Shown one piece after another: positions 1 to 64,000 of a DNA stretch of 64,000 nucleotides. Location: sequence record MT611523.1. The stretch is one strand, 5' to 3'. Position numbers and translations under genes: made by a program. The stretch is from Escherichia phage DK-13. Below the pieces are notes generated by a model. It had not been told where the DNA came from. It searched no databases and worked only from the letters and a program-made list of their open reading frames with translations. The stretch's first letter is position 1. Every line of letters starts with the position of its first letter.

Positions 1-202
1 TACTATTCAGGATGGTACCATCTTTCATTTCAACTTTTTCAACAAAATAATCACCTTCAATATAACACATATCCAGGACTTTGAAGGAACTACCATGTTG
101 TTCCATCAACTTGACCATGCACGAATTATCATCAGGACTACCAGCGATGAATTGTTTTTTAGCAGCAGGGTCTAATACGTAAAATTTACCAGTTTCCATC
201 AT
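1..202 (-). CDS. hypothetical protein, N-terminal part only (gene runs off window start)
   Basis: ATG at 202 with GAGGAA SD 8 nt upstream; frame open to window edge; translation MMETGKFYVLDPAAKK...; lies downstream of gene 32 where T4 has frd-side small ORFs. Confidence 0.4.
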   Translation of the reverse strand, partial: MMETGKFYVLDPAAKKQFIAGSPDDNSCMVKLMEQHGSSFKVLDMCYIEGDYFVEKVEMKDGTILNS

Positions 203-260
203 TTTAATTTCCTCATTTTTGTTGAGGGAACATATTATCATGTTCCCGTTGGTTTGTATA

Positions 261-488
261 CTAAGCTTGAATCAAGCCCATATAAAATTCAGCGTCTTCC
301 GGGTGCATCCCTTCGCAATATTCATTTTGCATAAAGCGGGTAAGGTCTTCAAGAGGACCTTGAACTTCAATTTGAATACTAAAGAATTGGGTATCTTTAA
401 TGTAAGTCATACACAAAGAAGGATACCGATTACGAATAACTTCGTAAGTGTATTCAAAATCAACGATATCAATATTAACCTTAGCCAT
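261..488 (-). CDS. hypothetical small protein (75 aa)
   Basis: ATG ORF preceded by GAGGAAA SD and an early-type promoter; no recognisable domain. Confidence 0.5.
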
Positions 489-547
489 TTTATTTTCCTC
501 ATGTAGTTGATAGGTCTATAGTATCTCAACCATAGACCGTTGTAAAC
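489..547 (-). promoter_or_regulatory. sigma70-like early promoter with stem-loop and conserved leader
   Basis: minus strand reads GTTTAC (-35), inverted repeat ggtctat/atagacc spanning the -10 region, leader TATCAACTAC, then SD and ATG at 488. Confidence 0.4.
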
Positions 548-549
548 TG

Positions 550-912
550 CTATTTGAAAGCTTTTTGTAGAAGTTCAATGATTTGGTCGACGTTATTAGC
601 ATCTACAACACAATTAATAGAAACCGCCCCCGAAGGTGTTTTTGTATAATTGGAGTATTCACGGAAGCAATAAAACTCTTCTTCACTAAGTTCAAAATAA
701 TCATCACCCATGCCATCATCATTATAGATTGCACCATTAGCACAAATGATTTCGGTTACATAATCATAGCCGTCTAAACTTGATATTGATTTAACTTCAA
801 ACCAACCGCCATTTTCTTGGATGATGTCGACCATACTAGCATTCGATGAACTAATATCAATGAAAGATTTAATACGATGTGGATTGAACTCATATTTTTT
901 GCCGATTTCCAT
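550..912 (-). CDS. hypothetical protein (120 aa)
   Basis: ATG ORF with GAGGAA SD; preceded by promoter/terminator cassette; no recognisable domain. Confidence 0.55.
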   Translation of the reverse strand: MEIGKKYEFNPHRIKSFIDISSSNASMVDIIQENGGWFEVKSISSLDGYDYVTEIICANGAIYNDDGMGDDYFELSEEEFYCFREYSNYTKTPSGAVSINCVVDANNVDQIIELLQKAFK

Positions 913-949
913 TTTTATTTCCTCAGTTGTTATCAGTAGTTGATGGAAT

Positions 950-985
950 CATTATGCCTTAGCTCAAGGGGATTGTACACTACTT
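950..985 (-). promoter_or_regulatory. sigma70-like early promoter
   Basis: minus strand GTGTAC (-35-like), about 18 nt spacer, CATAAT (-10), then leader ATCAACTACTGA and SD GAGGAA before ATG at 912. Confidence 0.4.
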
Positions 986-990
986 TTTTA

Positions 991-1016
991 AAATAAAAAA
1001 GGGACCCGAAGGTCCC
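991..1016 (-). terminator. rho-independent terminator after gene 32
   Basis: minus strand GGGACC-UUCG-GGUCCC hairpin followed by U-run, directly after gp32 stop at 1023. Confidence 0.6.
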
Positions 1017-1022
1017 CTTATA

Positions 1023-1934
1023 TTAAAGGCCAGCCAGAAGGTCGTCAAGACCATCATCAGAAGGCTCTGGAGTGCTTGGAGCAGTCGCAGTGCGTTCAGA
1101 CTTAGCAGGTTTGCTGGAAGTGAAGTCTTCCATATCTTTATCAAAATCGTCCAGGTCAGCACCCAGTTTATCGGCTTGTGCAGCGGCTTTAGAAGCAGCA
1201 CCACCGAGAGCAGCCGTACCCATTACTTTAGAGAATTTCTTCTGATTCTCTTCAAGGGATTTAAACACCAGCAATTCATTCAGGTCAGACATTTCGTCCC
1301 AAAGTTTTTTCTGGAATGCTTCATCATTGATACCAGCGATTTCAGACTGGTTCATGAATTTGGAATCATCGTAGTTTTTATAACCGGAAACCATTTTAGA
1401 TTTCAGTACGAAGTTCGCACCTTCAAACGGACAAGTTACATCGATAGCAGTTTCACCCATGTCAACATCGACTTCAACCATCTGGTTGATTTTGTCCATG
1501 ATTTTCTTACCAAAGCGATATTTGAATACTTGGCCTTCGTTAGACGGAACTGCAGGGTCTTTAATGACCAGGATGTTAGCCCAGTAAGAAGTATTACGCT
1601 TCAGTTTACGATATTCGGATTCGTTTGTATTGTACAGGTCATTCTTATTCATGTACGCACACACAGGGCAGTTTTCATAATCGCCGTGAGTAGAAGTACA
1701 GTTTTCAATATACCATTGACCAGCATTTTTAAAGCCGTGGTTAACGAGCTTGATGAATGGAGATGGATTTTCTTCATTCTTAGAAGGCAGGAAACGAATA
1801 ACCGCAGAGCCGACACCATCAGTATCTTTCAGTTTCCATTCTTTTTTATCGTCAGAAGAGAAACCAGCACCACCTTTCAGTGCATTAAGGGAAGCAGCCA
1901 GGTCAGCAGGGTTTTTACGTTTAAACATAGACAT
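1023..1934 (-). CDS. 32: single-stranded DNA-binding protein gp32
   Basis: 303 aa; N-terminus MFKRK...[20 protein letters not shown]...AVIRFLPSK and acidic C-terminal tail resemble T4 gp32 as I recall it; synteny next to gene 59. Confidence 0.93.
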
Positions 1935-1983
1935 ATGATTTTCCTTAGATTATTTGATTTTTAGCAGTTGTTTTGATTACGTA

Positions 1984-2622
1984 TTAATTATACTTCAAAG
2001 TGATTGAAGCGATAAACTTTTGAAATTCAGAATCAAGATGGGGATTCCATCCTAATTTGAATTTATTTATAATGGAAATACCGGTCGTGTGTGTACACGG
2101 TAAACCAGTTTCTCTTGCCATAATAACTGGACCAAGTCTGGAAGTTCTATGCGGTCCTATATACCAGTCATAATATATTCCAGCATTTAACCAAACTAAA
2201 TGAGCACCTTTAGCTATTGTATTAGGATGTTCCCAAGGCAATAAACCTTTAAGGTGAGAATTTAATTTCATATTTATTTTATGTGATTCTGATTTTGGTT
2301 TACCTTTTAATGAAGACTTAAAGGTTCCACGAGCACTCGCCTTATTGAAAAACAATGGCGATTTAACCACATTATAGTGTTGATGGTAAAACTCTTCTTC
2401 TGACAACACATCGTCACACACATGCAGAATTTTAACGGTTGGTTTTTCAGACAATGCCTCAATAAAACGAGATTGTTTGCATGAAGACCAGTATTCTTTA
2501 TTATGTGAATCAATTATAACACCATTTTCAAAAGCACAATTATGCTTTGACCCAATGTAAAAATAAGGAGGCGTTTTATTTTTCAGACGAGTTTCAAATG
2601 TAAACCAATATACAACATTCAA
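1984..2622 (-). CDS. hypothetical protein (212 aa) inserted between genes 59 and 32
   Basis: ORF-track start is TTG overlapping the gp59 stop (TTGA); no internal ATG near start; weak GIY-YIG-like features (VVY...TRLKNK...YFYIGSK) that I cannot confirm. Confidence 0.5.
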   Translation of the reverse strand: MNVVYWFTFETRLKNKTPPYFYIGSKHNCAFENGVIIDSHNKEYWSSCKQSRFIEALSEKPTVKILHVCDDVLSEEEFYHQHYNVVKSPLFFNKASARGTFKSSLKGKPKSESHKINMKLNSHLKGLLPWEHPNTIAKGAHLVWLNAGIYYDWYIGPHRTSRLGPVIMARETGLPCTHTTGISIINKFKLGWNPHLDSEFQKFIASITLKYN

Positions 2623-3272
2623 AACTTACACCCTTTAACAGTCTCGATGAACAATTTACGGGCTTCAAGAGAATCGATATTTAAGATTTTCTTATAAGCA
2701 TTTAGTTTAGTTGAATACTTTTCCCAAACCAAGTCGTTAGTCTGTTCATCATGTTGGTCTATTATACCTAAAAATGAATCAAGCAAACAAAACGTTTCAA
2801 ATGAAATAACATTCGATTGGAGAAGTTTGAAAATATAACTTGTATTCACTTTAGTATTATACTCGAAAATCTCTTGGAGCGATTTGACTTCGACTTTCTT
2901 ACTGAAGTAATAGATGTTCTTTATATCATCTTCGTATACTTGTCTAATTCTTTTAAGTCGGCCAATGTATTCTCTATAAAATATCAGAGCATCGGCATCA
3001 CTTATATCGCCTATCCATGCATCCTGGTTCGCAACCAGGTTTGACATGAATATTAACGTTAATTCTTTAAGAGTGTACTTATCGCTAAGCTTTTCGAAAA
3101 AATACTTATCGCGACGTTTTTGATAAGCACTATCGGAGATTCGCATGGTCCAGTTATATTTGATAATATCATAACGACCCGAAAAATGCTGTTTGATGGA
3201 TAAGTACAGTTGGTATACTGATTTACCATTTATATATCGGTTGTTATTTGGAGGCATGCGAATCGTAATCAT
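2619..3272 (-). CDS. 59: helicase loader gp59
   Basis: 217 aa; sequence closely resembles T4 gp59 as recalled (MI.IRMP...YI.GKSVY.LYL.IKQH..G.YD.IKYNW.MR.SD.AYQKRRDKYFF.KLS.KY.LKEL); synteny. Confidence 0.93.
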   Translation of the reverse strand: MITIRMPPNNNRYINGKSVYQLYLSIKQHFSGRYDIIKYNWTMRISDSAYQKRRDKYFFEKLSDKYTLKELTLIFMSNLVANQDAWIGDISDADALIFYREYIGRLKRIRQVYEDDIKNIYYFSKKVEVKSLQEIFEYNTKVNTSYIFKLLQSNVISFETFCLLDSFLGIIDQHDEQTNDLVWEKYSTKLNAYKKILNIDSLEARKLFIETVKGCKF

Positions 3273-3562
3273 AACAAAAAGTCCAGCGTATTAGTTTTCT
3301 GTGTACGAGACATACTTGGGCGAAGCAGGTTATCATCATATGCTTCATTCATAATCTTATCAATGATTCCCGCAGGAATGTATCGTGCAAAATTACCTTC
3401 AGGAATTCCACGTTCTTCCAACCAGGCGGTCGCAGCTTCCAGATAAGACATTTCAGTTGACTCAACCATGGCTTCAATATCAAGCCCATTTTGCTGCTTA
3501 CTAATCGCCCCGGAAGGCGATTCAGTTTTCTGTGTATCGAAATTAACTAAAGAGGACATCAT
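3269..3562 (-). CDS. 33: late-transcription accessory protein gp33 (start uncertain)
   Basis: ORF-track frame 3269..3655; I place the start at ATG 3562 (MMSS...) because of GGAG SD 4 nt upstream; C-terminal ...TNTLDFLL tail; position between dsbA and 59 as in T4. Confidence 0.55.
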   Translation of the reverse strand: MMSSLVNFDTQKTESPSGAISKQQNGLDIEAMVESTEMSYLEAATAWLEERGIPEGNFARYIPAGIIDKIMNEAYDDNLLRPSMSRTQKTNTLDFLL

Positions 3563-3812
3563 AGAGCTCCACAGCTTCGGTTTTTTCATCTTCAAAACGT
3601 TCACGAGTGCCTTTATGATACAGGCCGAGCTGTGTATTGAACATCTTACCGTCAACGCCTAATTCAGTTTTTGCCTTATCTTTAAGGTCTTTAATTTCGT
3701 CTGCATATGCTTCCATTTTTAATTTGGTATCGGAAGCAGCTTTAATCAGCTTGGCTAGTTCAGCACCATGAGTATCAGGACAAAATTCAACTTTCACTTT
3801 TTTCTCTTTCAT
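3543..3812 (-). CDS. dsbA: dsDNA-binding protein DsbA-like (89 aa)
   Basis: 89 aa ORF between rnh and 33, matching T4 dsbA position and size. Confidence 0.7.
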   Translation of the reverse strand: MKEKKVKVEFCPDTHGAELAKLIKAASDTKLKMEAYADEIKDLKDKAKTELGVDGKMFNTQLGLYHKGTRERFEDEKTEAVELYDVLFS

Positions 3813-3820
3813 AATATACC

Positions 3821-4765
3821 TTAATAAAATTCAGCAATATTTGCAGTTAGTTTAGACAGACCAGACTTAACAAAGTAAGGATAAACTTTACTTTTGGCTG
3901 GGATAACGTAGTTATTATATCGTTCTAATATTGAAGCGGATATTTCCGTTGGGATAAAGTCCATATCAATCAACAATTGGTTTTCACAGAATCTATTATA
4001 TTGCTCTTCTGTTAAAAGCGTTTTCAAAACGTCATGGTCGTAATAGTTGAGTGCAATTTGTTCAAGCTCAGCTGCACGGGTTGGCGGAGTACGTTCACCT
4101 TCTTCATGAGTGTAATAAAAATCACCACGAACCTTGATGCTCGACACGTTATCTTTTTTGTCGCCTTTAACAACCTTTGTCACGCAATCCATAAGGGCAT
4201 CGCCTGATTTAGTTTTGACATATTTTTTCTGCATCGGGGACCATTGTTTCACCCCAGGGAATTTATGCAACTGGGTAAAGTCACCATCCGAAGAAACAAC
4301 CATAACCGGATGTCCGAGACTGGTGAGCAACTTCGTTAATACTGCAATATGGTCGTCTGCCTCGACTTTATCAATATTCATCACGATGTAAGGCATGTAT
4401 TTTTCCATTTCATCGATGATGATGTGCATGGCAGCATGTAGACCTTCCCAATCGAATTGAGACTCTTCACGAGCCTTTGCACGGTTTTTCTTATAATAAT
4501 AAGATTTAGTCCGGCGCCAATAGCCATTCTTCGAGTTATCAACACAAATAATTGGAATTGTATAACCAAGCTTTTTGAACTGTACGATATTTTTTCGGAT
4601 AGAGTTCAGAACCAAGTGTCTGGTCATTGCAGTTGTTACTTTCGGAAAGCCTGCGTCTTTGCCGAATTCCTGAAAGGCTGCAGCCATGATAAGCTGACTA
4701 AAATCGAGTAACTGAAAACCTTCTTTTTGACGGTCTTCTTCAGGGAGTAAAAAATCTAAATTCAT
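3821..4765 (-). CDS. rnh: RNase H (5'-3' exonuclease / flap endonuclease)
   Basis: 314 aa; motifs YYKKNR.KAREES.WDWEG, DKYEADDHIAV, SSDGDFTQLHK resemble T4 RNase H; synteny upstream of gene 34 on opposite strand. Confidence 0.9.
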   Translation of the reverse strand: MNLDFLLPEEDRQKEGFQLLDFSQLIMAAAFQEFGKDAGFPKVTTAMTRHLVLNSIRKNIVQFKKLGYTIPIICVDNSKNGYWRRTKSYYYKKNRAKAREESQFDWEGLHAAMHIIIDEMEKYMPYIVMNIDKVEADDHIAVLTKLLTSLGHPVMVVSSDGDFTQLHKFPGVKQWSPMQKKYVKTKSGDALMDCVTKVVKGDKKDNVSSIKVRGDFYYTHEEGERTPPTRAAELEQIALNYYDHDVLKTLLTEEQYNRFCENQLLIDMDFIPTEISASILERYNNYVIPAKSKVYPYFVKSGLSKLTANIAEFY

Positions 4766-4822
4766 ATGAACCTCTGTTCAATTAGTTGACTCGATTATAT
4801 TAGCATAAAAATTTTAAAGCAA

Positions 4823-4830
4823 TATAAATA
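4823..4830 (+). promoter_or_regulatory. T4-type late promoter motif upstream of gene 34
   Basis: exact TATAAATA about 30 nt upstream of gp34 ATG. Confidence 0.6.
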
Positions 4831-4861
4831 CACATATACCAAATCAATAAGGATAAAGCAC

Positions 4862-7800
4862 ATGGCCGATATTTTAAAACCAGCATTCAGAGCAACATCC
4901 GGTCTCGATGCTGCTGGTGAGAAAGTCATTAATGTCGCAAAAGCTGATTACTCAGTTTTATCAGACGGCGTTAACGTAGGTTTCTTTATAGAAGAAAACA
5001 CAATTCAACAATATGATGCGACGCGCGGATACAAAAAGAACTTTGCGGTTATTAATGATAACCGTATTTGGGTTGCTCAACGTGATATTCCGGCACCAGC
5101 TGGAGCATTTACCCCTCAGTATTGGTTAGCAACTCGTACTGACCCTAAATGGGAAACTGTTGCATCTCCAACTCGTCAGCTTAGCTCCGGGGAATTTATC
5201 GCAGTCGACTCAGCTGCAAGCTTTACCACATTTACATTGCCTCCGAACCCGACTGATGGTGATACCATCGTTATTAAAGATATCGGCGGTAATACCGGTT
5301 ATAATGAAATTAAAGTTCAATCGAGCAATGTGCCTGGTCAAGGTAACCAAAAGATTGTTCGCTTTGGTAATCAGTATTCAGAAGTTTTAATTACCAAACC
5401 ATTCTCTTATAACATGCTTATCTTTTCAAACCGCTTATGGCAATTTTGGGAAGCAGGTAACGAAGAACGTGGTATCAGAGTAGAACCGTCGACCGGACGT
5501 TTCCATGCACAAGCTGGCGACTTTATTATGCGTCGTTATACAACTGGTGCACCGATTACTTTCATTCTTCCTAAGTATGCAAACCAGGGTGATATTGTCA
5601 AATCTGTTGATATCGATGGTATGGGACCAACGTTCCACCTGATGGTTGAAACCTTTGACACTAGTTCCAGTCTTGATAAAGCTGGTCAGCATCAAATGGA
5701 ATTCCGCACCACAGGTGATGGTTTCTTCGTTTATGATGCTGCCGAAAAACTCTGGCATGTTTGGGACGGTGATTTTAAAACTCGTCTTCGCGTTATTCGC
5801 GACAGCGTTAAACTTTTACCAAACGAAAGTGTCATTGTATTTGGCGAAGATAACTCAACTCCGGCAACGATTAATATCGATTTGCCAACTAATGTTTTGC
5901 AAGGCGATATTGTTAAGATTGCGCTGAACTATCTCCGTAAATCGCAGACTGTTAATATAAGAGCTGCTGTTGGCGATAAGATTGCAACTGACATTAAATT
6001 GCTGCAATTCCCTAAACGTTCCGAGTATCCACCAGATACAACTTGGGTGATGGTTGATTCATTGACCTTTAATGGCAACATCAGTTATACTCCGGTTATT
6101 GAATTATCATATGCAGAAGATGCAGTGTCTGGAACAAGTTATTGGGTTGTCGCTCAGAACGTCCCGACTGTCGAACGAGTTGACTCATTAAATGATTCCA
6201 CGCGTACACGTCTTGGTGTTATTGCTCTGGCAAACCAGACTCAGGCAAACGTTGACCATGAAAATAACCCAGAAAAAGAACTCGCAATTACCCCTCAGAC
6301 TTTAGCCAACCGTGTTGCTAAAGAGAACCAACGAGGCATTGCCAGAATCGCAACGACTGCCCAAGTAAATCAGAACAGTGATTTTGCATTTGTTGATGAT
6401 GTAATTATTTCTCCGAAAAAACTCAATGAACGTACGGCAACAGAAACGAGACGCGGGCTCGCAGAACTCGCCACACAGCAAGAAACCAATGCGGGTGTAG
6501 ATGATACCACAATTATAACTCCAAAGAAACTGCAAGCTCGCCAGGGCTCAGAATCGCTATCCGGTATTGTAACTTACGTTTCAACAACCGGTGCAACTCC
6601 TGCTGCTTCGCGTGAATTAAATGGTACAAACGTTTATAATAAAAATACGGTTAATCTGGTTGTTTCTCCGAAAGCTCTTGACCAGTACAAAGCTACTTAC
6701 ACCCAACAAGGTGCGGTTATTCTTGCGGTTGAAAGTGAAGTAATTGCTGGTACTTCTCAATCTGGCTGGGCAAACGCAGTCGTTACTCCAGAAATGTTGC
6801 AGCGCAAAACTGCTCTTGATTCCCGTATCGGTTTAATCGAGATTGCAACTCAAGTAGAAACAGATGCAGGAACCGATTATACCAGAGCTGTGACTCCTAA
6901 AACGTTAAATGACCGTAAAGCATCAGAAACGTTAACCGGCATAGCCGAGATTGCTACGCAATCAGAATTTGATACTGGAACTGATGATACTCGTATCTCA
7001 ACTCCATTAAAAATTAAAACTAGATTTAATAATACTGCTCGCACTTCTGTTAATGCATTAAGTGGTTTAGTAGAAACAGGGACGCTCTGGGACCATTATA
7101 GCCTGAATATTCTTGAAGCAAATGAGACTCAACGCGGTACGGCAAGATTAGCAACTCAGGGTGAAGTCAATACCGGCACTGACGATAAAACAATCGTTAC
7201 TCCGCTTAAATTGATGTCGAAAAAAGCCACTGAAAATGCCGAAGGTATTGTTCGCATCGCGACAAACGCAGAAGCAACAGCAGGCACATCAAAAGTCTTG
7301 GCCATCAGTCCGTCGGCGCTGAAATATATTGCACAAACGGAAACAACCTGGGAATCATCTGAAACACTGCGTGGATTTGTTCGTTTATCTTCTGGTACAG
7401 CTACTTCGGCCGCAACTACAACGACTGGTGCAGGATTTACATATGCAAATGGTGTGTATACTCCGGACCCAAGTAAACTGGTTAGCTATTCAAAATCTGG
7501 TTATGCAGTTTCACCTTACGAATTAAACCGCGTATTGCAAAACTTCTTACCGATAAATGCGATGGCTGTTAATGCTGAAAAACTGGATAACCTTGATTCG
7601 ACCCAGTTTATTCGTCGTGATATTGCTCAGACTGTTGAAGGTGTGTTAACTCTTACTAAACAGACAAATATATCTGCTCCGGTTGTATCGACGAGCACTG
7701 CAGTGTTTACTGATGTAACGGCTGGCACTTCGACGTTCGGAACTGTGAATGTTGTTAACGGAACTAACAAGTGGAAAATCACCGCTCCTTCCGCCGGAAC

Positions 7801-8818
7801 GACAATGACTATTGGCGATACGACTAACGTATTGACATTAAACACCGCCTCGGGTAATGCTGCTGTATTGAACAACCTTAGTGCCGGAAATGATGTTCAA
7901 GCCAAAAATAATTACGTTCTAAATGGTCGTACTATCGCAACCACAACGGGTGAAGCTTCTGGCGCAACTCTGGCTCTGGGTGATAACTCGCAGAATTTAG
8001 TGCTTAAAACTCTTGATGCTGGCAATATCATAGCAAATGGTGGCGGCGCATTTAAAGTCCTGACCGAGAAAAACGCTGTTGAGATTGTAGATAGAAACTT
8101 TGTTAACCAAGCCGGTGATACAATGTCTGGTGTGCTCCGTGTGAATGCTCCGGTCCGTGTATTCGGTACGAAACCAAGTCTTATCGCACAAGCTCCGACT
8201 GCAGATACTGTTGGCTTCTGGTCTGTCGATATCAATGATGAACCGACTTATAGCCAGTTCCCTGGTTATTGGACAATGAAGTTAAAACGTCAGGTAAACA
8301 TTGATACAGTTCAAACTAAACCTGCTGGGGTAACTGATGAAGTTTGGAATGCTTCTGGTTGGTTAACTGAAAATGGAACTTTCGCCTCGCCTGTTATTCG
8401 TTATCGTAATGACGATGGTACACTCGGTGATGAAGTATTAGGTAGCTCTGGCCAAAAACTGCGCGGAACCTGGTTTGACTATTCGGTTCGTGATAAGGAA
8501 GTTAAATACCCTGGTACGTTAACTCAGTTTGGTAATACATTGGATTCATGTTATCAGGATTGGGTGTGTTATCCAACTGGATTGAACGGTGGTACTATTC
8601 GTTATACTCGTACATGGCAGAAAAATAAATCTGCATGGACGACTTTTGCAATGGTTTACACCGCGGATAACCCTCCGTCTGCAGAGGATGTTGGTGCATT
8701 ACCGGCCGACAACACAACAATGGGGAACTTAACCATTCTCGATTGGTTGCGTATCGGTAACGTGCGCATCATCCCAGACCCGACCACTAAATCCGTTAAG
8801 TTTGAATGGGTTGAATAA
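4862..8818 (+). CDS. 34: long tail fibre proximal subunit gp34
   Basis: 1318 aa ORF with ATG and AAGGA SD; size and position (after rnh, before 35/36/37) match T4 gp34; repetitive fibre-like sequence (multiple ...E.LRG.A..AT... repeats). Confidence 0.9.
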   Translation: MADILKPAFRATSGLDAAGEKVINVAKADYSVLSDGVNVGFFIEENTIQQYDATRGYKKNFAVINDNRIWVAQRDIPAPAGAFTPQYWLATRTDPKWETVASPTRQLSSGEFIAVDSAASFTTFTLPPNPTDGDTIVIKDIGGNTGYNEIKVQSSNVPGQGNQKIVRFGNQYSEVLITKPFSYNMLIFSNRLWQFWEAGNEERGIRVEPSTGRFHAQAGDFIMRRYTTGAPITFILPKYANQGDIVKSVDIDGMGPTFHLMVETFDTSSSLDKAGQHQMEFRTTGDGFFVYDAAEKLWHVWDGDFKTRLRVIRDSVKLLPNESVIVFGEDNSTPATINIDLPTNVLQGDIVKIALNYLRKSQTVNIRAAVGDKIATDIKLLQFPKRSEYPPDTTWVMVDSLTFNGNISYTPVIELSYAEDAVSGTSYWVVAQNVPTVERVDSLNDSTRTRLGVIALANQTQANVDHENNPEKELAITPQTLANRVAKENQRGIARIATTAQVNQNSDFAFVDDVIISPKKLNERTATETRRGLAELATQQETNAGVDDTTIITPKKLQARQGSESLSGIVTYVSTTGATPAASRELNGTNVYNKNTVNLVVSPKALDQYKATYTQQGAVILAVESEVIAGTSQSGWANAVVTPEMLQRKTALDSRIGLIEIATQVETDAGTDYTRAVTPKTLNDRKASETLTGIAEIATQSEFDTGTDDTRISTPLKIKTRFNNTARTSVNALSGLVETGTLWDHYSLNILEANETQRGTARLATQGEVNTGTDDKTIVTPLKLMSKKATENAEGIVRIATNAEATAGTSKVLAISPSALKYIAQTETTWESSETLRGFVRLSSGTATSAATTTTGAGFTYANGVYTPDPSKLVSYSKSGYAVSPYELNRVLQNFLPINAMAVNAEKLDNLDSTQFIRRDIAQTVEGVLTLTKQTNISAPVVSTSTAVFTDVTAGTSTFGTVNVVNGTNKWKITAPSAGTTMTIGDTTNVLTLNTASGNAAVLNNLSAGNDVQAKNNYVLNGRTIATTTGEASGATLALGDNSQNLVLKTLDAGNIIANGGGAFKVLTEKNAVEIVDRNFVNQAGDTMSGVLRVNAPVRVFGTKPSLIAQAPTADTVGFWSVDINDEPTYSQFPGYWTMKLKRQVNIDTVQTKPAGVTDEVWNASGWLTENGTFASPVIRYRNDDGTLGDEVLGSSGQKLRGTWFDYSVRDKEVKYPGTLTQFGNTLDSCYQDWVCYPTGLNGGTIRYTRTWQKNKSAWTTFAMVYTADNPPSAEDVGALPADNTTMGNLTILDWLRIGNVRIIPDPTTKSVKFEWVE

Positions 8819-8826
8819 GAGGTAAT

Positions 8827-9957
8827 ATGGAAAAATTTATGGCAGAGTTTGGACAAGGATACGTCCAAACGCCAGTTATATCAGAAAATAATGCCGTTAA
8901 ATTTAAAATGAGTATAGCAGGGAGCTGTACTCTTTCCACGGTGAAATCGTATATCAAATTTCAGGATGAACAAATCGGACCAACTACTTTTGGCAATGGT
9001 TTGACTCTATTAGAAATTGATACAACTACGAATAAAATTGTTAACACGAAAAACTATTCATTGACCAGCACACATGATGTAATCAGTCAGGCATTAATCA
9101 CCTTTGTGGAATCTGTTCCAGCTGGAAGATTGATTGCTTTTATTTCTTCTGGGAAACTAAATGCCTCGCAAACATTAATTGACTGGCTTCGTAAATGTGG
9201 CTCAAGAGCATTCCCCGAGAAATGGTTGATTGATAAAGTTGATACATCGTACTCGGCTTTTTACATAACCGGCCGGAACGTAATTGTTTCGGAGCATGTT
9301 AAGTATAATGACGGAATGTTAGTTGAGGATGTTTCAACTCCGCTTGAAGTCATTTATGATACCTTTAGTGATATAGGAGCAACAGGCTATCCTGTGCGCA
9401 TAACGGAAGACGAGAGCACGTATTCATCAACAGGTGATGGAACATCAACCGCGATTAGAAGGTTCCCCACAGAGGACCTGGTGACTCCTATGAGCACCTA
9501 TAACCTTTTACCTTTGGATGTGCTTTACTTGAAGTTTCAGATGTCATTTGACGCTGCACTGAAAGCCGCCGGGACTGTAAGGACTTCGGTTCGATTCTTT
9601 AAAAGCCCCAGCACTTCTCCAATATCAAATACAAACATCGATATTGCAGCGAACGTTCCAGCTGGTGCATGGGCAAGTTTCGAAAGATATGTCGAGATTC
9701 CAGCGGAAGCCGATGGCTTTACGGTAGTAACATCAAGGACTGTAGCTGTGGGAACTGGGTCAATACGTAATATTGTTATTGGTGAGATAACCAGAGGTGA
9801 CTCGGCATTCAAACCAGCTGAATTTGGTGTCAACGGCATAAGGATGTCATATGCAAACGATACAACAAATACAGGCAATACAATTGTAACATTACCAGAT
9901 GCGCAAGCTCCGAGAGCCGGCAAGATATATGCGGCCGAACTACGAGAAAAACAATAG
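8827..9957 (+). CDS. 35: long tail fibre hinge connector gp35
   Basis: 376 aa ORF immediately after gp34; size and position match T4 gp35. Confidence 0.8.
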   Translation: MEKFMAEFGQGYVQTPVISENNAVKFKMSIAGSCTLSTVKSYIKFQDEQIGPTTFGNGLTLLEIDTTTNKIVNTKNYSLTSTHDVISQALITFVESVPAGRLIAFISSGKLNASQTLIDWLRKCGSRAFPEKWLIDKVDTSYSAFYITGRNVIVSEHVKYNDGMLVEDVSTPLEVIYDTFSDIGATGYPVRITEDESTYSSTGDGTSTAIRRFPTEDLVTPMSTYNLLPLDVLYLKFQMSFDAALKAAGTVRTSVRFFKSPSTSPISNTNIDIAANVPAGAWASFERYVEIPAEADGFTVVTSRTVAVGTGSIRNIVIGEITRGDSAFKPAEFGVNGIRMSYANDTTNTGNTIVTLPDAQAPRAGKIYAAELREKQ

Positions 9958-9979
9958 GACTCTTCGGAGTCCTTTTTTC
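9956..9979 (+). terminator. rho-independent terminator after gene 35
   Basis: AGGACUC-UUCG-GAGUCCU hairpin followed by UUUUUU. Confidence 0.6.
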
Positions 9980-9981
9980 GT

Positions 9982-9989
9982 TATAAATA
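9982..9989 (+). promoter_or_regulatory. T4-type late promoter motif upstream of gene 36
   Basis: exact TATAAATA directly after the terminator and about 35 nt upstream of gp36 ATG. Confidence 0.6.
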
Positions 9990-10024
9990 CAAAATATCAT
10001 ATGCCGGTTGAAGAGGACTTATAA

Positions 10025-10672
10025 ATGGCAGATTTAAAACTAGGCTCAACAGCCGGAGGTTCGGTCCTCTGGCACCAAGGTAATTTCCCATTAACACCAG
10101 TCAGTAATGACTTATATTTCAAAACTTATAAAATTTATTCCGAATATAACAAGCCACAAGCAGTCGATAACGATTTCGTTTCTAAAGCTCTTGGCGGTAA
10201 TTATAAAGCAAATGTATATTTCGAACAAGGCTTGACATTTAACGATTCAAATGGTTATGGAATTAAGTTGGGAGCGAGAACGGGCGGTGCACCATTTACA
10301 GCATCTTTCCGTATTAAAGGACCGTTTGGATTTGAGACTGAAACGGGAACACCATTCGTTATTTTTGACCCTGACACTACAACAGGAGCAAAACGTCTTA
10401 CTGTTATGGGTGATACGTTAGCTCGACAAATTTATGATGAAACAGGTCGTGTATTTTCTCCAGGAAATACTCCGTCAAAAGCTCAAGTTGGTCTTGGTAA
10501 TGTAACTAACCAGCGACAGGTGGAACTAAATAATAGTACATTGCAAACAATGACAGGTAACTTGTCAGCACCTAATTTCTTCTCTAGGAACCCAGCATCA
10601 GACCCGGCCCACGTGCCCCGTTTTGACCAAATCGTTCTTAAAGACTCCGTACAAGATTTTGGATATTATTAA
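10025..10672 (+). CDS. 36: long tail fibre distal connector gp36
   Basis: 215 aa; MADLKLGSTAGGSVLWHQGNFPL... and C-terminal ...APNFFSRNPAS.P.HVPRFDQIV.KDSVQDFGYY resemble T4 gp36. Confidence 0.9.
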   Translation: MADLKLGSTAGGSVLWHQGNFPLTPVSNDLYFKTYKIYSEYNKPQAVDNDFVSKALGGNYKANVYFEQGLTFNDSNGYGIKLGARTGGAPFTASFRIKGPFGFETETGTPFVIFDPDTTTGAKRLTVMGDTLARQIYDETGRVFSPGNTPSKAQVGLGNVTNQRQVELNNSTLQTMTGNLSAPNFFSRNPASDPAHVPRFDQIVLKDSVQDFGYY

Positions 10673-10680
10673 GAGGCATT

Positions 10681-13600
10681 ATGGCTACTTTAAAACAAAT
10701 ACAATTTAAAAGAAGTAAGGTTGCCGGCGTTCGTCCGGCGCCAACAGTTCTTGCTGAAGGTGAACTGGCTATCAACCTGAAAGACCGCTTACTTTTTACT
10801 AAAGATGACACCGGCGCCATCATCGACCTTGGCTTTGCTAAAGGTGGTAATATTGACGGTAACGTTATTCATAAAGGAAATTACAATCAAACCGGCGCCT
10901 ATACTATAGCCGGAGATATTTCACAAACGTCTGGACATTTTACTACTACTGGTAATATAACAGCAAATGGTGATATTACTGCAAAAGCCCGTTTAATGAC
11001 AGATAACGGTGAAGTTCTTGTACGAGGTACAGGAACCACTCATGTTCGATTCCAGGATTTGGCTGATGCTCGCGAAAGAGGTATAATTTATTCTCAAAAC
11101 CGTACTGGGGATACCAAGCAAATCTTGAACGTTCGTGTCCAGGATTACACTAATTCAACATCTAATATTTTTGCATTCAACGGCGACGGTTTATTTTATG
11201 CTCCATCTATTTCCGGTGGAACATCGGTAAAATCTCCGGTAATTTATACTAATACCGTTGATACCGGTAATAAATCAGCTCTTGATTATGATATATCTTC
11301 ATTAGCAAATAATAATCCTGCAAGTTCAAGCGCAACAGCTATTAACTATCTTAGAATAAGTAGACACGCTGTCGATGGAATTAGGTATCGTGAACTTAAT
11401 AATGTAAATGGTATTTCATGGCATTCTATTTCTACAGCCGGAACAGCTAAGTATCTTTGGTCATTTAATGCAGATGGAGATGTCAAAACATCAAATTCTC
11501 TTTCCGTTGGCCTACCTGGGGATAGCTCAGGATACTCAACATTAGGTCCGTCTGCTATCGCACTTGGCGACAATAACACAGGTTTGAAATGGAGACAAGA
11601 CGGCCAGTTCCATATAGTTAATAATGGAGCTTATACTTTACTTACAACTCCGACTGAAGTTACAAGCCTTAAACAGTTAGTTGCGGGTTATTCAACCAAC
11701 GGTTCTGATTTAATTCTCCCTACAACCCAAAACTATCCATTAGTTATTGTTAATACTACTAATGATAAAAACGGCTTCGGTGACGGTCAAACTCTTTTAG
11801 GATATCACCAAAGCGGCAAATATCACCATTATTTTCGTGGCAAAGGTGTAACAAACGTTAACACCGATGGTGGGTTGTTGGTTACTCCTGGTAACGTTGA
11901 AGTCCGTGGTGGTTCGGTTAATATTGATGGTCTCAGTAATGCTTCGACAGTGCTTTTTAAAGGAAATACTACAGGTTCTAGTTCAGTTGATAATATAGAG
12001 CTCAAAGTTTGGGGTGACACTTTTAATACGGTAGATGGTTCTCGTAAAAACGTAATGGAAACATCTGATGCTACCGGCTGGATGCATTATATTCAACGAA
12101 CTACAGCAGGTAAAGTCGAATCCTATTTAAATGGTACCATGAATGTAATTGAAGGATTGACTGTCAATCAAGATACATCCTTAAAACGCAATCTGTATGT
12201 TTCTAATGAAATTAAAGTTCGCGCTGCTAGTGGTCTTCGTATTTGGAACGATAAGTACGGTGTTATTTTTCGAAATTCGGAAGACCAGCTGCATATTATC
12301 CCGACCAATGTTAATGCCGGCGAAAGTGGCGGATTAGGCCCATTACGCCCATTAAGTATTACGTTAGACACTGGTCAAGTTAAAATCCCTAATTTAGCGG
12401 CTGACCAAGTTTCTTTTATTGCTAACAGCGTATTAGAATTCCCTGCTGGTAATGGTGCATCTTATGCCAACCAGAATACGACTAAAGCTCCGTTGTATCA
12501 AACACTTGGTGCAGCAACCCAAGCATTCTATCCAATTACCAAGCAGAAAAATACAGTTTCTAATGTAACTATTACTCAAGGTATGGACCGCGCTACGAGC
12601 GAATACCGAATTGTTGCTCAAGGTGATTTGCTTGGTAATGGTGATGTTACAGGATTAAAATACTGGCGCTTTACCAAAGAAGGTAACTTCATAGCTCAGA
12701 ACCGCTTATATGCCGGTACAGCTTATATGAATACCGATGGTAATATTGCAGGTTCTATTTGGAAAAAGTATAGCGGTGCTACTAACCTTGATTCTGCGGT
12801 GAATACTCGTGTAGGTAAAGGCGGCGATACAATGACAGGCCGTTTAACTCTTAATGCAAACTCGGATGCTATTGTTATTAACAGTGCTGCAACCGAATCT
12901 GGTTATATGAAAGGACAAAAAGCTGGTATTGATAACTGGTATGTAGGTAACGGCGGTGCCGATAATGCTGTATCAATTTATAGTTTTCAAACTAATTCAG
13001 GTGTTAATATTAATGCAGGTGGTGATATTGCTTTAAACCCACAAGGTTCAGCCACTTTTAATTTTAATAGGGACAGACTTTTTATTAATGGCTCTGTCTG
13101 GGCGGCTCACCAAGCTGGCGATTGGGGAACCCAATGGAAGCAAGAAGCTCCGGTATTTGTAGATTTTGGTAATGTTGGTAATGATAGTTATTATCCGATT
13201 ATCAAAGGAAAATCTGGTATTACTAATGAAGGATATGTATCGGGTGTTGATTTCGGTATGCGTCGTATTACTAATACATGGGCCCAAGGTATTATTCGTG
13301 TAGGTAACCAGGAAAACGGTTCCGACCCACAAGCTATATATGAATTCCACCACAATGGAGTTATGTATGTTCCTAACATGGTTAAAACTGGAGCAAGATT
13401 ATCAGCTGGTGGTGGTGACCCTGTATGGACCGGCCCGTGTCTTGTTATTGGTGATAATGATACAGGATTAGTTCATGGTGGTGACGGCCGAATCAATATG
13501 GTTGCCAATGGTATGCATATTGCATCTTGGTCTAGCGCTTATCATATCCATGAAGGTCTTTGGGATACCAATGGTGCTTTGTGGACTGAGCAAGGAAGAG

Positions 13601-14010
13601 CTATTATGTCTTATGGTCATCTTGTTCAGGCAAACGACAGCTATTCTACATATGTTCGAGATGTTTATGTCCGTTCTGATATTCGTGTTAAAAAAGACCT
13701 TGTTAAATTTGAAAATGCTTCTCAGAAGCTTTCTAAAATCAACGGTTACACTTATATGCAGAAACGTGGCCTGGATGAAGAAGGTAATCAGAAATGGGAA
13801 CCTAACGCTGGTTTAATTGCTCAAGAAGTTCAATCTATTTTACCTGAATTGGTTGAAGGCGACCCTGATGGTGAAGCTTTACTTCGTTTAAACTATAACG
13901 GTGTAATTGGTTTAAATACAGCTGCAATCAATGAGCATACTGCAGAAATTGCAGAACTTAAGTCAGAGATTGAAGAACTTAAAGCATTAATTAAATCATT
14001 GTTAAAATAA
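10681..14010 (+). CDS. 37: long tail fibre distal subunit gp37 with C-terminal intramolecular-chaperone-like domain
   Basis: 1109 aa; N-terminus [48 protein letters not shown] resembles T4 gp37; last ~110 aa (SDIRVKK...[15 protein letters not shown]...coiled-coil) resemble S74-type auto-cleaving chaperone domains. Confidence 0.9.
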
Positions 14011-14013
14011 TAA

Positions 14014-14031
14014 GAGGGGCTTCGGCCCCTT
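14014..14031 (+). other. C(UUCG)G-type hairpin between genes 37 and 38
   Basis: GAGGGGC-UUCG-GCCCCUU directly after gp37 stop and before the gp38 SD (GGAGG); no long U-run. Confidence 0.45.
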
Positions 14032-14041
14032 GGAGGTTTAT

Positions 14042-14839
14042 ATGGCAGTAGTAGGACCATGGGTTGGAGGGTCTGCAGTAGCTAATACAGGACAAAACTG
14101 GATGGGTGGCGCGGCCCAACGATTAAGAATGGGTGCTCCGTTTTGGATGAGCAATATGATAGGTCGGTCTGTTGAAGTAATTCATACTTTAGGTGGAGAC
14201 CATAACTTTAATGGGCAATGGTTTAGAGACCGTTGTTTTGAAGCCGGCGCTGCGCCTATTGTGTTTAATCTTACAGATACATTAGTATCTTATACCCCTG
14301 ATGTTCCATTGTTCTTTATGTATGCGGATACTCCAAACGAATACGTTGTTTTGAATATTCATGGTGGGGTTCATATGTGGGGACGTGGTGGTCACGGCGG
14401 TTGGACCCACTCAGGTGGAGACGGTAACGGCCAACGGGGTGGTGATTGTATAGTCAACCATATAGGTCATAGACTACGTATTTGGAACTATGGGGTTATC
14501 TGCGGCGGTGGCGGAGGCGGAGGCGGTATTGCTTATCGACCTCACTCAGGTGCTAACTGGCAAGATATCGGCGGTGGCGGCGGACGTCCATTTGGTCCAG
14601 GTGGTGGTGGCGGGTATTCCGGCGGCGGCGCTTCTTATGAAAGCCCTGGCGGTGGATACGATTATGGTAACGCCCACTCAGGTCGTGGCGGGGATGCCGG
14701 CGGTGCAGGCCAGAACGCATGGTCTGATGGTGGTAAAGTTCTAAAAGTCGGAGCCGGTGGCGGTTCTGGAGCTGCTGTTGCCGGTTATGCTCCTGCATGG
14801 GGCGCGACAGGTACGATTTACGGTCCTTGGCTTAGTTAA
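14042..14839 (+). CDS. 38: T2-type receptor-recognising adhesin gp38 with glycine-rich motifs
   Basis: ORF-track start 14030 is TTG; ATG at 14042 has GGAGG SD; MAVVGPW..GSAV...[28 protein letters not shown]...PLFFMY.DTPNEYV.LNIHGG followed by poly-Gly tracts resembles T2-like gp38 as recalled. Confidence 0.8.
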
Positions 14840-14844
14840 GAACT

Positions 14845-14852
14845 TATAAATA
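14845..14852 (+). promoter_or_regulatory. T4-type late promoter motif upstream of holin gene t
   Basis: exact TATAAATA about 22 nt upstream of ATG 14875. Confidence 0.6.
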
Positions 14853-14874
14853 TCTTTAAAGTTAAGGAGAAAGT

Positions 14875-15528
14875 ATGGAACCAAAAGTAGGAATATCAAT
14901 ACCCGACCTACTTTTTGGACTTCTTGATAGAATTTTTAAAGATAATGCGACCGGGAAAGTTGTTTTTTCCCGGGTACTAGTTATTGTTCTATTATTTTTA
15001 ATGGCGGTAATCTGGTATAAAGGTGATGCAATTTTAGATGCGTACAGGGATGCTTCATATGCCTCGTACACAGAAATGATAAGGCAAGACCAGGATAACA
15101 GATTTAAAATTGCAGCTATCGAGCAAATCCAGATAGTCCACTCGTCAAGTGGAGCAGACTTTACAGCAATATATTCTTTTAGACCAACTAACCTTAACTA
15201 CTTTGTGGATATGGTGGGATATGAGGGGATATTGCCTGATACTGTCGACGAAAAAAATTTGGGTGGGTTTCCAATAGATAAAACTTCAGCAGAATATTTG
15301 GCGGGGGTTAATGGTAATTATTTTGAATCCAGTACGGAATCTGTATTCTTACCAACAAAGAAAAAAAGCAGCTTCTCATATATGTTCAGCTGCCCATTCT
15401 TTAATTTGGAAAACGTTTATGCAGGTACAGTCTCGCTGTACTGGTATAAGCAAAAACCTATCCTTGGTTTTGATAGGCTTTCTGCTATGTGTGGACAAGC
15501 AGGTCGTACGCTTGGGCGTACACGTTAG
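14875..15528 (+). CDS. t: holin T
   Basis: 217 aa; ...DLLFGLLDRIFKDNATGKV...YSFRP.NLNYFVD...YMFSCPFFNLENVYAGT...YWY resembles T4 holin T; N-terminal TM segment; position after gene 38. Confidence 0.93.
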   Translation: MEPKVGISIPDLLFGLLDRIFKDNATGKVVFSRVLVIVLLFLMAVIWYKGDAILDAYRDASYASYTEMIRQDQDNRFKIAAIEQIQIVHSSSGADFTAIYSFRPTNLNYFVDMVGYEGILPDTVDEKNLGGFPIDKTSAEYLAGVNGNYFESSTESVFLPTKKKSSFSYMFSCPFFNLENVYAGTVSLYWYKQKPILGFDRLSAMCGQAGRTLGRTR

Positions 15529-15800
15529 AATCCGGAGGTATACATCATAAGATAACGGTGTATATCTTCGAATCCTTCGTTAAATTGTTCAATGATTTGT
15601 TCAATTTCATCTTCAGATAAACTTTTAAACAACTTGTTAAACGATACATTGTTTAACTCATTCCCATTCTCATTCCGTAATCCTAACTCATTCAAAAACG
15701 CGATAAACACATCACGCTTCATCGTAATATCTTCCCGGTCGGTTTTAATCAAAATTGAAGTTACAGTAACAATTTCAGAAACGATTTCAAATTTAGTCAT
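15525..15800 (-). CDS. asiA: anti-sigma70 protein AsiA
   Basis: 91 aa; ...EIVTVTSILIK..REDI...FIAFLNE.G...FNEGFE...RYL.MYT resembles T4 AsiA; converges on holin t as in T4. Confidence 0.88.
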   Translation of the reverse strand: MTKFEIVSEIVTVTSILIKTDREDITMKRDVFIAFLNELGLRNENGNELNNVSFNKLFKSLSEDEIEQIIEQFNEGFEDIHRYLMMYTSGF

Positions 15801-15858
15801 TTTAATTTACTCAAGTATTCAATAAGACATTCAATTATTCAGTAAGGATATTGTACTA

Positions 15859-16023
15859 TTATTCCTCTGGGTTGTACACATGATTTTTCATCTGTACAAC
15901 ATATTCCTGATACATCTGTTCAACTGGTTCCTGGAACTTAAAATCAGCTCCAAGGAATTCCTCAAAGCAAGACTGTTCGTGTGTACGCTGGCCAGTAATG
16001 GTGTTCTCTAAGTTATGACTCAT
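15859..16023 (-). CDS. small hypothetical ORF (54 aa)
   Basis: ATG ORF below the track size cut-off, found by manual translation (MSHNLENTITGQRTHEQ...); weak support. Confidence 0.3.
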   Translation of the reverse strand: MSHNLENTITGQRTHEQSCFEEFLGADFKFQEPVEQMYQEYVVQMKNHVYNPEE

Positions 16024-16112
16024 AACGATTCCCCTTGTGCTTCTGCTTACGTTTGGACTGCATTTCAGTTTTCTTCTTATCCTTATGGACAGACGCCTTA
16101 TTGAAATCGTGC

Positions 16113-16391
16113 TTAGCTACCAGATTGTTCATGCAATTTCCTTAATTGATATTCAAGAGAACTGATAATTTCTTTATTAGTTGCAATATACATATCACGT
16201 AGGAAGGGTTTCAGACCTTCTCTAACTCTATACGTGTTATCACTAATATCCTTTATATATTCATGGTCTAAAGCATCCCAAGCCGGCTGGTTAACATAAG
16301 TTCCCCAGTTGTCTTCCATCATAGTGTTCAGACGTTTGATATGATTGATATGAGTTTCGATTGCATCAATCTGGAGTTGTTTAAGGTTCAT
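16113..16391 (-). CDS. hypothetical protein (92 aa), at the T4 arn position
   Basis: ATG ORF between asiA and motA; same length as T4 Arn, but I cannot verify similarity. Confidence 0.45.
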   Translation of the reverse strand: MNLKQLQIDAIETHINHIKRLNTMMEDNWGTYVNQPAWDALDHEYIKDISDNTYRVREGLKPFLRDMYIATNKEIISSLEYQLRKLHEQSGS

Positions 16392-16879
16392 TAATAAAGG
16401 TCCTCTGAATAAAGTTCTTTTTCACTACCGCCACGACGTTCAATACGCACTTGATTTGCATAAGTCGCAATAATCATTGCTTCTTCGCGGGTCCAGTAAT
16501 TGCTGTACTGGTCAATGAATCCTTGATTATCACCACAAACATGGTCTGACACAAGTTTATCACTTACTTGGTCAAGCACTTCTGCCATATCCTTGGAATA
16601 ATGTCTGGCACCAGGAATAACCAGAGTCCCACCATCTTTTAACTTAAATCGGTTGGCTGCACATACAATCCGTCGCTGATATTTTTCATTATTGTTCCAA
16701 TGAGCAATCTGCCAACAGATTTCAGGAACTTCTTCTAAAACATCCTCTTCCGTATATTCGGTGTATCCATAAGCCTGTAATTTAGCTGCTAGACTTTCTA
16801 GAGTTTCACGAGAAAGAGCTTTATCTAATAAAGCCATACGGTCTTTAAAGGATAATTCTTTACCTTTTAATGGATTCAT
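16391..16879 (-). CDS. hypothetical protein (about 163 aa)
   Basis: start placed at ATG 16879 overlapping upstream stop (ATGA); no recognisable domain. Confidence 0.5.
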
Positions 16880-17208
16880 TTGAACCAACCTTTAACACGT
16901 TGCCACAGACTTTTCTGTTGAGCTTTATTAACACCAATTGAGCGAATAACTGGTTGTGATTCCTGGTATTCTTTGTAGTCAGCTTTATATACTTCATATG
17001 CTGCTGGAACAAAGGCACCAATCGCTGCCATGAAGTTCTTGCGTGCACCAAACGGAGCTACTGCATCATCCTGACGATGGATAAGATACTGACCAGCTTT
17101 GACCTTGACAATAGTTCCAAGGTAAGCGCCATGATACCAAACATCCCAACCCTCTTGAGTAGGTTCTACACAAGCGCGCAATTCATTAACAATATTCAGC
17201 TTATTCAT
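16876..17208 (-). CDS. hypothetical protein (110 aa)
   Basis: ATG with SD (GAGGAAA) ; no recognisable domain. Confidence 0.5.
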
Positions 17209-17215
17209 AATTTCC

Positions 17216-17824
17216 TCACTTTAAGATGTTAATAACATGTTGAATGTTTTCAGTTGACATAACATTGTCAATGTAGGTATTCAATCCACCCACTTTAACG
17301 CTAAATCCCACATCTGTAAACTGTTTTACTATCTTTTGTTCAGTATTATACGCATGTACGCGAATCTGACCATCACGCCGCACATCAATCTGTTTTAATG
17401 TCTTGATACGCTTGAACTTCACAATCAGATTGCTGCGGTCTTCTGAAATGCTCTTAAAGTCAATACCAATAGACAATAATTGCTCTTTGATATATTCTGC
17501 AGTCGCTTCCATTTCATCAGTAACACCGCGTTTTGTTCTTGTCTTCTTCACTTCCAGAAGGTCGGGATTATTTTCATTCGCCCAAAGTTCAGCTGCATCC
17601 AGAATAAGGTCAACACCCTTTTCTGTAATCATCAAACCATCACCAGAAGCTTCAACATAGTTGTTATTCAACAATGTCTGCACGCTATCAATTGACGTGT
17701 TCTGCTGGCCTAAAACAACCTCAGGACGCACGAAGTTGTTTTTGTATACAAACACCAGAGCATTAACATCAGTCTCATGTAGAGCGTTCTGGGAGCATTT
17801 AACGATATAATTTAACTTGTTCAC
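17216..17824 (-). CDS. motA: middle-promoter transcription activator MotA
   Basis: 202 aa; start codon GTG with AAGGGA SD; N-terminus M.K..YI.K.S and overall pattern resemble T4 MotA; synteny between asiA and 52. Confidence 0.8.
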   Translation of the reverse strand: MNKLNYIVKCSQNALHETDVNALVFVYKNNFVRPEVVLGQQNTSIDSVQTLLNNNYVEASGDGLMITEKGVDLILDAAELWANENNPDLLEVKKTRTKRGVTDEMEATAEYIKEQLLSIGIDFKSISEDRSNLIVKFKRIKTLKQIDVRRDGQIRVHAYNTEQKIVKQFTDVGFSVKVGGLNTYIDNVMSTENIQHVINILK

Positions 17825-17826
17825 AA

Positions 17827-18042
17827 TTATCCCTTAATAGATTTCATATAATTTGATGCATATGATTGTACCACAGTACGTTTCATATGGGAAGTAGAAA
17901 CAATCACATCAATCGCTTGTTTACGTTCTTCTTTAGAGTTTGCCAGTTTGAACATGTCAAAGTAGTAATAACAAGCTTCTTTATTAGATTTGAATTTAGC
18001 GTTAATGTATTCTTGACCTTCATTCTGTTGTGCAGTAAACAT
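17827..18042 (-). CDS. hypothetical small protein (71 aa)
   Basis: ORF-track start 18054 is TTG; ATG at 18042 has GGAGA SD. Confidence 0.45.
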   Translation of the reverse strand: MFTAQQNEGQEYINAKFKSNKEACYYYFDMFKLANSKEERKQAIDVIVSTSHMKRTVVQSYASNYMKSIKG

Positions 18043-18085
18043 TTTATTCTCCAAAGTTTTTGTGATTCATTGTGTAACTCAGTAT

Positions 18086-18121
18086 GGAATCATTATGCAG
18101 CGGGTCAAGGGGATTGTACAC
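18086..18121 (-). promoter_or_regulatory. sigma70-like early promoter
   Basis: minus strand AAAAAAAGTAGTGTAC (A-tract and -35-like), CATAAT (-10), leader GATTCCATACTGAGTTAC. Confidence 0.4.
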
Positions 18122-18130
18122 TACTTTTTT

Positions 18131-18159
18131 TAAAATAAAAAAGGACCCCGAAGGGTCCT
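18131..18159 (-). terminator. rho-independent terminator downstream of gene 52 region
   Basis: minus strand AGGACCC-UUCG-GGGUCCU hairpin followed by U-run. Confidence 0.6.
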
Positions 18160-18252
18160 AGTCTTTATCTATCTTATTACCAATAAACATACCAACAATC
18201 ACACCTGCGATTGCCGCGAAAATACAAAGCAATGCAAACTCAACTCCAAAAC

Positions 18253-19632
18253 TCATAGAGCCTCCAGGTCATTAAGGTATTCAGTTTTAACATCAGTTGT
18301 CTTCCAGTACTCATGCTCAGCTTTCTTAGCCTTTGCTTCGTCTGCAAGCTTCTTGGCTTCATCAGAGGTCATATGGTAGATGTTCATCGCCACTAACTTC
18401 TCTGCATAATCGCCATATATTTCACTCGCCTGGAGTTCCTCAATCAACTTCTTACGAGGTTTCCCCTGGATAACAACCTTGCCATCAATCACTTCTTTAA
18501 TAAAGAAGACTTTTGCTCGGGCCAGTTTAAATGCTGCTTCAGTTTCTTTAATCTTACTGTCAATTCGCACTTGAACATAAGTCTTACGGACATCAACGAA
18601 ATCGCGAATCAGGTCAAGCGTGTTTGTGTATTCAGCCAGCTTGCCTTTGTGATTAAGCACTGTTAAGTTCTGGGAGAGCTTCTCAATCAGACCAAAGTCT
18701 TTCATGATTTTCTCATGATTTTCTTCTTCAGTACCATCCAACTTGTATTCTTTGCGGAATTTAATCTTAAACCCAAAACCATGCTCGCCACAGTTATCTT
18801 TCCAGGTGATAAAACCTTTCTCTTCCAGCGGGTCCAGGATTTTACTTGTATACTTTTCCAGGTTCCATTGGACCGGGATTTCAGTAATTTCCATTTGGGT
18901 CCTGGAAGTCATTTTGTATGTGCCATGAAGCTCATACTTACCAGGCTCTTCCAGCTCAACCACTTTACCGCGGAATTCTGGATATTTTACTTTCGGAGCA
19001 ACCGGCTCCCGACCTTCCACGATAGCTTTAACAGCTTCCTTGACGTCCTGGAACGAATGAGGAAGAATATCAGTAGCGAAGCCAACAGCAATCCCAGAAG
19101 TGGCGTTAAGTAATACAGTAGGAATAACAGGAAGATAAAAAGCAGGAGGCTTATGTTCTTCATCAGGATGGACCGGAGCATATTCTGTATCCTTAAACAA
19201 GTTATAAAAGTTCTTTGAAACCCTTGCGAATACATAACGAGCTGATGATGCTTCTGGAACCATTCTGGAACCAAAGTTACCTTGCCCATCAAACATGGGG
19301 TATTCATTTTTATATGTTGCGACCAAACCAGAAGTTGCTTCTTCCGCTGATGCTTCGCCATGGTGATAACCATAATCAGCTACGCCACCTGCAATGGAGG
19401 CAACCTTATGGAATTTATTCTTATCGCCACGAGCCAGGTCTAATGCTCTCGCCATAACAAATCTGTGAACTGGTTTAAAACCATCAATCATGTTTGGGAT
19501 GGCACGACCTTCCACAGTGTAGATAGCATATGACAATGCTTCCACATCAATAATGTCTTTTAGACTGCGTGGGTTAAGGGACCCCATGGAATCACTGAAC
19601 TGTTTGGACATCATACTTAAAACGTCAGACAT
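18253..19632 (-). CDS. 52: DNA topoisomerase II medium subunit gp52
   Basis: 459 aa; GyrA/ParC-like N-terminal region (RAIPNMIDGFKPV.RF...ARVSKNFYN) resembling T4 gp52; ATG with GGTGA SD. Confidence 0.93.
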   Translation of the reverse strand: MSDVLSMMSKQFSDSMGSLNPRSLKDIIDVEALSYAIYTVEGRAIPNMIDGFKPVHRFVMARALDLARGDKNKFHKVASIAGGVADYGYHHGEASAEEATSGLVATYKNEYPMFDGQGNFGSRMVPEASSARYVFARVSKNFYNLFKDTEYAPVHPDEEHKPPAFYLPVIPTVLLNATSGIAVGFATDILPHSFQDVKEAVKAIVEGREPVAPKVKYPEFRGKVVELEEPGKYELHGTYKMTSRTQMEITEIPVQWNLEKYTSKILDPLEEKGFITWKDNCGEHGFGFKIKFRKEYKLDGTEEENHEKIMKDFGLIEKLSQNLTVLNHKGKLAEYTNTLDLIRDFVDVRKTYVQVRIDSKIKETEAAFKLARAKVFFIKEVIDGKVVIQGKPRKKLIEELQASEIYGDYAEKLVAMNIYHMTSDEAKKLADEAKAKKAEHEYWKTTDVKTEYLNDLEAL

Positions 19633-19640
19633 ATATCACC

Positions 19641-19781
19641 TTACCAGATTAACGAATGTACTGCCATTATAGCATCAGAAATAAAAAGCACAACCTGTAC
19701 TAATGCAAACATAACTCCATAATACAACGCTACCAATAAGGTAGCAAGGGCTAACGAGTAGCCCAAGATTTTCTTAATCAT
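19641..19781 (-). CDS. small hydrophobic peptide (46 aa)
   Basis: manual translation MIKKILGYSLALATLLVALYYGVMFALVQVVLFISDAIMAVHSLIW; ATG overlaps upstream stop (ATGA); sits where T4 has ac/stp-type small genes before gene 52. Confidence 0.35.
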   Translation of the reverse strand: MIKKILGYSLALATLLVALYYGVMFALVQVVLFISDAIMAVHSLIW

Positions 19782-19942
19782 TTATTAATAGCCGATTCAA
19801 GAAATTTAACTAAGGCATCCAGTACAAACCATGTGCAAATAAATCCTGCAAAAAGAGTACTTGGGACCCATACACCTGTAGCAAAAAGAGTCACAGCAAC
19901 GATAACAGCTACGAGCCAGATAAAAGTAAAAACTGATTGCAT
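19778..19942 (-). CDS. small membrane protein (54 aa)
   Basis: track ORF 19778..19963; start moved to ATG 19942 with GAGGAA SD; hydrophobic; hairpin ggcgtc-tttg-gacgcc just upstream. Confidence 0.45.
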   Translation of the reverse strand: MQSVFTFIWLVAVIVAVTLFATGVWVPSTLFAGFICTWFVLDALVKFLESAINK

Positions 19943-20031
19943 GTTTTCCTCACAGGCGTCCAAAGACGCCAGTTAATTTCAGATTATGACGATGCCATTG
20001 CATCACATGTTCGTTATGGAAATTACTCATA

Positions 20032-20481
20032 TTAATAGCTCTGTAAAATGAATTTAAAGTTATCAGCAAGCATGCGATTCATTTCTGAAAGGGTCTGGCA
20101 ATCAGAACTATGTGAGCGAGTGAACGCCATCGCAATTTGACCTTTACCATAACCAGTTGTCAGAGGTTTCATTTTAGAAACTGGGACAAACAGGACTTCA
20201 TAGATAACCCCATTGTTCGCCATTGTGCGAGACAGTTGCGAACGCTGTTTGCGGATGTGACTTAATACAGTGTCAAACCCTTGTTGTGAACGTTGGTTAC
20301 CAACATAAAAACGTGCGGCAACAATACGTGATTCGCCTTCACCTTTGACCACGAAATAAAAACCTGGTTGGGTGACAGCTTCTTTAGTTGGACGCCCTGC
20401 AACATAATTGCCATTATGGATGTGAGCAACAGTGGTAGCGCCAGCATTCAGTACGTCACGACGGGTCATGTAAGTAGTCAT
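20032..20481 (-). CDS. ndd: nucleoid disruption protein Ndd
   Basis: 149 aa; ...[28 protein letters not shown]...Y.V...[39 protein letters not shown] resembles T4 Ndd. Confidence 0.88.
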
Positions 20482-20520
20482 ATTAATTTCCTCAGTAAGT
20501 TAAAGTTTTGTGCTCCAGTG

Positions 20521-20556
20521 GGGGTCATTATACTCTGACCCCAAGAGTTTGTACAC
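20521..20556 (-). promoter_or_regulatory. sigma70-like early promoter with stem-loop (PeSL-like)
   Basis: minus strand GTGTACAAACTCTTGGGGTCAGAGTATAATGACCCC: -35-like, TATAAT, inverted repeat GGGGTCA/TGACCCC flanking the -10. Confidence 0.45.
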
Positions 20557-20900
20557 TATTTTTGAAGTTGTTCTAAAATAAATCCGCTGGTGTAAAGGCT
20601 TGCATTATACAGGCGGTCAAGAGACAACGAATCCAATCCATAAGCTTCGCGAATTGCATTGATAACACTCTCATAACTTGTATAATAAACATCACGATAA
20701 TCGCGGTCCATAGTCATGCGGAACTTAATAAATTTGTAGAAACCAGTTTCAGGGTCCTGATAGAATGCAAATTCTGCAGACATCAAATTTTTAAGGTTAA
20801 CAGCTTTTGTACCACCTGAATAACTTAAATCAAATGCTTCTGATATGCTAATCTGTTTAAAGAACATAATGTTGCGATTACCAAAAAATACTTTAGACAT
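20556..20900 (-). CDS. hypothetical protein (114 aa)
   Basis: ATG ORF with SD; flanked by promoter cassettes. Confidence 0.5.
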   Translation of the reverse strand: MSKVFFGNRNIMFFKQISISEAFDLSYSGGTKAVNLKNLMSAEFAFYQDPETGFYKFIKFRMTMDRDYRDVYYTSYESVINAIREAYGLDSLSLDRLYNASLYTSGFILEQLQK

Positions 20901-20932
20901 AATATTTTCCTCAATTAAATTTTATTATCCAC

Positions 20933-20968
20933 GGGAACATTATACTCTGCTCCCAAGAGTTTGTACAC
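20933..20968 (-). promoter_or_regulatory. sigma70-like early promoter with stem-loop (PeSL-like)
   Basis: near-identical copy of the 20521-20556 cassette (GTGTACAAACTCTTGGGAGCAGAGTATAATG). Confidence 0.45.
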
Positions 20969-21213
20969 TATTCTACATCTACTGCGCCATCCCACAAGTC
21001 AACTTCTTCTGATGATTCCATCAGTTCATCAACTGTGAAGCACTCAGTATTATTTTCAATTGCAAAACGCTTCTGATAAAAAGGATAATCCAAACAGTTT
21101 TCAGTGCGCACGGGGCGTTCACTGTTATCCATTAAAGGCGAAATGCGAATCAGTTGTTGACCATTACCCAGGACAAATTTTTCACCAACTGCAATGTCTT
21201 TAAAAAGTTTCAT
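20968..21213 (-). CDS. hypothetical protein (81 aa)
   Basis: ATG ORF; no recognisable domain. Confidence 0.45.
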   Translation of the reverse strand: MKLFKDIAVGEKFVLGNGQQLIRISPLMDNSERPVRTENCLDYPFYQKRFAIENNTECFTVDELMESSEEVDLWDGAVDVE

Positions 21214-21416
21214 TGCTTAGCTCCATTCCAAATTACATCAACAACAGACTTCAAACCATTATCCTGGATTTGTGTGAATACTTCAGCAGCAATCCAGAGC
21301 TGGAAACCAATCATTGCAATGGCACCAATGAAAATCAGGATAATCATTGCCACAATAAACTTGAACATAAAGTCAAAGCGACGATTGGATTTCTGAAAGT
21401 GTGAATTGTAATTCAT
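21210..21416 (-). CDS. small membrane protein (68 aa)
   Basis: track ORF 21210..21464; start moved to ATG 21416 with GAGGATAA SD; one predicted TM segment. Confidence 0.45.
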   Translation of the reverse strand: MNYNSHFQKSNRRFDFMFKFIVAMIILIFIGAIAMIGFQLWIAAEVFTQIQDNGLKSVVDVIWNGAKQ

Positions 21417-21426
21417 AATATTATCC

Positions 21427-21543
21427 TCAAAAGAAATAGTTAAAGTAAACACGCACATGGTCAATCATAAAAACAATTGGGAAAATGCTCAGGACAACAA
21501 ACAGTACAAACATGTTCCAAATGGCTTTAAGTAACTTTTTCAT
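21427..21543 (-). CDS. small hydrophobic peptide (38 aa)
   Basis: manual translation MKKLLKAIWNMFVLFVVLSIFPIVFMIDHVRVYFNYFF; preceded by the conserved leader and SD. Confidence 0.3.
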   Translation of the reverse strand: MKKLLKAIWNMFVLFVVLSIFPIVFMIDHVRVYFNYFF

Positions 21544-21688
21544 AATCATCTCCAGTAGTTGATAGGTTCATTATACTACAACCACTGGAGATGTATACTC
21601 TTTTATGCAAGTTTCATTAATAATAAACTAAAACAAACGCAAATTACTGGGATACACAATATCCAGATAAGACACCAGGTTTTGCTGC

Positions 21689-21955
21689 TCAAAATATCAC
21701 CTCTTTGATTTCAATCAGACCACGGTGCAATGCAGTGCGAAGGTCATAAAGAATATCTATGCCATCAACATTATCCAGTTTTCCATCAATAAGCTTTTTT
21801 AAATCACGCTTTGATGCAACTAGCGGGCGAAGAAATTTACATTCAGAAAGAGACAACTCTGTAGTAACATCATCACCATCACCTGACGCATCATACATGG
21901 CGGCAACAACCATACCTGTAACTTTGTGCTTGGCGTAATATAATTTGATATCCAT
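21689..21955 (-). CDS. hypothetical protein (88 aa)
   Basis: ATG ORF preceded by promoter cassette. Confidence 0.5.
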   Translation of the reverse strand: MDIKLYYAKHKVTGMVVAAMYDASGDGDDVTTELSLSECKFLRPLVASKRDLKKLIDGKLDNVDGIDILYDLRTALHRGLIEIKEVIF

Positions 21956-21984
21956 TTTGTTTCTCCAGTTTGGTAACTCAGTAT

Positions 21985-22020
21985 GGAATCATTATACATA
22001 GACTCCATACTGATGTACAC
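21985..22020 (-). promoter_or_regulatory. sigma70-like early promoter
   Basis: minus strand GTGTACAT (-35-like), 17 nt spacer, TATAAT, leader GATTCCATACTGAGTTAC. Confidence 0.45.
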
Positions 22021-22030
22021 TACTTTTTAA

Positions 22031-22306
22031 TTAATTTTGCATTTGTTCTTTAACTTCTTTATATGCGCCAACTGCATTCACGACCCCAGTAAAATCTGCA
22101 GTCCCACGATAGAGATAGAAAGCAATTTCAGTCAGGTGGTAGACTTCAAATTCTGAAAGATAAACGATAACGTCATAATATGCAACTTGACCCTGGACTT
22201 CGTTGAATACCACATCAAAAATTTCATGGGTTGGAAAATTGATGTTGTTGTTTTTGAGTGCTTGGATAAGAATTTGTTTGATGTTGTGAGTAGTAACGTG
22301 TTCCAT
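22031..22306 (-). CDS. hypothetical protein (91 aa)
   Basis: track ORF 22031..22396; start moved to ATG 22306 with GAGGA SD; SD lies inside an 11-bp perfect inverted repeat. Confidence 0.45.
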   Translation of the reverse strand: MEHVTTHNIKQILIQALKNNNINFPTHEIFDVVFNEVQGQVAYYDVIVYLSEFEVYHLTEIAFYLYRGTADFTGVVNAVGAYKEVKEQMQN

Positions 22307-22353
22307 GATAATGTCCTCATTTGTTGGTATGAGGACATTATTACACAGTTGGT

Positions 22354-22947
22354 TCAGCTTGTAAACCGGTGATAGGGAAATTTTTCTTCTGAACAAGAAC
22401 GGAGGTACCAGCCATCCCCTTGTGACTTCTGCACAAGACCAGACTCAGGAACGAAAGCACCAGGCCCAGCAAGGAATTTTGGTTTAAATCTATAACCTTT
22501 GAGAGTCTCTTTTACATCGAGCATAATCATAAGGTCAGCAAGTTTGTGTTGCATAAAGGGACCAAGATTAACCCCGTAACCATGTGGATAATCGCCCTGG
22601 TGACCAGTATGCACGGATATCCATTTGGAACCAGACTGGTGGGTCTTGACTTCGATTCTTACCCCTTCCTTCGAAACTACATCAAATGCAAAGGAATAAG
22701 GATTATCGTAATCTTCATCACCGCCACATAAAAAACCGGAGGTCCATTTGGCAATAGCTTGTTCAGCCATTGTGGCCACCATACATCTTTGCATGACTTG
22801 CTCACGGTCCTGACCTGGGTCTTTACGCAATGAATACCGGGCAGTGTCTACAATCTTTTGCAGGGATTCGGGGGTTAAGTCTTCCTTTGTATAAAGGAAG
22901 GAGGGCATCTTTTTCAGATGCTCCCATGTTTTACTCTTCTGAATCAT
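22354..22947 (-). CDS. denB: DenB-like endonuclease (start uncertain)
   Basis: track ORF 22354..23031; start moved to ATG 22947 with AAGGA SD just after upstream stop; first ORF downstream of rIIB region as denB in T4; possible D-x(n)-E-V-K nuclease motif (AFDVVSKEGVRIEVK). Confidence 0.4.
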   Translation of the reverse strand: MIQKSKTWEHLKKMPSFLYTKEDLTPESLQKIVDTARYSLRKDPGQDREQVMQRCMVATMAEQAIAKWTSGFLCGGDEDYDNPYSFAFDVVSKEGVRIEVKTHQSGSKWISVHTGHQGDYPHGYGVNLGPFMQHKLADLMIMLDVKETLKGYRFKPKFLAGPGAFVPESGLVQKSQGDGWYLRSCSEEKFPYHRFTS

Positions 22948-22951
22948 CAGC

Positions 22952-23272
22952 TCATCCTTTAAAATACATATCGGATTTTTCGACAATATCCAAAGAATTT
23001 TGCTCAGCTTGCTCTTGATAATCACTGCCAATATAAACTTTGTCTACATGAACGACGCCATAATAAATTCTGGCACTTTCGGCTAGAGTAGAATGGTCCA
23101 GACTACGAAGTTCTTCTTTCGTTGCAAGAATGATGTCTCTCGCATATAACCGGCCAGTTGACTTTGTAGAAGCATAATGACAATCAACACAATAAACAAT
23201 ATCCGCAACATGATTACCATGCAACCGAATTTCATTAATAGATTCATCGCCAACGTTCATATAGTTAATCAT
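22952..23272 (-). CDS. hypothetical protein (106 aa) with Cys/His cluster
   Basis: ATG ORF; HGNHVADIVYCVDCH could be a small metal-binding site; not in T4 at this position to my knowledge. Confidence 0.45.
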   Translation of the reverse strand: MINYMNVGDESINEIRLHGNHVADIVYCVDCHYASTKSTGRLYARDIILATKEELRSLDHSTLAESARIYYGVVHVDKVYIGSDYQEQAEQNSLDIVEKSDMYFKG

Positions 23273-23275
23273 AAT

Positions 23276-23473
23276 TTATTCACCAAAATAAGAGATACGA
23301 GTTGCCAGAATATGAGCATATGCGCCCATCGCATCTAACTGGGCAATCAAAAGACCTTGTTGACGAGCATCGAGAGTTTCAAAAACACCACCCTTAATAA
23401 ATTCTTCAAGAGCATTGATTTTCAAAACCAGCTGGTCATGTTCTTCAACTACACGTGCTTGGAAACCTAACAT
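23276..23473 (-). CDS. hypothetical protein (65 aa)
   Basis: ATG ORF immediately preceded by a GGGGC-UUCG-GCCCC hairpin. Confidence 0.4.
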   Translation of the reverse strand: MLGFQARVVEEHDQLVLKINALEEFIKGGVFETLDARQQGLLIAQLDAMGAYAHILATRISYFGE

Positions 23474-23506
23474 AAAGCCTCATTAGGGGCCGAAGCCCCG
23501 ATTAAT

Positions 23507-24481
23507 TTAGAATTGTTCAGTTACATCGTCAAGGACTAAGTAACCACAGACCCGCATTTTGGAATCATTATAATCCACCGGGATACTTACAACATCACGC
23601 GGGTGAACTTTACAGGATACGATGCGTCCATCACCATGACCAAAACCACTTCCGATATAACCTTTAGAGCAAACATGCAGCCCGGTTGAACAGGTCTGTT
23701 CGTCATTATCGTTCACACGAGAGCGCGGCATTTTAACATATTGGCCAGGGCTGTTGTCGAATGTATTTGAGTGACAATCTTTGTAAGTTGCACGAACCAT
23801 TTTCCATGTGATGAAATGACCGTCTTCGGTGATTTCAATATCGTTCGCAACCAGGAAGTCAAACAAACGCTGTACAGCTTTTTCACTCGGGTTCTCAAGG
23901 AGATTCTCAAGGAACGGCAGATAGAATTCAAAGTCTTCGCCATTTTGCATTGAATCAATGATACGAGTAACCAGGCCGGAGCGCAGTTCAATTCCCTGAT
24001 AGAACAAACTACCACCTTCAATACGCACATCACCTTTCACATATTTTTGTACTGCAGCTTTGATTGAGATAAACTCGATAGCATCATCAAAACGAGATTC
24101 TTTGAGTGCCTGAATAATATCATCAAAGTGTTTATGGTCTTTTGTTGCGTTCCAGACTGTACGACCTTCAGTGATGGAAACGAATTTGCTTGATGCGTTC
24201 CATACGATTTCTGGACGGCTACCGCCGATTGTATCTTCAACAACCGGGACTTCAACCGTTACTGTCACCGGAGCATTAATCGCCACCCCGACAGCGGCTT
24301 TCAATGATGCAGAAATGGTTTTAGATAATTTTGATTCTTTATCATTTTTCAAAACACGGCGAATGGTGTCAACCGATACACCGAAATTATCTGCTAGTTC
24401 CTGTTGGGTATAATTACCAGTTTTATAAAGAGAAACTACCTGGTTTTGGTCAAATTTGGATAAAGCTTTAATATTAAACAT
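23507..24481 (-). CDS. rIIB: rIIB protein
   Basis: 324 aa; N-terminus M.NIK.L.K..Q..VV.LY..GNYTQQELAD..GVSVDTIRRVLKN resembles T4 rIIB; directly downstream of rIIA. Confidence 0.93.
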   Translation of the reverse strand: MFNIKALSKFDQNQVVSLYKTGNYTQQELADNFGVSVDTIRRVLKNDKESKLSKTISASLKAAVGVAINAPVTVTVEVPVVEDTIGGSRPEIVWNASSKFVSITEGRTVWNATKDHKHFDDIIQALKESRFDDAIEFISIKAAVQKYVKGDVRIEGGSLFYQGIELRSGLVTRIIDSMQNGEDFEFYLPFLENLLENPSEKAVQRLFDFLVANDIEITEDGHFITWKMVRATYKDCHSNTFDNSPGQYVKMPRSRVNDNDEQTCSTGLHVCSKGYIGSGFGHGDGRIVSCKVHPRDVVSIPVDYNDSKMRVCGYLVLDDVTEQF

Positions 24482-24482
24482 A

Positions 24483-26717
24483 TTATTCCTTATTGGCCGC
24501 TTCCACGGCCTTCATGATTTGAGCAACGTTCTGTACTTGTTCAGTTGACATGGCGTTACGGTTATATAAAAAGTGTGAAACAATCGGGTGATTCTTTTCA
24601 AATTCAAAAACCATTTTATCGCTTGTTACCGAAGCGTTTTTGGTCAGGTCGTCATAAATCTTATTACAAAGGACCAGAGTTTCCTGCATGGTCTTATCAA
24701 CTGTTCCACTGTTATATGCATTATAAGCAAAGAACTTATTGAACTGCATTAGTTCAGCATAGTCAGTGTTCACATCTTTCTGAACATCTTTCGCATAAAA
24801 ATACTTGAACATAAAATTCAGTTCTGCATATTCAGACAGGATAGGAATATAATAACGCGAACGGCTTGAAGCGGCAATGTACTGGTCCGCATCAACTGAA
24901 TCAATCAATTCCACATAACCATTGACTGCAGCTTCAATCAGACAATCACACTGCGCCAGCTTGGTAACCTTTTTCTGAAGCTGTGGACGAATAACACAGA
25001 ATTCATTGATTTCCAACAGGTTTGCCAGTTTACACAATGTCTGGGTCCCGAAGGTCGTGGTGCCATATTCTTGATTCAACGGGGAAATGCTGCTGCGGTT
25101 AATGAATACAGCATAACCATCGATTTCCTCTGCATCAGCAGCACACGTAAATTCTTCAACAGCCTGCCATCGACCATTGGTTTTAGTCCAACGAATCACC
25201 GATGGAGTCTTTGACTTAACACGCTCTTTCGGGTCCGCAACCGGAATCCAGTCTTTTACAAGGGCGGTCAGTTCAGACGTACGATAGATATTAACTGTAT
25301 CGCCTTTAAATCGTTCTTGAAGTTGAACCATCAGACGTGTTTGAATTTCGCTGGTTGGGTCAACGAACAATAGACTACTACCCTGCACAGTCGGAACTTT
25401 ACCAGATGCTTTGAGCTTTTTGGCTTTCGCGCTGGTGTCATACAGCATTGAACTGATACCACGAATCATCGCAATTCGCCCTTTAGCATCGTCAATAACA
25501 ATATTCAAGGTATCATTATGAATACCAAACATGCTTGTCAGGCTTGCAGTATTCGTGTTCGAGCTTGAGTTACGCAGACGTTTCAGACGGGTGGTGCTAT
25601 AGATATCATAGACAACCCCGGCATTAATAAGGTCTTTGTCCAGCTCGAACATTTCGTACATCTGGTTAAAAGTCAATTGTGATTTTGTAAATTTCGTTTC
25701 AGCATTACGAGCTTTCAGAAAATTACGAGCTTCATAACTCAGACTCTGCAATTCGCGATACGTATGGCGGATACATTCTGATTCCTGCCATTTCTTACAA
25801 TCATCTTCCATGACCTTCTTATCAAGCGATTCAATACGTTCAACGATATTTGCGACCGTACGTTTGTCCAGTGATAATGCTTCGCGAGAAGGTGCAATAT
25901 CCAACGAACCCATCGGGAACTTAATAAAGACAACATCATTTTTGGCAGTCATCCAGGTTTTCTTTGTATAACCATCACCAATCGGATAAACAATACCGCC
26001 GTAAATTGCATAAAGTCCATAACGTTCTGGGCTGCTATAATCAATACGCGCTGGAGCATAATAATCATCAAATTCTGGGAAGTAATTAATTTCGCCTACG
26101 CCTTGCACTTCAGCCAGTCCAGCAAATGGACGCATGATATACGCAATCTCGTAGCGGAACTTACCAAAATCATTACTATCAACCGGGACAACAACTTCAA
26201 TCCCTGTGCGGTCACCAGGTTTCATTGGTTCGCTAAAGGTTGGCTTAATCTGTGGACCATCGCCGTCCATATAAGCGACATATCCATTAACTTGACCATC
26301 ATGATATGAAATCAGGCTAAACGTCTCGGTATAACTGAACGGAGATTTAGAACCCAGACCAAAGCCACCAATAAAATCATTGGATTCAGCCTTGGATGAT
26401 GCAAAGAAACTGTTATACAGACCTGGAGTGTTTTCATCACCACGAATCTGGAAATCACTCATACCTGGACCAAAGTCACGACACACAAAACGTGGGTCCA
26501 GTTCACCAGGAGCTTGAACAATGAATTTATCCTGACAGCCATTGAGCATATGAGCATCAATCATATTGGTAATCAACTCACGAACAACTGCACGCACCTT
26601 ATTTGTGTAAAGGTCGCTGGTCAGAATCTTAAACACCTTTGGAGATGCCTGGATTGTGAATGCTGATGCCTTGGCACCATTACCAAGGATTGTTTCCTTT
26701 TCAGTTTCTAAAATCAT
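24483..26717 (-). CDS. rIIA: rIIA protein
   Basis: 744 aa; N-terminus MI..TEKETILGNG.K...F.I.ASPKVFKIL.SDLYTNK.RAVVRELITNMIDAH.LNG (GHKL-like ATPase region) resembles T4 rIIA. Confidence 0.93.
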   Translation of the reverse strand: MILETEKETILGNGAKASAFTIQASPKVFKILTSDLYTNKVRAVVRELITNMIDAHMLNGCQDKFIVQAPGELDPRFVCRDFGPGMSDFQIRGDENTPGLYNSFFASSKAESNDFIGGFGLGSKSPFSYTETFSLISYHDGQVNGYVAYMDGDGPQIKPTFSEPMKPGDRTGIEVVVPVDSNDFGKFRYEIAYIMRPFAGLAEVQGVGEINYFPEFDDYYAPARIDYSSPERYGLYAIYGGIVYPIGDGYTKKTWMTAKNDVVFIKFPMGSLDIAPSREALSLDKRTVANIVERIESLDKKVMEDDCKKWQESECIRHTYRELQSLSYEARNFLKARNAETKFTKSQLTFNQMYEMFELDKDLINAGVVYDIYSTTRLKRLRNSSSNTNTASLTSMFGIHNDTLNIVIDDAKGRIAMIRGISSMLYDTSAKAKKLKASGKVPTVQGSSLLFVDPTSEIQTRLMVQLQERFKGDTVNIYRTSELTALVKDWIPVADPKERVKSKTPSVIRWTKTNGRWQAVEEFTCAADAEEIDGYAVFINRSSISPLNQEYGTTTFGTQTLCKLANLLEINEFCVIRPQLQKKVTKLAQCDCLIEAAVNGYVELIDSVDADQYIAASSRSRYYIPILSEYAELNFMFKYFYAKDVQKDVNTDYAELMQFNKFFAYNAYNSGTVDKTMQETLVLCNKIYDDLTKNASVTSDKMVFEFEKNHPIVSHFLYNRNAMSTEQVQNVAQIMKAVEAANKE

Positions 26718-26724
26718 GTTTTTC

Positions 26725-26928
26725 TCACTTTATGTTACGTTTGATTAATTCTGCAACTTCAAGAAGTTCATCCTTTGTTGCGGTGTCTGAAGCTATTTTA
26801 ATACGGATTTCTTTGAAGCGTTCTTTAAACTCTTCAGCTTCTCTTATATCAAAAAATCGTTGGATAACACGGTATTCTTTATGGACGGCTTTATCAAACA
26901 GTTCCATATTCACTTTGAAGTTCGTCAT
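26725..26928 (-). CDS. hypothetical protein (67 aa)
   Basis: track start 26934 is TTG; ATG at 26928 has GGAG SD; position corresponds to T4 rIIA.1-type ORF. Confidence 0.4.
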   Translation of the reverse strand: MTNFKVNMELFDKAVHKEYRVIQRFFDIREAEEFKERFKEIRIKIASDTATKDELLEVAELIKRNIK

Positions 26929-27193
26929 TTCCAATCTCCTGCAATATTTTTCTCATACTACGCATGGTAGCTTTATGTTCTTGGTCATGGTATATCAATG
27001 CAAGGAGTGCTTCAATTCGCTCCTCAGGGACCTTCTGGCCAGCCTTAATGCTCATGGCTGTTGCTCTTACAGCCAACAAGTAACTTCGCTTCCTGTCGCT
27101 ATCTGGGAGCTCCTGTACCTTCCTCAGGCCTGCTTCCATAATACAACGAGCAACATTCTGCAGATTAACTAAACTTCCATCAGACATAATCAT
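26894..27193 (-). CDS. hypothetical protein (99 aa)
   Basis: ATG ORF between gene 39 region and rIIA. Confidence 0.45.
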   Translation of the reverse strand: MIMSDGSLVNLQNVARCIMEAGLRKVQELPDSDRKRSYLLAVRATAMSIKAGQKVPEERIEALLALIYHDQEHKATMRSMRKILQEIGNDELQSEYGTV

Positions 27194-27241
27194 ATTTTCA
27201 CCTCAAAGACATCTTAACGCAATTTTTATGGCTTGTACATA

Positions 27242-27265
27242 ATAAAAAAGGACCCGAAGGTCCTT
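27242..27265 (-). terminator. rho-independent terminator
   Basis: minus strand AAGGACC-UUCG-GGUCCUU followed by UUUUAUU. Confidence 0.55.
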
Positions 27266-27269
27266 TTGG

Positions 27270-27422
27270 CTACTCAACTTTATAGACTTGCCCATACGCG
27301 GTATAGTATTCACCATCCCAGGTCTCGCACATAATGGTGACAAAGGATGCAAACAGGGGTTTAGTATCGGCCCACAGATAACCGTATTCGCCATTTGACA
27401 ACGTAACCCACCACTTTTTCAT
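27270..27422 (-). CDS. small hypothetical protein (50 aa)
   Basis: manual translation MKKWWVTLSNGEYGYLWADTKPLFASFVTIMCETWDGEYYTAYGQVYKVE; AGGAGA SD 6 nt upstream; ends just before the terminator. Confidence 0.4.
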   Translation of the reverse strand: MKKWWVTLSNGEYGYLWADTKPLFASFVTIMCETWDGEYYTAYGQVYKVE

Positions 27423-27464
27423 GGACTTCTCCTATAAGACGGGAGAATATTCTCCCACATCTAT

Positions 27465-29297
27465 TTATAGCGTCGCATTCATCCAGTCTTTACGCTGCTG
27501 GGAATCTTTACCGAATAGCATTTCGAACAGTTCTTTCCAGTTGTCGGGCAATTGAACAACTTCGAATACCGGTTCGAGCAATACACGTTTATACTCGGCA
27601 TCTTCCAGAGAACCAAGCCCCTTGATATATCGGATGGTGTGCTTCGGAAGTTTATCCTTAGCTTCTTCATAGTCAGGGAGAGAATAGAACCATTCTTGTT
27701 TATCTTTGAGCTGTGCAATAATAACAGGAGTTTTCACAAAGCGAATTCGTCCTTCATGGAACAACTCTGGCCAGTTACTGAAAAACGCCAATAATGATGG
27801 ATAGATACTACCGACACCATCCACATCCGCATCTGTCATGATAGCAATGTTTCGGTAATTCATATTCTCGGCCGGTTGTCCAATCGTTAATCCAGTAATT
27901 GCACACACATCAAAGGCTTCAGCGTTCTTCATAACTTCAACAGCTTTCAGACCCCATGTGTTTTTAAACTTACCACGTAATGGATAAGCACCTTGCAATT
28001 CACGGTCACGAACCTTGATAAATGGACCGGTTGCAGAATCACCTTCAGTCAGGAACAGAGTTGTTTCCAACTTATCATTGCCCCATTCGTTGGCTTTGAT
28101 ATGCTTTTGTACCTTGGCCTTTGAAGCTTTCTTATTTGCTTTAGTCTCTGCTGCTTTCTCTGCAGCCAATTTACGGGCTAATGCAGCTTCAACAATCGGC
28201 ATAATCAGCGGTTCATTTTTCAGAATAGCTTGCGCGATTTTCTTGGCATCAATCTTAATGTGATTTCGAATTTCGCCAGCCGGAGAAGTCAATCGCTCCT
28301 TGGTCTGGGAATCAAATCGCATGTTGCTCATATCGCGGATGAACATAAGCATGGTGAGACATTCTTTAACTCGTGCCTTGGTCACCTCGATGCCTTTATA
28401 TTTGCGCTTAATCGCAGGCTGAAGGTATTCACAGATATCATCCATAACACATTCAACGTGGTGTCCGCCATTCTTTGTATGAATATTGTTGACATAAGTC
28501 AGCTGACGGAAACCGTCCGGGCTGGTCGTAAAGGCCATCGATACTGTATCAGTTTCCTGGATAACAACTTCAGTTCCGAATTGCTTGGAGAACTTCTTGA
28601 AATTACCATCAACCTTTTTACCATTAAAGGTGAACTGAATATCCGGATAAACAACCGCGAGAGTCTGTAAACGGTCTAATGTAATATCCAGATAAATCTG
28701 GGACAGACTATTTTCTTCAAAGTGACTAAAATCTGGAACAAATATAACAGTTGTACCTTTGCCCTTAGATTTCTTGGTGGACCAACCTTTGTTTTCCATA
28801 CCGTTGGAGCAGTTAACAGTAATTTCATTTGTCCCATCAGCGGTAATCCCGGTGAACAATACAGAGAAAATATTGGTCAGAGAAGACCCGACACCATTCA
28901 TCCCGCCAGTTTTACGTTCAGCATCATCACCGAAGTTGCCACCGGCTTTTGGAATAGTCCATGCTGCAACAGGGCCAGGGATTTGTTCACCGTTTTGGTC
29001 TGTAACCATTGCTTGTGGAATACCACGGCCATTATCAGAAACCGAAATCTGATTATCTTTAATTTGGACATCAATTTTATTGGCAAATTTAAAACTGGTG
29101 CGAATTGCTTCATCAACAGAGTTATCGATAATTTCATCAATCAGTTTTACAATACCAGGAACATAGCTTACGGACTTATATTCACCAAACAAGAATCGCT
29201 CATGCGCTTCATTTGAACTGGAACCAATATACATCCCGGAACGTTTTTTGATATGCTCGACGTCCGAGAGTACTTTAATTTCATTATTAATCATCAT
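27465..29297 (-). CDS. 39: DNA topoisomerase II large subunit gp39, single long ORF covering T4 gp39 plus gp60 regions
   Basis: 610 aa; GyrB-like ATPase N-terminus and TOPRIM-like region (LTEGDSA, DADVDG); T4 has 516-aa gp39 plus 160-aa gp60 with a bypass, here one uninterrupted ORF. Confidence 0.93.
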   Translation of the reverse strand: MMINNEIKVLSDVEHIKKRSGMYIGSSSNEAHERFLFGEYKSVSYVPGIVKLIDEIIDNSVDEAIRTSFKFANKIDVQIKDNQISVSDNGRGIPQAMVTDQNGEQIPGPVAAWTIPKAGGNFGDDAERKTGGMNGVGSSLTNIFSVLFTGITADGTNEITVNCSNGMENKGWSTKKSKGKGTTVIFVPDFSHFEENSLSQIYLDITLDRLQTLAVVYPDIQFTFNGKKVDGNFKKFSKQFGTEVVIQETDTVSMAFTTSPDGFRQLTYVNNIHTKNGGHHVECVMDDICEYLQPAIKRKYKGIEVTKARVKECLTMLMFIRDMSNMRFDSQTKERLTSPAGEIRNHIKIDAKKIAQAILKNEPLIMPIVEAALARKLAAEKAAETKANKKASKAKVQKHIKANEWGNDKLETTLFLTEGDSATGPFIKVRDRELQGAYPLRGKFKNTWGLKAVEVMKNAEAFDVCAITGLTIGQPAENMNYRNIAIMTDADVDGVGSIYPSLLAFFSNWPELFHEGRIRFVKTPVIIAQLKDKQEWFYSLPDYEEAKDKLPKHTIRYIKGLGSLEDAEYKRVLLEPVFEVVQLPDNWKELFEMLFGKDSQQRKDWMNATL

Positions 29298-29339
29298 CTT
29301 TCCTCTTGTGTATGGAGGTATTATAAGTCACATATTTTA

Positions 29340-29363
29340 AAGCAAAAAGGCCCGAAGGCCTTT
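29340..29363 (-). terminator. rho-independent terminator upstream of gene 39
   Basis: minus strand AAAGGCC-UUCG-GGCCUUU then U-rich tract. Confidence 0.5.
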
Positions 29364-29761
29364 TATTTGAATCGAAGCTGCTCTAACATTTTAATAGCTT
29401 GTAGACGTCCGGCTTCAGTTTTAACCGTAATAATAACATCACCGCCGGTAACAACGATATCCTCTTTTGATTCCTGTTCGGTTATTTCAGAATCACATTC
29501 CGGGACTTCTTCAAAATATTTAAATTCATCACCAAAAATAAGACCGGTTCCATTACGACTATGGAAAGAAAACCCAGTTCCATCGATAGTACTAAATTCC
29601 GTAACAACATTTGCTTCCATCTTAGTGACTGAAAACTCTTTGGTAGTAACCAAATCAATGATAGAGGTTCCTTGTTGGTTCAAAATGCTACCAGGCATAC
29701 CGACATGTTTAAGGAAGCCATCTAAATCTTTAATGCAATAACTCTTTCCAATTTTAAACAT
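29363..29761 (-). CDS. hypothetical protein (132 aa)
   Basis: track ORF 29363..29938; start moved to ATG 29761 (MFKIGK...) with GAGGA SD, which removes overlap with the lipoprotein gene. Confidence 0.45.
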   Translation of the reverse strand: MFKIGKSYCIKDLDGFLKHVGMPGSILNQQGTSIIDLVTTKEFSVTKMEANVVTEFSTIDGTGFSFHSRNGTGLIFGDEFKYFEEVPECDSEITEQESKEDIVVTGGDVIITVKTEAGRLQAIKMLEQLRFK

Positions 29762-29768
29762 AATATCC

Positions 29769-30029
29769 TCATTCGAATCGGATGGTTGAATTCTTAAACA
29801 GCAATCCAGAACAAACGGTTCCTTCAACTTTCTTACCAGTTGGGCCCACGGCTGTAAAACCTGTGTGTTGAAAATCATCTTTACCACAAGAGAACCAGTT
29901 ATAACCGGTGATTTGGATTTGCTCATAGCCGTTTGCATCTAATACACGAATGGCATTATCTGCATCAGTACAACCAGCCAATGAAACCGCCAGTACCAGT
30001 GCTGCAATAGAACGATTAATGTATTTCAT
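29769..30029 (-). CDS. small putative lipoprotein (86 aa)
   Basis: N-terminal signal peptide with lipobox LAGC (MKYINRSIAALVLAVSLAGC...). Confidence 0.55.
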   Translation of the reverse strand: MKYINRSIAALVLAVSLAGCTDADNAIRVLDANGYEQIQITGYNWFSCGKDDFQHTGFTAVGPTGKKVEGTVCSGLLFKNSTIRFE

Positions 30030-30035
30030 AATTCC

Positions 30036-30212
30036 TCACTTAGTCAGCAGGTCGTAAAAACCGCCATTAACATGTTTAGGAGCCGAGACTAACCGAACAG
30101 CCAGCCGATGGCAATCAGGACAAACATCATTATCTCTTTCAGAGATTTTCTTGATTTTTTCGTATTCTTTTGCGCAGTCATTGGATTGGCATTTGTAATC
30201 ATAAAGTGGCAT
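30036..30212 (-). CDS. small zinc-ribbon protein (58 aa)
   Basis: manual translation MPLYDYKCQSNDCAKEYEKIKKISERDNDVCPDCHR...; two CxxC pairs; AAGGA SD. Confidence 0.45.
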   Translation of the reverse strand: MPLYDYKCQSNDCAKEYEKIKKISERDNDVCPDCHRLAVRLVSAPKHVNGGFYDLLTK

Positions 30213-30213
30213 G

Positions 30214-30588
30214 TTATTCCTTAAAATGTGCTTTCAACATCTGGTACACGGTCCAGGCTTCAGAGTTATTAGAAATTGTGATTTTAGTCAAAGGGAATTC
30301 GCTTGGTTCAAATGCTTCATCAGCGTCTTCGCATTCATCTTCAGTATCGTCATCTTTTTCTTCTTCAAAGAAACGACGCTCATCTTCCTTTATGAATATT
30401 CTCTCTATTCCACCGGTCGAAAATTCTATCCGATATACATCACCACCTTCAATTCCGACTGGTCTAAATCCTTCACCATTGATTATAGCATCAGCTATAT
30501 TATCATTATCAGAGCATAACAAACGAAATCTGCTTTCAGCAACATTATCTTTAAAATAATACCATTTATCAGTTTCAAATTTCAACAT
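30214..30588 (-). CDS. hypothetical acidic protein (124 aa)
   Basis: track ORF 30214..30729; start moved to ATG 30588 with GGAG SD; acidic tract EEEKDDDTEDECEDADE. Confidence 0.45.
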   Translation of the reverse strand: MLKFETDKWYYFKDNVAESRFRLLCSDNDNIADAIINGEGFRPVGIEGGDVYRIEFSTGGIERIFIKEDERRFFEEEKDDDTEDECEDADEAFEPSEFPLTKITISNNSEAWTVYQMLKAHFKE

Positions 30589-30805
30589 GATAAGTCTCCT
30601 TCCAAAAATCTGTACCATCTTCTGATTCTTCGCGGAACAGCGCATAGCTAGGTAATTCCGCACCTTCATACGCATACACATAAATGATATCAGTGGTGCA
30701 AAGAAATTCATTGATGTTTTTCTTAACAATCACTTTATCACTTTCAGCGGTTTCCCAGAACTCTTCAGCGGTCAGGGAAGTGGTCACACAATCTTCATTA
30801 AACAT
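30575..30805 (-). CDS. hypothetical protein (76 aa)
   Basis: track ORF 30575..30841; start moved to ATG 30805 with GAGGAG SD; hairpin gataggg-N5-ccctatc just upstream. Confidence 0.45.
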   Translation of the reverse strand: MFNEDCVTTSLTAEEFWETAESDKVIVKKNINEFLCTTDIIYVYAYEGAELPSYALFREESEDGTDFWKETYHVEI

Positions 30806-30850
30806 AATATTCTCCTCATTGATAGGGCAAAACCCTATCATTTTTATAAT

Positions 30851-31342
30851 TTAGGCACGATGAATATCAGCATACTCAACGATAAAGCTTTCAGGAACCA
30901 CCTTAAAGGTTCCAAGGAACACGATGTTATAGAGCTTAACGCCTTTTTCAACCCACTGGTCTGTGATGTAACCAGACATGCTAGTGGTTTCATAAGTACC
31001 AAAAGGTTCGTCAACATATTCAAACGGTTTAGGTGAAACAAAAAAGACACCTTTGCCCAATTTCCATTTAAAATCAACCCCAACATGAGACTGGTCAATG
31101 GTTTCAACTTCTTCGGTCACAGGAGCGATGTACCCAGTAAATTCGGTTGATTCCAGGAATTTAGGATGTACATAAGCCAATTGAGTTTCAGTCTGGCCAT
31201 TTTTAGGAATAATACGCACTTTAACTTCTTTAATTCCACCTACTAAATTAGTGCGAAGACCCACAACCTCAACAAAACGACCAGCAGCTTTAGAACGAGA
31301 TTCTTTAGAAACACGTGCAATATCACCAACTTCAACTTTCAT
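30851..31342 (-). CDS. hypothetical protein (163 aa), paralog of the next gene in its C-terminal module
   Basis: C-terminal GYITDQWVEKGVKLYNIVFLGTFKVVPESFIVEYADI matches GWVTDQWIEDGVELLNVVHAGEFTVVPRSMAVEIFN of ORF 31419..32171; size and position similar to T4 motB region. Confidence 0.55.
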   Translation of the reverse strand: MKVEVGDIARVSKESRSKAAGRFVEVVGLRTNLVGGIKEVKVRIIPKNGQTETQLAYVHPKFLESTEFTGYIAPVTEEVETIDQSHVGVDFKWKLGKGVFFVSPKPFEYVDEPFGTYETTSMSGYITDQWVEKGVKLYNIVFLGTFKVVPESFIVEYADIHRA

Positions 31343-31378
31343 AATTTTCTCTCTTGGTTAATAAGTTTATTCTCCAGT

Positions 31379-31414
31379 GGGGCCATTATACTCCGGCCCC
31401 AAGAGTTTGTACAC
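31379..31414 (-). promoter_or_regulatory. sigma70-like early promoter with stem-loop (PeSL-like)
   Basis: minus strand GTGTACAAACTCTTGGGGCCGGAGTATAATGGCCCC; inverted repeat GGGGCC/GGCCCC flanks the -10. Confidence 0.45.
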
Positions 31415-31418
31415 AAAT

Positions 31419-32171
31419 TTAATTAAAAATTTCAACAGCCATGGAACGTGGTACAACAGTAAATTCACCAGCATGGACAACGTTCAGGAGTTCAACACCA
31501 TCTTCAATCCACTGGTCTGTTACCCAACCACAAATGGAACTATTAAATGGACGTTTGATTTGAACTGGTTTACACAACAAGTCAATAGGGTCACCCAGCT
31601 CGCTAACTTCTTCCAGCAGTACAGATTCACGCGGATAAAGGATAGCTTCAAGATTGTCACCTGATTCATTGACTGCAGTAAATTCAAAAATGCTTTGGTG
31701 ATTGTGGTACTTAACTGTTTTAACGGTAAATGGAGCAAATCCAAAAATACCTTTCAGTACCCGCCAACCGGCATTCAATGCATTAGTATTATCAAAATCA
31801 CCATATCCAACAAGTTGATAGGTTTTGTCAACTTTGATAGGAGTTTCTTCAACTTCTTTGAAGAGTTCAATCTCAGCTTCATAAACCATAATTTTTTCTA
31901 CTTCATTTGTATCAAGGCGACGTGCATGTAGAATATATGCTTTATCAAACCAGTTACTTTTTACAAAAGTTTCAACAATAAATTCACCTTCACCTAAAGC
32001 ATCAGTCAGAGTATTATACCCAGAAACCATAGCTGCGTTTTGAGTAATAGGTTCAATCAGTTGATAAGTTTTGTTAATTTCAATAGTCATATTTTGTTTC
32101 TCAAGTTTTAATGGTTTAATTGGGCGAACATACATACTTACAACATCAAAGTCAATAAATTCTGGTTTCAT
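31419..32171 (-). CDS. hypothetical protein (250 aa), shares C-terminal module with ORF 30851..31342
   Basis: see paralogy above; ATG start. Confidence 0.55.
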   Translation of the reverse strand: MKPEFIDFDVVSMYVRPIKPLKLEKQNMTIEINKTYQLIEPITQNAAMVSGYNTLTDALGEGEFIVETFVKSNWFDKAYILHARRLDTNEVEKIMVYEAEIELFKEVEETPIKVDKTYQLVGYGDFDNTNALNAGWRVLKGIFGFAPFTVKTVKYHNHQSIFEFTAVNESGDNLEAILYPRESVLLEEVSELGDPIDLLCKPVQIKRPFNSSICGWVTDQWIEDGVELLNVVHAGEFTVVPRSMAVEIFN

Positions 32172-32428
32172 TATGCAACCTTATTGAACATCGCCAGTTG
32201 ATTAGGTTGTACAACCATAATTTCACGACGACCTTTTGCATTTGACACGTTCAGGTAGATGCCTTTGTTCATATCAGTTTCTTTATCATATACCGCAATT
32301 TTATTGACAGTAAAGATTTTACCACGAATATTTGTAAATGCACATTCAAACGCTTTAGTCAGACCTGCTTCAGCAGCTTGAAGAGCAGACATTTCATATT
32401 GTTGGCCAATTTCAAAAGAAGTAATCAT
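32171..32428 (-). CDS. hypothetical protein (85 aa)
   Basis: track ORF 32171..32476 begins inside the promoter/leader motif; start moved to ATG 32428 after leader TCAACTACTGATGAGGATAA. Confidence 0.45.
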   Translation of the reverse strand: MITSFEIGQQYEMSALQAAEAGLTKAFECAFTNIRGKIFTVNKIAVYDKETDMNKGIYLNVSNAKGRREIMVVQPNQLAMFNKVA

Positions 32429-32495
32429 TTTGTTATCCTCATCAGTAGTTGATGAGATGATTATGTCTCTTTCCATTGGCCTTGTACACTACTTT

Positions 32496-33179
32496 TTATC
32501 GTTTTTTCGGTAAAGATAACGGGTCTGCATCTTCTTCGGAAGGAACTTCATCTAAACCAAGAGCATAGCGCTGGGCATACTTTAACATCAAAATATCTTT
32601 CGCGCAGTCATGTACCGAATCGTGCGCCACAAATCCATCTAAAGTCCCTTTCGGTAATGGGGTTTCACACATCTTACGGACGAGTGATAGGGCTTCGATG
32701 GCTGTCCTAATATCTCGCTGGTTCCAGAATACAACCGGCTCCAGGTTATAGGTATTCAATTCACGCTCAGGAATCCCCTCATTGCGCTGTAGGTCGCGGA
32801 TAAGGTCAACAAACAACGGGAAGTCAAAAGACATCCCACGGCACCACATAAGGCTTTCGTATTTGTTAATTCCATTGCCATTCAGATAGTCAATCGCCTG
32901 TTGGATACCGGTCAGAGTATCAACATCTTGCGCAGAAGGAGCCAGGTTAACACGGGCTTCTGCTGATTGCTTTTTCCACCAACCCATGGTTGTTGTATCA
33001 AACAGACGTTTTCCTTTTTGGTATTCGAGACTGAACTTAATACGTTTGCCGCGATTAACCAGAGTTTCGAATGATTCCACAATAGCAGGGTCAGATTCGA
33101 ACGTAATCAGGGCCAGGTCAATAACGGCTCCCTTCGAGCCGTTTCCCAGAGTTTCAAAGTCAATAATAGCATCAATCAT
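32496..33179 (-). CDS. dexA: exonuclease A (DEDD-type 3'-5' exonuclease)
   Basis: IIDFET.G.G.K.AVIDLA.I.F, WC.GMSFDFP..VDLIRD.QR, DGFVAHDS.HDCAKDI.M.KYA resemble T4 DexA; track start 33182 is GTG, ATG at 33179. Confidence 0.9.
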   Translation of the reverse strand: MIDAIIDFETLGNGSKGAVIDLALITFESDPAIVESFETLVNRGKRIKFSLEYQKGKRLFDTTTMGWWKKQSAEARVNLAPSAQDVDTLTGIQQAIDYLNGNGINKYESLMWCRGMSFDFPLFVDLIRDLQRNEGIPERELNTYNLEPVVFWNQRDIRTAIEALSLVRKMCETPLPKGTLDGFVAHDSVHDCAKDILMLKYAQRYALGLDEVPSEEDADPLSLPKKR

Positions 33180-33447
33180 CACACATCTCTTTTAATTTCT
33201 GAATTTCACCAGCAACATAATCAGAGATAAAAATCCCTGGCTCTTCATTGTTAAAATATTCAATCGCGGCCATACGTTTCCGAATAAGATTCAGTTCCAG
33301 TAAAACGTAATTACCCTGCACGACGATAGTCGAATTATCTTCGAAAAATTCAACCGCGTCTTTAATACCGTAGATAAGATTATCTAAATCTTCTTTATGT
33401 ACTTTATACATAATATGCGTCGTACCTCGCTCGTGTGATTCCAACAT
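33172..33447 (-). CDS. hypothetical protein (91 aa, start uncertain)
   Basis: ATG ORF between dda and dexA; overlaps dda 3' end. Confidence 0.4.
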   Translation of the reverse strand: MLESHERGTTHIMYKVHKEDLDNLIYGIKDAVEFFEDNSTIVVQGNYVLLELNLIRKRMAAIEYFNNEEPGIFISDYVAGEIQKLKEMCDD

Positions 33448-34732
33448 AAGCCAACTGGCTCGCTAATGAAGCTTCGGCCATATGGATGCATGGGGTATAG
33501 ATGAATGCTTTGTCTACTGAAACGCCCTGGGCCTTGTGGATTGTACTGACCGGAAGAGCACGAACTTTCAAGAAGGTCCGGCGAGCTTTCCAGAAGTCTT
33601 TCCACTCTGGACGTTTGCCAGCGGCTTTCATCTGTTTGTATGTGTCAGCAACTTTCGCCAGGTATGCCTGGAATTTTGGTTGCTGGTCTTCAGGTAAAAC
33701 TTTGATGCGGTCAACCTGATATTCTTCATCTTCATCAATTGACTCAACTTCCAGGTCCCAGTAATTAATCACCAACTGGTGCGATTCACCTTTACAACGG
33801 AGAATGGTGGAAGTGTATTTGCAATCCTTGATGCGAACCAACTGACCATTATTAAAAATGGTTTCGCTGAATTTCTTGCCTTCAAATTCCAGCTCTTTCA
33901 TGTGTGGCTCTTGCATAACCAGGACTTCATACGGTAAAAATGCTTTATCCGTTTCATAGAGCTTGCGACGAATAATATTGTTCAGTTTTTCAACTGATTT
34001 ATTCGTGTACGCGTACATCCTGTTTTCCATCAGCATATCAGCATCTTTTACAATACTGAAATAGTTTGCCATGAAATCCTTTAAAGCGGTTTGTGAGGTG
34101 AAACCCTGTACACCATGACCCTCATACATACAGTCACGGAACCAACCACCATTACGAATTTCTGTCGCCACTTCAATGATAGGAGCATTGCTTCGCATGA
34201 CCTCAGTCAGATGAATCTGTTTGAACTTAGGATGCGTAAAGAATGGGCTTATCTTTTGTTGTGTGCTTCCTGGGTCAACTGGCTGCAGCTGGTGCATATC
34301 ACCAATCCCAAGAATAGTACACCATTCTGGAACAGAGTTAAGAATAATCTTAAACAGAGACCCGTCATACATACTTGCTTCATCACAAACCAGAACATTA
34401 CATTTTGACATGTCAGGCATTTCGCGCTGTTCAAAAACGTTTTGGTCTTCATATGTGGTCGGGTTAATCTTCAGGATACTATGGATTGTATTCGCCGTTT
34501 GACCAGACAATTTAGATAGAACCTTTTTTGCCTGGTGAGTTGGTGCGGCAAGCACAATTCCCATAACTCCATTACGCACTAAGTGGTCAATGACAAATTT
34601 TGTCAGAGTAGTTTTACCTGTACCAGCTGGACCATTCAGAGTGATACATTCCCCTGAACGTCGTTGAATAGCTTCAGTGATATAATCAAAAGCTTCTTTT
34701 TGTCCTGTGTTCAAGTCTTCAAATTTAATCAT
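33404..34732 (-). CDS. dda: DNA helicase Dda (SF1)
   Basis: 442 aa; Walker A GPAGTGKTTLTKF, ILAAPTH.AKK.LSKLSG..A.TIHSILKINP resemble T4 Dda. Confidence 0.93.
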   Translation of the reverse strand: MIKFEDLNTGQKEAFDYITEAIQRRSGECITLNGPAGTGKTTLTKFVIDHLVRNGVMGIVLAAPTHQAKKVLSKLSGQTANTIHSILKINPTTYEDQNVFEQREMPDMSKCNVLVCDEASMYDGSLFKIILNSVPEWCTILGIGDMHQLQPVDPGSTQQKISPFFTHPKFKQIHLTEVMRSNAPIIEVATEIRNGGWFRDCMYEGHGVQGFTSQTALKDFMANYFSIVKDADMLMENRMYAYTNKSVEKLNNIIRRKLYETDKAFLPYEVLVMQEPHMKELEFEGKKFSETIFNNGQLVRIKDCKYTSTILRCKGESHQLVINYWDLEVESIDEDEEYQVDRIKVLPEDQQPKFQAYLAKVADTYKQMKAAGKRPEWKDFWKARRTFLKVRALPVSTIHKAQGVSVDKAFIYTPCIHMAEASLASQLAYVGITRARYDAYYV

Positions 34733-35025
34733 GCCAATTTTACTCGCTTAACATATAAAGTATCTAAAACTAATTTCAATTCTCGTGCGTGTTCTTCAGT
34801 AGGAAAAACAGTTTTTGTTTCCCGCTTATCAAACCACCATTTTCTGGGAATATACCGTGTTTCAATACGTCCCATGCGTAAATAGCGGTTTGTAGTATAT
34901 GAATAGTTGGCAAGTTCATACTCTGCGCCCGGTTTTGTGGTGTATAAGGTAACCTTTCCATCATACTCCAATGGGCGTTCAAAACCATCTTTATCTTTGT
35001 GAACCAGCACATATGCGTAGTACAT
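34729..35025 (-). CDS. hypothetical protein (98 aa)
   Basis: track start 35028 is GTG; ATG at 35025; position corresponds to T4 dda.1. Confidence 0.45.
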   Translation of the reverse strand: MYYAYVLVHKDKDGFERPLEYDGKVTLYTTKPGAEYELANYSYTTNRYLRMGRIETRYIPRKWWFDKRETKTVFPTEEHARELKLVLDTLYVKRVKLA

Positions 35026-35029
35026 CACA

Positions 35030-35776
35030 TTAACCTCTAATCAGTTTAAAAATTGACGCGTTCAAAGGTAGACCACGTTTCAGTTTTAATTTACCAATAA
35101 AACCAATCTTCTCAAAACGCTCAAGACCTTGAATGATTTTATCATAGCAATCAAAAAGCGTTTCAGCATCAGTTAATTTCTTGGTAACTTTCCAGTCATT
35201 ACCTTTGAGCAGGACATTCAATTTAGTAAGCTCATGTCCTTCCGCAACACGGGAACCATCAATGCGAGCCTTCAGAGCAACCATTTTTAATTGGTTTTCT
35301 TTGGACTGCTCTGATTTACTCATTTGAGCATAATGCTTAACGCGATTATCACGTTTGTGCTGGATGTTCTTGATATGAGTATATGACTTTTTAATCTGTT
35401 CCCATTTCTCTGAAGTCAGATTTAACTTTTCAATCTTCTTGGCAGAGGGGCGAGCAATTTTTACAGCAACATCATCGCGACGTTGTTTAAGCTCATCCAG
35501 GGACCAATCAGAACGCATGGTATTGTATTTCTTTTTAACAGGAATAACATTACCCTTGATATAACCAATATCATTGTTAAAACGCTCTAATGATAACTTC
35601 TCACCTTCAATAGAGTTATTAAATGCTTCACCAGAATAGGCACAAACTTTTTGGTCAAGAATGTTAACCAGGTAATTGAAATCCAGGTTAAAGTCTTTAC
35701 CGCGGCGTTTAGCGGAAGCTTGAGTGTGTTCCAAACGACGTTTAACTTTCAGCGTTTTGGTTTTTGATAAAGTCAT
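35030..35776 (-). CDS. hypothetical basic protein (248 aa), at the T4 srd position
   Basis: ATG ORF between dda and modA-like gene; Srd assignment is by position and size only. Confidence 0.5.
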   Translation of the reverse strand: MTLSKTKTLKVKRRLEHTQASAKRRGKDFNLDFNYLVNILDQKVCAYSGEAFNNSIEGEKLSLERFNNDIGYIKGNVIPVKKKYNTMRSDWSLDELKQRRDDVAVKIARPSAKKIEKLNLTSEKWEQIKKSYTHIKNIQHKRDNRVKHYAQMSKSEQSKENQLKMVALKARIDGSRVAEGHELTKLNVLLKGNDWKVTKKLTDAETLFDCYDKIIQGLERFEKIGFIGKLKLKRGLPLNASIFKLIRG

Positions 35777-35932
35777 GATATTTTTCTCATCTTACGGACG
35801 ATTGAAAACTCAGTATGGATTCATTATATACTATTCATCTTTTATGTACACTACTTTTTCACCTTTAACGCTTTTATTTTTACTGTGTATAATGGTTCTA
35901 AGGTCTTTGGCCTTTTGTTAACCCAGAATACT

Positions 35933-36547
35933 TCAGTAAGAAAGAACGGAAAGATTCCATAATTTATAGTCTTCCCATCTATAAATGCTCTCAATAGAGT
36001 CCACGCGTAGCGTAGTTCCCGCAGGGAACATCATCTCATCTTCATCATTTACTAATTGCAAGTTTGAAGAACGAGTTATTTCAGGATATAGTCCGTTGAA
36101 CTCTTCAGGAGGTGCCGCACAAATCATTTTAAAAATCGCTTCCTGATAATCAAATGCGAATGGTGCATCATTAATACAGAAAATATTTTTGGTTCCATAG
36201 AAGCTAAAGGAAGCAAAGTTACGCGCAACACTGAAATCTTTGGAGAAACTCATTACACGGTCAAACTCAATCGTAGCACCAACACATCCTACGGTTTCAA
36301 GATATGCCAAAGTTTTCTTAGAAATCCCGCGATATAACTTACCAGGCACAGCAGAAGTCAAATTCTTACGAATAATTTTGTTCAAAGTTTCCTGGATAGT
36401 GTCTGGCTTATTTTCCATACACTGCCAGAGTGTACTCTGTTCCAACTCAGAGTAAATTTCATCAATTTCAATCTGGGTATTTTCACGAAAATATTCACAT
36501 TTAACTGCATTGATGTACTCTGCTAATTGGTGACTTGCGTACAGCAT
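35933..36547 (-). CDS. modA: ADP-ribosyltransferase ModA-like
   Basis: track ORF begins inside leader motif; ATG at 36547; R-S-E-class ART-like motifs (GKLYRGIS; MSFSKDFSVA); tandem with paralog; position as T4 modA. Confidence 0.55.
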   Translation of the reverse strand: MLYASHQLAEYINAVKCEYFRENTQIEIDEIYSELEQSTLWQCMENKPDTIQETLNKIIRKNLTSAVPGKLYRGISKKTLAYLETVGCVGATIEFDRVMSFSKDFSVARNFASFSFYGTKNIFCINDAPFAFDYQEAIFKMICAAPPEEFNGLYPEITRSSNLQLVNDEDEMMFPAGTTLRVDSIESIYRWEDYKLWNLSVLSY

Positions 36548-36591
36548 TTTATTATCCTCATCAGTAGTTGATAGGAACATCTTAACGTGTC

Positions 36592-37152
36592 TTATTGCTC
36601 TTGTACACAGTCAAGAACATAATAATCACCAACAAATCCAGCATCAACTATCACGAATTTCTGGTCAACTGGAACAAACCATTCAAGCTCAGAATCAATC
36701 ATGTCCATGTATTCTTCACGTCTTAACGTTGCCGCCTGTTCGGAACCAGAAGCTGTATTGAAGAATTCCAGTGGAACATCAAGCGCGAGCTTACGCATTA
36801 CATCATGGTAACAAAAAGCTTTTGTCTGATTCAATCTGACGATAGTCCTTGTCACATATTCCATTGCAGCAAAATCCCTGGCAATACCATAGTCTTCTGT
36901 AAAGGAGGTTATCCTTCCAAATTCAAAAGGTTGCATTGATTCTTTTGCTTCATCTAACAAATCAATCTCTTGCTGGGTCACCCCACGATACAAGACTGTA
37001 TCAGGTATAGACAACCTTGACTTGATGATTGAGTTAACGTTTGAATGCAAGGTCTTATCAACCTTTGATGTGCGGCATTCAAATAATGAAGCTATCTCCA
37101 TTTCACTAAATTTTAACTGGTTGGGTTCGGTATCAGATTTGATGATGTTCAT
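36592..37152 (-). CDS. modB: ADP-ribosyltransferase ModB-like
   Basis: 186 aa; ART-like motifs (VLYRGVT; RITSFTEDYGIA; DSELEWF); paralog of adjacent ORF; position as T4 modB. Confidence 0.55.
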   Translation of the reverse strand: MNIIKSDTEPNQLKFSEMEIASLFECRTSKVDKTLHSNVNSIIKSRLSIPDTVLYRGVTQQEIDLLDEAKESMQPFEFGRITSFTEDYGIARDFAAMEYVTRTIVRLNQTKAFCYHDVMRKLALDVPLEFFNTASGSEQAATLRREEYMDMIDSELEWFVPVDQKFVIVDAGFVGDYYVLDCVQEQ

Positions 37153-37208
37153 AATGGCCTCTCTGTTGTAAGAAAGACCATTATGTCATTAGGAGGGGAG
37201 TAAGTAAA

Positions 37209-37442
37209 CTACTTAAATACTCCAAGTGGGACGCCAAAGACTGCAATGTCTACGGCCATGCCAATCGGAGATTGATATGATGAGTAAGAACTTTTCGATT
37301 CTGTCGGGCGTTTGACTTTAATTGTCTCGGATTCAGTCTTAAGCCTTTGTAAGCGATTAATTTTTTGTTGCTCAATTTCCTTATGATCGTGTTTACGGTC
37401 GATATCCAGCGTCGATGTGGGGATATTTGTTAACCAGTTCAT
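37209..37442 (-). CDS. hypothetical protein (77 aa)
   Basis: track ORF 37209..37463; ATG at 37442 overlaps upstream stop (ATGA). Confidence 0.4.
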   Translation of the reverse strand: MNWLTNIPTSTLDIDRKHDHKEIEQQKINRLQRLKTESETIKVKRPTESKSSYSSYQSPIGMAVDIAVFGVPLGVFK

Positions 37443-37618
37443 CGTTTCACCCATGGTGCCCATGGAGGTGGGTCGTCGTAATATGAGGCCAGGTCGCGTA
37501 GAACTTCCATTGGAAGACTAAAACCATGCTTCTGTATAATCGCATCAAGTTCGTCAACTAGGTCCACACGGGCTTCTGCGGGAGCTTTAGGCTCTTCAAA
37601 AAGTTCAAATAAATCCAT
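37439..37618 (-). CDS. small hypothetical protein (59 aa)
   Basis: manual translation [59 protein letters not shown]; start overlaps upstream stop (TAATG). Confidence 0.3.
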   Translation of the reverse strand: MDLFELFEEPKAPAEARVDLVDELDAIIQKHGFSLPMEVLRDLASYYDDPPPWAPWVKR

Positions 37619-38106
37619 TAGTAGCCACCGATAGGACCGTAACCATACATACGAGCACGCATTTTAGTATCTTGAATAGCTTCTTCTGTTAAAGTAAAGC
37701 GCAAGCCGATATCAAAGTGCTTCCAAATCTGACGTTCGACTTCAGCAAGGTCGTCGGTAGTGGAAATCAGATATGTGCGACCTTGAAGACGTTCAGTGGC
37801 CATTTTATCTCTATCTTTATAGAAAATATCCGCAGTACCTTCTGCATATGGGTCCGGGTGACGATAGCCTTTGATGTGCAGAGCTTCAGAAACAGTAAAC
37901 GGACACCCTTCGGCAACATCAACGTTTTTTCTATGAAATACCTTCAGCATAACGTTTTCTGGCATCGTCAGGTTCATTAATTTTGTTTCCAATGCAGTGA
38001 CCGAATCCATGCCATTGTAAACCATGATAAGGCATGCGGTAGCATCGTAAGGTCGTGTTTGACCTGCCGAATCACGGACATAGAATTCTAATTCATATAC
38101 TTTCAT
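37618..38106 (-). CDS. hypothetical protein (162 aa), at the T4 mrh position
   Basis: ATG ORF between soc and modB-like gene; Mrh assignment by position and size only. Confidence 0.5.
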
Positions 38107-38252
38107 AATGTTTTCCTCTTACCGACTAATGGACCATCAGGAACTTTATTTTCCTTGATGTACTTTTCGTTTTCTTCCATCATTTTACTGCCAATTTTCA
38201 AAAGCAAATCCAGTGCTTCTTTTGCTCGGCGTTCAGCATCTTCTTGTGTCAT
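38103..38252 (-). CDS. small hypothetical protein (49 aa)
   Basis: manual translation [49 protein letters not shown]; ATGA overlaps at both ends. Confidence 0.3.
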
Positions 38253-38443
38253 GATTTATCTCCGTAGATATCACGCATCAGTTTAAGCGCTGCTCGTTCA
38301 GTCTTCTTTTCCTGCATGGCTTTAAGCCCGTTAACGGCCCATTCTTCAGCTTCGCGCTGCATTTCTTCCTCGGCCCTGGCTACCCAGGAATCATCAATCC
38401 CTGGAGTAACCAACCAATCTTTAAGCCAACTTGTAATTCTCAT
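38249..38443 (-). CDS. hypothetical protein (64 aa)
   Basis: ATG ORF; N-terminus [10 protein letters not shown] resembles N-terminus of next ORF. Confidence 0.45.
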
Positions 38444-38785
38444 TTAATCACACGAGCTGGAAGACGAATCACAGCTTCCCGAATCATAGGAGGAATAAGA
38501 CGAATCACCGGTCCACGAACTAACTGCGGCAGCGGTGACCACAATCGAAGTAGTATCGATACTGCTTTGCGCTTGGGCTCTTTGTTCTTGCAGTCGAGTT
38601 AAACGTTTTTGTAAGTCTTCTTCTGACATTGTAGAATATAGGTCTTTTGATTTCGATTTGACCACTTCTTCCATCATGCCATCACCCATGTAAACATATT
38701 CTCTTAGCTTGACATCTGGTATGCTAACAGGAACCACACCTTCACCCGGTTTGGTCTTGAATAAATTCTTGAGCCAACTAATCAT
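38444..38785 (-). CDS. hypothetical protein (113 aa) with Ser-rich C-terminal tail
   Basis: ATG ORF; N-terminus MISWLKNLFK; C-terminal SSWTGDSSYSSYDSGSCDSSSSSCD. Confidence 0.45.
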   Translation of the reverse strand: MISWLKNLFKTKPGEGVVPVSIPDVKLREYVYMGDGMMEEVVKSKSKDLYSTMSEEDLQKRLTRLQEQRAQAQSSIDTTSIVVTAAAVSSWTGDSSYSSYDSGSCDSSSSSCD

Positions 38786-38979
38786 AGGAAACCACGTTTA
38801 AATTCAACTTTACCATCATCACAACGGATTTCAATATTGAATTCTAAAGAATCATCATCGTGCATCATAAACGAGTGCACGACAACCTCGTCAAACACAC
38901 CCAGACCATACTTAAAATGTACATCATGGGCAATAACTTCGTCTAAAGTTTTGTTCGGTTTAATCCAACGGTTTAACAT
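38782..38979 (-). CDS. hypothetical protein (65 aa)
   Basis: ATG ORF preceded by TATAAT and leader TATCTCAACTACAGAGGAG. Confidence 0.45.
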   Translation of the reverse strand: MLNRWIKPNKTLDEVIAHDVHFKYGLGVFDEVVVHSFMMHDDDSLEFNIEIRCDDGKVEFKRGFL

Positions 38980-39024
38980 AGTATTCTCCTCTGTAGTTGA
39001 GATAATTATACCATCTCTATTAAA

Positions 39025-39050
39025 AGCAAAAAGGGAACCCGAAGGTTCCC
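39025..39050 (-). terminator. rho-independent terminator after soc
   Basis: minus strand GGGAACC-UUCG-GGUUCCC followed by UUUUUGCUUUU. Confidence 0.6.
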
Positions 39051-39055
39051 TATAA

Positions 39056-39289
39056 TTAAACTACTGGGGTAGGCGTAAACATCGCCGCGTTCTTAGTTCG
39101 CCAATCAGCTGCACTAGACGCTACGGTGACATAAGCGGCCTTTTCGGAAGGAAAAGTCTGATAGTGTGCATTAGCAATACGGTGCTCGTTCGAATAGATT
39201 TCAAACGGAACAGATACTTCAACACCTTTAACTTCAACACCTTCACCAGCTGGATGCGTAAAGGTTTTGATATTAACGAAACCACCCAT
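39056..39289 (-). CDS. soc: small outer capsid protein Soc
   Basis: 77 aa; ...VNIKTF.....G...KG.E.SV.F..YS..H.I..AHYQTFPSEKAAY.TV resembles T4 Soc. Confidence 0.85.
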   Translation of the reverse strand: MGGFVNIKTFTHPAGEGVEVKGVEVSVPFEIYSNEHRIANAHYQTFPSEKAAYVTVASSAADWRTKNAAMFTPTPVV

Positions 39290-39332
39290 AATTAACTCCT
39301 TTGTTGTTTAATTACAGGTGTATTTATACTGC

Positions 39333-39566
39333 TTATTTTATCATAACCTTTTTAGTTAAAAGCTCGTCGGGATGCCTTCTGGCGTATGAAGGGCTTTCTT
39401 TTACTGGGGTATTTGAAATAACATCACTTAATTTATCAGCTCTAGCTTTTAATTCTACGTGTTCTTTTGAATCTTTAAAAGGATGACTAATTATTTGCAA
39501 ATTAAGACCATGTAATTCATATTTAAGCCCTTCCATAAATCTTGCTGGGCACCCGTAATTATTCAT
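39333..39566 (-). CDS. hypothetical protein (77 aa)
   Basis: ATG ORF abutting the 3' end of the HNH gene; could be a separate gene or a frameshifted C-terminal part. Confidence 0.35.
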   Translation of the reverse strand: MNNYGCPARFMEGLKYELHGLNLQIISHPFKDSKEHVELKARADKLSDVISNTPVKESPSYARRHPDELLTKKVMIK

Positions 39567-40392
39567 TTTCGAACCTCTTTACCATGTTTATATAATTTTC
39601 GTCTGGATAACCTAAACTAACTGCTAACTTTCTAAAATTCACATATTTAGGTTTGTTATTACTAAGCCATAAATCTCTAAGCTCAATTTCATAATTCCAT
39701 TTAAGCTGGTTTCCTCTAGCAGTTTTGCTCAAAGTTTTTCCTTTATCTTTTAGAGCTTTTTCCGAAGACTGTTTTAATTTTTGGAGATTTAAAACTTCCT
39801 CAACAGATAAATTATTTTCTTCTGCATAGCGCGCACAAAAATCTTTTACTGTAGCTATTAGACAGTTTTTGTGGGTACCTAAAACTTCCGGATTATTTTC
39901 TTCAACCAAAACTCCCCAGTATCTTCGATAGCGAGGCATATCCCGCGAAATCCAGTCATTATACCAGAAATCAAAATTAGAATACATAAAGGATTTTCTT
40001 TTACGGAGAATGTCTTGCTCTATCCACTCCCCGCGTTTATCGGCCCATAACTTAATAGTAAGGTCTTTCTCTAAATCAGAAAGCTTCTTAAACTGGGCAC
40101 TATTTGTTAGTGTCATTCTCTGGAATGCATTAAGCAAACCCAACACCCGAGTTGAGCACAAAAGATAATGAACATATATGTGTTGGTATATAGGAAGATA
40201 CACCCTATTCCAAGGAGAGATTTTAAAATCGCTGTATTCTGGAAATGCACACTTCGGAAGTATATGATGAGCTTCCGTTTTAGATTTGGTATGGACGTTT
40301 AGTTTATACTTATCTATAATTTTTAAGTAATCATCTAAAAGTTCCCATTGCGGGAACTTTTCTTTAAGAACGGATTTGAAATTAATATCCAT
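39559..40392 (-). CDS. HNH-family homing endonuclease-like protein
   Basis: track start 40407 is TTG; ATG at 40392 with AGGA SD; HNH motif EAHHILPKCAFPEYSDFKISPWNRVYLPIYQHIYVH; inserted between 56 and soc. Confidence 0.7.
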   Translation of the reverse strand: MDINFKSVLKEKFPQWELLDDYLKIIDKYKLNVHTKSKTEAHHILPKCAFPEYSDFKISPWNRVYLPIYQHIYVHYLLCSTRVLGLLNAFQRMTLTNSAQFKKLSDLEKDLTIKLWADKRGEWIEQDILRKRKSFMYSNFDFWYNDWISRDMPRYRRYWGVLVEENNPEVLGTHKNCLIATVKDFCARYAEENNLSVEEVLNLQKLKQSSEKALKDKGKTLSKTARGNQLKWNYEIELRDLWLSNNKPKYVNFRKLAVSLGYPDENYINMVKRFENE

Positions 40393-40897
40393 TGTCCTGA
40401 CGTTCAAAGTTGTGTTTATTTTTCAAATAATAAAGTTTAAACATTTCTTCGGCTGACATATTAAGACCAATAGCCATATTGAATACAAAGTGCATAATGT
40501 CAATTAATTCAAATTTAATTTCGAGTTGGTCTTCAGGAGACATTTCTGAAATAGGTTTAGCTTGTGCTTCCAGATAACGAGCTTTCCATTTTTTCCAGAC
40601 ACCTGAAGCATCTTTTTCACCTTTAGACATTTCACCGAGAGAAGTCAAAAGTTCACGGAATTCATCATCAATACAGTCTTTCTGTTCGCGCATCCAGGCA
40701 ACTACATCGCCTGCAGTGGCCAGTTTATCCGGATGGTAGCAATAATCACGGTCATTAGCCAGACGAACCTGCAATGATTTCTGCATATCAAGCATAACTT
40801 GCAGTGGGTCAGTGCCTTCAAAAATTGCATTATCATAAGCGCCTTGAGCTTTATCAACACCAGCAATCAGTTGAGAACACTCGTTAAAATGAGCCAT
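40382..40897 (-). CDS. 56: dCTP pyrophosphatase gp56
   Basis: start moved to ATG 40897 (MAHFNEC...); ...DPLQVMLDMQ..LQ.RLAN.R.YCYHPDKL.TAGDVV.WMREQKDCIDDEFRELLTSLGEMS.GEK.AS.VWKKWKARY.EAQ resembles T4 gp56. Confidence 0.9.
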   Translation of the reverse strand: MAHFNECSQLIAGVDKAQGAYDNAIFEGTDPLQVMLDMQKSLQVRLANDRDYCYHPDKLATAGDVVAWMREQKDCIDDEFRELLTSLGEMSKGEKDASGVWKKWKARYLEAQAKPISEMSPEDQLEIKFELIDIMHFVFNMAIGLNMSAEEMFKLYYLKNKHNFERQDNGY

Positions 40898-40981
40898 TAT
40901 ATTTTTCCTTATCAATTCATGTTGTTTGTATGTTAATTATATCGTATTGGTTTAAAGCATAAATACACGGAAGGAGGATAT

Positions 40982-41179
40982 ATGCTCAAACTATCTAGTC
41001 TAATTCAAGCCATCAAAGGCAGTCGTAAGCGAACGATTCTGGTCCTTTCGATACTCTGTTTAGTTCTACTCTGGAACTTCGTTGTTGCCCCTATTGCATT
41101 GGCACATGGTGTTATATTGCCAGTCGTCGCGCTCGAATCAGTTGTAGATGTTTCACTGGCATTAATCGGCCTTATATAG
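40982..41179 (+). CDS. possible small membrane protein (65 aa) on the opposite strand
   Basis: ATG with strong AAGGAGG SD 4 nt upstream; CATAAATA (late-promoter-like) at about 40958-40965; two hydrophobic segments; all neighbours are on minus strand. Confidence 0.35.
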   Translation: MLKLSSLIQAIKGSRKRTILVLSILCLVLLWNFVVAPIALAHGVILPVVALESVVDVSLALIGLI

Positions 41180-41358
41180 GTGGAACTATGTGAACATTAT
41201 TCTATCAGATTTGGAAATTAACCAGTAAGAAAAGCCCATGATGTTTCTCTGTGGAACTTACTGGTTGTGCCTATCGCTGCAACACAAGGGGTGCACTTAC
41301 CTCAGGTCACAACGGAACATATCCATTCCATCATCGGTTACTTTACCGGAATCCCTTC

Positions 41359-42108
41359 CTAAACTTTTGCGTACTTCCAAAAATGGCCGTTTGACCTATA
41401 CATTCGGCCTGTCTTTTTATTTCTTTTACAAGCTGTGTATATATTTTGAGTATTGCCCGCCAATTGTAATAATTCCTTTGCCTCAGCTCCCGAATTATAC
41501 TTTTCAAGTATATTACCAAATTCATCGCATCTACAAACCGGTGTTCCAGTTGCCTTTCGGCATGCTTCTCGGCGCAACTTTTTCGTTTCTTCGGTTTGCG
41601 GATTTTCTTTAAATCGTCTCATTTGTGCATCGCGATTCTTTTGCCGTTGTTCATCAGTAATTGGATTATTTTGATAATACAATTTTAATGAGTTGGCTAT
41701 TTTGCTTTTGGTTTTATCAGACGCAGGGTGGTCGTTATGTCGCTTGTGTAAAGCAATTAACATTTTGTCTTTAAACTCGGATTGACTCCATAAGTTTGAC
41801 ATATGTTCACTAACGGCTTTACTATGTTCTTTTCGCATCCATTCATATTTTGCGCTATCAAATTTGTCACCACACATCCGGTGTATAGCAAACATTAATT
41901 TAGAAAGTCGATAAATTTTAAAAAGTAACAAATGCGCAATAAAATGTTCTCTTGCTGATAACAATACCAAATTATCTTCGGTGTCAGGCCCACCCAAACA
42001 CCTTGGTAGTATATGATGGGACTCCGTATAAAATGGGATATTCTTTTTGTTTAGGCCCCTTGCGAGGCCTTTGTCTATTAATTTATTATATAATTTTAGA
42101 TAATTCAT
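41359..42108 (-). CDS. HNH-family homing endonuclease-like protein
   Basis: 249 aa; HNH motif ESHHILPRCLGGPDTEDNLVLLSAREHFIAH; N-terminus paralogous to plus-strand HNH ORF at 56212; inserted between 61 and 56. Confidence 0.75.
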   Translation of the reverse strand: MNYLKLYNKLIDKGLARGLNKKNIPFYTESHHILPRCLGGPDTEDNLVLLSAREHFIAHLLLFKIYRLSKLMFAIHRMCGDKFDSAKYEWMRKEHSKAVSEHMSNLWSQSEFKDKMLIALHKRHNDHPASDKTKSKIANSLKLYYQNNPITDEQRQKNRDAQMRRFKENPQTEETKKLRREACRKATGTPVCRCDEFGNILEKYNSGAEAKELLQLAGNTQNIYTACKRNKKTGRMYRSNGHFWKYAKV

Positions 42109-43133
42109 ATTTTTGCATATTTGGATAATCGAAGTTTTGCCATTAAACCTTGTGCAATATTATCATTCATATAGGCTTCAATTTGCTCAGGCGTTGCTCC
42201 TTCCGATTTAATCATTTCATTTATATCTTTCGTATGCCACGGTGCATTGTCCCAGAACATAACAGCTTCTCCTGCATCGACTAATTTCTTCATACGTTTA
42301 ATTGTATCAGGATGTCTTGCTTCTGAATCCATCACCCATACTCTGGTTTCTGGATAAGGAACAGCTTCCAATGACAATGTTCCACCAGTTATCGCAATGC
42401 TGTTAGGGATAAACAAACTATCAATCGGACCTTCCATTACCCATACACGTTTACGCTCATCAATCTTGTCTACGCCATAGACTTTGGAAGCTTCTGGGTG
42501 AGCTTTGATTGTGATATATTTTTGTGGTGCATCTTTGCGAAGAGCTCGTCCTTGGAAAGATTCGATTTCTTTTTTGCCGTTGAAGATAGGAATAACCAAG
42601 CGTGGTTCATTCGTTTCATTCTTATACGTCCCAGGATTAACGGAGTTAACTAATGCGGGCCATTGGTTTGTAAACCATAACCGGTTCCAAACATTGCTCG
42701 GAATACACCGACTTTTTACATACTTAACTATCGGATGCGCTTCTGGTAAAGTATCGAGTCTTTCACAAAAAGCAAGCTGCTCAATAACCGGAGTTTTTTC
42801 TGGTTCTTTCGGAGTTTCAATGACTTCATTGCGTTGTCGCCCGAAGGCGTTCTCCTTATACTTCTCAACCATATATTCCCGGTGTAAATCCGGCTCAAAC
42901 TCTTTTATGTATTTGCTTATATGCGTGGAGTAGTCACAGTTAAAACATTTCACGTAAACCGCACCATCAGCCGGATTAGTATACGCCCAGAATCGAGCCT
43001 TGTGTGAATCTTTCTGGGAGTCCCCACAAACCTTGCAACGACAGTTTGCTTTAAATGTGCTCCCGGTGACTTCTCTATAACGTGGTTGATACGATAAAGC
43101 TCTGACTGCAAATTCTTTATCAATATATGACAT
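42105..43133 (-). CDS. 61: DNA primase gp61
   Basis: 342 aa; zinc-ribbon C.VCGDS...C.NC then TOPRIM-like region (...EGPIDSLF..N.IAITGG...); C-terminal IAQGLMAK.RLSKYAKI resembles T4 gp61. Confidence 0.9.
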   Translation of the reverse strand: MSYIDKEFAVRALSYQPRYREVTGSTFKANCRCKVCGDSQKDSHKARFWAYTNPADGAVYVKCFNCDYSTHISKYIKEFEPDLHREYMVEKYKENAFGRQRNEVIETPKEPEKTPVIEQLAFCERLDTLPEAHPIVKYVKSRCIPSNVWNRLWFTNQWPALVNSVNPGTYKNETNEPRLVIPIFNGKKEIESFQGRALRKDAPQKYITIKAHPEASKVYGVDKIDERKRVWVMEGPIDSLFIPNSIAITGGTLSLEAVPYPETRVWVMDSEARHPDTIKRMKKLVDAGEAVMFWDNAPWHTKDINEMIKSEGATPEQIEAYMNDNIAQGLMAKLRLSKYAKI

Positions 43134-43165
43134 AGTTTCCTCATTTCAATGGCCCCGAAGGACCA

Positions 43166-43333
43166 TTATACTGTAGGTTTATCGTCTTTGTTCTTACGCT
43201 TTTTTGATGGGATTTGTTCAGGGCCTTTATTGACAACTGCCCCGGAAGTGGTACCTGTTGCGATATTAGTTGGGTTTCCACCTGCATCACCGGCAACCAT
43301 ATTTTCGTTGATAAAATCTTTGAATGTTTTCAT
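43166..43333 (-). CDS. small hypothetical protein (55 aa)
   Basis: manual translation MKTFKDFINENMVAGDAGGNPTNIATGTTSGAVVNKGPEQIPSKKRKNKDDKPTV; strong SD AGGGGGTG. Confidence 0.4.
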   Translation of the reverse strand: MKTFKDFINENMVAGDAGGNPTNIATGTTSGAVVNKGPEQIPSKKRKNKDDKPTV

Positions 43334-43352
43334 AACACCCCCTTTCCGCTAT

Positions 43353-43544
43353 TTATACAACGAAGATAGCTTTATCACCATTTGCATCAGTCACTTCATA
43401 AGTGTCTTCATGATACAATGGAATAATCCAGGTAACACCATCATCAGCGATAACATGGATTGCTTCTTGGTCTTGCGACACGATTTCATATTCTTCAAAA
43501 ATCTGGAAGACGGAAATCTTAGAGCCCGTACACATTGCACTCAT
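43353..43544 (-). CDS. hypothetical protein (63 aa)
   Basis: ATG ORF. Confidence 0.4.
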   Translation of the reverse strand: MSAMCTGSKISVFQIFEEYEIVSQDQEAIHVIADDGVTWIIPLYHEDTYEVTDANGDKAIFVV

Positions 43545-43740
43545 ATTGTTCCCTTCTTTTAATCAGTTGGCGATGTGCCTTTTTAAGTTTACGAATCTGA
43601 CGTTTAGTCGGTCGAGCAACGTAAGCTTGAGTAGTTACTCGTCCAAAAACTCCATACTTGGGAGACGGAGTATCAATAAAGACTTCCCATTGACAAGAGT
43701 AACTATATATTGCTTTAGAGAATTGGGTCAAAACAAACAT
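43519..43740 (-). CDS. hypothetical basic protein (73 aa)
   Basis: ATG ORF; basic C-terminus. Confidence 0.4.
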   Translation of the reverse strand: MFVLTQFSKAIYSYSCQWEVFIDTPSPKYGVFGRVTTQAYVARPTKRQIRKLKKAHRQLIKRREQYECNVYGL

Positions 43741-43741
43741 A

Positions 43742-44095
43742 TTAACCTCGCTTCATGAAGGCATTAAAAATCTGGTCGTCAACAGACTGTTCTTGAGCTT
43801 TGACCCAAGCTCCTTCCAGAATGTCATTCGCTTCAGTAGATATCATGACCCCAATTTCAGGGTTTCCTGTTATCCATGCTGCACAATCGCGCACATTCTT
43901 TTTATCAAATGGGTAGCCGCGAGTATCTTCATAAGGTCCATTCATTACCATAAATGAGCGAGCCTTTATGATAACATCATCTTTAACGATAATATAACCA
44001 ATCGCCTGATTAAACCGAGGCTCACGGAATTCATAATGAGCATTACCGTCATTATTGCTCGCTAGTTCAAAATTCAGAAAATTATAATAACTCAT
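43742..44095 (-). CDS. hypothetical protein (117 aa) ending in VDDQIFNAFMKRG
   Basis: ATG ORF; last 12 codons encoded by a 37-bp sequence repeated at the end of the next gene. Confidence 0.5.
   Translation of the reverse strand: MSYYNFLNFELASNNDGNAHYEFREPRFNQAIGYIIVKDDVIIKARSFMVMNGPYEDTRGYPFDKKNVRDCAAWITGNPEIGVMISTEANDILEGAWVKAQEQSVDDQIFNAFMKRG
43747..43783. repeat. 37-bp direct repeat, copy 1
   Basis: ctcgcttcatgaaggcattaaaaatctggtcgtcaac, identical to 44102..44138. Confidence 0.7.
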
Positions 44096-44096
44096 A

Positions 44097-44534
44097 CTAA
44101 TCTCGCTTCATGAAGGCATTAAAAATCTGGTCGTCAACTGAATATACAGGGGTTTCCAGAATTTTCAAAAGACTGTTTTTGATGTACTTACCCGGGATAC
44201 CCATATTAACAATACTGTCATTCAATTCATTGTCAGGGTTGATGTCTTTAAATTCAAACCCGTCAAACTCAACCTTGTCAGGAATACCATCAGCGAAAAA
44301 ATAAACCAATTGGTGCATTGTATTGCACGAAAATAATTTGGACTTGACCGCAATAAGTTCTTTCCAATGGTTTAATTCTTTGTTAAGAAGCTTATGAGCA
44401 AACGTAATTCTATCATCACTATCAACAAGAAAATAACCCAGGTATTGAATGTCGTCGCTCCAAAACACCCGGTATGCCTGTGCATTTGGATTTTTACAGC
44501 GAAGTTTTTTGATAACTAAATTTCTGTTAATCAT
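44097..44534 (-). CDS. hypothetical protein (145 aa) ending in VDDQIFNAFMKRD
   Basis: track ORF 44097..44621; start moved to ATG 44534 with AGGTGA SD directly after sp stop. Confidence 0.45.
   Translation of the reverse strand: MINRNLVIKKLRCKNPNAQAYRVFWSDDIQYLGYFLVDSDDRITFAHKLLNKELNHWKELIAVKSKLFSCNTMHQLVYFFADGIPDKVEFDGFEFKDINPDNELNDSIVNMGIPGKYIKNSLLKILETPVYSVDDQIFNAFMKRD
44102..44138. repeat. 37-bp direct repeat, copy 2
   Basis: identical to 43747..43783. Confidence 0.7.
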
Positions 44535-44535
44535 T

Positions 44536-44829
44536 TTATTCACCTGTAACCCATTGAACAATTTTGCTATTGTCAAATGAAGCATCGCAATACAGAACAT
44601 AGTTATACTGCATAACGTCACCAGAAGTCAATTTGTCAGATACTTCTTTAACCATATCAGGGCGGTCACGTTTAGTTATGTTCATAATATCAGCATAAAT
44701 CTGATGTTCAACATCAGTCTGGTCGGCAGTCATAGACCACTCACAAAGGTCTTTATCAAGTCCAGCAGTAACTGGAGCTGTACCACATGATGCTACGGTA
44801 AGAATTGCCGCGATTAATAACTTTTTCAT
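44536..44829 (-). CDS. sp: periplasmic superinfection-exclusion protein Sp (spackle)-like
   Basis: 97 aa with N-terminal signal peptide MKKLLIAAILTVASCGTAP; same length and position (between 61 and 41) as T4 sp. Confidence 0.55.
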   Translation of the reverse strand: MKKLLIAAILTVASCGTAPVTAGLDKDLCEWSMTADQTDVEHQIYADIMNITKRDRPDMVKEVSDKLTSGDVMQYNYVLYCDASFDNSKIVQWVTGE

Positions 44830-44886
44830 TTCAATCTCCTCAGTAGTTGATAGGGATAATATACAGCATTATCCCTTTGTTGTACA

Positions 44887-45126
44887 CTATTTTAATGCAT
44901 CTTCCAGATAAATTTTGCGGAATTTGCGTTTTGTCTGACGAATCTGACGCTTGGTAGGTTTCACAGGAAATTCGAAGAACTCTACGTATTCTTGTTCATA
45001 ATCATTGTGGCCGACTGAAAGAACTAGTTCCCAGCTGCTTACGGTGCGTTGGATAAACATATTATGCTTACCAAAAGATTTATTCCAAAAAGAACTAGGG
45101 GTAGGTTTCATTAATGCGATATTCAT
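44887..45126 (-). CDS. hypothetical protein (79 aa)
   Basis: ATG ORF; basic C-terminal tail. Confidence 0.4.
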   Translation of the reverse strand: MNIALMKPTPSSFWNKSFGKHNMFIQRTVSSWELVLSVGHNDYEQEYVEFFEFPVKPTKRQIRQTKRKFRKIYLEDALK

Positions 45127-45330
45127 TTAAATTTCCTCAATGCGGGCATCATATTCAAAAACTTTATTGTCATTAACAAAGGCTTTAACCAGCGCATTAT
45201 TCACTTCTGCATACTGCACTGTAACCCATTCAATCATATTTTTGTCACTAACATCCAGCGCGGTTTCTTTGGTAAACATATTACCGTTTTCAAACCAACC
45301 AATAAATACTACGTTCTCTAATTTATACAT
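45127..45330 (-). CDS. dmd: Dmd-like antitoxin (discriminator of mRNA degradation)
   Basis: 67 aa; pattern V.F.GWF.N..MFTKE...W.T.QYAEVN.ALVKAF..D.KV matches my recollection of T4 Dmd; position near gene 41. Confidence 0.5.
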   Translation of the reverse strand: MYKLENVVFIGWFENGNMFTKETALDVSDKNMIEWVTVQYAEVNNALVKAFVNDNKVFEYDARIEEI

Positions 45331-45648
45331 TTAGATTTCCTCGCAGAAGGCCCAGGCAGCGTGATAAACTGTTGCGCCTTTAGTATCATTTAAACAAACC
45401 ACGTCAACCGGTGCAATCACACGATAAAGACGGGGTTCTCCTCCATATGAGCGAGCTGCTCTTCCTGCATAGATACGTGCCAAACCAATATCTTCAGTAA
45501 AAAACACACGCCCTAAATTTTTCTTACGCCCAACTTCTGACAGAACACCAGTTGCATCAGGAGGGCAAAGCATATTTTGGATTCCAGCATTAGAGCTTGA
45601 CCCATGATAATAAACTTTGTATTCTGCCTTGCAATCAATGGTTTTCAT
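45331..45648 (-). CDS. hypothetical protein (105 aa) with PARP-like NAD-binding signature
   Basis: YYHGSSSNAGIQNMLCPPDATG...GRVFFTEDIGLARIYA resembles the H-G-S and Y-F-A-D blocks of H-Y-E-class ADP-ribosyltransferases; ATG with leader/SD. Confidence 0.5.
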   Translation of the reverse strand: MKTIDCKAEYKVYYHGSSSNAGIQNMLCPPDATGVLSEVGRKKNLGRVFFTEDIGLARIYAGRAARSYGGEPRLYRVIAPVDVVCLNDTKGATVYHAAWAFCEEI

Positions 45649-45685
45649 TTTATTCTCCAGTAGTTGATAGGGTCATTATAACATA

Positions 45686-45710
45686 AGAAAAAGGGGCTGT
45701 AAGCCCCTTT
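45686..45710 (-). terminator. rho-independent terminator after gene 41
   Basis: minus strand AGGGGC-UUACA-GCCCCU followed by UUUUUCUU. Confidence 0.55.
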
Positions 45711-45719
45711 TAAAATATT

Positions 45720-47159
45720 TTAAAATTTCATTTGAGCAGCAAGGTCGTCCAGGTCGCTCCTGTTGACCCTGGTTTGTCGATTCATTTCAGCCTGGCGATT
45801 CATCTCACCGGTGGCTTCTTTAACTGTAGGGCCTTGTTTAGGAGCCGAATCATCATCAACCTCATACCAGCGCTGATTACCTTTCTTAACACCCATCTTG
45901 AATTTATTATAGTAGTTCTTATCACCATAACGAGACTTAAGCTGTTTGATTAACTGCAGCCCCATTTGAGCGAATTCTTCGGTCTCAACAACACCCAACA
46001 TAAAGTCAGCTGTATGAGCAATACCAAAGGATTCTGCGATGTCAGCCATATCAATCTCAGCTGCAACGTTCGCGCCCCTGGTTGTCTGCGCTGCAGTCCA
46101 CAGGACCACATTTTTCTCGACTGCCAGACCACGAAGTTCTTCTGCAACCATCTTAATCAGACCGTAACTATTTTCGGTAAACGTTTTCAGTCTTGAGCTT
46201 GCACAGATTGCCAGGTAGTCAACAATAATCACATCTGGTACAAACCCTTGCTTCAGCTTGTACTCGTTCAGTAATGCACGGAAGGTGTCCGCATGAGCAC
46301 CGCCAGTTGGATATTGTTTTATCTTCAGAGTCCCAAGAGTCCCGGAAGCACGCCATTTTTCCATCTTAGCTTTATATTCCGCCCATGACACATGACCTTC
46401 ATCAATATCATCCAGAGATACATCCAGCAAGTTGGCATCAATACGTTTGGCACATACTTCTTCAGCCATTTCCATGCTTATATAAAGCACATTATGACCA
46501 GTCTGAAGATAGTCAGCGGCTAACGAACAAAGTCCAAGGGATTTGCCGACGTTCGTCCCGGCCAGTAAAACGTTCTCTGTACCGTACTCAACCCCACCCT
46601 TTGTGATTTTATTCAGGATGTTAATACGGAACGGAACCTTCTTCGATTTGTTCAGATAAGTCTGGAATCGAGCTTCGTAATCGTTTAACCAGTCATGGCC
46701 CAGAGCGGAGTCAAAACAGATAGACAATGCATCGCGCATGATGTCGGGGATAGCACCAATATCCGGGATTCGTTTATCACGTTTATCTTTAGGAAGTTCG
46801 GCATTACTCTGGATTTCGATAATCCTGGATGTGGCATTGAACATCGCAGACTTCTGTACATACTTCTCGGTTTCTTTAACCAACCAGTCCTGGTCTTCTG
46901 GAGTATCGGCCAGGACTCCTAAGAGTTTCTTTGTGCCTTCATATTCGACTTCAGAAAGGTCAGAACTGTCGAGCGCGATATCAAGTGCAGTCTTAGTTGG
47001 TACCGCTTGATATTCTTTTACGTGTTCGTTAATCGTATTAAAAAGGGTCTTTGCAGGACCCTTTTCAAAATATGTGTTATTCAGATATGGCCAGACTTTA
47101 ACAAAATATTCCTTGTTAAAGAGTAGCTGGGATAAAATAGTTTCTACCACTTCCACCAC
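45720..47159 (-). CDS. 41: replicative DNA helicase gp41 (DnaB-like)
   Basis: 479 aa; N-terminus MVE...LS.L.F...YF.KVWPY; Walker A GTNVGKS; resembles T4 gp41; track start is GTG. Confidence 0.93.
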   Translation of the reverse strand: MVEVVETILSQLLFNKEYFVKVWPYLNNTYFEKGPAKTLFNTINEHVKEYQAVPTKTALDIALDSSDLSEVEYEGTKKLLGVLADTPEDQDWLVKETEKYVQKSAMFNATSRIIEIQSNAELPKDKRDKRIPDIGAIPDIMRDALSICFDSALGHDWLNDYEARFQTYLNKSKKVPFRINILNKITKGGVEYGTENVLLAGTNVGKSLGLCSLAADYLQTGHNVLYISMEMAEEVCAKRIDANLLDVSLDDIDEGHVSWAEYKAKMEKWRASGTLGTLKIKQYPTGGAHADTFRALLNEYKLKQGFVPDVIIVDYLAICASSRLKTFTENSYGLIKMVAEELRGLAVEKNVVLWTAAQTTRGANVAAEIDMADIAESFGIAHTADFMLGVVETEEFAQMGLQLIKQLKSRYGDKNYYNKFKMGVKKGNQRWYEVDDDSAPKQGPTVKEATGEMNRQAEMNRQTRVNRSDLDDLAAQMKF

Positions 47160-47485
47160 CTCTTTTTCATTTTAATCTTATCAATTTCATCTTGTATTTG
47201 CATTGTAACACACTTTTCTACATGCACAGCAAGCTCCGCTTTGCGGTCTTCGGAAGGGGTACCGAAATCAACTGAAACTTTTCCAGATGGTTCAATTTTA
47301 ATTCCGGTTACGTACACAATGTGACTGGACCCATCAGGGAGTGATAACAGAATTTCCTGTCGTACAGTTCCCATGGATTGCCGGATAATCTCCAAACTTT
47401 TTTCGTAGTAAGGTACAGAAGGAGCCTTAGCTCCCTCCGCATCTTTCTCGAAATTATCTAAATCAGATAAATCGATATCATTCAT
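47144..47485 (-). CDS. hypothetical protein (113 aa), at the T4 gene 40 position
   Basis: track start 47488 is TTG; ATG at 47485; between uvsX and 41 as T4 gene 40. Confidence 0.45.
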   Translation of the reverse strand: MNDIDLSDLDNFEKDAEGAKAPSVPYYEKSLEIIRQSMGTVRQEILLSLPDGSSHIVYVTGIKIEPSGKVSVDFGTPSEDRKAELAVHVEKCVTMQIQDEIDKIKMKKRWWKW

Positions 47486-48656
47486 CAAGGTCTTCCATCA
47501 TATCTAAATCGTTTTCGATATCTGCAGCGGACGGTTTTGTCTTACCTTCAGGAGCAGAGTATTTTTCAACCTTGGAGGCAATAAGCGCATCAACTTCGGC
47601 ATCAACAACAGCATTGCTATCGATTGCACCCAGTTGGTAATGGCGTTTGATTGCATCACGGAAAGGTTCGTGTTTAAACAGCGGCCCCCAGAATTCGGTG
47701 CAGTTAGTATCTTTTGCGCGCCATGATTTTTCTTCGCGGACCATTTCCCCGGTCTCAACATCAAGATATTCACGGTTATACCAACCAACTTTTGGTTTAA
47801 CCACAAATCCGATTTCTATTGCCATATCAAGCAGGCCAGAATACGGGTCAATACCACCATCGAATTTTACATCAATGAAGAATTTACTTTTCTCTTTGAC
47901 CATACGAGATTTTTCGGCGTTCAGAACAAATTGGAAGCCTTCAAGTTCTTTACCAGTTTCTTTAATCTGACGTTTACCGATAATGAATACAGTGTCCGCG
48001 GAATACATAACACCTGTGCCACCGGTCATAACGGTTTTACTGTACATCTCAATCGTCTCGATTGTATGGTTAACCGCGACACAAGGAATATCCTTGATAC
48101 TAAAATAAGGGGTAACAATACGGAACAGAGATTTCAGGGATTTAGCACGAGTCATATCGCCAACGACTTTTTCGTTCATCGCATCTTCTGTTTCTTTTTT
48201 CGACGCCATGTTACCGATTGAGTCAATAAAGATAATGACTTTTTCACCACGCTCAATTGCTTCAAGCTGGTTAACCATATCAACTTTCAATTGTTCAACC
48301 GACTGGATTGGTGTATGGATAACACGCTCCGGGTCTACTTTCATTGCACGAAGATATGCTTCTGTGATACCAAATTCTGAATCATAGAACAAACAGATTG
48401 CGTCGGGGTATTTGTTCATATATGCAGAGACCATCGTTAAACCCATATTGGATTTAAAGTGTTTTGACGGACCAGCAAAAATAGTCAAACCTGACTGCAT
48501 ACCACCATCTAGTGCACCGCTGATTGCAATGTTCAGCATCGGGATTTTTGTACGAACTACATCTTTATCATTAAAGAACTTGGACTTGGTAAGAGTCGCA
48601 GTCATTTTGGATGTAGAAGCTTTAATCAAACGGGATTTCAAATCTGCAATAGACAT
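47478..48656 (-). CDS. uvsX: recombinase UvsX (RecA-like)
   Basis: 392 aa; MSIADLKSRLIKAS..K....L..SKFFN.KD...T..P.LN.A.SG; Walker A-like GPSKHFKS; resembles T4 UvsX. Confidence 0.93.
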   Translation of the reverse strand: MSIADLKSRLIKASTSKMTATLTKSKFFNDKDVVRTKIPMLNIAISGALDGGMQSGLTIFAGPSKHFKSNMGLTMVSAYMNKYPDAICLFYDSEFGITEAYLRAMKVDPERVIHTPIQSVEQLKVDMVNQLEAIERGEKVIIFIDSIGNMASKKETEDAMNEKVVGDMTRAKSLKSLFRIVTPYFSIKDIPCVAVNHTIETIEMYSKTVMTGGTGVMYSADTVFIIGKRQIKETGKELEGFQFVLNAEKSRMVKEKSKFFIDVKFDGGIDPYSGLLDMAIEIGFVVKPKVGWYNREYLDVETGEMVREEKSWRAKDTNCTEFWGPLFKHEPFRDAIKRHYQLGAIDSNAVVDAEVDALIASKVEKYSAPEGKTKPSAADIENDLDMMEDLDE

Positions 48657-48735
48657 TCATTTTTTCCATAGGCACCATTATATTTTTCTCACAGGTTTAA
48701 GATAGGATAATTATATCACTGTATTTTCAGAGCAA

Positions 48736-48864
48736 TTAACGATTGAATCCACGATTAATTGCACGTTCAACAATCTTCCGGGTCTGACGTTTGTCCCACC
48801 AGTACATAAAACCAATACCAAATGCAGACAACAGCCATAGGCTAATCAATAACATACCAATCAT
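48736..48864 (-). CDS. small hydrophobic peptide (42 aa)
   Basis: manual translation MIGMLLISLWLLSAFGIGFMYWWDKRQTRKIVERAINRGFNR. Confidence 0.3.
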   Translation of the reverse strand: MIGMLLISLWLLSAFGIGFMYWWDKRQTRKIVERAINRGFNR

Positions 48865-48885
48865 AATATTCTTCTCGCAGTTTGT

Positions 48886-49389
48886 TTAGTTAATACCTTG
48901 GCGTGCTTTCTCTTTAGCTACACATTTATTAATATAGCTCAGACGGTTTTGAGCAGAACGCTGATACATATCGCGGTACTCATTAGCTTTTGGAGAACCC
49001 GTCTCTGCTGCCTGATAAGCTTCTGCGCGCATGATGTTTATCTGCATATTGATGTATGACATGCAGACCTGTGAAATCTGGTTAACAGTATCCAGGTCAT
49101 TTTGTCGCTTGGTTTCTGCTTCCAGCTTGGCAATGATTTCGTCATGCTTCGCAGCTTGCTCGCGTTTGTACTCAATTTCTTGTTGAGCATATTTCGCGCA
49201 GTTGTTTCCACATTGATTGTTGTCGCGTTTGTAGATAAGTCCAGTACCACCTTTGAAATCAAAGGAACCATTATGCACCTGACGGTCTGCAGCAATTCGC
49301 GCTTTACCAATCTCGTTGGCATTAACAACATCACCCTGGTAAGCACAACCAGATAGCAGCATAACAGCTGCGATAGCTAACTTTTTCAT
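48886..49389 (-). CDS. putative lipoprotein (167 aa)
   Basis: signal peptide plus lipobox MKKLAIAAVMLLSGC; coiled-coil-like remainder; occupies the interval where T4 has beta-gt and gene 42. Confidence 0.55.
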   Translation of the reverse strand: MKKLAIAAVMLLSGCAYQGDVVNANEIGKARIAADRQVHNGSFDFKGGTGLIYKRDNNQCGNNCAKYAQQEIEYKREQAAKHDEIIAKLEAETKRQNDLDTVNQISQVCMSYINMQINIMRAEAYQAAETGSPKANEYRDMYQRSAQNRLSYINKCVAKEKARQGIN

Positions 49390-49537
49390 TTTGCTTCCTA
49401 ATTAAAACATTCATAGCGGGCTTGGAGCCCCAAAAATACCCAACCCAAAATTAAAGTTGGAATCATATGTGGAGTCATTATTGCCCAGTAGATTGACATA
49501 CTAAAAAATGCAATCAGTACAATAATTGTAATTATCT

Positions 49538-49780
49538 TCATTTTGATTCCTTGATGATAATTACTTGTGCGTTTGATTTACGTTCAGCAACGAGTGCCCA
49601 GATAAATGCAATAAACCATCCGACCATTGTCCAACCTAACAGAAGGTTAACAAAGAAGATTCCGCAATTACTTTTGGTACCACGCAGCAGCGCGATAATC
49701 CACGGCAGAAAATATGCCAGTGCAGCCAGGAAGAAAGAACCAGCCCCAAGAACAACAGTACCCGCAATTAATGTTTCCAT
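49538..49780 (-). CDS. imm: immunity protein Imm-like (superinfection exclusion membrane protein)
   Basis: 80 aa with two hydrophobic segments; immediately downstream of gene 43 as T4 imm. Confidence 0.55.
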   Translation of the reverse strand: METLIAGTVVLGAGSFFLAALAYFLPWIIALLRGTKSNCGIFFVNLLLGWTMVGWFIAFIWALVAERKSNAQVIIIKESK

Positions 49781-49817
49781 TTTAATATCCTTAAGTTATT
49801 CATCAGTTGATGAGGTA

Positions 49818-49847
49818 ATCATACGGCAATCCATTGCCGTTGTAAAC
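49818..49847 (-). promoter_or_regulatory. sigma70-like early promoter with stem-loop
   Basis: minus strand GTTTAC (-35), inverted repeat ACGGCAAT/ATTGCCGT in the spacer, TATGAT (-10), leader TCATCAACTGATGA. Confidence 0.45.
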
Positions 49848-49849
49848 AC

Positions 49850-52564
49850 TTAAAAGTCAAACATGTCAAAAAGAGTTGCTTTCTTTTCGTAATCAACCTT
49901 TGCAGCTTCAGAGAAACCTGTTAATGGCTTAACAAAAGTCTTCTGGAACAGTGTGTTGTAGTCCATCCACTGCAGAACCTGGTCACGGATTTCAATCGGG
50001 AGTTCAATCCCAGATGGCCATGCAATCACGGTTTCACCAAACGGGTTGCCGACTTTAAGAGGAAGTACATACACCTTTTCCCCTTCCATGATTTGCGGAA
50101 CAGTCTTCAGACCTTTAGTTGCACGCATATAAGCAAGCACACCTTTGATATGAGCCGGGCACTTAAATCCAGGGAAACCACCTTCATTATATTTCTGGAT
50201 GTTGTTAACCGATGATACACCTGCGATGGTCATGTAGTTAAGCTCATTAAATTCCTTATTGAATTCCTTGAAGTATGTCTGCAGAGATTCTTCACCTTCT
50301 TGCAGCATGCGGCGGATACATTCTTTCAGAGCTTTCTGACATGCCTTTGGAGTACTCGACTTTTGAGTTTCCAGACCCATAATTTTCAGTTTCGGAACAG
50401 CATAACGTGTGCCTTCCATATCGTACACGTTCAGCGCATAACGCTTCTTCGCCGTCCAGAATCCACCCACACCTTTAGAACCCAGCGGAGGACATGCAAT
50501 CGCCTCACGGTCCATAAACATAAGGTGCTGTTTGTTGTTCATGTATTCAGCCAGCTCACGGAAAGCTTTATCGATTGCCGGTTCCAGACGGTCTTTCGCA
50601 AACTTGTCCATGAAGTCAACCAGGTGGTTTGTATCACGGAATTTAGATTCGCCACCAACCTTTTTAATCAGGTTATCACACTGGATATAAATGGAGTCAG
50701 TATCGCCATAGAACACATAAGTTTCGCCGCTTGTCCCACAAACACTATCGAAGTATTCGTTAACTTTACGCTCAATCCACTGCAATGCAAGTTGTCCGAA
50801 AGATGTAATCGCGGTTGCATTTCGCAGGTCAAAGTAACGGAACCAGATATTGCCCAGAGCGCCATAACAGCTGTTGATAAGCAGCTTACGGTTAATCTGT
50901 GCGGTCATGCCTGCAACTTCTTCCATCTGCGCTTTATACAACATACCATTTAGGACTGTTTGATTCAGACCATGCAAGGTTGTTTTCATATTGTCATCAA
51001 AGTCATGACGATAATCAACTTCAGGTTCGGTTGTACCAGTTCCTGGATTGCGCAGAGCTTCCTTAATCAGTTCACCATTACGTTGAGCCGCAAGCATATA
51101 GCCTTTGTGCTCTTTACGCTGATTAAACACCTTGGTGACTTCTGTCGGAATAATACCCGCAACATCTTTAAAATACATCATACCATTTGGAGCACAACTA
51201 AATGTATCAGATGGACGGTCAGCAGTTCCGGCGATGTATTCATGCATTTGCGCAGGAGCAAATGAACCGGCAATCGTTTCTGGACTGATGTTAATCTGTC
51301 GGATAATGCTCGGATACAGAGATGTTAAGTCACAGCTCATTACATATTTGTACGCGTTCGGAATAGGTTCCTTAACAAATGCACCAGGGAACGATTGACG
51401 AACATGCGATTTGGTTTCCGGAATGACTTTGTTTTGAGTCTTCAGGCTGTTAAAGATAATCGCATCCCAAGTTTTGATTGGGCTGAATACAGACTGAATC
51501 TGCATTTTTGCGTAATAACCCATTGACTGACTCAGGTTAATAAACTGCCGCTTACGGTCAATCTGCACAACACGATAAACGTCGATGATGTTATAAGAAA
51601 TATACCGCTGGTGATTTGATTCGCGCAGTTTAGAAATCGGGCCATCATACGGGAGTTTACCAACACCCAGTTCAGATTCCGCAACATAATCCAACGAATA
51701 AGACGGTTGGTTTGTGAAGCTGAACTTTTTATACAGGTCCAGATAATCCAGAACAGAGATACCCAGAATCTGAATGATTTCTTGTTCTTCACCAAAGCCA
51801 TTGTTAATGACCTTAACTTTTGTACGACGATGTGGGCTCAGACGTTTTGCCGTAGCTTCACCAAATACATTTTTAAGGCGGTTGTAGATATATGGAATAT
51901 CAAATTTCTCGATGTTCCAACCAGTTAACATAACCGGAGTTTTCTCGTTCCAGAATACCAAATACTGCTGGAGCATTTCTTCTTCTGAATCGAAAGCCAT
52001 ATAAACAATTTTTTCCAGGATTTCTTCAGGGACTTCATCACCGCCGTCTTCCTGCAGCTTAGCAGCAATATCAATAGACCATTGCTCCACAGTGGCGTAT
52101 GGTGAGCCCAAAAGGTCAAAGACATAGAATTTATCGTCTACCGAATCATAGTGCGTCAGGGCATCAATAGGGTGACGTGCTTCAGACGGTTCAGGGAACC
52201 CATCAGGAGATGTCACCTCGATATCGAAGTTAGCAACACGGATTTTACTTGAATCATATTTGATTTCGTGTGGGTAACGGTCGGACAAGTATGCGAGTTT
52301 AAAGTCATCCATACCCATAGCTTCGAGACCCATGTCATTCATTCGCTTCATCCACTGGGATGCATCACGCATGGAATCGAATTCTTTTTTCACACAACCT
52401 TTATTATAGATGTCTGTATACTTTGCAGCCTGGCCTTCCCGGGCGTGCATAAACAAGCATGGGGCATAAGGGATTTCACGAACACGTTCATGACCATTCT
52501 TGTCAATATATCGTTCGAGTAGGTTGTCACCGATTTGTTCGATAGTTAAATAAAATTCTTGCAT
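49850..52564 (-). CDS. 43: DNA polymerase gp43 (family B)
   Basis: 904 aa; N-terminus M.EFY..IE..G.N..ERYID.NG.ER.RE; family-B motifs incl. YGDTDS; resembles T4 gp43. Confidence 0.95.
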   Translation of the reverse strand: MQEFYLTIEQIGDNLLERYIDKNGHERVREIPYAPCLFMHAREGQAAKYTDIYNKGCVKKEFDSMRDASQWMKRMNDMGLEAMGMDDFKLAYLSDRYPHEIKYDSSKIRVANFDIEVTSPDGFPEPSEARHPIDALTHYDSVDDKFYVFDLLGSPYATVEQWSIDIAAKLQEDGGDEVPEEILEKIVYMAFDSEEEMLQQYLVFWNEKTPVMLTGWNIEKFDIPYIYNRLKNVFGEATAKRLSPHRRTKVKVINNGFGEEQEIIQILGISVLDYLDLYKKFSFTNQPSYSLDYVAESELGVGKLPYDGPISKLRESNHQRYISYNIIDVYRVVQIDRKRQFINLSQSMGYYAKMQIQSVFSPIKTWDAIIFNSLKTQNKVIPETKSHVRQSFPGAFVKEPIPNAYKYVMSCDLTSLYPSIIRQINISPETIAGSFAPAQMHEYIAGTADRPSDTFSCAPNGMMYFKDVAGIIPTEVTKVFNQRKEHKGYMLAAQRNGELIKEALRNPGTGTTEPEVDYRHDFDDNMKTTLHGLNQTVLNGMLYKAQMEEVAGMTAQINRKLLINSCYGALGNIWFRYFDLRNATAITSFGQLALQWIERKVNEYFDSVCGTSGETYVFYGDTDSIYIQCDNLIKKVGGESKFRDTNHLVDFMDKFAKDRLEPAIDKAFRELAEYMNNKQHLMFMDREAIACPPLGSKGVGGFWTAKKRYALNVYDMEGTRYAVPKLKIMGLETQKSSTPKACQKALKECIRRMLQEGEESLQTYFKEFNKEFNELNYMTIAGVSSVNNIQKYNEGGFPGFKCPAHIKGVLAYMRATKGLKTVPQIMEGEKVYVLPLKVGNPFGETVIAWPSGIELPIEIRDQVLQWMDYNTLFQKTFVKPLTGFSEAAKVDYEKKATLFDMFDF

Positions 52565-52649
52565 TTGATTTCCTTTATAGTCGAGTGATTGACTTTTGTT
52601 TTATGACTTGACGCTATTATACTACAAAAGGGACCGAAGTCCCTTTGCT

Positions 52650-52865
52650 TTAAATTTCTATTATACGACGTTCGATAGTCGGATTACCATTTTCATCTTT
52701 AGTTCTAACCATAGCCTGGAAGACTCTCTGTCCAGGATGCAATAATTTATTGAGTTCCTTTTGAAATTCTATTTGAAGTTCTTCGGAAAGGTCAAAAATG
52801 GTTTGAGTTGGGGAAAGTCCATATATTTCTTTAAGGCGTTCACATGTTTCAATTTCATGCTTCAT
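52650..52865 (-). CDS. hypothetical protein (71 aa)
   Basis: track start 52877 is TTG; ATG at 52865 right after regA stop; C(UUCG)G-type hairpin downstream. Confidence 0.4.
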   Translation of the reverse strand: MKHEIETCERLKEIYGLSPTQTIFDLSEELQIEFQKELNKLLHPGQRVFQAMVRTKDENGNPTIERRIIEI

Positions 52866-52866
52866 A

Positions 52867-53235
52867 TCAATTACCAATTGTATATTTGGCTACGAGCTTC
52901 CAGTCATCTTTTTGTTTGAATGAGATAACACGGAAGTTATTTGTTACTGCGAACAATTCATTATGCTCTTCTTCTTTGATAGCGATTAAGCCCCAGTCTT
53001 CGAGCAATTGGGCGATGGAATCACGGCGCTGATAGTCTTCGCCGTCAATATCCACCTGACGACCATCCATGCGCAGCATTTCTTTGAAGTGAACAATATA
53101 ATAACGACCTTGCTTCTGGAGGATGTGGCAGCTCTGGTACAGCACACGGTCTTTATTATTTGCGATGCCCATACGGGTCAGAGTTTCTTTAACTTTCAGG
53201 AAGTCTTCAGGTTGCTTTAATGTAATTTCAATCAT
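52867..53235 (-). CDS. regA: translational repressor RegA
   Basis: 122 aa; MIEITLK.PEDFLKVKETLTRMGIANNKD.VLYQSCHILQK.G.YYIVHFKEMLRMDGRQV resembles T4 RegA. Confidence 0.9.
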   Translation of the reverse strand: MIEITLKQPEDFLKVKETLTRMGIANNKDRVLYQSCHILQKQGRYYIVHFKEMLRMDGRQVDIDGEDYQRRDSIAQLLEDWGLIAIKEEEHNELFAVTNNFRVISFKQKDDWKLVAKYTIGN

Positions 53236-53236
53236 T

Positions 53237-53815
53237 TTACCATTCCAATATTTGTTTTTTAATTTCTTTTTGTTCTTTCACATTACTGGTAACGGTCTTT
53301 AAGAATTCATCCGTCACCAGACCTTTTGTCTTTTTCAAAACATCTTTAAGACTACCTTTGACTTTCAATGTTTCCATATACATCAAAGCATCATCTGCAT
53401 TAATTGTATAATATTTCATTAAAAGCTTTAACACAAGCTGGACGCTGACTACATCCGGCTCAGCCTTCGCCCATTTACCATAACGCTTGCCTTGCGGAAC
53501 CGCATGCAGCAAATAATTATAATGCTGTTGGTCTGTTAACCCGGAACCAATTAAGTTCATCACGTTCACCTGCATGATGCAATCGACATGTTGGCTCAAT
53601 GCGTTTTCTAACCAGAATTTATTGTAGTTTTCCGATTGAATCAGGTTCCGTGGTTTTTTACTAACGGTTATGTCATTAAGAATCGCGAACAATTCATTTT
53701 CTGCTTTCTCTTTGTATGAATCGGACAATTCCTGAATTTTGTTAAAGTCGCGTGATTTCCACGCAACCTCATGTTCGTTTAATTGAACGTCATCATCAAA
53801 GAGACTTACAGCCAT
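53237..53815 (-). CDS. 62: clamp loader small subunit gp62
   Basis: 192 aa; ...F.DD.QLNEH.VAW.S.D...AVP.GKRYGKWAK...LVTD.FLK.VT.NVKEQK resembles T4 gp62. Confidence 0.88.
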   Translation of the reverse strand: MAVSLFDDDVQLNEHEVAWKSRDFNKIQELSDSYKEKAENELFAILNDITVSKKPRNLIQSENYNKFWLENALSQHVDCIMQVNVMNLIGSGLTDQQHYNYLLHAVPQGKRYGKWAKAEPDVVSVQLVLKLLMKYYTINADDALMYMETLKVKGSLKDVLKKTKGLVTDEFLKTVTSNVKEQKEIKKQILEW

Positions 53816-54765
53816 TTCATTTCCCCAGCCAGTTGAGCAAACAGATAAGTCAAGTGAACTTCGGTATTGGCTGCAATGCCATGATACTGATTATTCTCAC
53901 CCACAATCTCATACATACGGATGATGCTTGCACCAGTCAGTTTGCCATACATTTCATCAGCCAGCTTTGCAATGAAGCTTGAATAATCATTTGCATGCTT
54001 AGGAGCCAGCCCACGGAGAACTTTAAAGTTACGGTCCTTAAGGGCATCAATCACATCATCAATTGGTGTGCGATTGTTTGTCACGATGCTCAGAATACCG
54101 GAATCGATAACACCTTTTGCAGAGTAACGGTCAAGCTCATTAATTGTCTTACGCAGGTCCGGGAAGTTATGCTTAACCAGAGCAGCAACAACTTTCAGGT
54201 CTTCGATTTCAACGCCTTCGTTTTTACATATCGCGACTGCACGATGAATCATCTCTTTCATCATAGTAGTCTGGTCAGCTGGAGTTGCTTCACCAAACTT
54301 AATTACGCGGCAACGAGACTGCAACGGAGTGATGATACCATCGATATTGTTCGCGGTCATAATGATTGAACAGTTGCTCGAATAAGCTTCCATAAAGCTA
54401 CGAAGGTGTCGTTGTGATTCAGCCAGACCCGCACGGTCAAACTCATCGATAACGATTACCTTACGGCGTCCTTCGATTGATTTAGATGATGCAAAGCGAG
54501 TCAATTCATTACGCACAAAGTCAATTCGACAATCGGAGCCGTTAACAAACAGCATATCAGAATTCGTATCCGCACACATAGCTTTTGCAACTGTTGTCTT
54601 ACCAGTACCAGGGGAACTACTGACCAGAATCAAGTTAGGAATCAAACCTTTTTTAACAATCGCCTCTAATGTTTCTTTATCATGAGCCGGAAGAATACAC
54701 TCTGATAATGTACCTGGACGGTATTTTTGTTCCCACATGAATTCTTTGTCATTAACCGTTAACAT
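53806..54765 (-). CDS. 44: clamp loader large subunit gp44 (AAA+)
   Basis: 319 aa; Walker A SPGTGKTT, Walker B VIVIDEFD; position between 62 and 45. Confidence 0.93.
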   Translation of the reverse strand: MLTVNDKEFMWEQKYRPGTLSECILPAHDKETLEAIVKKGLIPNLILVSSSPGTGKTTVAKAMCADTNSDMLFVNGSDCRIDFVRNELTRFASSKSIEGRRKVIVIDEFDRAGLAESQRHLRSFMEAYSSNCSIIMTANNIDGIITPLQSRCRVIKFGEATPADQTTMMKEMIHRAVAICKNEGVEIEDLKVVAALVKHNFPDLRKTINELDRYSAKGVIDSGILSIVTNNRTPIDDVIDALKDRNFKVLRGLAPKHANDYSSFIAKLADEMYGKLTGASIIRMYEIVGENNQYHGIAANTEVHLTYLFAQLAGEMKWL

Positions 54766-54821
54766 ATATTTTCCTCATATTAGTTTCTACTTTGTACTCC
54801 ATGGGGCCGAAGCCCCATTTA

Positions 54822-55517
54822 TTAATCTTGGAATTCGTGGCTAGAACCTTGTTCCATTGCAATCACATAGCTTGCTTGTGTACCTTCAAACTTCGTAGCA
54901 AATTTATCGTCTTTCGCCCAAAGCATAACACGGTAATCAGCCGGAATCATTTTCATGTTCAGTTTGTTAATGATAAATTTAAACGCTGCATCACCTTCGT
55001 AATCGCCACACACCAGGGAATACAATGGACGCGCTAACTCTTTATCTTCGAGCTGATTATAACCATGGATAACAATCTTACCGTCTTTGTTGGTGATTGC
55101 AAAAGTATCCAGTGACAAACCACCAGCCACACGCAGAAGTTGCTGCAGGTCACTACCTTTCAGGTCGAAGATAACCTTAGCTACCGGGAAAGGAATCTTC
55201 TTAGCAGGGAACACGATAGTGCTCGGGTCAGCCGCTGGCCAGTGAATCGTTGAACGTTGGTCTTTGATAATGATATTCGATGCATCTTCAGCCAGAGATA
55301 CTTCGGCTTGGTCAGTTACCAGGCCCAGGATACTTAAGAAGCCGTTCAGGTCATAAATTGCAGCTTCAAAGTCGATTGTATCATTGATTTCAGATTCACC
55401 ATATGACGCTCCAGTCACAGAACGAGTCAGGATGGTATTACCTGGCTTAAGCATAATGCCAGAGTAAATGGAAGTGAAGTTTTTCAGAACTGCGATAGTG
55501 TCTTTAGAGAATTTCAT
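54822..55517 (-). CDS. 45: sliding clamp gp45
   Basis: 231 aa; MK.SKDT.A.LKNF..I.SGIMLK.G...TR.V.G..Y.E..I.D.IDF..AIYDLNGFL.IL.LV resembles T4 gp45. Confidence 0.93.
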   Translation of the reverse strand: MKFSKDTIAVLKNFTSIYSGIMLKPGNTILTRSVTGASYGESEINDTIDFEAAIYDLNGFLSILGLVTDQAEVSLAEDASNIIIKDQRSTIHWPAADPSTIVFPAKKIPFPVAKVIFDLKGSDLQQLLRVAGGLSLDTFAITNKDGKIVIHGYNQLEDKELARPLYSLVCGDYEGDAAFKFIINKLNMKMIPADYRVMLWAKDDKFATKFEGTQASYVIAMEQGSSHEFQD

Positions 55518-55547
55518 TTAATTACCTTTTATTCAAATCAAAATTAA

Positions 55548-55955
55548 TTAAGCAACAACTGCCATTTGTTTGCGGATAGCTTCCGGAAGAGATTCAATAT
55601 ACTCTGGAAGTTGCGCAGCAATAATAGAACCAGCTTGGACCAGGTGGTCGTCGAAGTCAACACAGTAATCATCTTCGAGACGTTCGGAACCGTCACGGTC
55701 GATAACCAGTTTAGCACCAGCAGCCAGTGAATCGTTGTAGTGATTACGCATCAGTTCAATCCACTTATCAGATACATCAGTATCAATCACACCGTACAGC
55801 ATGAATTTAATTTCTTGCGGCAGAGACTGCAGACGGGCAGCAGATGCTTCATCACATGCCAGGACCCAGGATTTGCGGATGCGGTTTTGGTTGTGTGGGT
55901 TGGCGTCGGTGCGGATGGTTTTAACTTGGATATCTTTAGCAGTTACGTTGTTCAT
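55548..55955 (-). CDS. rpbA: RNA polymerase-binding protein RpbA-like (start uncertain)
   Basis: track start 55979 is TTG; ATG at 55955 chosen; position between 45 and 46 as T4 rpbA; similar size. Confidence 0.45.
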   Translation of the reverse strand: MNNVTAKDIQVKTIRTDANPHNQNRIRKSWVLACDEASAARLQSLPQEIKFMLYGVIDTDVSDKWIELMRNHYNDSLAAGAKLVIDRDGSERLEDDYCVDFDDHLVQAGSIIAAQLPEYIESLPEAIRKQMAVVA

Positions 55956-55979
55956 AATATTCTCTCTATTCATTATCAA

Positions 55980-56198
55980 TTAATCAAAGTATTCATATGC
56001 AAACCAGGCATTGTGTCTGTTCGCGATTATTTTAACATATTCTTCACCGAAAGCGTTTTGTAAGTCACGTTCAGTAACAAGGTGTTCATCTTTCGAAAAG
56101 GTATTAACTAACACATATCGTTTAATTTCAGGGACAGCCAGTAAATGCTGCCCGGTTAAAAAATTGCTCATAAATAATATTATCCGTTGCAGTATCAA
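55980..56198 (-). CDS. hypothetical protein (72 aa or shorter)
   Basis: track start is TTG; internal ATG at 56171; position as T4 45.2. Confidence 0.4.
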   Translation of the reverse strand: MILQRIILFMSNFLTGQHLLAVPEIKRYVLVNTFSKDEHLVTERDLQNAFGEEYVKIIANRHNAWFAYEYFD

Positions 56199-56211
56199 AC
56201 AAGGGTCTGAT

Positions 56212-56928
56212 ATGAATTATAACATCATTTACCAAAAGCTTATTAGCAGAGCATTGAATCGCAAATTAACCACATACTCTGAAAGTCATCACATTATACC
56301 CCGTTGCATGGGTGGGGCAGACGACGCTTCAAATCTTGTTGATTTAACTCCCGAGGAACATTTCGTTTGTCATCAACTGTTGGTCAAAATGCATCCAAAT
56401 AATGCTTCTTTGGTCTATGCCGCGCGCATGATGACAGTTTCCTCACCAAACGCCGACAGAAGCAAAAACAAATTATTTGGATGGCTTCGTCGTAAAAACT
56501 TGGAAGCTCAACAAAATAAAATTTTCTCCGATGAAACCAGAAAGAAAATGTCAGAATCCGCCAAATTAAAACCGAGAGTTGAATGTCCACACTGTGGAAA
56601 AACCGGTCTCGTTGGCAATATGAATCGTTGGCATTTTGATAACTGTTCCAAAGGTCCAAACAAGGTTGTTCATACTATTCCAGAAAAACAAAAGCAAAAA
56701 ATTTCAGTAGGATTAAAACAAGCTAAACATGAAATTTTAACTTGTGAATTTTGTGGTCTTGAAGGTAAAAAGTGTGTTATATCCACTCACCAACAATTCT
56801 GCAAATCCAATCCAAACCGGAAGAAAAAGGTGGACCCCAAAATTCAGTGTCCACATTGTAATGTAGTCGGTACGCCAGCCAATATGAAACGTTGGCATTT
56901 TGATAACTGCAAAATGAAGCCTCAATAA
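56212..56928 (+). CDS. HNH-family homing endonuclease-like protein with three C-terminal zinc-finger-like repeats
   Basis: track ORF 56011..56928; start moved to ATG 56212 (MNYNIIYQKL...); HNH motif ESHHIIPRCMGGADDASNLVDLTPEEHFVCH; repeats CPHCGKTGLVGNMNRWHFDNC, CEFCGLEGKKC, CPHCNVVGTPANMKRWHFDNC; only plus-strand gene in this early block. Confidence 0.75.
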   Translation: MNYNIIYQKLISRALNRKLTTYSESHHIIPRCMGGADDASNLVDLTPEEHFVCHQLLVKMHPNNASLVYAARMMTVSSPNADRSKNKLFGWLRRKNLEAQQNKIFSDETRKKMSESAKLKPRVECPHCGKTGLVGNMNRWHFDNCSKGPNKVVHTIPEKQKQKISVGLKQAKHEILTCEFCGLEGKKCVISTHQQFCKSNPNRKKKVDPKIQCPHCNVVGTPANMKRWHFDNCKMKPQ

Positions 56929-56933
56929 GAGGC

Positions 56934-58616
56934 TCATTCCAGAACAGTAAATCGACCGACTTTTTTCATTTGAAGATGCTGTCCATATGCTTCTGGGTCG
57001 TGTTCACGATGGCTAATGATAAACACGTTTTGACCTTCCAATTTATTAATAATTGCCTGGATAGCTTTGATGCCTTCGGCGTCAGTGGCTGAATCCATGA
57101 CCTCATCCAGAATCAACGTACTAATTTGCACACCAGATACTTTCGCAGCAATATCACGCCATGTAAACAGCAATGCGATATCGATACGAGCTTTTTCACC
57201 CTGGCTAAATGATGCATAGCTGAAGTCTTCACGTCCACGAGATTTAATCGTTTCGTTGAACTCTTCATCTAACGTAAAACTATAATCAGCTTCCATAACT
57301 TTAAGATAAGCGTTTATCTGCTTATTAAAGATAGGAATATATTTCTTAATAATCGCGCCCTTAATACCAGAATCTTTCAACATATCCGTTAAGATACCAC
57401 GTTGATATTTTTCCATCACAAGGTCGGATTTTTGTTTGACTATTTTATCAAGCTGGTCTTGAAGCATTTTAATGTCTGCTGCATGGTCAATAAATTCCGA
57501 CTTAGCTTGCTCGATTAATGCTTTAACCTTTTTAGCTTTTTCGACAGTCTGGACTAAGGTTTGTTTCTTAGTTTGAATGTCTTGAGCTATTGTACGCTGG
57601 TTTTGTCTTGCCTTGGTATACGCATCAAATTGCTCTTGAACAGCATTCTGGCGAGCTTTATGCTTATCAGCTGATGCATTACATTCTTCAATCTTTGACT
57701 CAATCCTGGCGACAATGGGGTCTCCTGGATGCAACTGACTGGCACAAGTCTGACAACAACCACCTTTCTCGTACAGACCAACAACCTTTCGGTAATCGTC
57801 TATCTTCGACTTAATCAGGAATGATTCCTGCTTTAACTTCGTGAGTTCATGCTCAGGGTCTTCTCCCAAGATTATCTCGGTCAGTCTTGTTGTTGCTTCT
57901 TCGATAGTCGTCTTGATTCCACGTGCTTCTGTGGCAAGTTCATCATACATCGTTTGCAGCCGCAACAGATTATCACCTGATAATTTTCTTTGACGGTCTT
58001 CGTTGTCCTGATAGATTTTAATCTGTTGAACAATACCATCATGCTGCACATCCATCACCTGGATTTGACTATTGACTTCACGGATAAGAGATTTGTTCAG
58101 CTTATCCATATCGGCCAGTACAGAAACCTCTAAAAGGTCTTCGACGAGTTTTCTTCTTGCAGGAGTGGATAGGCCCATAAAAGGGGTATATCCAGCTGTG
58201 CCGAGTACGACAATCTGTTTGAAGCTTGCGTAGGACATTCCAATGAGCTGTTCAAATTCCGCTTGGAAGTCTTTACTGCTGGCAGATTCATCAAGACGTT
58301 TACCGCCACAAGAGATTTCAAAAACATTGGGTTTTTGCCCGCGTTTGATATAGTATTCTTTTCCATCATATTCCATCCACAATTCAACGAGCATATCTTT
58401 TTTGTTGCTCGAGTTAATCAACTGGCCTTTCTTTACATCACGGAAAGGCTTACCGAACATAGCAAAGGTAACCGCTTCAAGGAACGTAGATTTACCCGCA
58501 CCATTCTTGCCGGTGACCAGAGTTTTTTGGACTTTATCCAGTTCAACAGTAATCGGTTGAGCACCAACCGACATAATATTTTTATAGATAACTTTCTTAA
58601 GCTTAAAAGTCTTCAC
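56934..58616 (-). CDS. 46: recombination endonuclease subunit gp46 (SbcC/Rad50-like ATPase)
   Basis: 560 aa; Walker A GKNGAGKST; coiled-coil middle; C-terminal ...LILDEV.D...; resembles T4 gp46; track start is GTG. Confidence 0.93.
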   Translation of the reverse strand: MKTFKLKKVIYKNIMSVGAQPITVELDKVQKTLVTGKNGAGKSTFLEAVTFAMFGKPFRDVKKGQLINSSNKKDMLVELWMEYDGKEYYIKRGQKPNVFEISCGGKRLDESASSKDFQAEFEQLIGMSYASFKQIVVLGTAGYTPFMGLSTPARRKLVEDLLEVSVLADMDKLNKSLIREVNSQIQVMDVQHDGIVQQIKIYQDNEDRQRKLSGDNLLRLQTMYDELATEARGIKTTIEEATTRLTEIILGEDPEHELTKLKQESFLIKSKIDDYRKVVGLYEKGGCCQTCASQLHPGDPIVARIESKIEECNASADKHKARQNAVQEQFDAYTKARQNQRTIAQDIQTKKQTLVQTVEKAKKVKALIEQAKSEFIDHAADIKMLQDQLDKIVKQKSDLVMEKYQRGILTDMLKDSGIKGAIIKKYIPIFNKQINAYLKVMEADYSFTLDEEFNETIKSRGREDFSYASFSQGEKARIDIALLFTWRDIAAKVSGVQISTLILDEVMDSATDAEGIKAIQAIINKLEGQNVFIISHREHDPEAYGQHLQMKKVGRFTVLE

Positions 58617-58831
58617 AAAAGATTCCTTTTAATGTATCTTTTAGACCATTCTATCATATCATCATAATCTAAAAAGCATTCATCAAATTCAGCCATGTAA
58701 ACCACTCCCTGCGCCGTTTTTGATGTGATATAAATTATTCCGACATATCTAGAATCTTCTTCGGTATAATCAATATTTGCTACAAATTCATCATCAAGAT
58801 TAAATTCAAAAGTCTTCATCATAATAAGCAT
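58613..58831 (-). CDS. hypothetical protein (72 aa)
   Basis: ATG ORF between 47 and 46, as T4 46.1/46.2. Confidence 0.45.
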   Translation of the reverse strand: MLIMMKTFEFNLDDEFVANIDYTEEDSRYVGIIYITSKTAQGVVYMAEFDECFLDYDDMIEWSKRYIKRNLL

Positions 58832-59069
58832 CCTTGATGCATGATTCAGCCATATGAATTAATGTCTCTGGAGTATCATCTTCCATTACATTAAAGCTAA
58901 ATTCCACGGCCCAATCGGTGACTACATAGACTTTGATAAGTTGACCAGTTTCCCGGTCAGTGATAGCTTCAAACCAATACTTAATAGTATTCGGTTGATT
59001 ATCGTCGTCAACCACAGCACATTCGCGGATATGTTCAAGACCCGCTTCATTAAAATCATAAAGTCTCAC
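58806..59069 (-). CDS. hypothetical protein (87 aa)
   Basis: track start is GTG overlapping gp47 stop (GTGA); between 47 and 46. Confidence 0.45.
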   Translation of the reverse strand: MRLYDFNEAGLEHIRECAVVDDDNQPNTIKYWFEAITDRETGQLIKVYVVTDWAVEFSFNVMEDDTPETLIHMAESCIKDAYYDEDF

Positions 59070-60085
59070 GGTTGCACCTCAAGGTATAATTTGTTGGCCA
59101 ATGCTTTGAGAGCTTTTGATTCTTTCTCATTGGCGTCAGGTAATGCATCGATATATTCTGCCATCATATCTGTTAAGCGTTTTATGTCTAACTCTTCATC
59201 AGAGTCTGATGTGTCAACACTGTTATCAACCTTATTGACAACACGCAATTCATGCACACGCTTTTCTAATTCAGATTCGAACTTGGTCAGGTCTTTATCG
59301 ACTTTTTCTACAATAACACGGACTGATAAGTCTTTGAAGTCGTCGTAGTTAATAGTTTCGTTTGGATAGAAAATCTTCCGATGCCAGGTGGTTTCATTCG
59401 GAATAAATTTCATCTCTTCGGTTTCGGTATCAAATTCCCAGAACCCGCGCGGGTCGTTCTCGTCACCTGCTGTTAATGTCCATGGTGTCCCGATGTACTT
59501 AACGTTTGCAGCTTCTGAAATTGTGTGGAAGTGACCAGACCAAACTTGCTTGTACTTCTTAAGGAAATCAGGCTCAAGTCCGTGGGATTTCAATCCTTTA
59601 TAGAAATAAAACCCGGTTAATTCCCAGTGACCGATGCAATATTCAGCCCCAGAAGTTTTGATATGTTGGTGAATGTCAGTTGCGTTCTCGTCACACATCC
59701 ATGGAATCATATCAATCTGACAACCGTCAAAATCAACAGTCGTTGGCTTATCGTAGATTTTAACATGGTCATACTTATTCAGGAGTTCAGTGATAGCATT
59801 AGGATGAATCTTATTCTTCAGATTCATGTCATGGTTCCCGACTATCGTGTGCATAGTAATTCCTGCTTCACGAAGGAGTTCCATAATCTCACGGCTGAAT
59901 TCCATCGTCTTATGCGTTACGGCCTTACGGACGTCAAAAATATCACCATATTGAATCCAGACTTTAATCCCATTCGCTTTGGAATATGCAATCGCCTGTA
60001 AAATACCATCGCGTTGAATGTTTTGAGCCCATGGGTCGTCAGCTTTGACACCTAAGTGCCAATCACCTAAATTTAAAATTTTCAT
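59066..60085 (-). CDS. 47: recombination endonuclease subunit gp47 (SbcD/Mre11-like)
   Basis: track ORF extends to 60112; start moved to ATG 60085 (MKILNLGDWHLG...) matching T4 gp47 N-terminus as recalled; phosphoesterase motifs GDIFD, GNHD. Confidence 0.92.
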   Translation of the reverse strand: MKILNLGDWHLGVKADDPWAQNIQRDGILQAIAYSKANGIKVWIQYGDIFDVRKAVTHKTMEFSREIMELLREAGITMHTIVGNHDMNLKNKIHPNAITELLNKYDHVKIYDKPTTVDFDGCQIDMIPWMCDENATDIHQHIKTSGAEYCIGHWELTGFYFYKGLKSHGLEPDFLKKYKQVWSGHFHTISEAANVKYIGTPWTLTAGDENDPRGFWEFDTETEEMKFIPNETTWHRKIFYPNETINYDDFKDLSVRVIVEKVDKDLTKFESELEKRVHELRVVNKVDNSVDTSDSDEELDIKRLTDMMAEYIDALPDANEKESKALKALANKLYLEVQP

Positions 60086-60225
60086 AAGCCAAGCGCCGTT
60101 ATCGCAGTGCAAAATAAAATTATTGAAATGAACCCGTCAGGAGTGGAAAAGAATCCTATCCAACAAGCTCTTGTGAATGTGTAGAATGCCATGAATAGCA
60201 CGACATATCCTAAAAATAATTCCAT
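60082..60225 (-). CDS. small membrane peptide (47 aa)
   Basis: manual translation MELFLGYVVLFMAFYTFTRACWIGFFSTPDGFISIILFCTAITALGL; GAGGAG SD; stop overlaps gp47 ATG (ATGA). Confidence 0.35.
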   Translation of the reverse strand: MELFLGYVVLFMAFYTFTRACWIGFFSTPDGFISIILFCTAITALGL

Positions 60226-60514
60226 ATACTCTCCTCAGTTGGTTCATTTTATCATCCCGAATATAAAGCAAAAAAGGAAGCACTAGGCTTCCTTTCCAAT
60301 TAATACACCATACAGAGGTTCATGAGAAGACCTGAACTTGATAGGCTTATAGGTAATAGTACCTTCATTTTCTGCTTTAATACGAGCAGCTTCAAATTGA
60401 AGAATCATCTCGTTTTTGTCAGATTTAATCTTATCAAAATCCGTCGAATTCGTCATTCATATGACCTCTTAAAAATCTGGATGTTCGTCGTTCATTAGCC
60501 ACCTGTCCATGTTA

Positions 60515-60715
60515 TCATCGTTGCCACCATTTCTTAAGTTGATGAGAATCGACCCAAACCTTGGCTACAGGCTCAATCTGAAAAATACCATCAGAATATT
60601 GGCCCATCATTTTGTATTCGGTTTCGGTTTGCTTGATACAGATATTACCGTATGAGCGAAGTCTGAAAGCGGCTCCAACAAGAAGCCGTTTAAAAGGTTT
60701 ATTTACTAATGCCAT
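60515..60715 (-). CDS. hypothetical protein (66 aa)
   Basis: ATG ORF in the 47-55 interval. Confidence 0.4.
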   Translation of the reverse strand: MALVNKPFKRLLVGAAFRLRSYGNICIKQTETEYKMMGQYSDGIFQIEPVAKVWVDSHQLKKWWQR

Positions 60716-61010
60716 TTACGATTTCCCAAATTTGTTTGCGAGTAGAATCCCACATCAACTTAATCAGGTCTTCCGTAACTGGTTGGCGGTAAATTCCACG
60801 CAGTTTAACAAGAGCATATTTGTATGCTTCAAAATTGTTTTCCAGCACTGCCCCTTGAGCATGCTTATTCAGTCGTGCAATTTCACGAGCATTCTTTTTC
60901 AGAATCTTCGCTGCTTGACTGGTTGCTTCGAGTGCGTTCGCTTCTTCGAGACGTTCCTGTGCTTCTTCAATCTGCTTATCGGTCAGTTGAGAAATATCTG
61001 GAGCTTGCAT
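60699..61010 (-). CDS. hypothetical protein (103 aa)
   Basis: ATG ORF in the 47-55 interval. Confidence 0.45.
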   Translation of the reverse strand: MQAPDISQLTDKQIEEAQERLEEANALEATSQAAKILKKNAREIARLNKHAQGAVLENNFEAYKYALVKLRGIYRQPVTEDLIKLMWDSTRKQIWEIVNGISK

Positions 61011-61011
61011 A

Positions 61012-61281
61012 TTAATCCTTGGGAGTTAACTCAATTGTAAAATATAGATTAGCATTATCCACATGATAACGGTAATCAACGTTATTGTCCGGAGAAGTAA
61101 ATTCCAGATTCCGGACGTTTAAAGGGTCGATATCAATTGGAAGACCTTTTATGTCTCGCAGATAAAGTTTAATGAAATATGGGAGAGCCGTAAAGTCTTC
61201 CTCGATTTTATCTAAAAAATCGGTAATATCAAATTGATGTTCCATATAAAAAATCCAAATCACCCTCTTTATCTTTGGCAC
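61012..61281 (-). CDS. hypothetical protein (89 aa, start uncertain)
   Basis: track start is GTG; internal ATG at 61245; overlaps 3' end of gene 55. Confidence 0.35.
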
Positions 61282-61786
61282 TCTTATCAGACCCTGGCGC
61301 TTTAACTAAGGAGGATTCGTACTGTGTCATTTTGTCATAGATGTCCTGGATAAATGTTTCATCAGCCAGAGCCACCATATCGTCATCACGTGAATCATAT
61401 ACGTTATGGACGAAGTAGCTATATTTCTTTGCCATTTCTTTACGTTCTTTTTTGATACGCTGAACGAAAGCATTGAAGCAAGCCATTGTTATGTAAGCAT
61501 GTGGATTATCGTATTTTGTTTCGTCGAAGTTGTGAAGACCTTTTATTGCGGCCTCAATACCGTCAGCAATCATTTCTTGCTTCCAGGATTGGGTATATCC
61601 GGAGAAGTTGAAACGTTTGCTAAGACCTTCGGCTATAAGCATAATCGCCAGACCAATAACATCGTTCTGGCGAATAATTTTGTTCGGGTCGGTGTTCGCA
61701 TTCAGCTTCTGTTTCCACTCCGAAATAGCTTTCAAAAGCTCTTTATTATTTACATAGTTATTCTTGGTTAATTTAATTTCGTTCAT
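61229..61786 (-). CDS. 55: late-transcription sigma factor gp55
   Basis: 185 aa; ...[129 protein letters not shown] resembles T4 gp55. Confidence 0.93.
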
Positions 61787-61834
61787 ATCGCCTCACTTAG
61801 TATATGAATATTATATCATCCTTTATACAAAGCA

Positions 61835-62101
61835 TTAGCGAAGTAAACAGTAAGCCTGAAAGACCTTCTCCATAATTGCCTTAAATTCATGGATGTCAAT
61901 ATAAGGGATAACCTCGGCATCACTAATGAATTCCATCAAACGGTCATGCTCGTTGCGGTATTGTCCTTCATTCAACATGCCGATATGGGACTCCCAAGAG
62001 CCATACCCTTCTACGTGTGGGAAGAATGTTATTTTCATGAATTCATCCACCCAAAACGTTCCCAGGTCCTGGATGGATATCATTGTATGATTGATGTGCA
62101 T
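61835..62101 (-). CDS. hypothetical protein (88 aa)
   Basis: ATG ORF upstream of gene 55. Confidence 0.45.
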   Translation of the reverse strand: MHINHTMISIQDLGTFWVDEFMKITFFPHVEGYGSWESHIGMLNEGQYRNEHDRLMEFISDAEVIPYIDIHEFKAIMEKVFQAYCLLR

Positions 62102-62367
62102 CAGTACACCAATTGGGCAGCTTCTAAAACATCATCAAGCTTATCAAACTGGTCAATATAATCAATCCCACCAACTTCATCTTTAGCATACAACCAATAT
62201 TGGTGAAATTCATATTCAATAATAAAGTGGTCACCTTCAATCTGGAGAACGCCAGCATTATTAAATTGAACTGCATAACCCGTAAAGCGAACATCATTCA
62301 GGAGTTCTTCTTTCATAGTAATCATTTCCAAGTTTTTATCGTAATTAGAGAGTTTTATTTTAATCAT
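62101..62367 (-). CDS. hypothetical protein (88 aa)
   Basis: ATG ORF; tightly packed with neighbours. Confidence 0.45.
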   Translation of the reverse strand: MIKIKLSNYDKNLEMITMKEELLNDVRFTGYAVQFNNAGVLQIEGDHFIIEYEFHQYWLYAKDEVGGIDYIDQFDKLDDVLEAAQLVY

Positions 62368-62623
62368 TTAAGTAGTCCAGGAATTCGTCTAATGTCATGC
62401 CTTCCGCCCAAGCTTCCCAAGCATCGATTTTAGTGTACTTGGTTTTAGTACACATAGGATAGATTTTGAATTCATATCCCATTGAAATGAAATAATTTAA
62501 AGTCCTTTGTAAATAGTAACCTTGACTAATTTTATGAGCTCGGCGAATTCCATTAGCATACGTATGTTTGTATGATACTATTACCGCAACACCTTCAGGT
62601 AATTCAATAGCAGGACACATCAT
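62360..62623 (-). CDS. hypothetical protein (87 aa)
   Basis: ATG ORF. Confidence 0.45.
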   Translation of the reverse strand: MMCPAIELPEGVAVIVSYKHTYANGIRRAHKISQGYYLQRTLNYFISMGYEFKIYPMCTKTKYTKIDAWEAWAEGMTLDEFLDYLND

Positions 62624-62946
62624 TTCGCACCCTTAACAATTTTCAGGTCAACAAAACCTTTCTTACGTTGGGAATTCATACGCTTGATGGCTTTGTCAGA
62701 AACTTCTTTGTTTTCACGTGGAAGCGGCAGACCAAACGCTACTACATCAAATTCATTCAGGATATACTGAACAAGACTTTCACGAATACGCGCTTTACCC
62801 ATTGTCTGACCTTCTGCAATAATCAACTTCTGTACATCGCCTTCCCACTGGTCCAGAATCTCAGGGGTAACGAAACCAGATTTCATCAGAGTGTTAACTT
62901 TAGCAAATGCGAAATTAGCGATGATGTTAGTGATAGATGCAGTCAT
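62620..62946 (-). CDS. hypothetical protein (108 aa)
   Basis: ATG ORF; start overlaps upstream stop. Confidence 0.45.
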   Translation of the reverse strand: MTASITNIIANFAFAKVNTLMKSGFVTPEILDQWEGDVQKLIIAEGQTMGKARIRESLVQYILNEFDVVAFGLPLPRENKEVSDKAIKRMNSQRKKGFVDLKIVKGAK

Positions 62947-63018
62947 GATATATTCCTCAGTCTCATTAAATTAAAATTTTATTATCCTGGGGCCATTATA
63001 CCATGACCCCGTTGGTTT

Positions 63019-63216
63019 TTACTGCGCTTTAGCGCCTTTCCAACCTTCATACATCATCGCGGCGGAAATTAATATTGCTCCTGCACATTTTGAATAATAG
63101 AGATTCCAAAACCAGTTTAGAAAAACTTCATCATCAATACCTTGAGCTATCATATTTTCAAAGAACTGACGACGAGATTCAGCAATTCGCTGTGATAATT
63201 TAGATTGTGGATTCAT
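63019..63216 (-). CDS. hypothetical protein (65 aa)
   Basis: track ORF 63019..63309; start moved to ATG 63216 with GAGGAAA SD, removing a large overlap. Confidence 0.4.
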   Translation of the reverse strand: MNPQSKLSQRIAESRRQFFENMIAQGIDDEVFLNWFWNLYYSKCAGAILISAAMMYEGWKGAKAQ

Positions 63217-63223
63217 ATTTTCC

Positions 63224-63517
63224 TCAGCTGTAACGATAACACTCGTTTGATTTACGTTTTGCAACACGATGAGAAGTATTATAATCCAAATCATCCTCAA
63301 CGTATACATCTTTTTTCAACTGACGAACTTCTTTACGCAGTTGACGATTCATCTCATTCTTGACTTCTGAATCAACGCCACGCATACGCTTCCATTTGTC
63401 TGAACGGAAGATATTTTCTTCAACTTGTTCTTGACTTACACCATCAGGCGCCTGACGACGCCCTGAATAATAAAAATCTTTTACAGACAATTCTTTGCGA
63501 CGAATAGTTTTACCCAT
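63224..63517 (-). CDS. hypothetical basic protein (97 aa)
   Basis: ATG ORF; Lys/Arg-rich. Confidence 0.45.
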   Translation of the reverse strand: MGKTIRRKELSVKDFYYSGRRQAPDGVSQEQVEENIFRSDKWKRMRGVDSEVKNEMNRQLRKEVRQLKKDVYVEDDLDYNTSHRVAKRKSNECYRYS

Positions 63518-63519
63518 AG

Positions 63520-63774
63520 TTACCTCAGCAGTTTGTATCCAATAAGATTTTTAATGTACTGGATATCTTTGACATCCAAATCCAACTTAAGGTCTTTCAG
63601 ACGGTCACCCAGGGTCAAAAAGGTTACATGTTTCCAATTCTTCACTGGGCAACAATAAGTCTTAGGACCATTTGCAATTTCAATATTCTTATCAGTGACG
63701 GTGAGAAAAATCAGGCGCTCATCATCCAGATTAAGGGTAATGATATTTTTCATTGAGTGTAATTTCAGGCTCAT
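63520..63774 (-). CDS. hypothetical protein (84 aa)
   Basis: ATG ORF; start overlaps upstream stop (ATGA). Confidence 0.45.
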   Translation of the reverse strand: MSLKLHSMKNIITLNLDDERLIFLTVTDKNIEIANGPKTYCCPVKNWKHVTFLTLGDRLKDLKLDLDVKDIQYIKNLIGYKLLR

Positions 63775-63947
63775 AATTTAATTTCCTTAGCTACTGAACA
63801 AAATACACCACGGTCACAAATCATTTTAATATTAAGGTCAATTATGGTATACCACACATCCAGGCTAGATATTTCAGTTACTAGAACAGCTTTGCCGTTG
63901 ATTGAATAATACTGGTTGACTTTAATTTCTTTATCTTGGATAGTCAT
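63771..63947 (-). CDS. small hypothetical protein (58 aa)
   Basis: manual translation MTIQDKEIKVNQYYSINGKAVLVTEISSLDVWYTIIDLNIKMICDRGVFCSVAKEIKL; preceded by conserved leader CATCAACTACTGATGAGGAAAAC. Confidence 0.35.
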   Translation of the reverse strand: MTIQDKEIKVNQYYSINGKAVLVTEISSLDVWYTIIDLNIKMICDRGVFCSVAKEIKL

Positions 63948-64000
63948 TATGTTTTCCTCATCAGTAGTTGATGGGATAATGATACATCATTCAAAGGGGC

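Follow-up and report, generated by a model that had tools for sequence, protein, structure and literature searches.

Gapriverviruses are a group of T4-like coliphages, one of which is the source of the window, the whole 64-kb stretch of DNA that was analysed here out of a genome of ~170 kb. Judged from its genes, this phage has no recognisable route to hmC or to DNA glycosylation, yet it keeps genes that act in T4 against cytosine DNA. We propose, with a chance slightly better than even, that the replacement base is 5-methylcytosine (5mC). Such DNA is predicted because the thymidylate synthase (Td) of these phages carries an Asp substitution that is documented to give thymidylate synthase the activity of a dCMP methylase. 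The descriptive part of this explanation (genus, gene 47–55 block, absent modification genes) is close to certain, and the explanation as a whole, including 5mC as the replacement base, we regard as rather probable.

Source Phage and Scope of the Analysis

Over 3 kb of the locus around genes 47 and 55 (96–100% coverage), the nucleotide identity to VR7, VR20, and SP18 was 94.7–98.3%, and the DNA of the window is on this basis assigned to the genus Gaprivervirus, that is, to the VR7/VR20/SP18 group of T4-like coliphages. Identity over the 47–55 locus was 98.3% for VR20, UPEC01, and TH41, 97.6% for SP18, and 94.7% for VR7. The gene order of the window is collinear with that of SP18, whose complete genome was also scanned for modification genes. 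Roughly 106 kb of the source genome lies beyond the window.

The Gene 47 to Gene 55 Interval

The features of this interval are as follows.

59066..60085, minus strand: gene 47, SbcD-like recombination endonuclease subunit; 72% identity to T4 gp47 over 338 aa (E 4e-170); PHROG 100 (E 4e-133)
60082..60225, minus strand: 47.1 homologue, predicted membrane peptide of 47 aa; 78% identity to T4 47.1 (E 8e-21) and 94% to JS98 47.1; PHROG 6693 (E 1e-30)
60271..60297, minus strand: putative terminator-like hairpin with a T-run, 11-bp stem, GGAAAGGAAGCCTAGTGCTTCCTTTTT; a pattern match from a consensus scan
60283..60456, minus strand: a-gt.2 homologue, 57 aa; Pfam DUF5486 (E 6e-20); 95% identity to JS98 a-gt.2 and 52% to T4 a-gt.2
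60515..60715, minus strand: a-gt.3 homologue, 66 aa; PHROG 1648 (E 6e-29); 94% identity to JS98 a-gt.3 and 42% to T4 a-gt.3
60699..61010, minus strand: a-gt.4 homologue, 103 aa; Pfam DUF2654 (E 2e-23); 78% identity to JS98 a-gt.4 and 42% to T4 a-gt.4
61012..61245, minus strand: a-gt.5 homologue, 77 aa from ATG 61245; Pfam DUF5491 (E 2e-12); 39% identity to T4 a-gt.5 from residue 1
61229..61786, minus strand: gene 55, late sigma factor; 80% identity to T4 gp55 (E 9e-97); PHROG 234 (E 4e-68)

A sequence-only reading of this DNA had noted that alpha-gt is missing between genes 47 and 55 and that small ORFs are present instead. The absence was confirmed, since the minus (coding) strand of 60086–61228 contains no ORF longer than 103 aa and tblastn was also empty, and the T4 gene order given for the comparison is correct according to the T4 annotation. 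The word “instead” is misleading, as alpha-gt of T4 is itself flanked by these five small genes. By homology, the small ORFs are counterparts of T4's own 47.1 and a-gt.2 to a-gt.5 and not substitutes for alpha-gt, and the interval is, in its gene content, a conserved early-gene block 47–47.1–a-gt.2–a-gt.3–a-gt.4–a-gt.5–55.

The ORFs of 66 and 103 aa (a-gt.3 and a-gt.4) are present as they had been described, and so is the 47-aa membrane peptide proposed to be coupled to gene 47. The true start of gene 47 is ATG 60085, and the stop of 47.1 overlaps it by 4 bp (ATGA, read from the sequence); the overlap is identical in T4, in which 47.1 is annotated as a predicted membrane protein. The ORFs listed earlier are real, but the list was incomplete, with the fifth ORF, a-gt.2, overlooked. 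An ORF given as “about 89 aa” does exist, but at a different length: its start is most likely ATG 61245, which agrees with the alignment of the homologues in T4 and JS98, and this gives the 77 aa of a-gt.5. As in T4, a-gt.5 and the end of gene 55 overlap, here over 17 bp. The T4 alpha-gt locus is thus matched in its flanking genes and in both overlaps, that at 47.1/47 (ATGA) and that at a-gt.5/55. The difference lies between 47.1 and a-gt.2, where T4 carries alpha-gt (400 aa) and the homing endonuclease gene mobB (264 aa), whereas the window has a gap of 57 bp with the terminator-like hairpin, which overlaps the a-gt.2 stop.

The matches to DUF5486, DUF2654, and DUF5491 score 71.3, 82.9, and 47.5 bits, respectively, above the Pfam gathering cut-offs of 27, 25, and 27, and neither PADLOC nor NCBIfam assigns anything to any small ORF of the interval. 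The AlphaFold model of a-gt.4 consists of four helices (pLDDT 84.5); no significant fold match was obtained for it with Foldseek against the PDB (nothing below E 0.97), and in PDB sequences a profile search found no significant match. In some GenBank records, a-gt.3 and a-gt.4 are labelled as an “anti-restriction nuclease” (Arn-type), a label without Pfam, PHROG, NCBIfam, or PADLOC support. T4 Arn itself, an inhibitor of McrBC, matched neither SP18 nor the window (E 0.84).

The same block is found in other genera. In JS98 (Dhakavirus), gene content and order are the same as in the window, with no alpha-gt and with proteins 32–95% identical; in RB69 (Mosigvirus), the order is the same and alpha-gt is absent, with no 47.1 annotated. 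The interval alone cannot tell the DNA glycosylation status, because JS98 and RB69 share the block without alpha-gt yet carry arabinosylation genes elsewhere. The earlier use of this interval as a clue led to a conclusion that holds, although the interval itself is undiagnostic.

The uvsX–43 Locus and the Absent Modification Genes

The informative locus for DNA modification is that between uvsX and gene 43, not the 47–55 interval. It is at this site that RB69 and JS98 have their DNA-arabinosylation genes (PMC13326640), namely genes for a gp42-like ThyA homologue, an arabinosyltransferase, and UDP-arabinose functions; the window and SP18 are without them. Another Dhakavirus, VR5, was reported to be glycosylated (PMC6326788). 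The locus in the window contains the following.

47478–48656: uvsX, left flank of the “empty” locus
48736..49780, minus strand: counterpart of the T4 42/beta-gt site, “empty” here; read from sequence and translations
48736–48864, minus strand: membrane ORF of 42 aa
48886–49389, minus strand: lipoprotein of 167 aa, beginning MKKLAIAAVMLLSGC...; 52% identical to JS98 gp043
49398–49541, minus strand: membrane ORF of 47 aa
49538–49780, minus strand: imm, 52% identical to T4 Imm
49850–52564: gene 43, right flank of the “empty” locus

The reported absence of gene 42 and beta-gt is evident here, as the interval lacks both. As tblastn queries, T4 alpha-gt, beta-gt, and gp42 gave best E values of 1.3, 0.67, and 0.12, respectively, in the 64-kb window and no match in the SP18 genome (for gp42, none at E<0.01), the annotation of which lists neither gene 42 nor alpha-gt nor beta-gt. 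JS98 gp038–042 had no match in the window or in SP18. RB69 p003 and p045–p055, which include a 5-hydroxy-dCMP synthase, the arabinosyltransferases p003 and p046:47, a TMP-kinase-like kinase, and UDP-arabinose genes, were without a tblastn match in the window (threshold E<0.1), and SP18 was matched by p048 alone, onto td. The gp42-like proteins of JS98 and RB69 have no orthologue, their single weak match being to td. A scan of ten SP18 ORFs without an assigned function (141–687 aa: nrdC.4, nrdC.6, nrdC.11, 30.2, gp093, gp130, gp132, gp147, gp148, and gp165) found no glycosyltransferase or methyltransferase domain.

Two further ORFs were considered and rejected as modification genes. The 167-aa ORF shows no similarity to the RB69 p045-type nucleotide kinase and has a lipoprotein signal peptide, and between genes 56 and 61 lies a 249-aa ORF that encodes a homing endonuclease (HNH, mobB-like).

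That Gaprivervirus lacks hmC enzymes has been stated in two comparative papers (PMC8056088, PMC12115623), and the absence of alpha-gt, beta-gt, and gene 42 is an already known trait of the genus. Other T4-like phages without gp42 named in PMC8056088 are the Acinetobacter phages 133 and ZZ1 and the Morganella phage MP1. The earlier proposal that glucosylation of hmC as in T4 and T2 is absent from this phage is supported by the genes missing from the window and SP18, by these two papers, and by restriction data on VR7 described below. Homology searches with the glycosyltransferases of T4, JS98, and RB69 found no counterpart in the complete SP18 genome or in the window.

Genes Retained Against Cytosine DNA

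In T4, gp56 keeps ordinary dCTP out, and DenB cuts C-containing DNA. Genes for both are intact in the window.

40382..40897, minus strand: gene 56, dCTPase/dUTPase (predicted activity); full-length match to JS98 gp56 with 72% identity; PHROG 173 (E 2e-41)
22354..22905, minus strand: denB, endonuclease IV; PHROG 1360, “DenB-like DNA endonuclease IV” (E 9e-80)

Of the glucosyl-hmC system of T4, T2, and T6, the window thus lacks gp42, alpha-gt, and beta-gt but keeps the predicted dCTPase gp56. Additionally, alc, denA, cd, gene 1, and frd are all annotated in SP18. This paradox has been recognised for the genus, whose base was called currently unknown and non-canonical (PMC8056088, PMC12115623), and one of the two papers argues that this gene set does not allow a phage to replicate with canonical bases (PMC12115623). 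For VR7, restriction analysis found the cytosines of the DNA to be modified and unglycosylated, with the base not named (PMC6326788). How gapriverviruses keep dCTPase, DenB, and Alc without a known cytosine-substitute enzyme is the question addressed in this work.

The Thymidylate Synthase of Gaprivervirus

The window starts inside frd.2a, and the Asp allele of the source phage is inferred from its relatives because td lies beyond the window, by ~1.6 kb. In thymidylate synthase, the Asn at E. coli position 177 (Asn229 in L. casei) hydrogen-bonds uracil and sets the specificity for dUMP. The aligned residue is Asp in 17 out of 17 full-length Td proteins of the Gaprivervirus type, as well as in both Td fragments spanning the site, and Asn in 115 out of 115 other T4-like Td proteins. 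The motif reads LPF-D-IGSY in SP18, UPEC01, VR7, and P8 and LPF-N-IASY in T4, RB69, JS98, and S16. The Asp is retained without exception in a Td clade whose proteins diverge by up to 14%, and also in td alleles interrupted by an intron at a distance of three codons, which argues for selection.

The protein aligns over its full length with the T4 Td structure 1TIS (E 6e-128), is 64–70% identical to genuine dTMP synthases over the full length, and, in the sequences of the relatives, retains Cys146, His147, and the C-terminal tail. Its gene occupies the position nrdA–td–frd as in T4, overlaps frd by 4 bp, and is the sole ThyA-family match in SP18. Near the pocket, the clade has further changes of its own (E. 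coli positions 149, 179, 182, and 202). Extra divergence of Td in comparison with neighbouring genes was not evident (69% identity to JS98 Td, against 52–95% for the neighbours), so that, apart from the active-site substitutions, nothing independently points to neofunctionalisation.

The consequences of this substitution have been described in other enzymes. E. coli thymidylate synthase with Asn177Asp yields 5mdCMP (PMC8670742), and natural Asp-type ThyA homologues also make 5mdCMP, with T4 gp1 co-expressed to bring the nucleotide into plasmid DNA (bioRxiv 10.1101/2024.12.05.627091). Methylation, as opposed to hydroxymethylation, tracks with the C-terminal tail and the need for DHFR (PMC6400193). 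The engineered L. casei N229D and E. coli N177D enzymes share this substitution and have an active site that is otherwise complete, whereas Gaprivervirus Td is a natural protein with extra changes at the four positions listed above. Full 5mC made by a ThyA-family dCMP methylase was reported for the Xanthomonas phage Xp12 and the Pseudomonas phage PaMx74, in which the residue aligned to E. coli Asn177 is likewise Asp and which further encode a dCTPase, a dNMP kinase, and a protein of the dCMP deaminase family. In contrast to Gaprivervirus, whose enzyme is a T4 Td orthologue with a predicted product, these are unrelated siphovirus-type phages with distant enzymes. The motif FLG.PFDI[AG]SY was found in 25 unrelated IMG/VR contigs, in which the Asp-type proteins are 31–46% identical to Gaprivervirus Td.

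A Proposed 5-Methylcytosine Pathway

In the proposed pathway, gp56 would convert dCTP to dCMP, from which Td (Asp187), using CH2-THF, would form 5-methyl-dCMP and DHF, the latter being recycled by Frd. The conversion of 5-methyl-dCMP to 5-methyl-dCTP would be carried out by gp1 and host Ndk, with the gene 1 homologue of SP18 as the candidate 5-methyl-dCMP kinase, and gp43 would incorporate the product. The source of dTMP could be host ThyA and/or deamination of 5-methyl-dCMP by Cd; for Xp12, labelling data and the authors' model have dT arising from deamination of 5mC nucleotides (bioRxiv 10.1101/2024.12.05.627091). No sugar would be added to the DNA, and the small ORFs of the 47–55 interval would take no part. 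The scheme would depend on gp56 sparing 5-methyl-dCTP and on Alc and DenB sparing 5mC DNA.

We give an even chance to the wider claim that gapriverviruses replace C by 5mC, which would make them, as far as the literature search reached, the first such T4-like coliphages, having lost the gp42/glycosylation cluster and turned their own Td into a dCMP methylase via an Asn-to-Asp change. A literature search linking Gaprivervirus, VR7, or SP18 to 5mC found no such link; the VR7 genome paper (Arch Virol 2011) was outside its reach.

Other Explanations for the Retained Gene Set

Some considerations speak against 5mC. The Asn-to-Asp rule derives from mutants and from other phages, and fully 5mC DNA should be an excellent substrate for McrBC; the window and SP18 have no Arn homologue, yet one Gaprivervirus record gives K-12 MG1655 as the host. 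A base that McrBC ignores would suit the missing Arn, and it is possible, though unlikely, that cytosine is modified to something other than 5mC (unglycosylated hmC, 5-hydroxycytosine, or a new base), made by the Asp-type Td or by a protein of no recognisable family. The VR7 data specify no base beyond “modified, unglycosylated”, the two comparative papers leave it unnamed, and Asp-bearing enzymes of the ThyA family also include T4 gp42, a hydroxymethylase, and RB69 gp48, a 5-hydroxy-dCMP synthase. However, Td is closer to the genuine dTMP synthases, RB69 gp48 being matched only weakly (25% over 104 residues), and it keeps both the coupling to frd and the C-terminal tail, which seals the site for hydride transfer, whereas hydroxymethylases have no tail and no need for DHFR. 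The authors of the BREX study treated VR7 DNA with T4 beta-glucosyltransferase and labelled a T4 gt- mutant “hydroxymethylated” and VR7 only “modified” (PMC6326788). As for a new enzyme, many small ORFs of SP18 are without an assigned function, but none of the ten scanned ORFs (141–687 aa) contains a recognisable enzyme domain.

It is quite improbable that the DNA contains ordinary cytosine, with gp56 being mainly a dUTPase, Alc and DenB having other targets, and the Asp of Td being tolerated or conferring dual specificity. Cytosine DNA would need no countermeasure to McrBC, which fits the missing Arn, and gp42, glycosyltransferases, and DNA methyltransferases were all absent from what was scanned (the window, SP18, and its ten ORFs). 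T4-like groups without hmC do exist, Krischvirus and Pseudotevenvirus being listed as hmC-negative, but the hmC-less genera are also without denB and alc, and Gaprivervirus keeps both together with gene 56 (PMC12115623). The modified cytosines reported for VR7 (PMC6326788), the invariant Asp of the Td clade, which points to selection, and the incompatibility of the gene set with canonical-base replication argued in PMC12115623 speak against ordinary cytosine as well.

Finally, glycosylation by a transferase encoded beyond the window is very improbable: although only 64 kb of the genome is visible and mosaicism is a feature of T4-like genomes (between the window and SP18, protein identity in the gene 56 region is only 72%), the scan of the full SP18 genome found no transferase, two comparative studies describe gapriverviruses as lacking known modified-base enzymes (PMC8056088, PMC12115623), and the two loci in which T4, RB69, and JS98 have their transferases (47–55 and uvsX–43), as well as rIIA–39, are all within the window and all empty.

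Implications If the DNA Contains 5-Methylcytosine

If true, the 5mC reading names the non-canonical base flagged for the genus by the two comparative papers and means that phages proposed for therapy and biocontrol have fully 5mC DNA. Such DNA would be predicted to be sensitive to 5mC-dependent nucleases and BREX and resistant to many type II enzymes, and generalised transduction would probably be low. Gaprivervirus Td would amount to the classic N229D experiment repeated in nature, and a DNA-modification pathway could be rebuilt from a housekeeping enzyme via one known specificity-determining substitution. The name “thymidylate synthase” on this gene would then be a warning for annotation; it is the label of Gaprivervirus td in every annotated record examined.

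Gene content between genes 47 and 55

The interval between genes 47 and 55 of DK-13 is an ordinary conserved block. All of its genes lie on the minus strand, and five small ORFs separate the two flanking genes.

59066-60085, minus strand: gene 47, 72% identity to T4 gp47, real start at the ATG at 60085
60082-60225, minus strand: 47-aa homologue of T4 47.1, 78% identity, E 8e-21
60283-60456, minus strand: 57-aa homologue of T4 a-gt.2, 52% identity
60515-60715, minus strand: 66-aa homologue of T4 a-gt.3, 42% identity
60699-61010, minus strand: 103-aa homologue of T4 a-gt.4, 42% identity
61012-61245, minus strand: 77-aa homologue of T4 a-gt.5 (89 aa from an upstream GTG), 39% identity
61229-61786, minus strand: gene 55, 80% identity to T4 gp55

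As the sequence-only reading had stated, no alpha-gt-like ORF occurs between genes 47 and 55, and tblastn over the whole window gave nothing above noise for T4 alpha-gt (best E 1.3), beta-gt (0.67) or gp42 (0.12). That reading had correctly listed ORFs of 47, 66 and 103 aa and had missed the 57-aa one (60283-60456). Its idea that small ORFs stand instead of alpha-gt does not hold, because the five are homologous to T4's own small genes, 47.1 and a-gt.2 to a-gt.5. The place of alpha-gt and mobB is taken by a 57-bp spacer, where a terminator-like hairpin overlaps the a-gt.2 stop. The 47-aa ORF ends within an ATGA that also contains the start codon of gene 47. Three of the five small ORFs reach Pfam thresholds (DUF5486, DUF2654, DUF5491), all five belong to PHROG families of unknown function, and NCBIfam and PADLOC searches of them returned no assignment. 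The a-gt.4 product is confidently predicted to form four helices, with no informative structural neighbours.

The T4 record gives the order 47, 47.1, alpha-gt, mobB, a-gt.2, a-gt.3, a-gt.4, a-gt.5, 55, in agreement with the sequence-only reading; removing alpha-gt and the homing-endonuclease gene mobB from it gives the window block. The block of JS98 (Dhakavirus) is identical to that of the window in gene content and order, likewise without alpha-gt; RB69 (Mosigvirus) shares the alpha-gt-less order, but 47.1 is not annotated there. Absence of alpha-gt at this position is thus the normal state outside Tequatrovirus. The interval alone is not diagnostic of glycosylation, because JS98 and RB69 share it and yet carry DNA-arabinosylation genes. 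RB69 DNA contains arabinosylated 5-hydroxycytosine (PMC13326640), and glycosylation has been reported for VR5, a Dhakavirus (PMC6326788).

Absence of modification genes

Nucleotide identity of the 47-55 locus is 98.3% to VR20, UPEC01 and TH41, 97.6% to SP18 and 94.7% to VR7; the classified members among these near relatives all belong to the genus Gaprivervirus. The uvsX-43 interval, which houses beta-gt and gene 42 in T4, is more informative. RB69 and JS98 have sugar-nucleotide genes there, along with genes for an arabinosyltransferase, a gp42-like homologue of ThyA and a protein resembling TMP kinase.

47478-48656: uvsX
49850-52564: gene 43

In the window, the 1.2 kb between these two genes hold only imm, two short membrane ORFs (about 45 aa each) and a lipoprotein of 167 aa whose JS98 homologue is gp043. 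Neither the window nor the complete SP18 genome has counterparts of JS98 gp038-042 or of RB69 p003 and p045-p055. Compared with the sister genus, Gaprivervirus lacks the whole five-gene cluster at this locus. Homologues of gp42 and of the glycosyltransferases are likewise absent from the window and SP18. The SP18 annotation lists no glycosyltransferase and no DNA methyltransferase, and neither turned up when ten functionally unassigned SP18 ORFs (141-687 aa) were scanned with Pfam. The earlier claims of a missing beta-gt/42 locus and of no T4/T2-type glucosylation of hmC are therefore supported, in agreement with two comparative studies in which Gapriverviruses have no known enzymes for making a modified base (PMC8056088, PMC12115623). 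The absence of alpha-gt, as described in that reading, is correct but an already known trait of the genus.

Envelope proteins fill the former 42/beta-gt locus (48736-49780, minus strand): imm, membrane ORFs of 47 and 42 aa, and the lipoprotein, whose initial 28 residues are similar to T4 Imm.1. The locus looks like a superinfection-exclusion cluster.

Retained anti-cytosine functions

Gapriverviruses retain dCTPase (gene 56), denB, denA, ndd and alc, genes which T4 tolerates only since its own DNA is free of ordinary cytosine; two papers describe this retention as paradoxical (PMC8056088, PMC12115623). Two of them are intact in the window.

40382-40897, minus strand: gene 56 (dCTPase)
22354-22905: denB

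In VR7 DNA, cytosines were reported to be modified and unglycosylated; the same study called its T4 gt- control "hydroxymethylated" and VR7 only "modified" (PMC6326788 and its Supplementary Fig. S4). In SP18, full-length alc (167 aa) is followed by a 77-aa ORF similar to the Alc N-terminus (138071-138821; L005 38071-38821), which is a partial duplication.

An Asn-to-Asp substitution in thymidylate synthase

SP18 has a single gene of the thymidylate-synthase family, td, placed between nrdA and frd as in T4 and sharing 4 bp with frd. At the site aligned with E. coli ThyA position 177, SP18 Td reads ...QRSVDVFLGLPF-D-IGSY..., and Td of T4, RB69, JS98 and S16 reads ...LPF-N-IASY.... Asp is present in 17 of 17 full-length Gaprivervirus-type Td proteins, and Asn in all 115 other T4-like Td proteins among the best matches of a search of 5.8 billion proteins. 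All full-length members listed from the three Gaprivervirus clusters keep Asp, as do the two fragments that cover the site and alleles in which the td intron splits the gene just three codons upstream. In DK-13 itself, td lies about 1.6 kb beyond the window, whose start falls in frd.2a; the Asp allele was seen in relatives.

Asn177 (Asn229 in L. casei) is the established determinant of dUMP versus dCMP specificity (PMC8670742), and its change to Asp turns thymidylate synthase into a dCMP methylase producing 5-methyl-dCMP (Liu & Santi 1992, Hardy & Nalivaika 1992, Graves 1992, summarised in PMC8670742). Natural phage ThyA homologues of the Asp type were shown to make 5mdCMP, in an assay where T4 gp1 was co-expressed to bring the nucleotide into DNA (bioRxiv 10.1101/2024.12.05.627091). 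Gaprivervirus Td aligns over its full length with T4 Td (PDB 1TIS; E 6e-128) and retains Cys146, His147, the C-terminal tail sealing the site for hydride transfer and its DHFR partner, so that, judged by sequence, it appears to be a complete thymidylate synthase apart from Asp. Such features distinguish methylases from hydroxymethylases (PMC6400193). The clade has additional substitutions of its own around the pocket, at E. coli positions 149, 179, 182 and 202.

The motif FLG.PFDI[AG]SY recurs in 25 unrelated IMG/VR contigs, so the Asp determinant is widespread in phages. Among T4-like Td proteins, Asp is confined to the Gaprivervirus clade and one divergent relative, 67% identical (PFDIASY; P0070, Logan SRR24146912 contig, L018 3953-4831). 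Because this protein, from a contig of just 5.4 kb, carries Asp and has many Gaprivervirus-specific residues in common, the Asp-type lineage is broader than the named genus. Outside the window, some Gaprivervirus td genes are called as pieces of 183 aa (P0136) and 104 aa (P0131, P0132). The break coincides exactly with the position of the group I intron in T4 td, three codons upstream of Asp187, and these alleles retain Asp; if the intron homed in from an Asn-type donor, co-conversion would put that residue at risk.

A possible route to 5-methylcytosine

The gene content, the absences, the retained gene 56 and denB, and Asp in every Td examined are described here with very high confidence. We infer, at slightly better than an even chance, that Gaprivervirus DNA carries 5mC in place of cytosine. 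The dCTPase gp56 would take the first step, Td(Asp187), a predicted dCMP methylase, would act next with Frd, and gp1, host Ndk and gp43 would complete the route. Thymidylate may be supplied by host ThyA, by Cd through deamination of 5-methyl-dCMP, or by both. Labelled cytosine entered both 5mC and thymidine in Xp12, and its authors proposed that dT arises there by deamination of 5mC nucleotides (bioRxiv 10.1101/2024.12.05.627091).

Another unglycosylated cytosine modification, though unlikely, is the strongest competitor, because the VR7 study speaks of modified cytosines without naming the base (PMC6326788). Plain cytosine DNA is improbable, as both the VR7 restriction data and the retained alc and denB speak against it; the hmC-less Krischvirus and Pseudotevenvirus lack these two genes. 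A transferase elsewhere in the DK-13 genome is very improbable, because SP18 has none and all three loci known from T4, RB69 and JS98 (47-55, uvsX-43, rIIA-39) lie empty inside the window.

A genome with 5mC throughout should be a target of McrBC, McrA and Mrr, yet K-12 MG1655 is recorded as host of one Gaprivervirus. No homologue of T4 Arn was found in the window or SP18, which is relevant because 5mC DNA, if real, would face McrBC. At the corresponding locus (window 15534-17824; SP18 161.4-164.1 kb), asiA, arn.2, arn.3, arn.4 and motA are present, and a homologue of arn, the McrBC inhibitor gene, is absent.

The new element is the Td Asn-to-Asp observation in Gaprivervirus; our literature search, whose reach did not extend to the 2011 VR7 genome paper, returned no paper linking the two. 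If the 5mC reading is true, Gapriverviruses are T4-like coliphages that join the group of 5mC phages dependent on ThyA.

Annotation labels and homing endonucleases

GenBank records of Yersinia phage P8 (L016 1539-2034) and EAWsc9 (L017 2933-3098) place "anti-restriction nuclease" on a-gt.3, a-gt.4 or an ORF beyond gene 55, and name a-gt.2 "head maturation protease". Neither name is supported by family searches, and T4 Arn has no homologue in the window or SP18. Both names look like annotation carry-over.

A 249-aa HNH homing endonuclease (41359-42108, minus strand), 51% identical to T4 MobB over its N-terminal 120 aa, lies between genes 56 and 61. SP18 lacks it and has a gap of 390 bp at the site; vB_EcoM_RZ and P8 (92-93% nucleotide identity) alone share the arrangement of the window, and VR7 and VR26 have segF there instead. 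This endonuclease-adjacent region is mosaic among Gapriverviruses, and the gene 56 protein is 72% identical to that of SP18, against 97.6% nucleotide identity at the 47-55 locus. Between rpbA and gene 46, an ORF (56011-56928, plus strand) runs against the strand of all neighbouring genes. It matches the N-terminal part (one half) of T4 MobB at 44% identity (E 9e-27), occupies the place of gene 45.2 in SP18 and T4, and probably encodes another HNH homing endonuclease.
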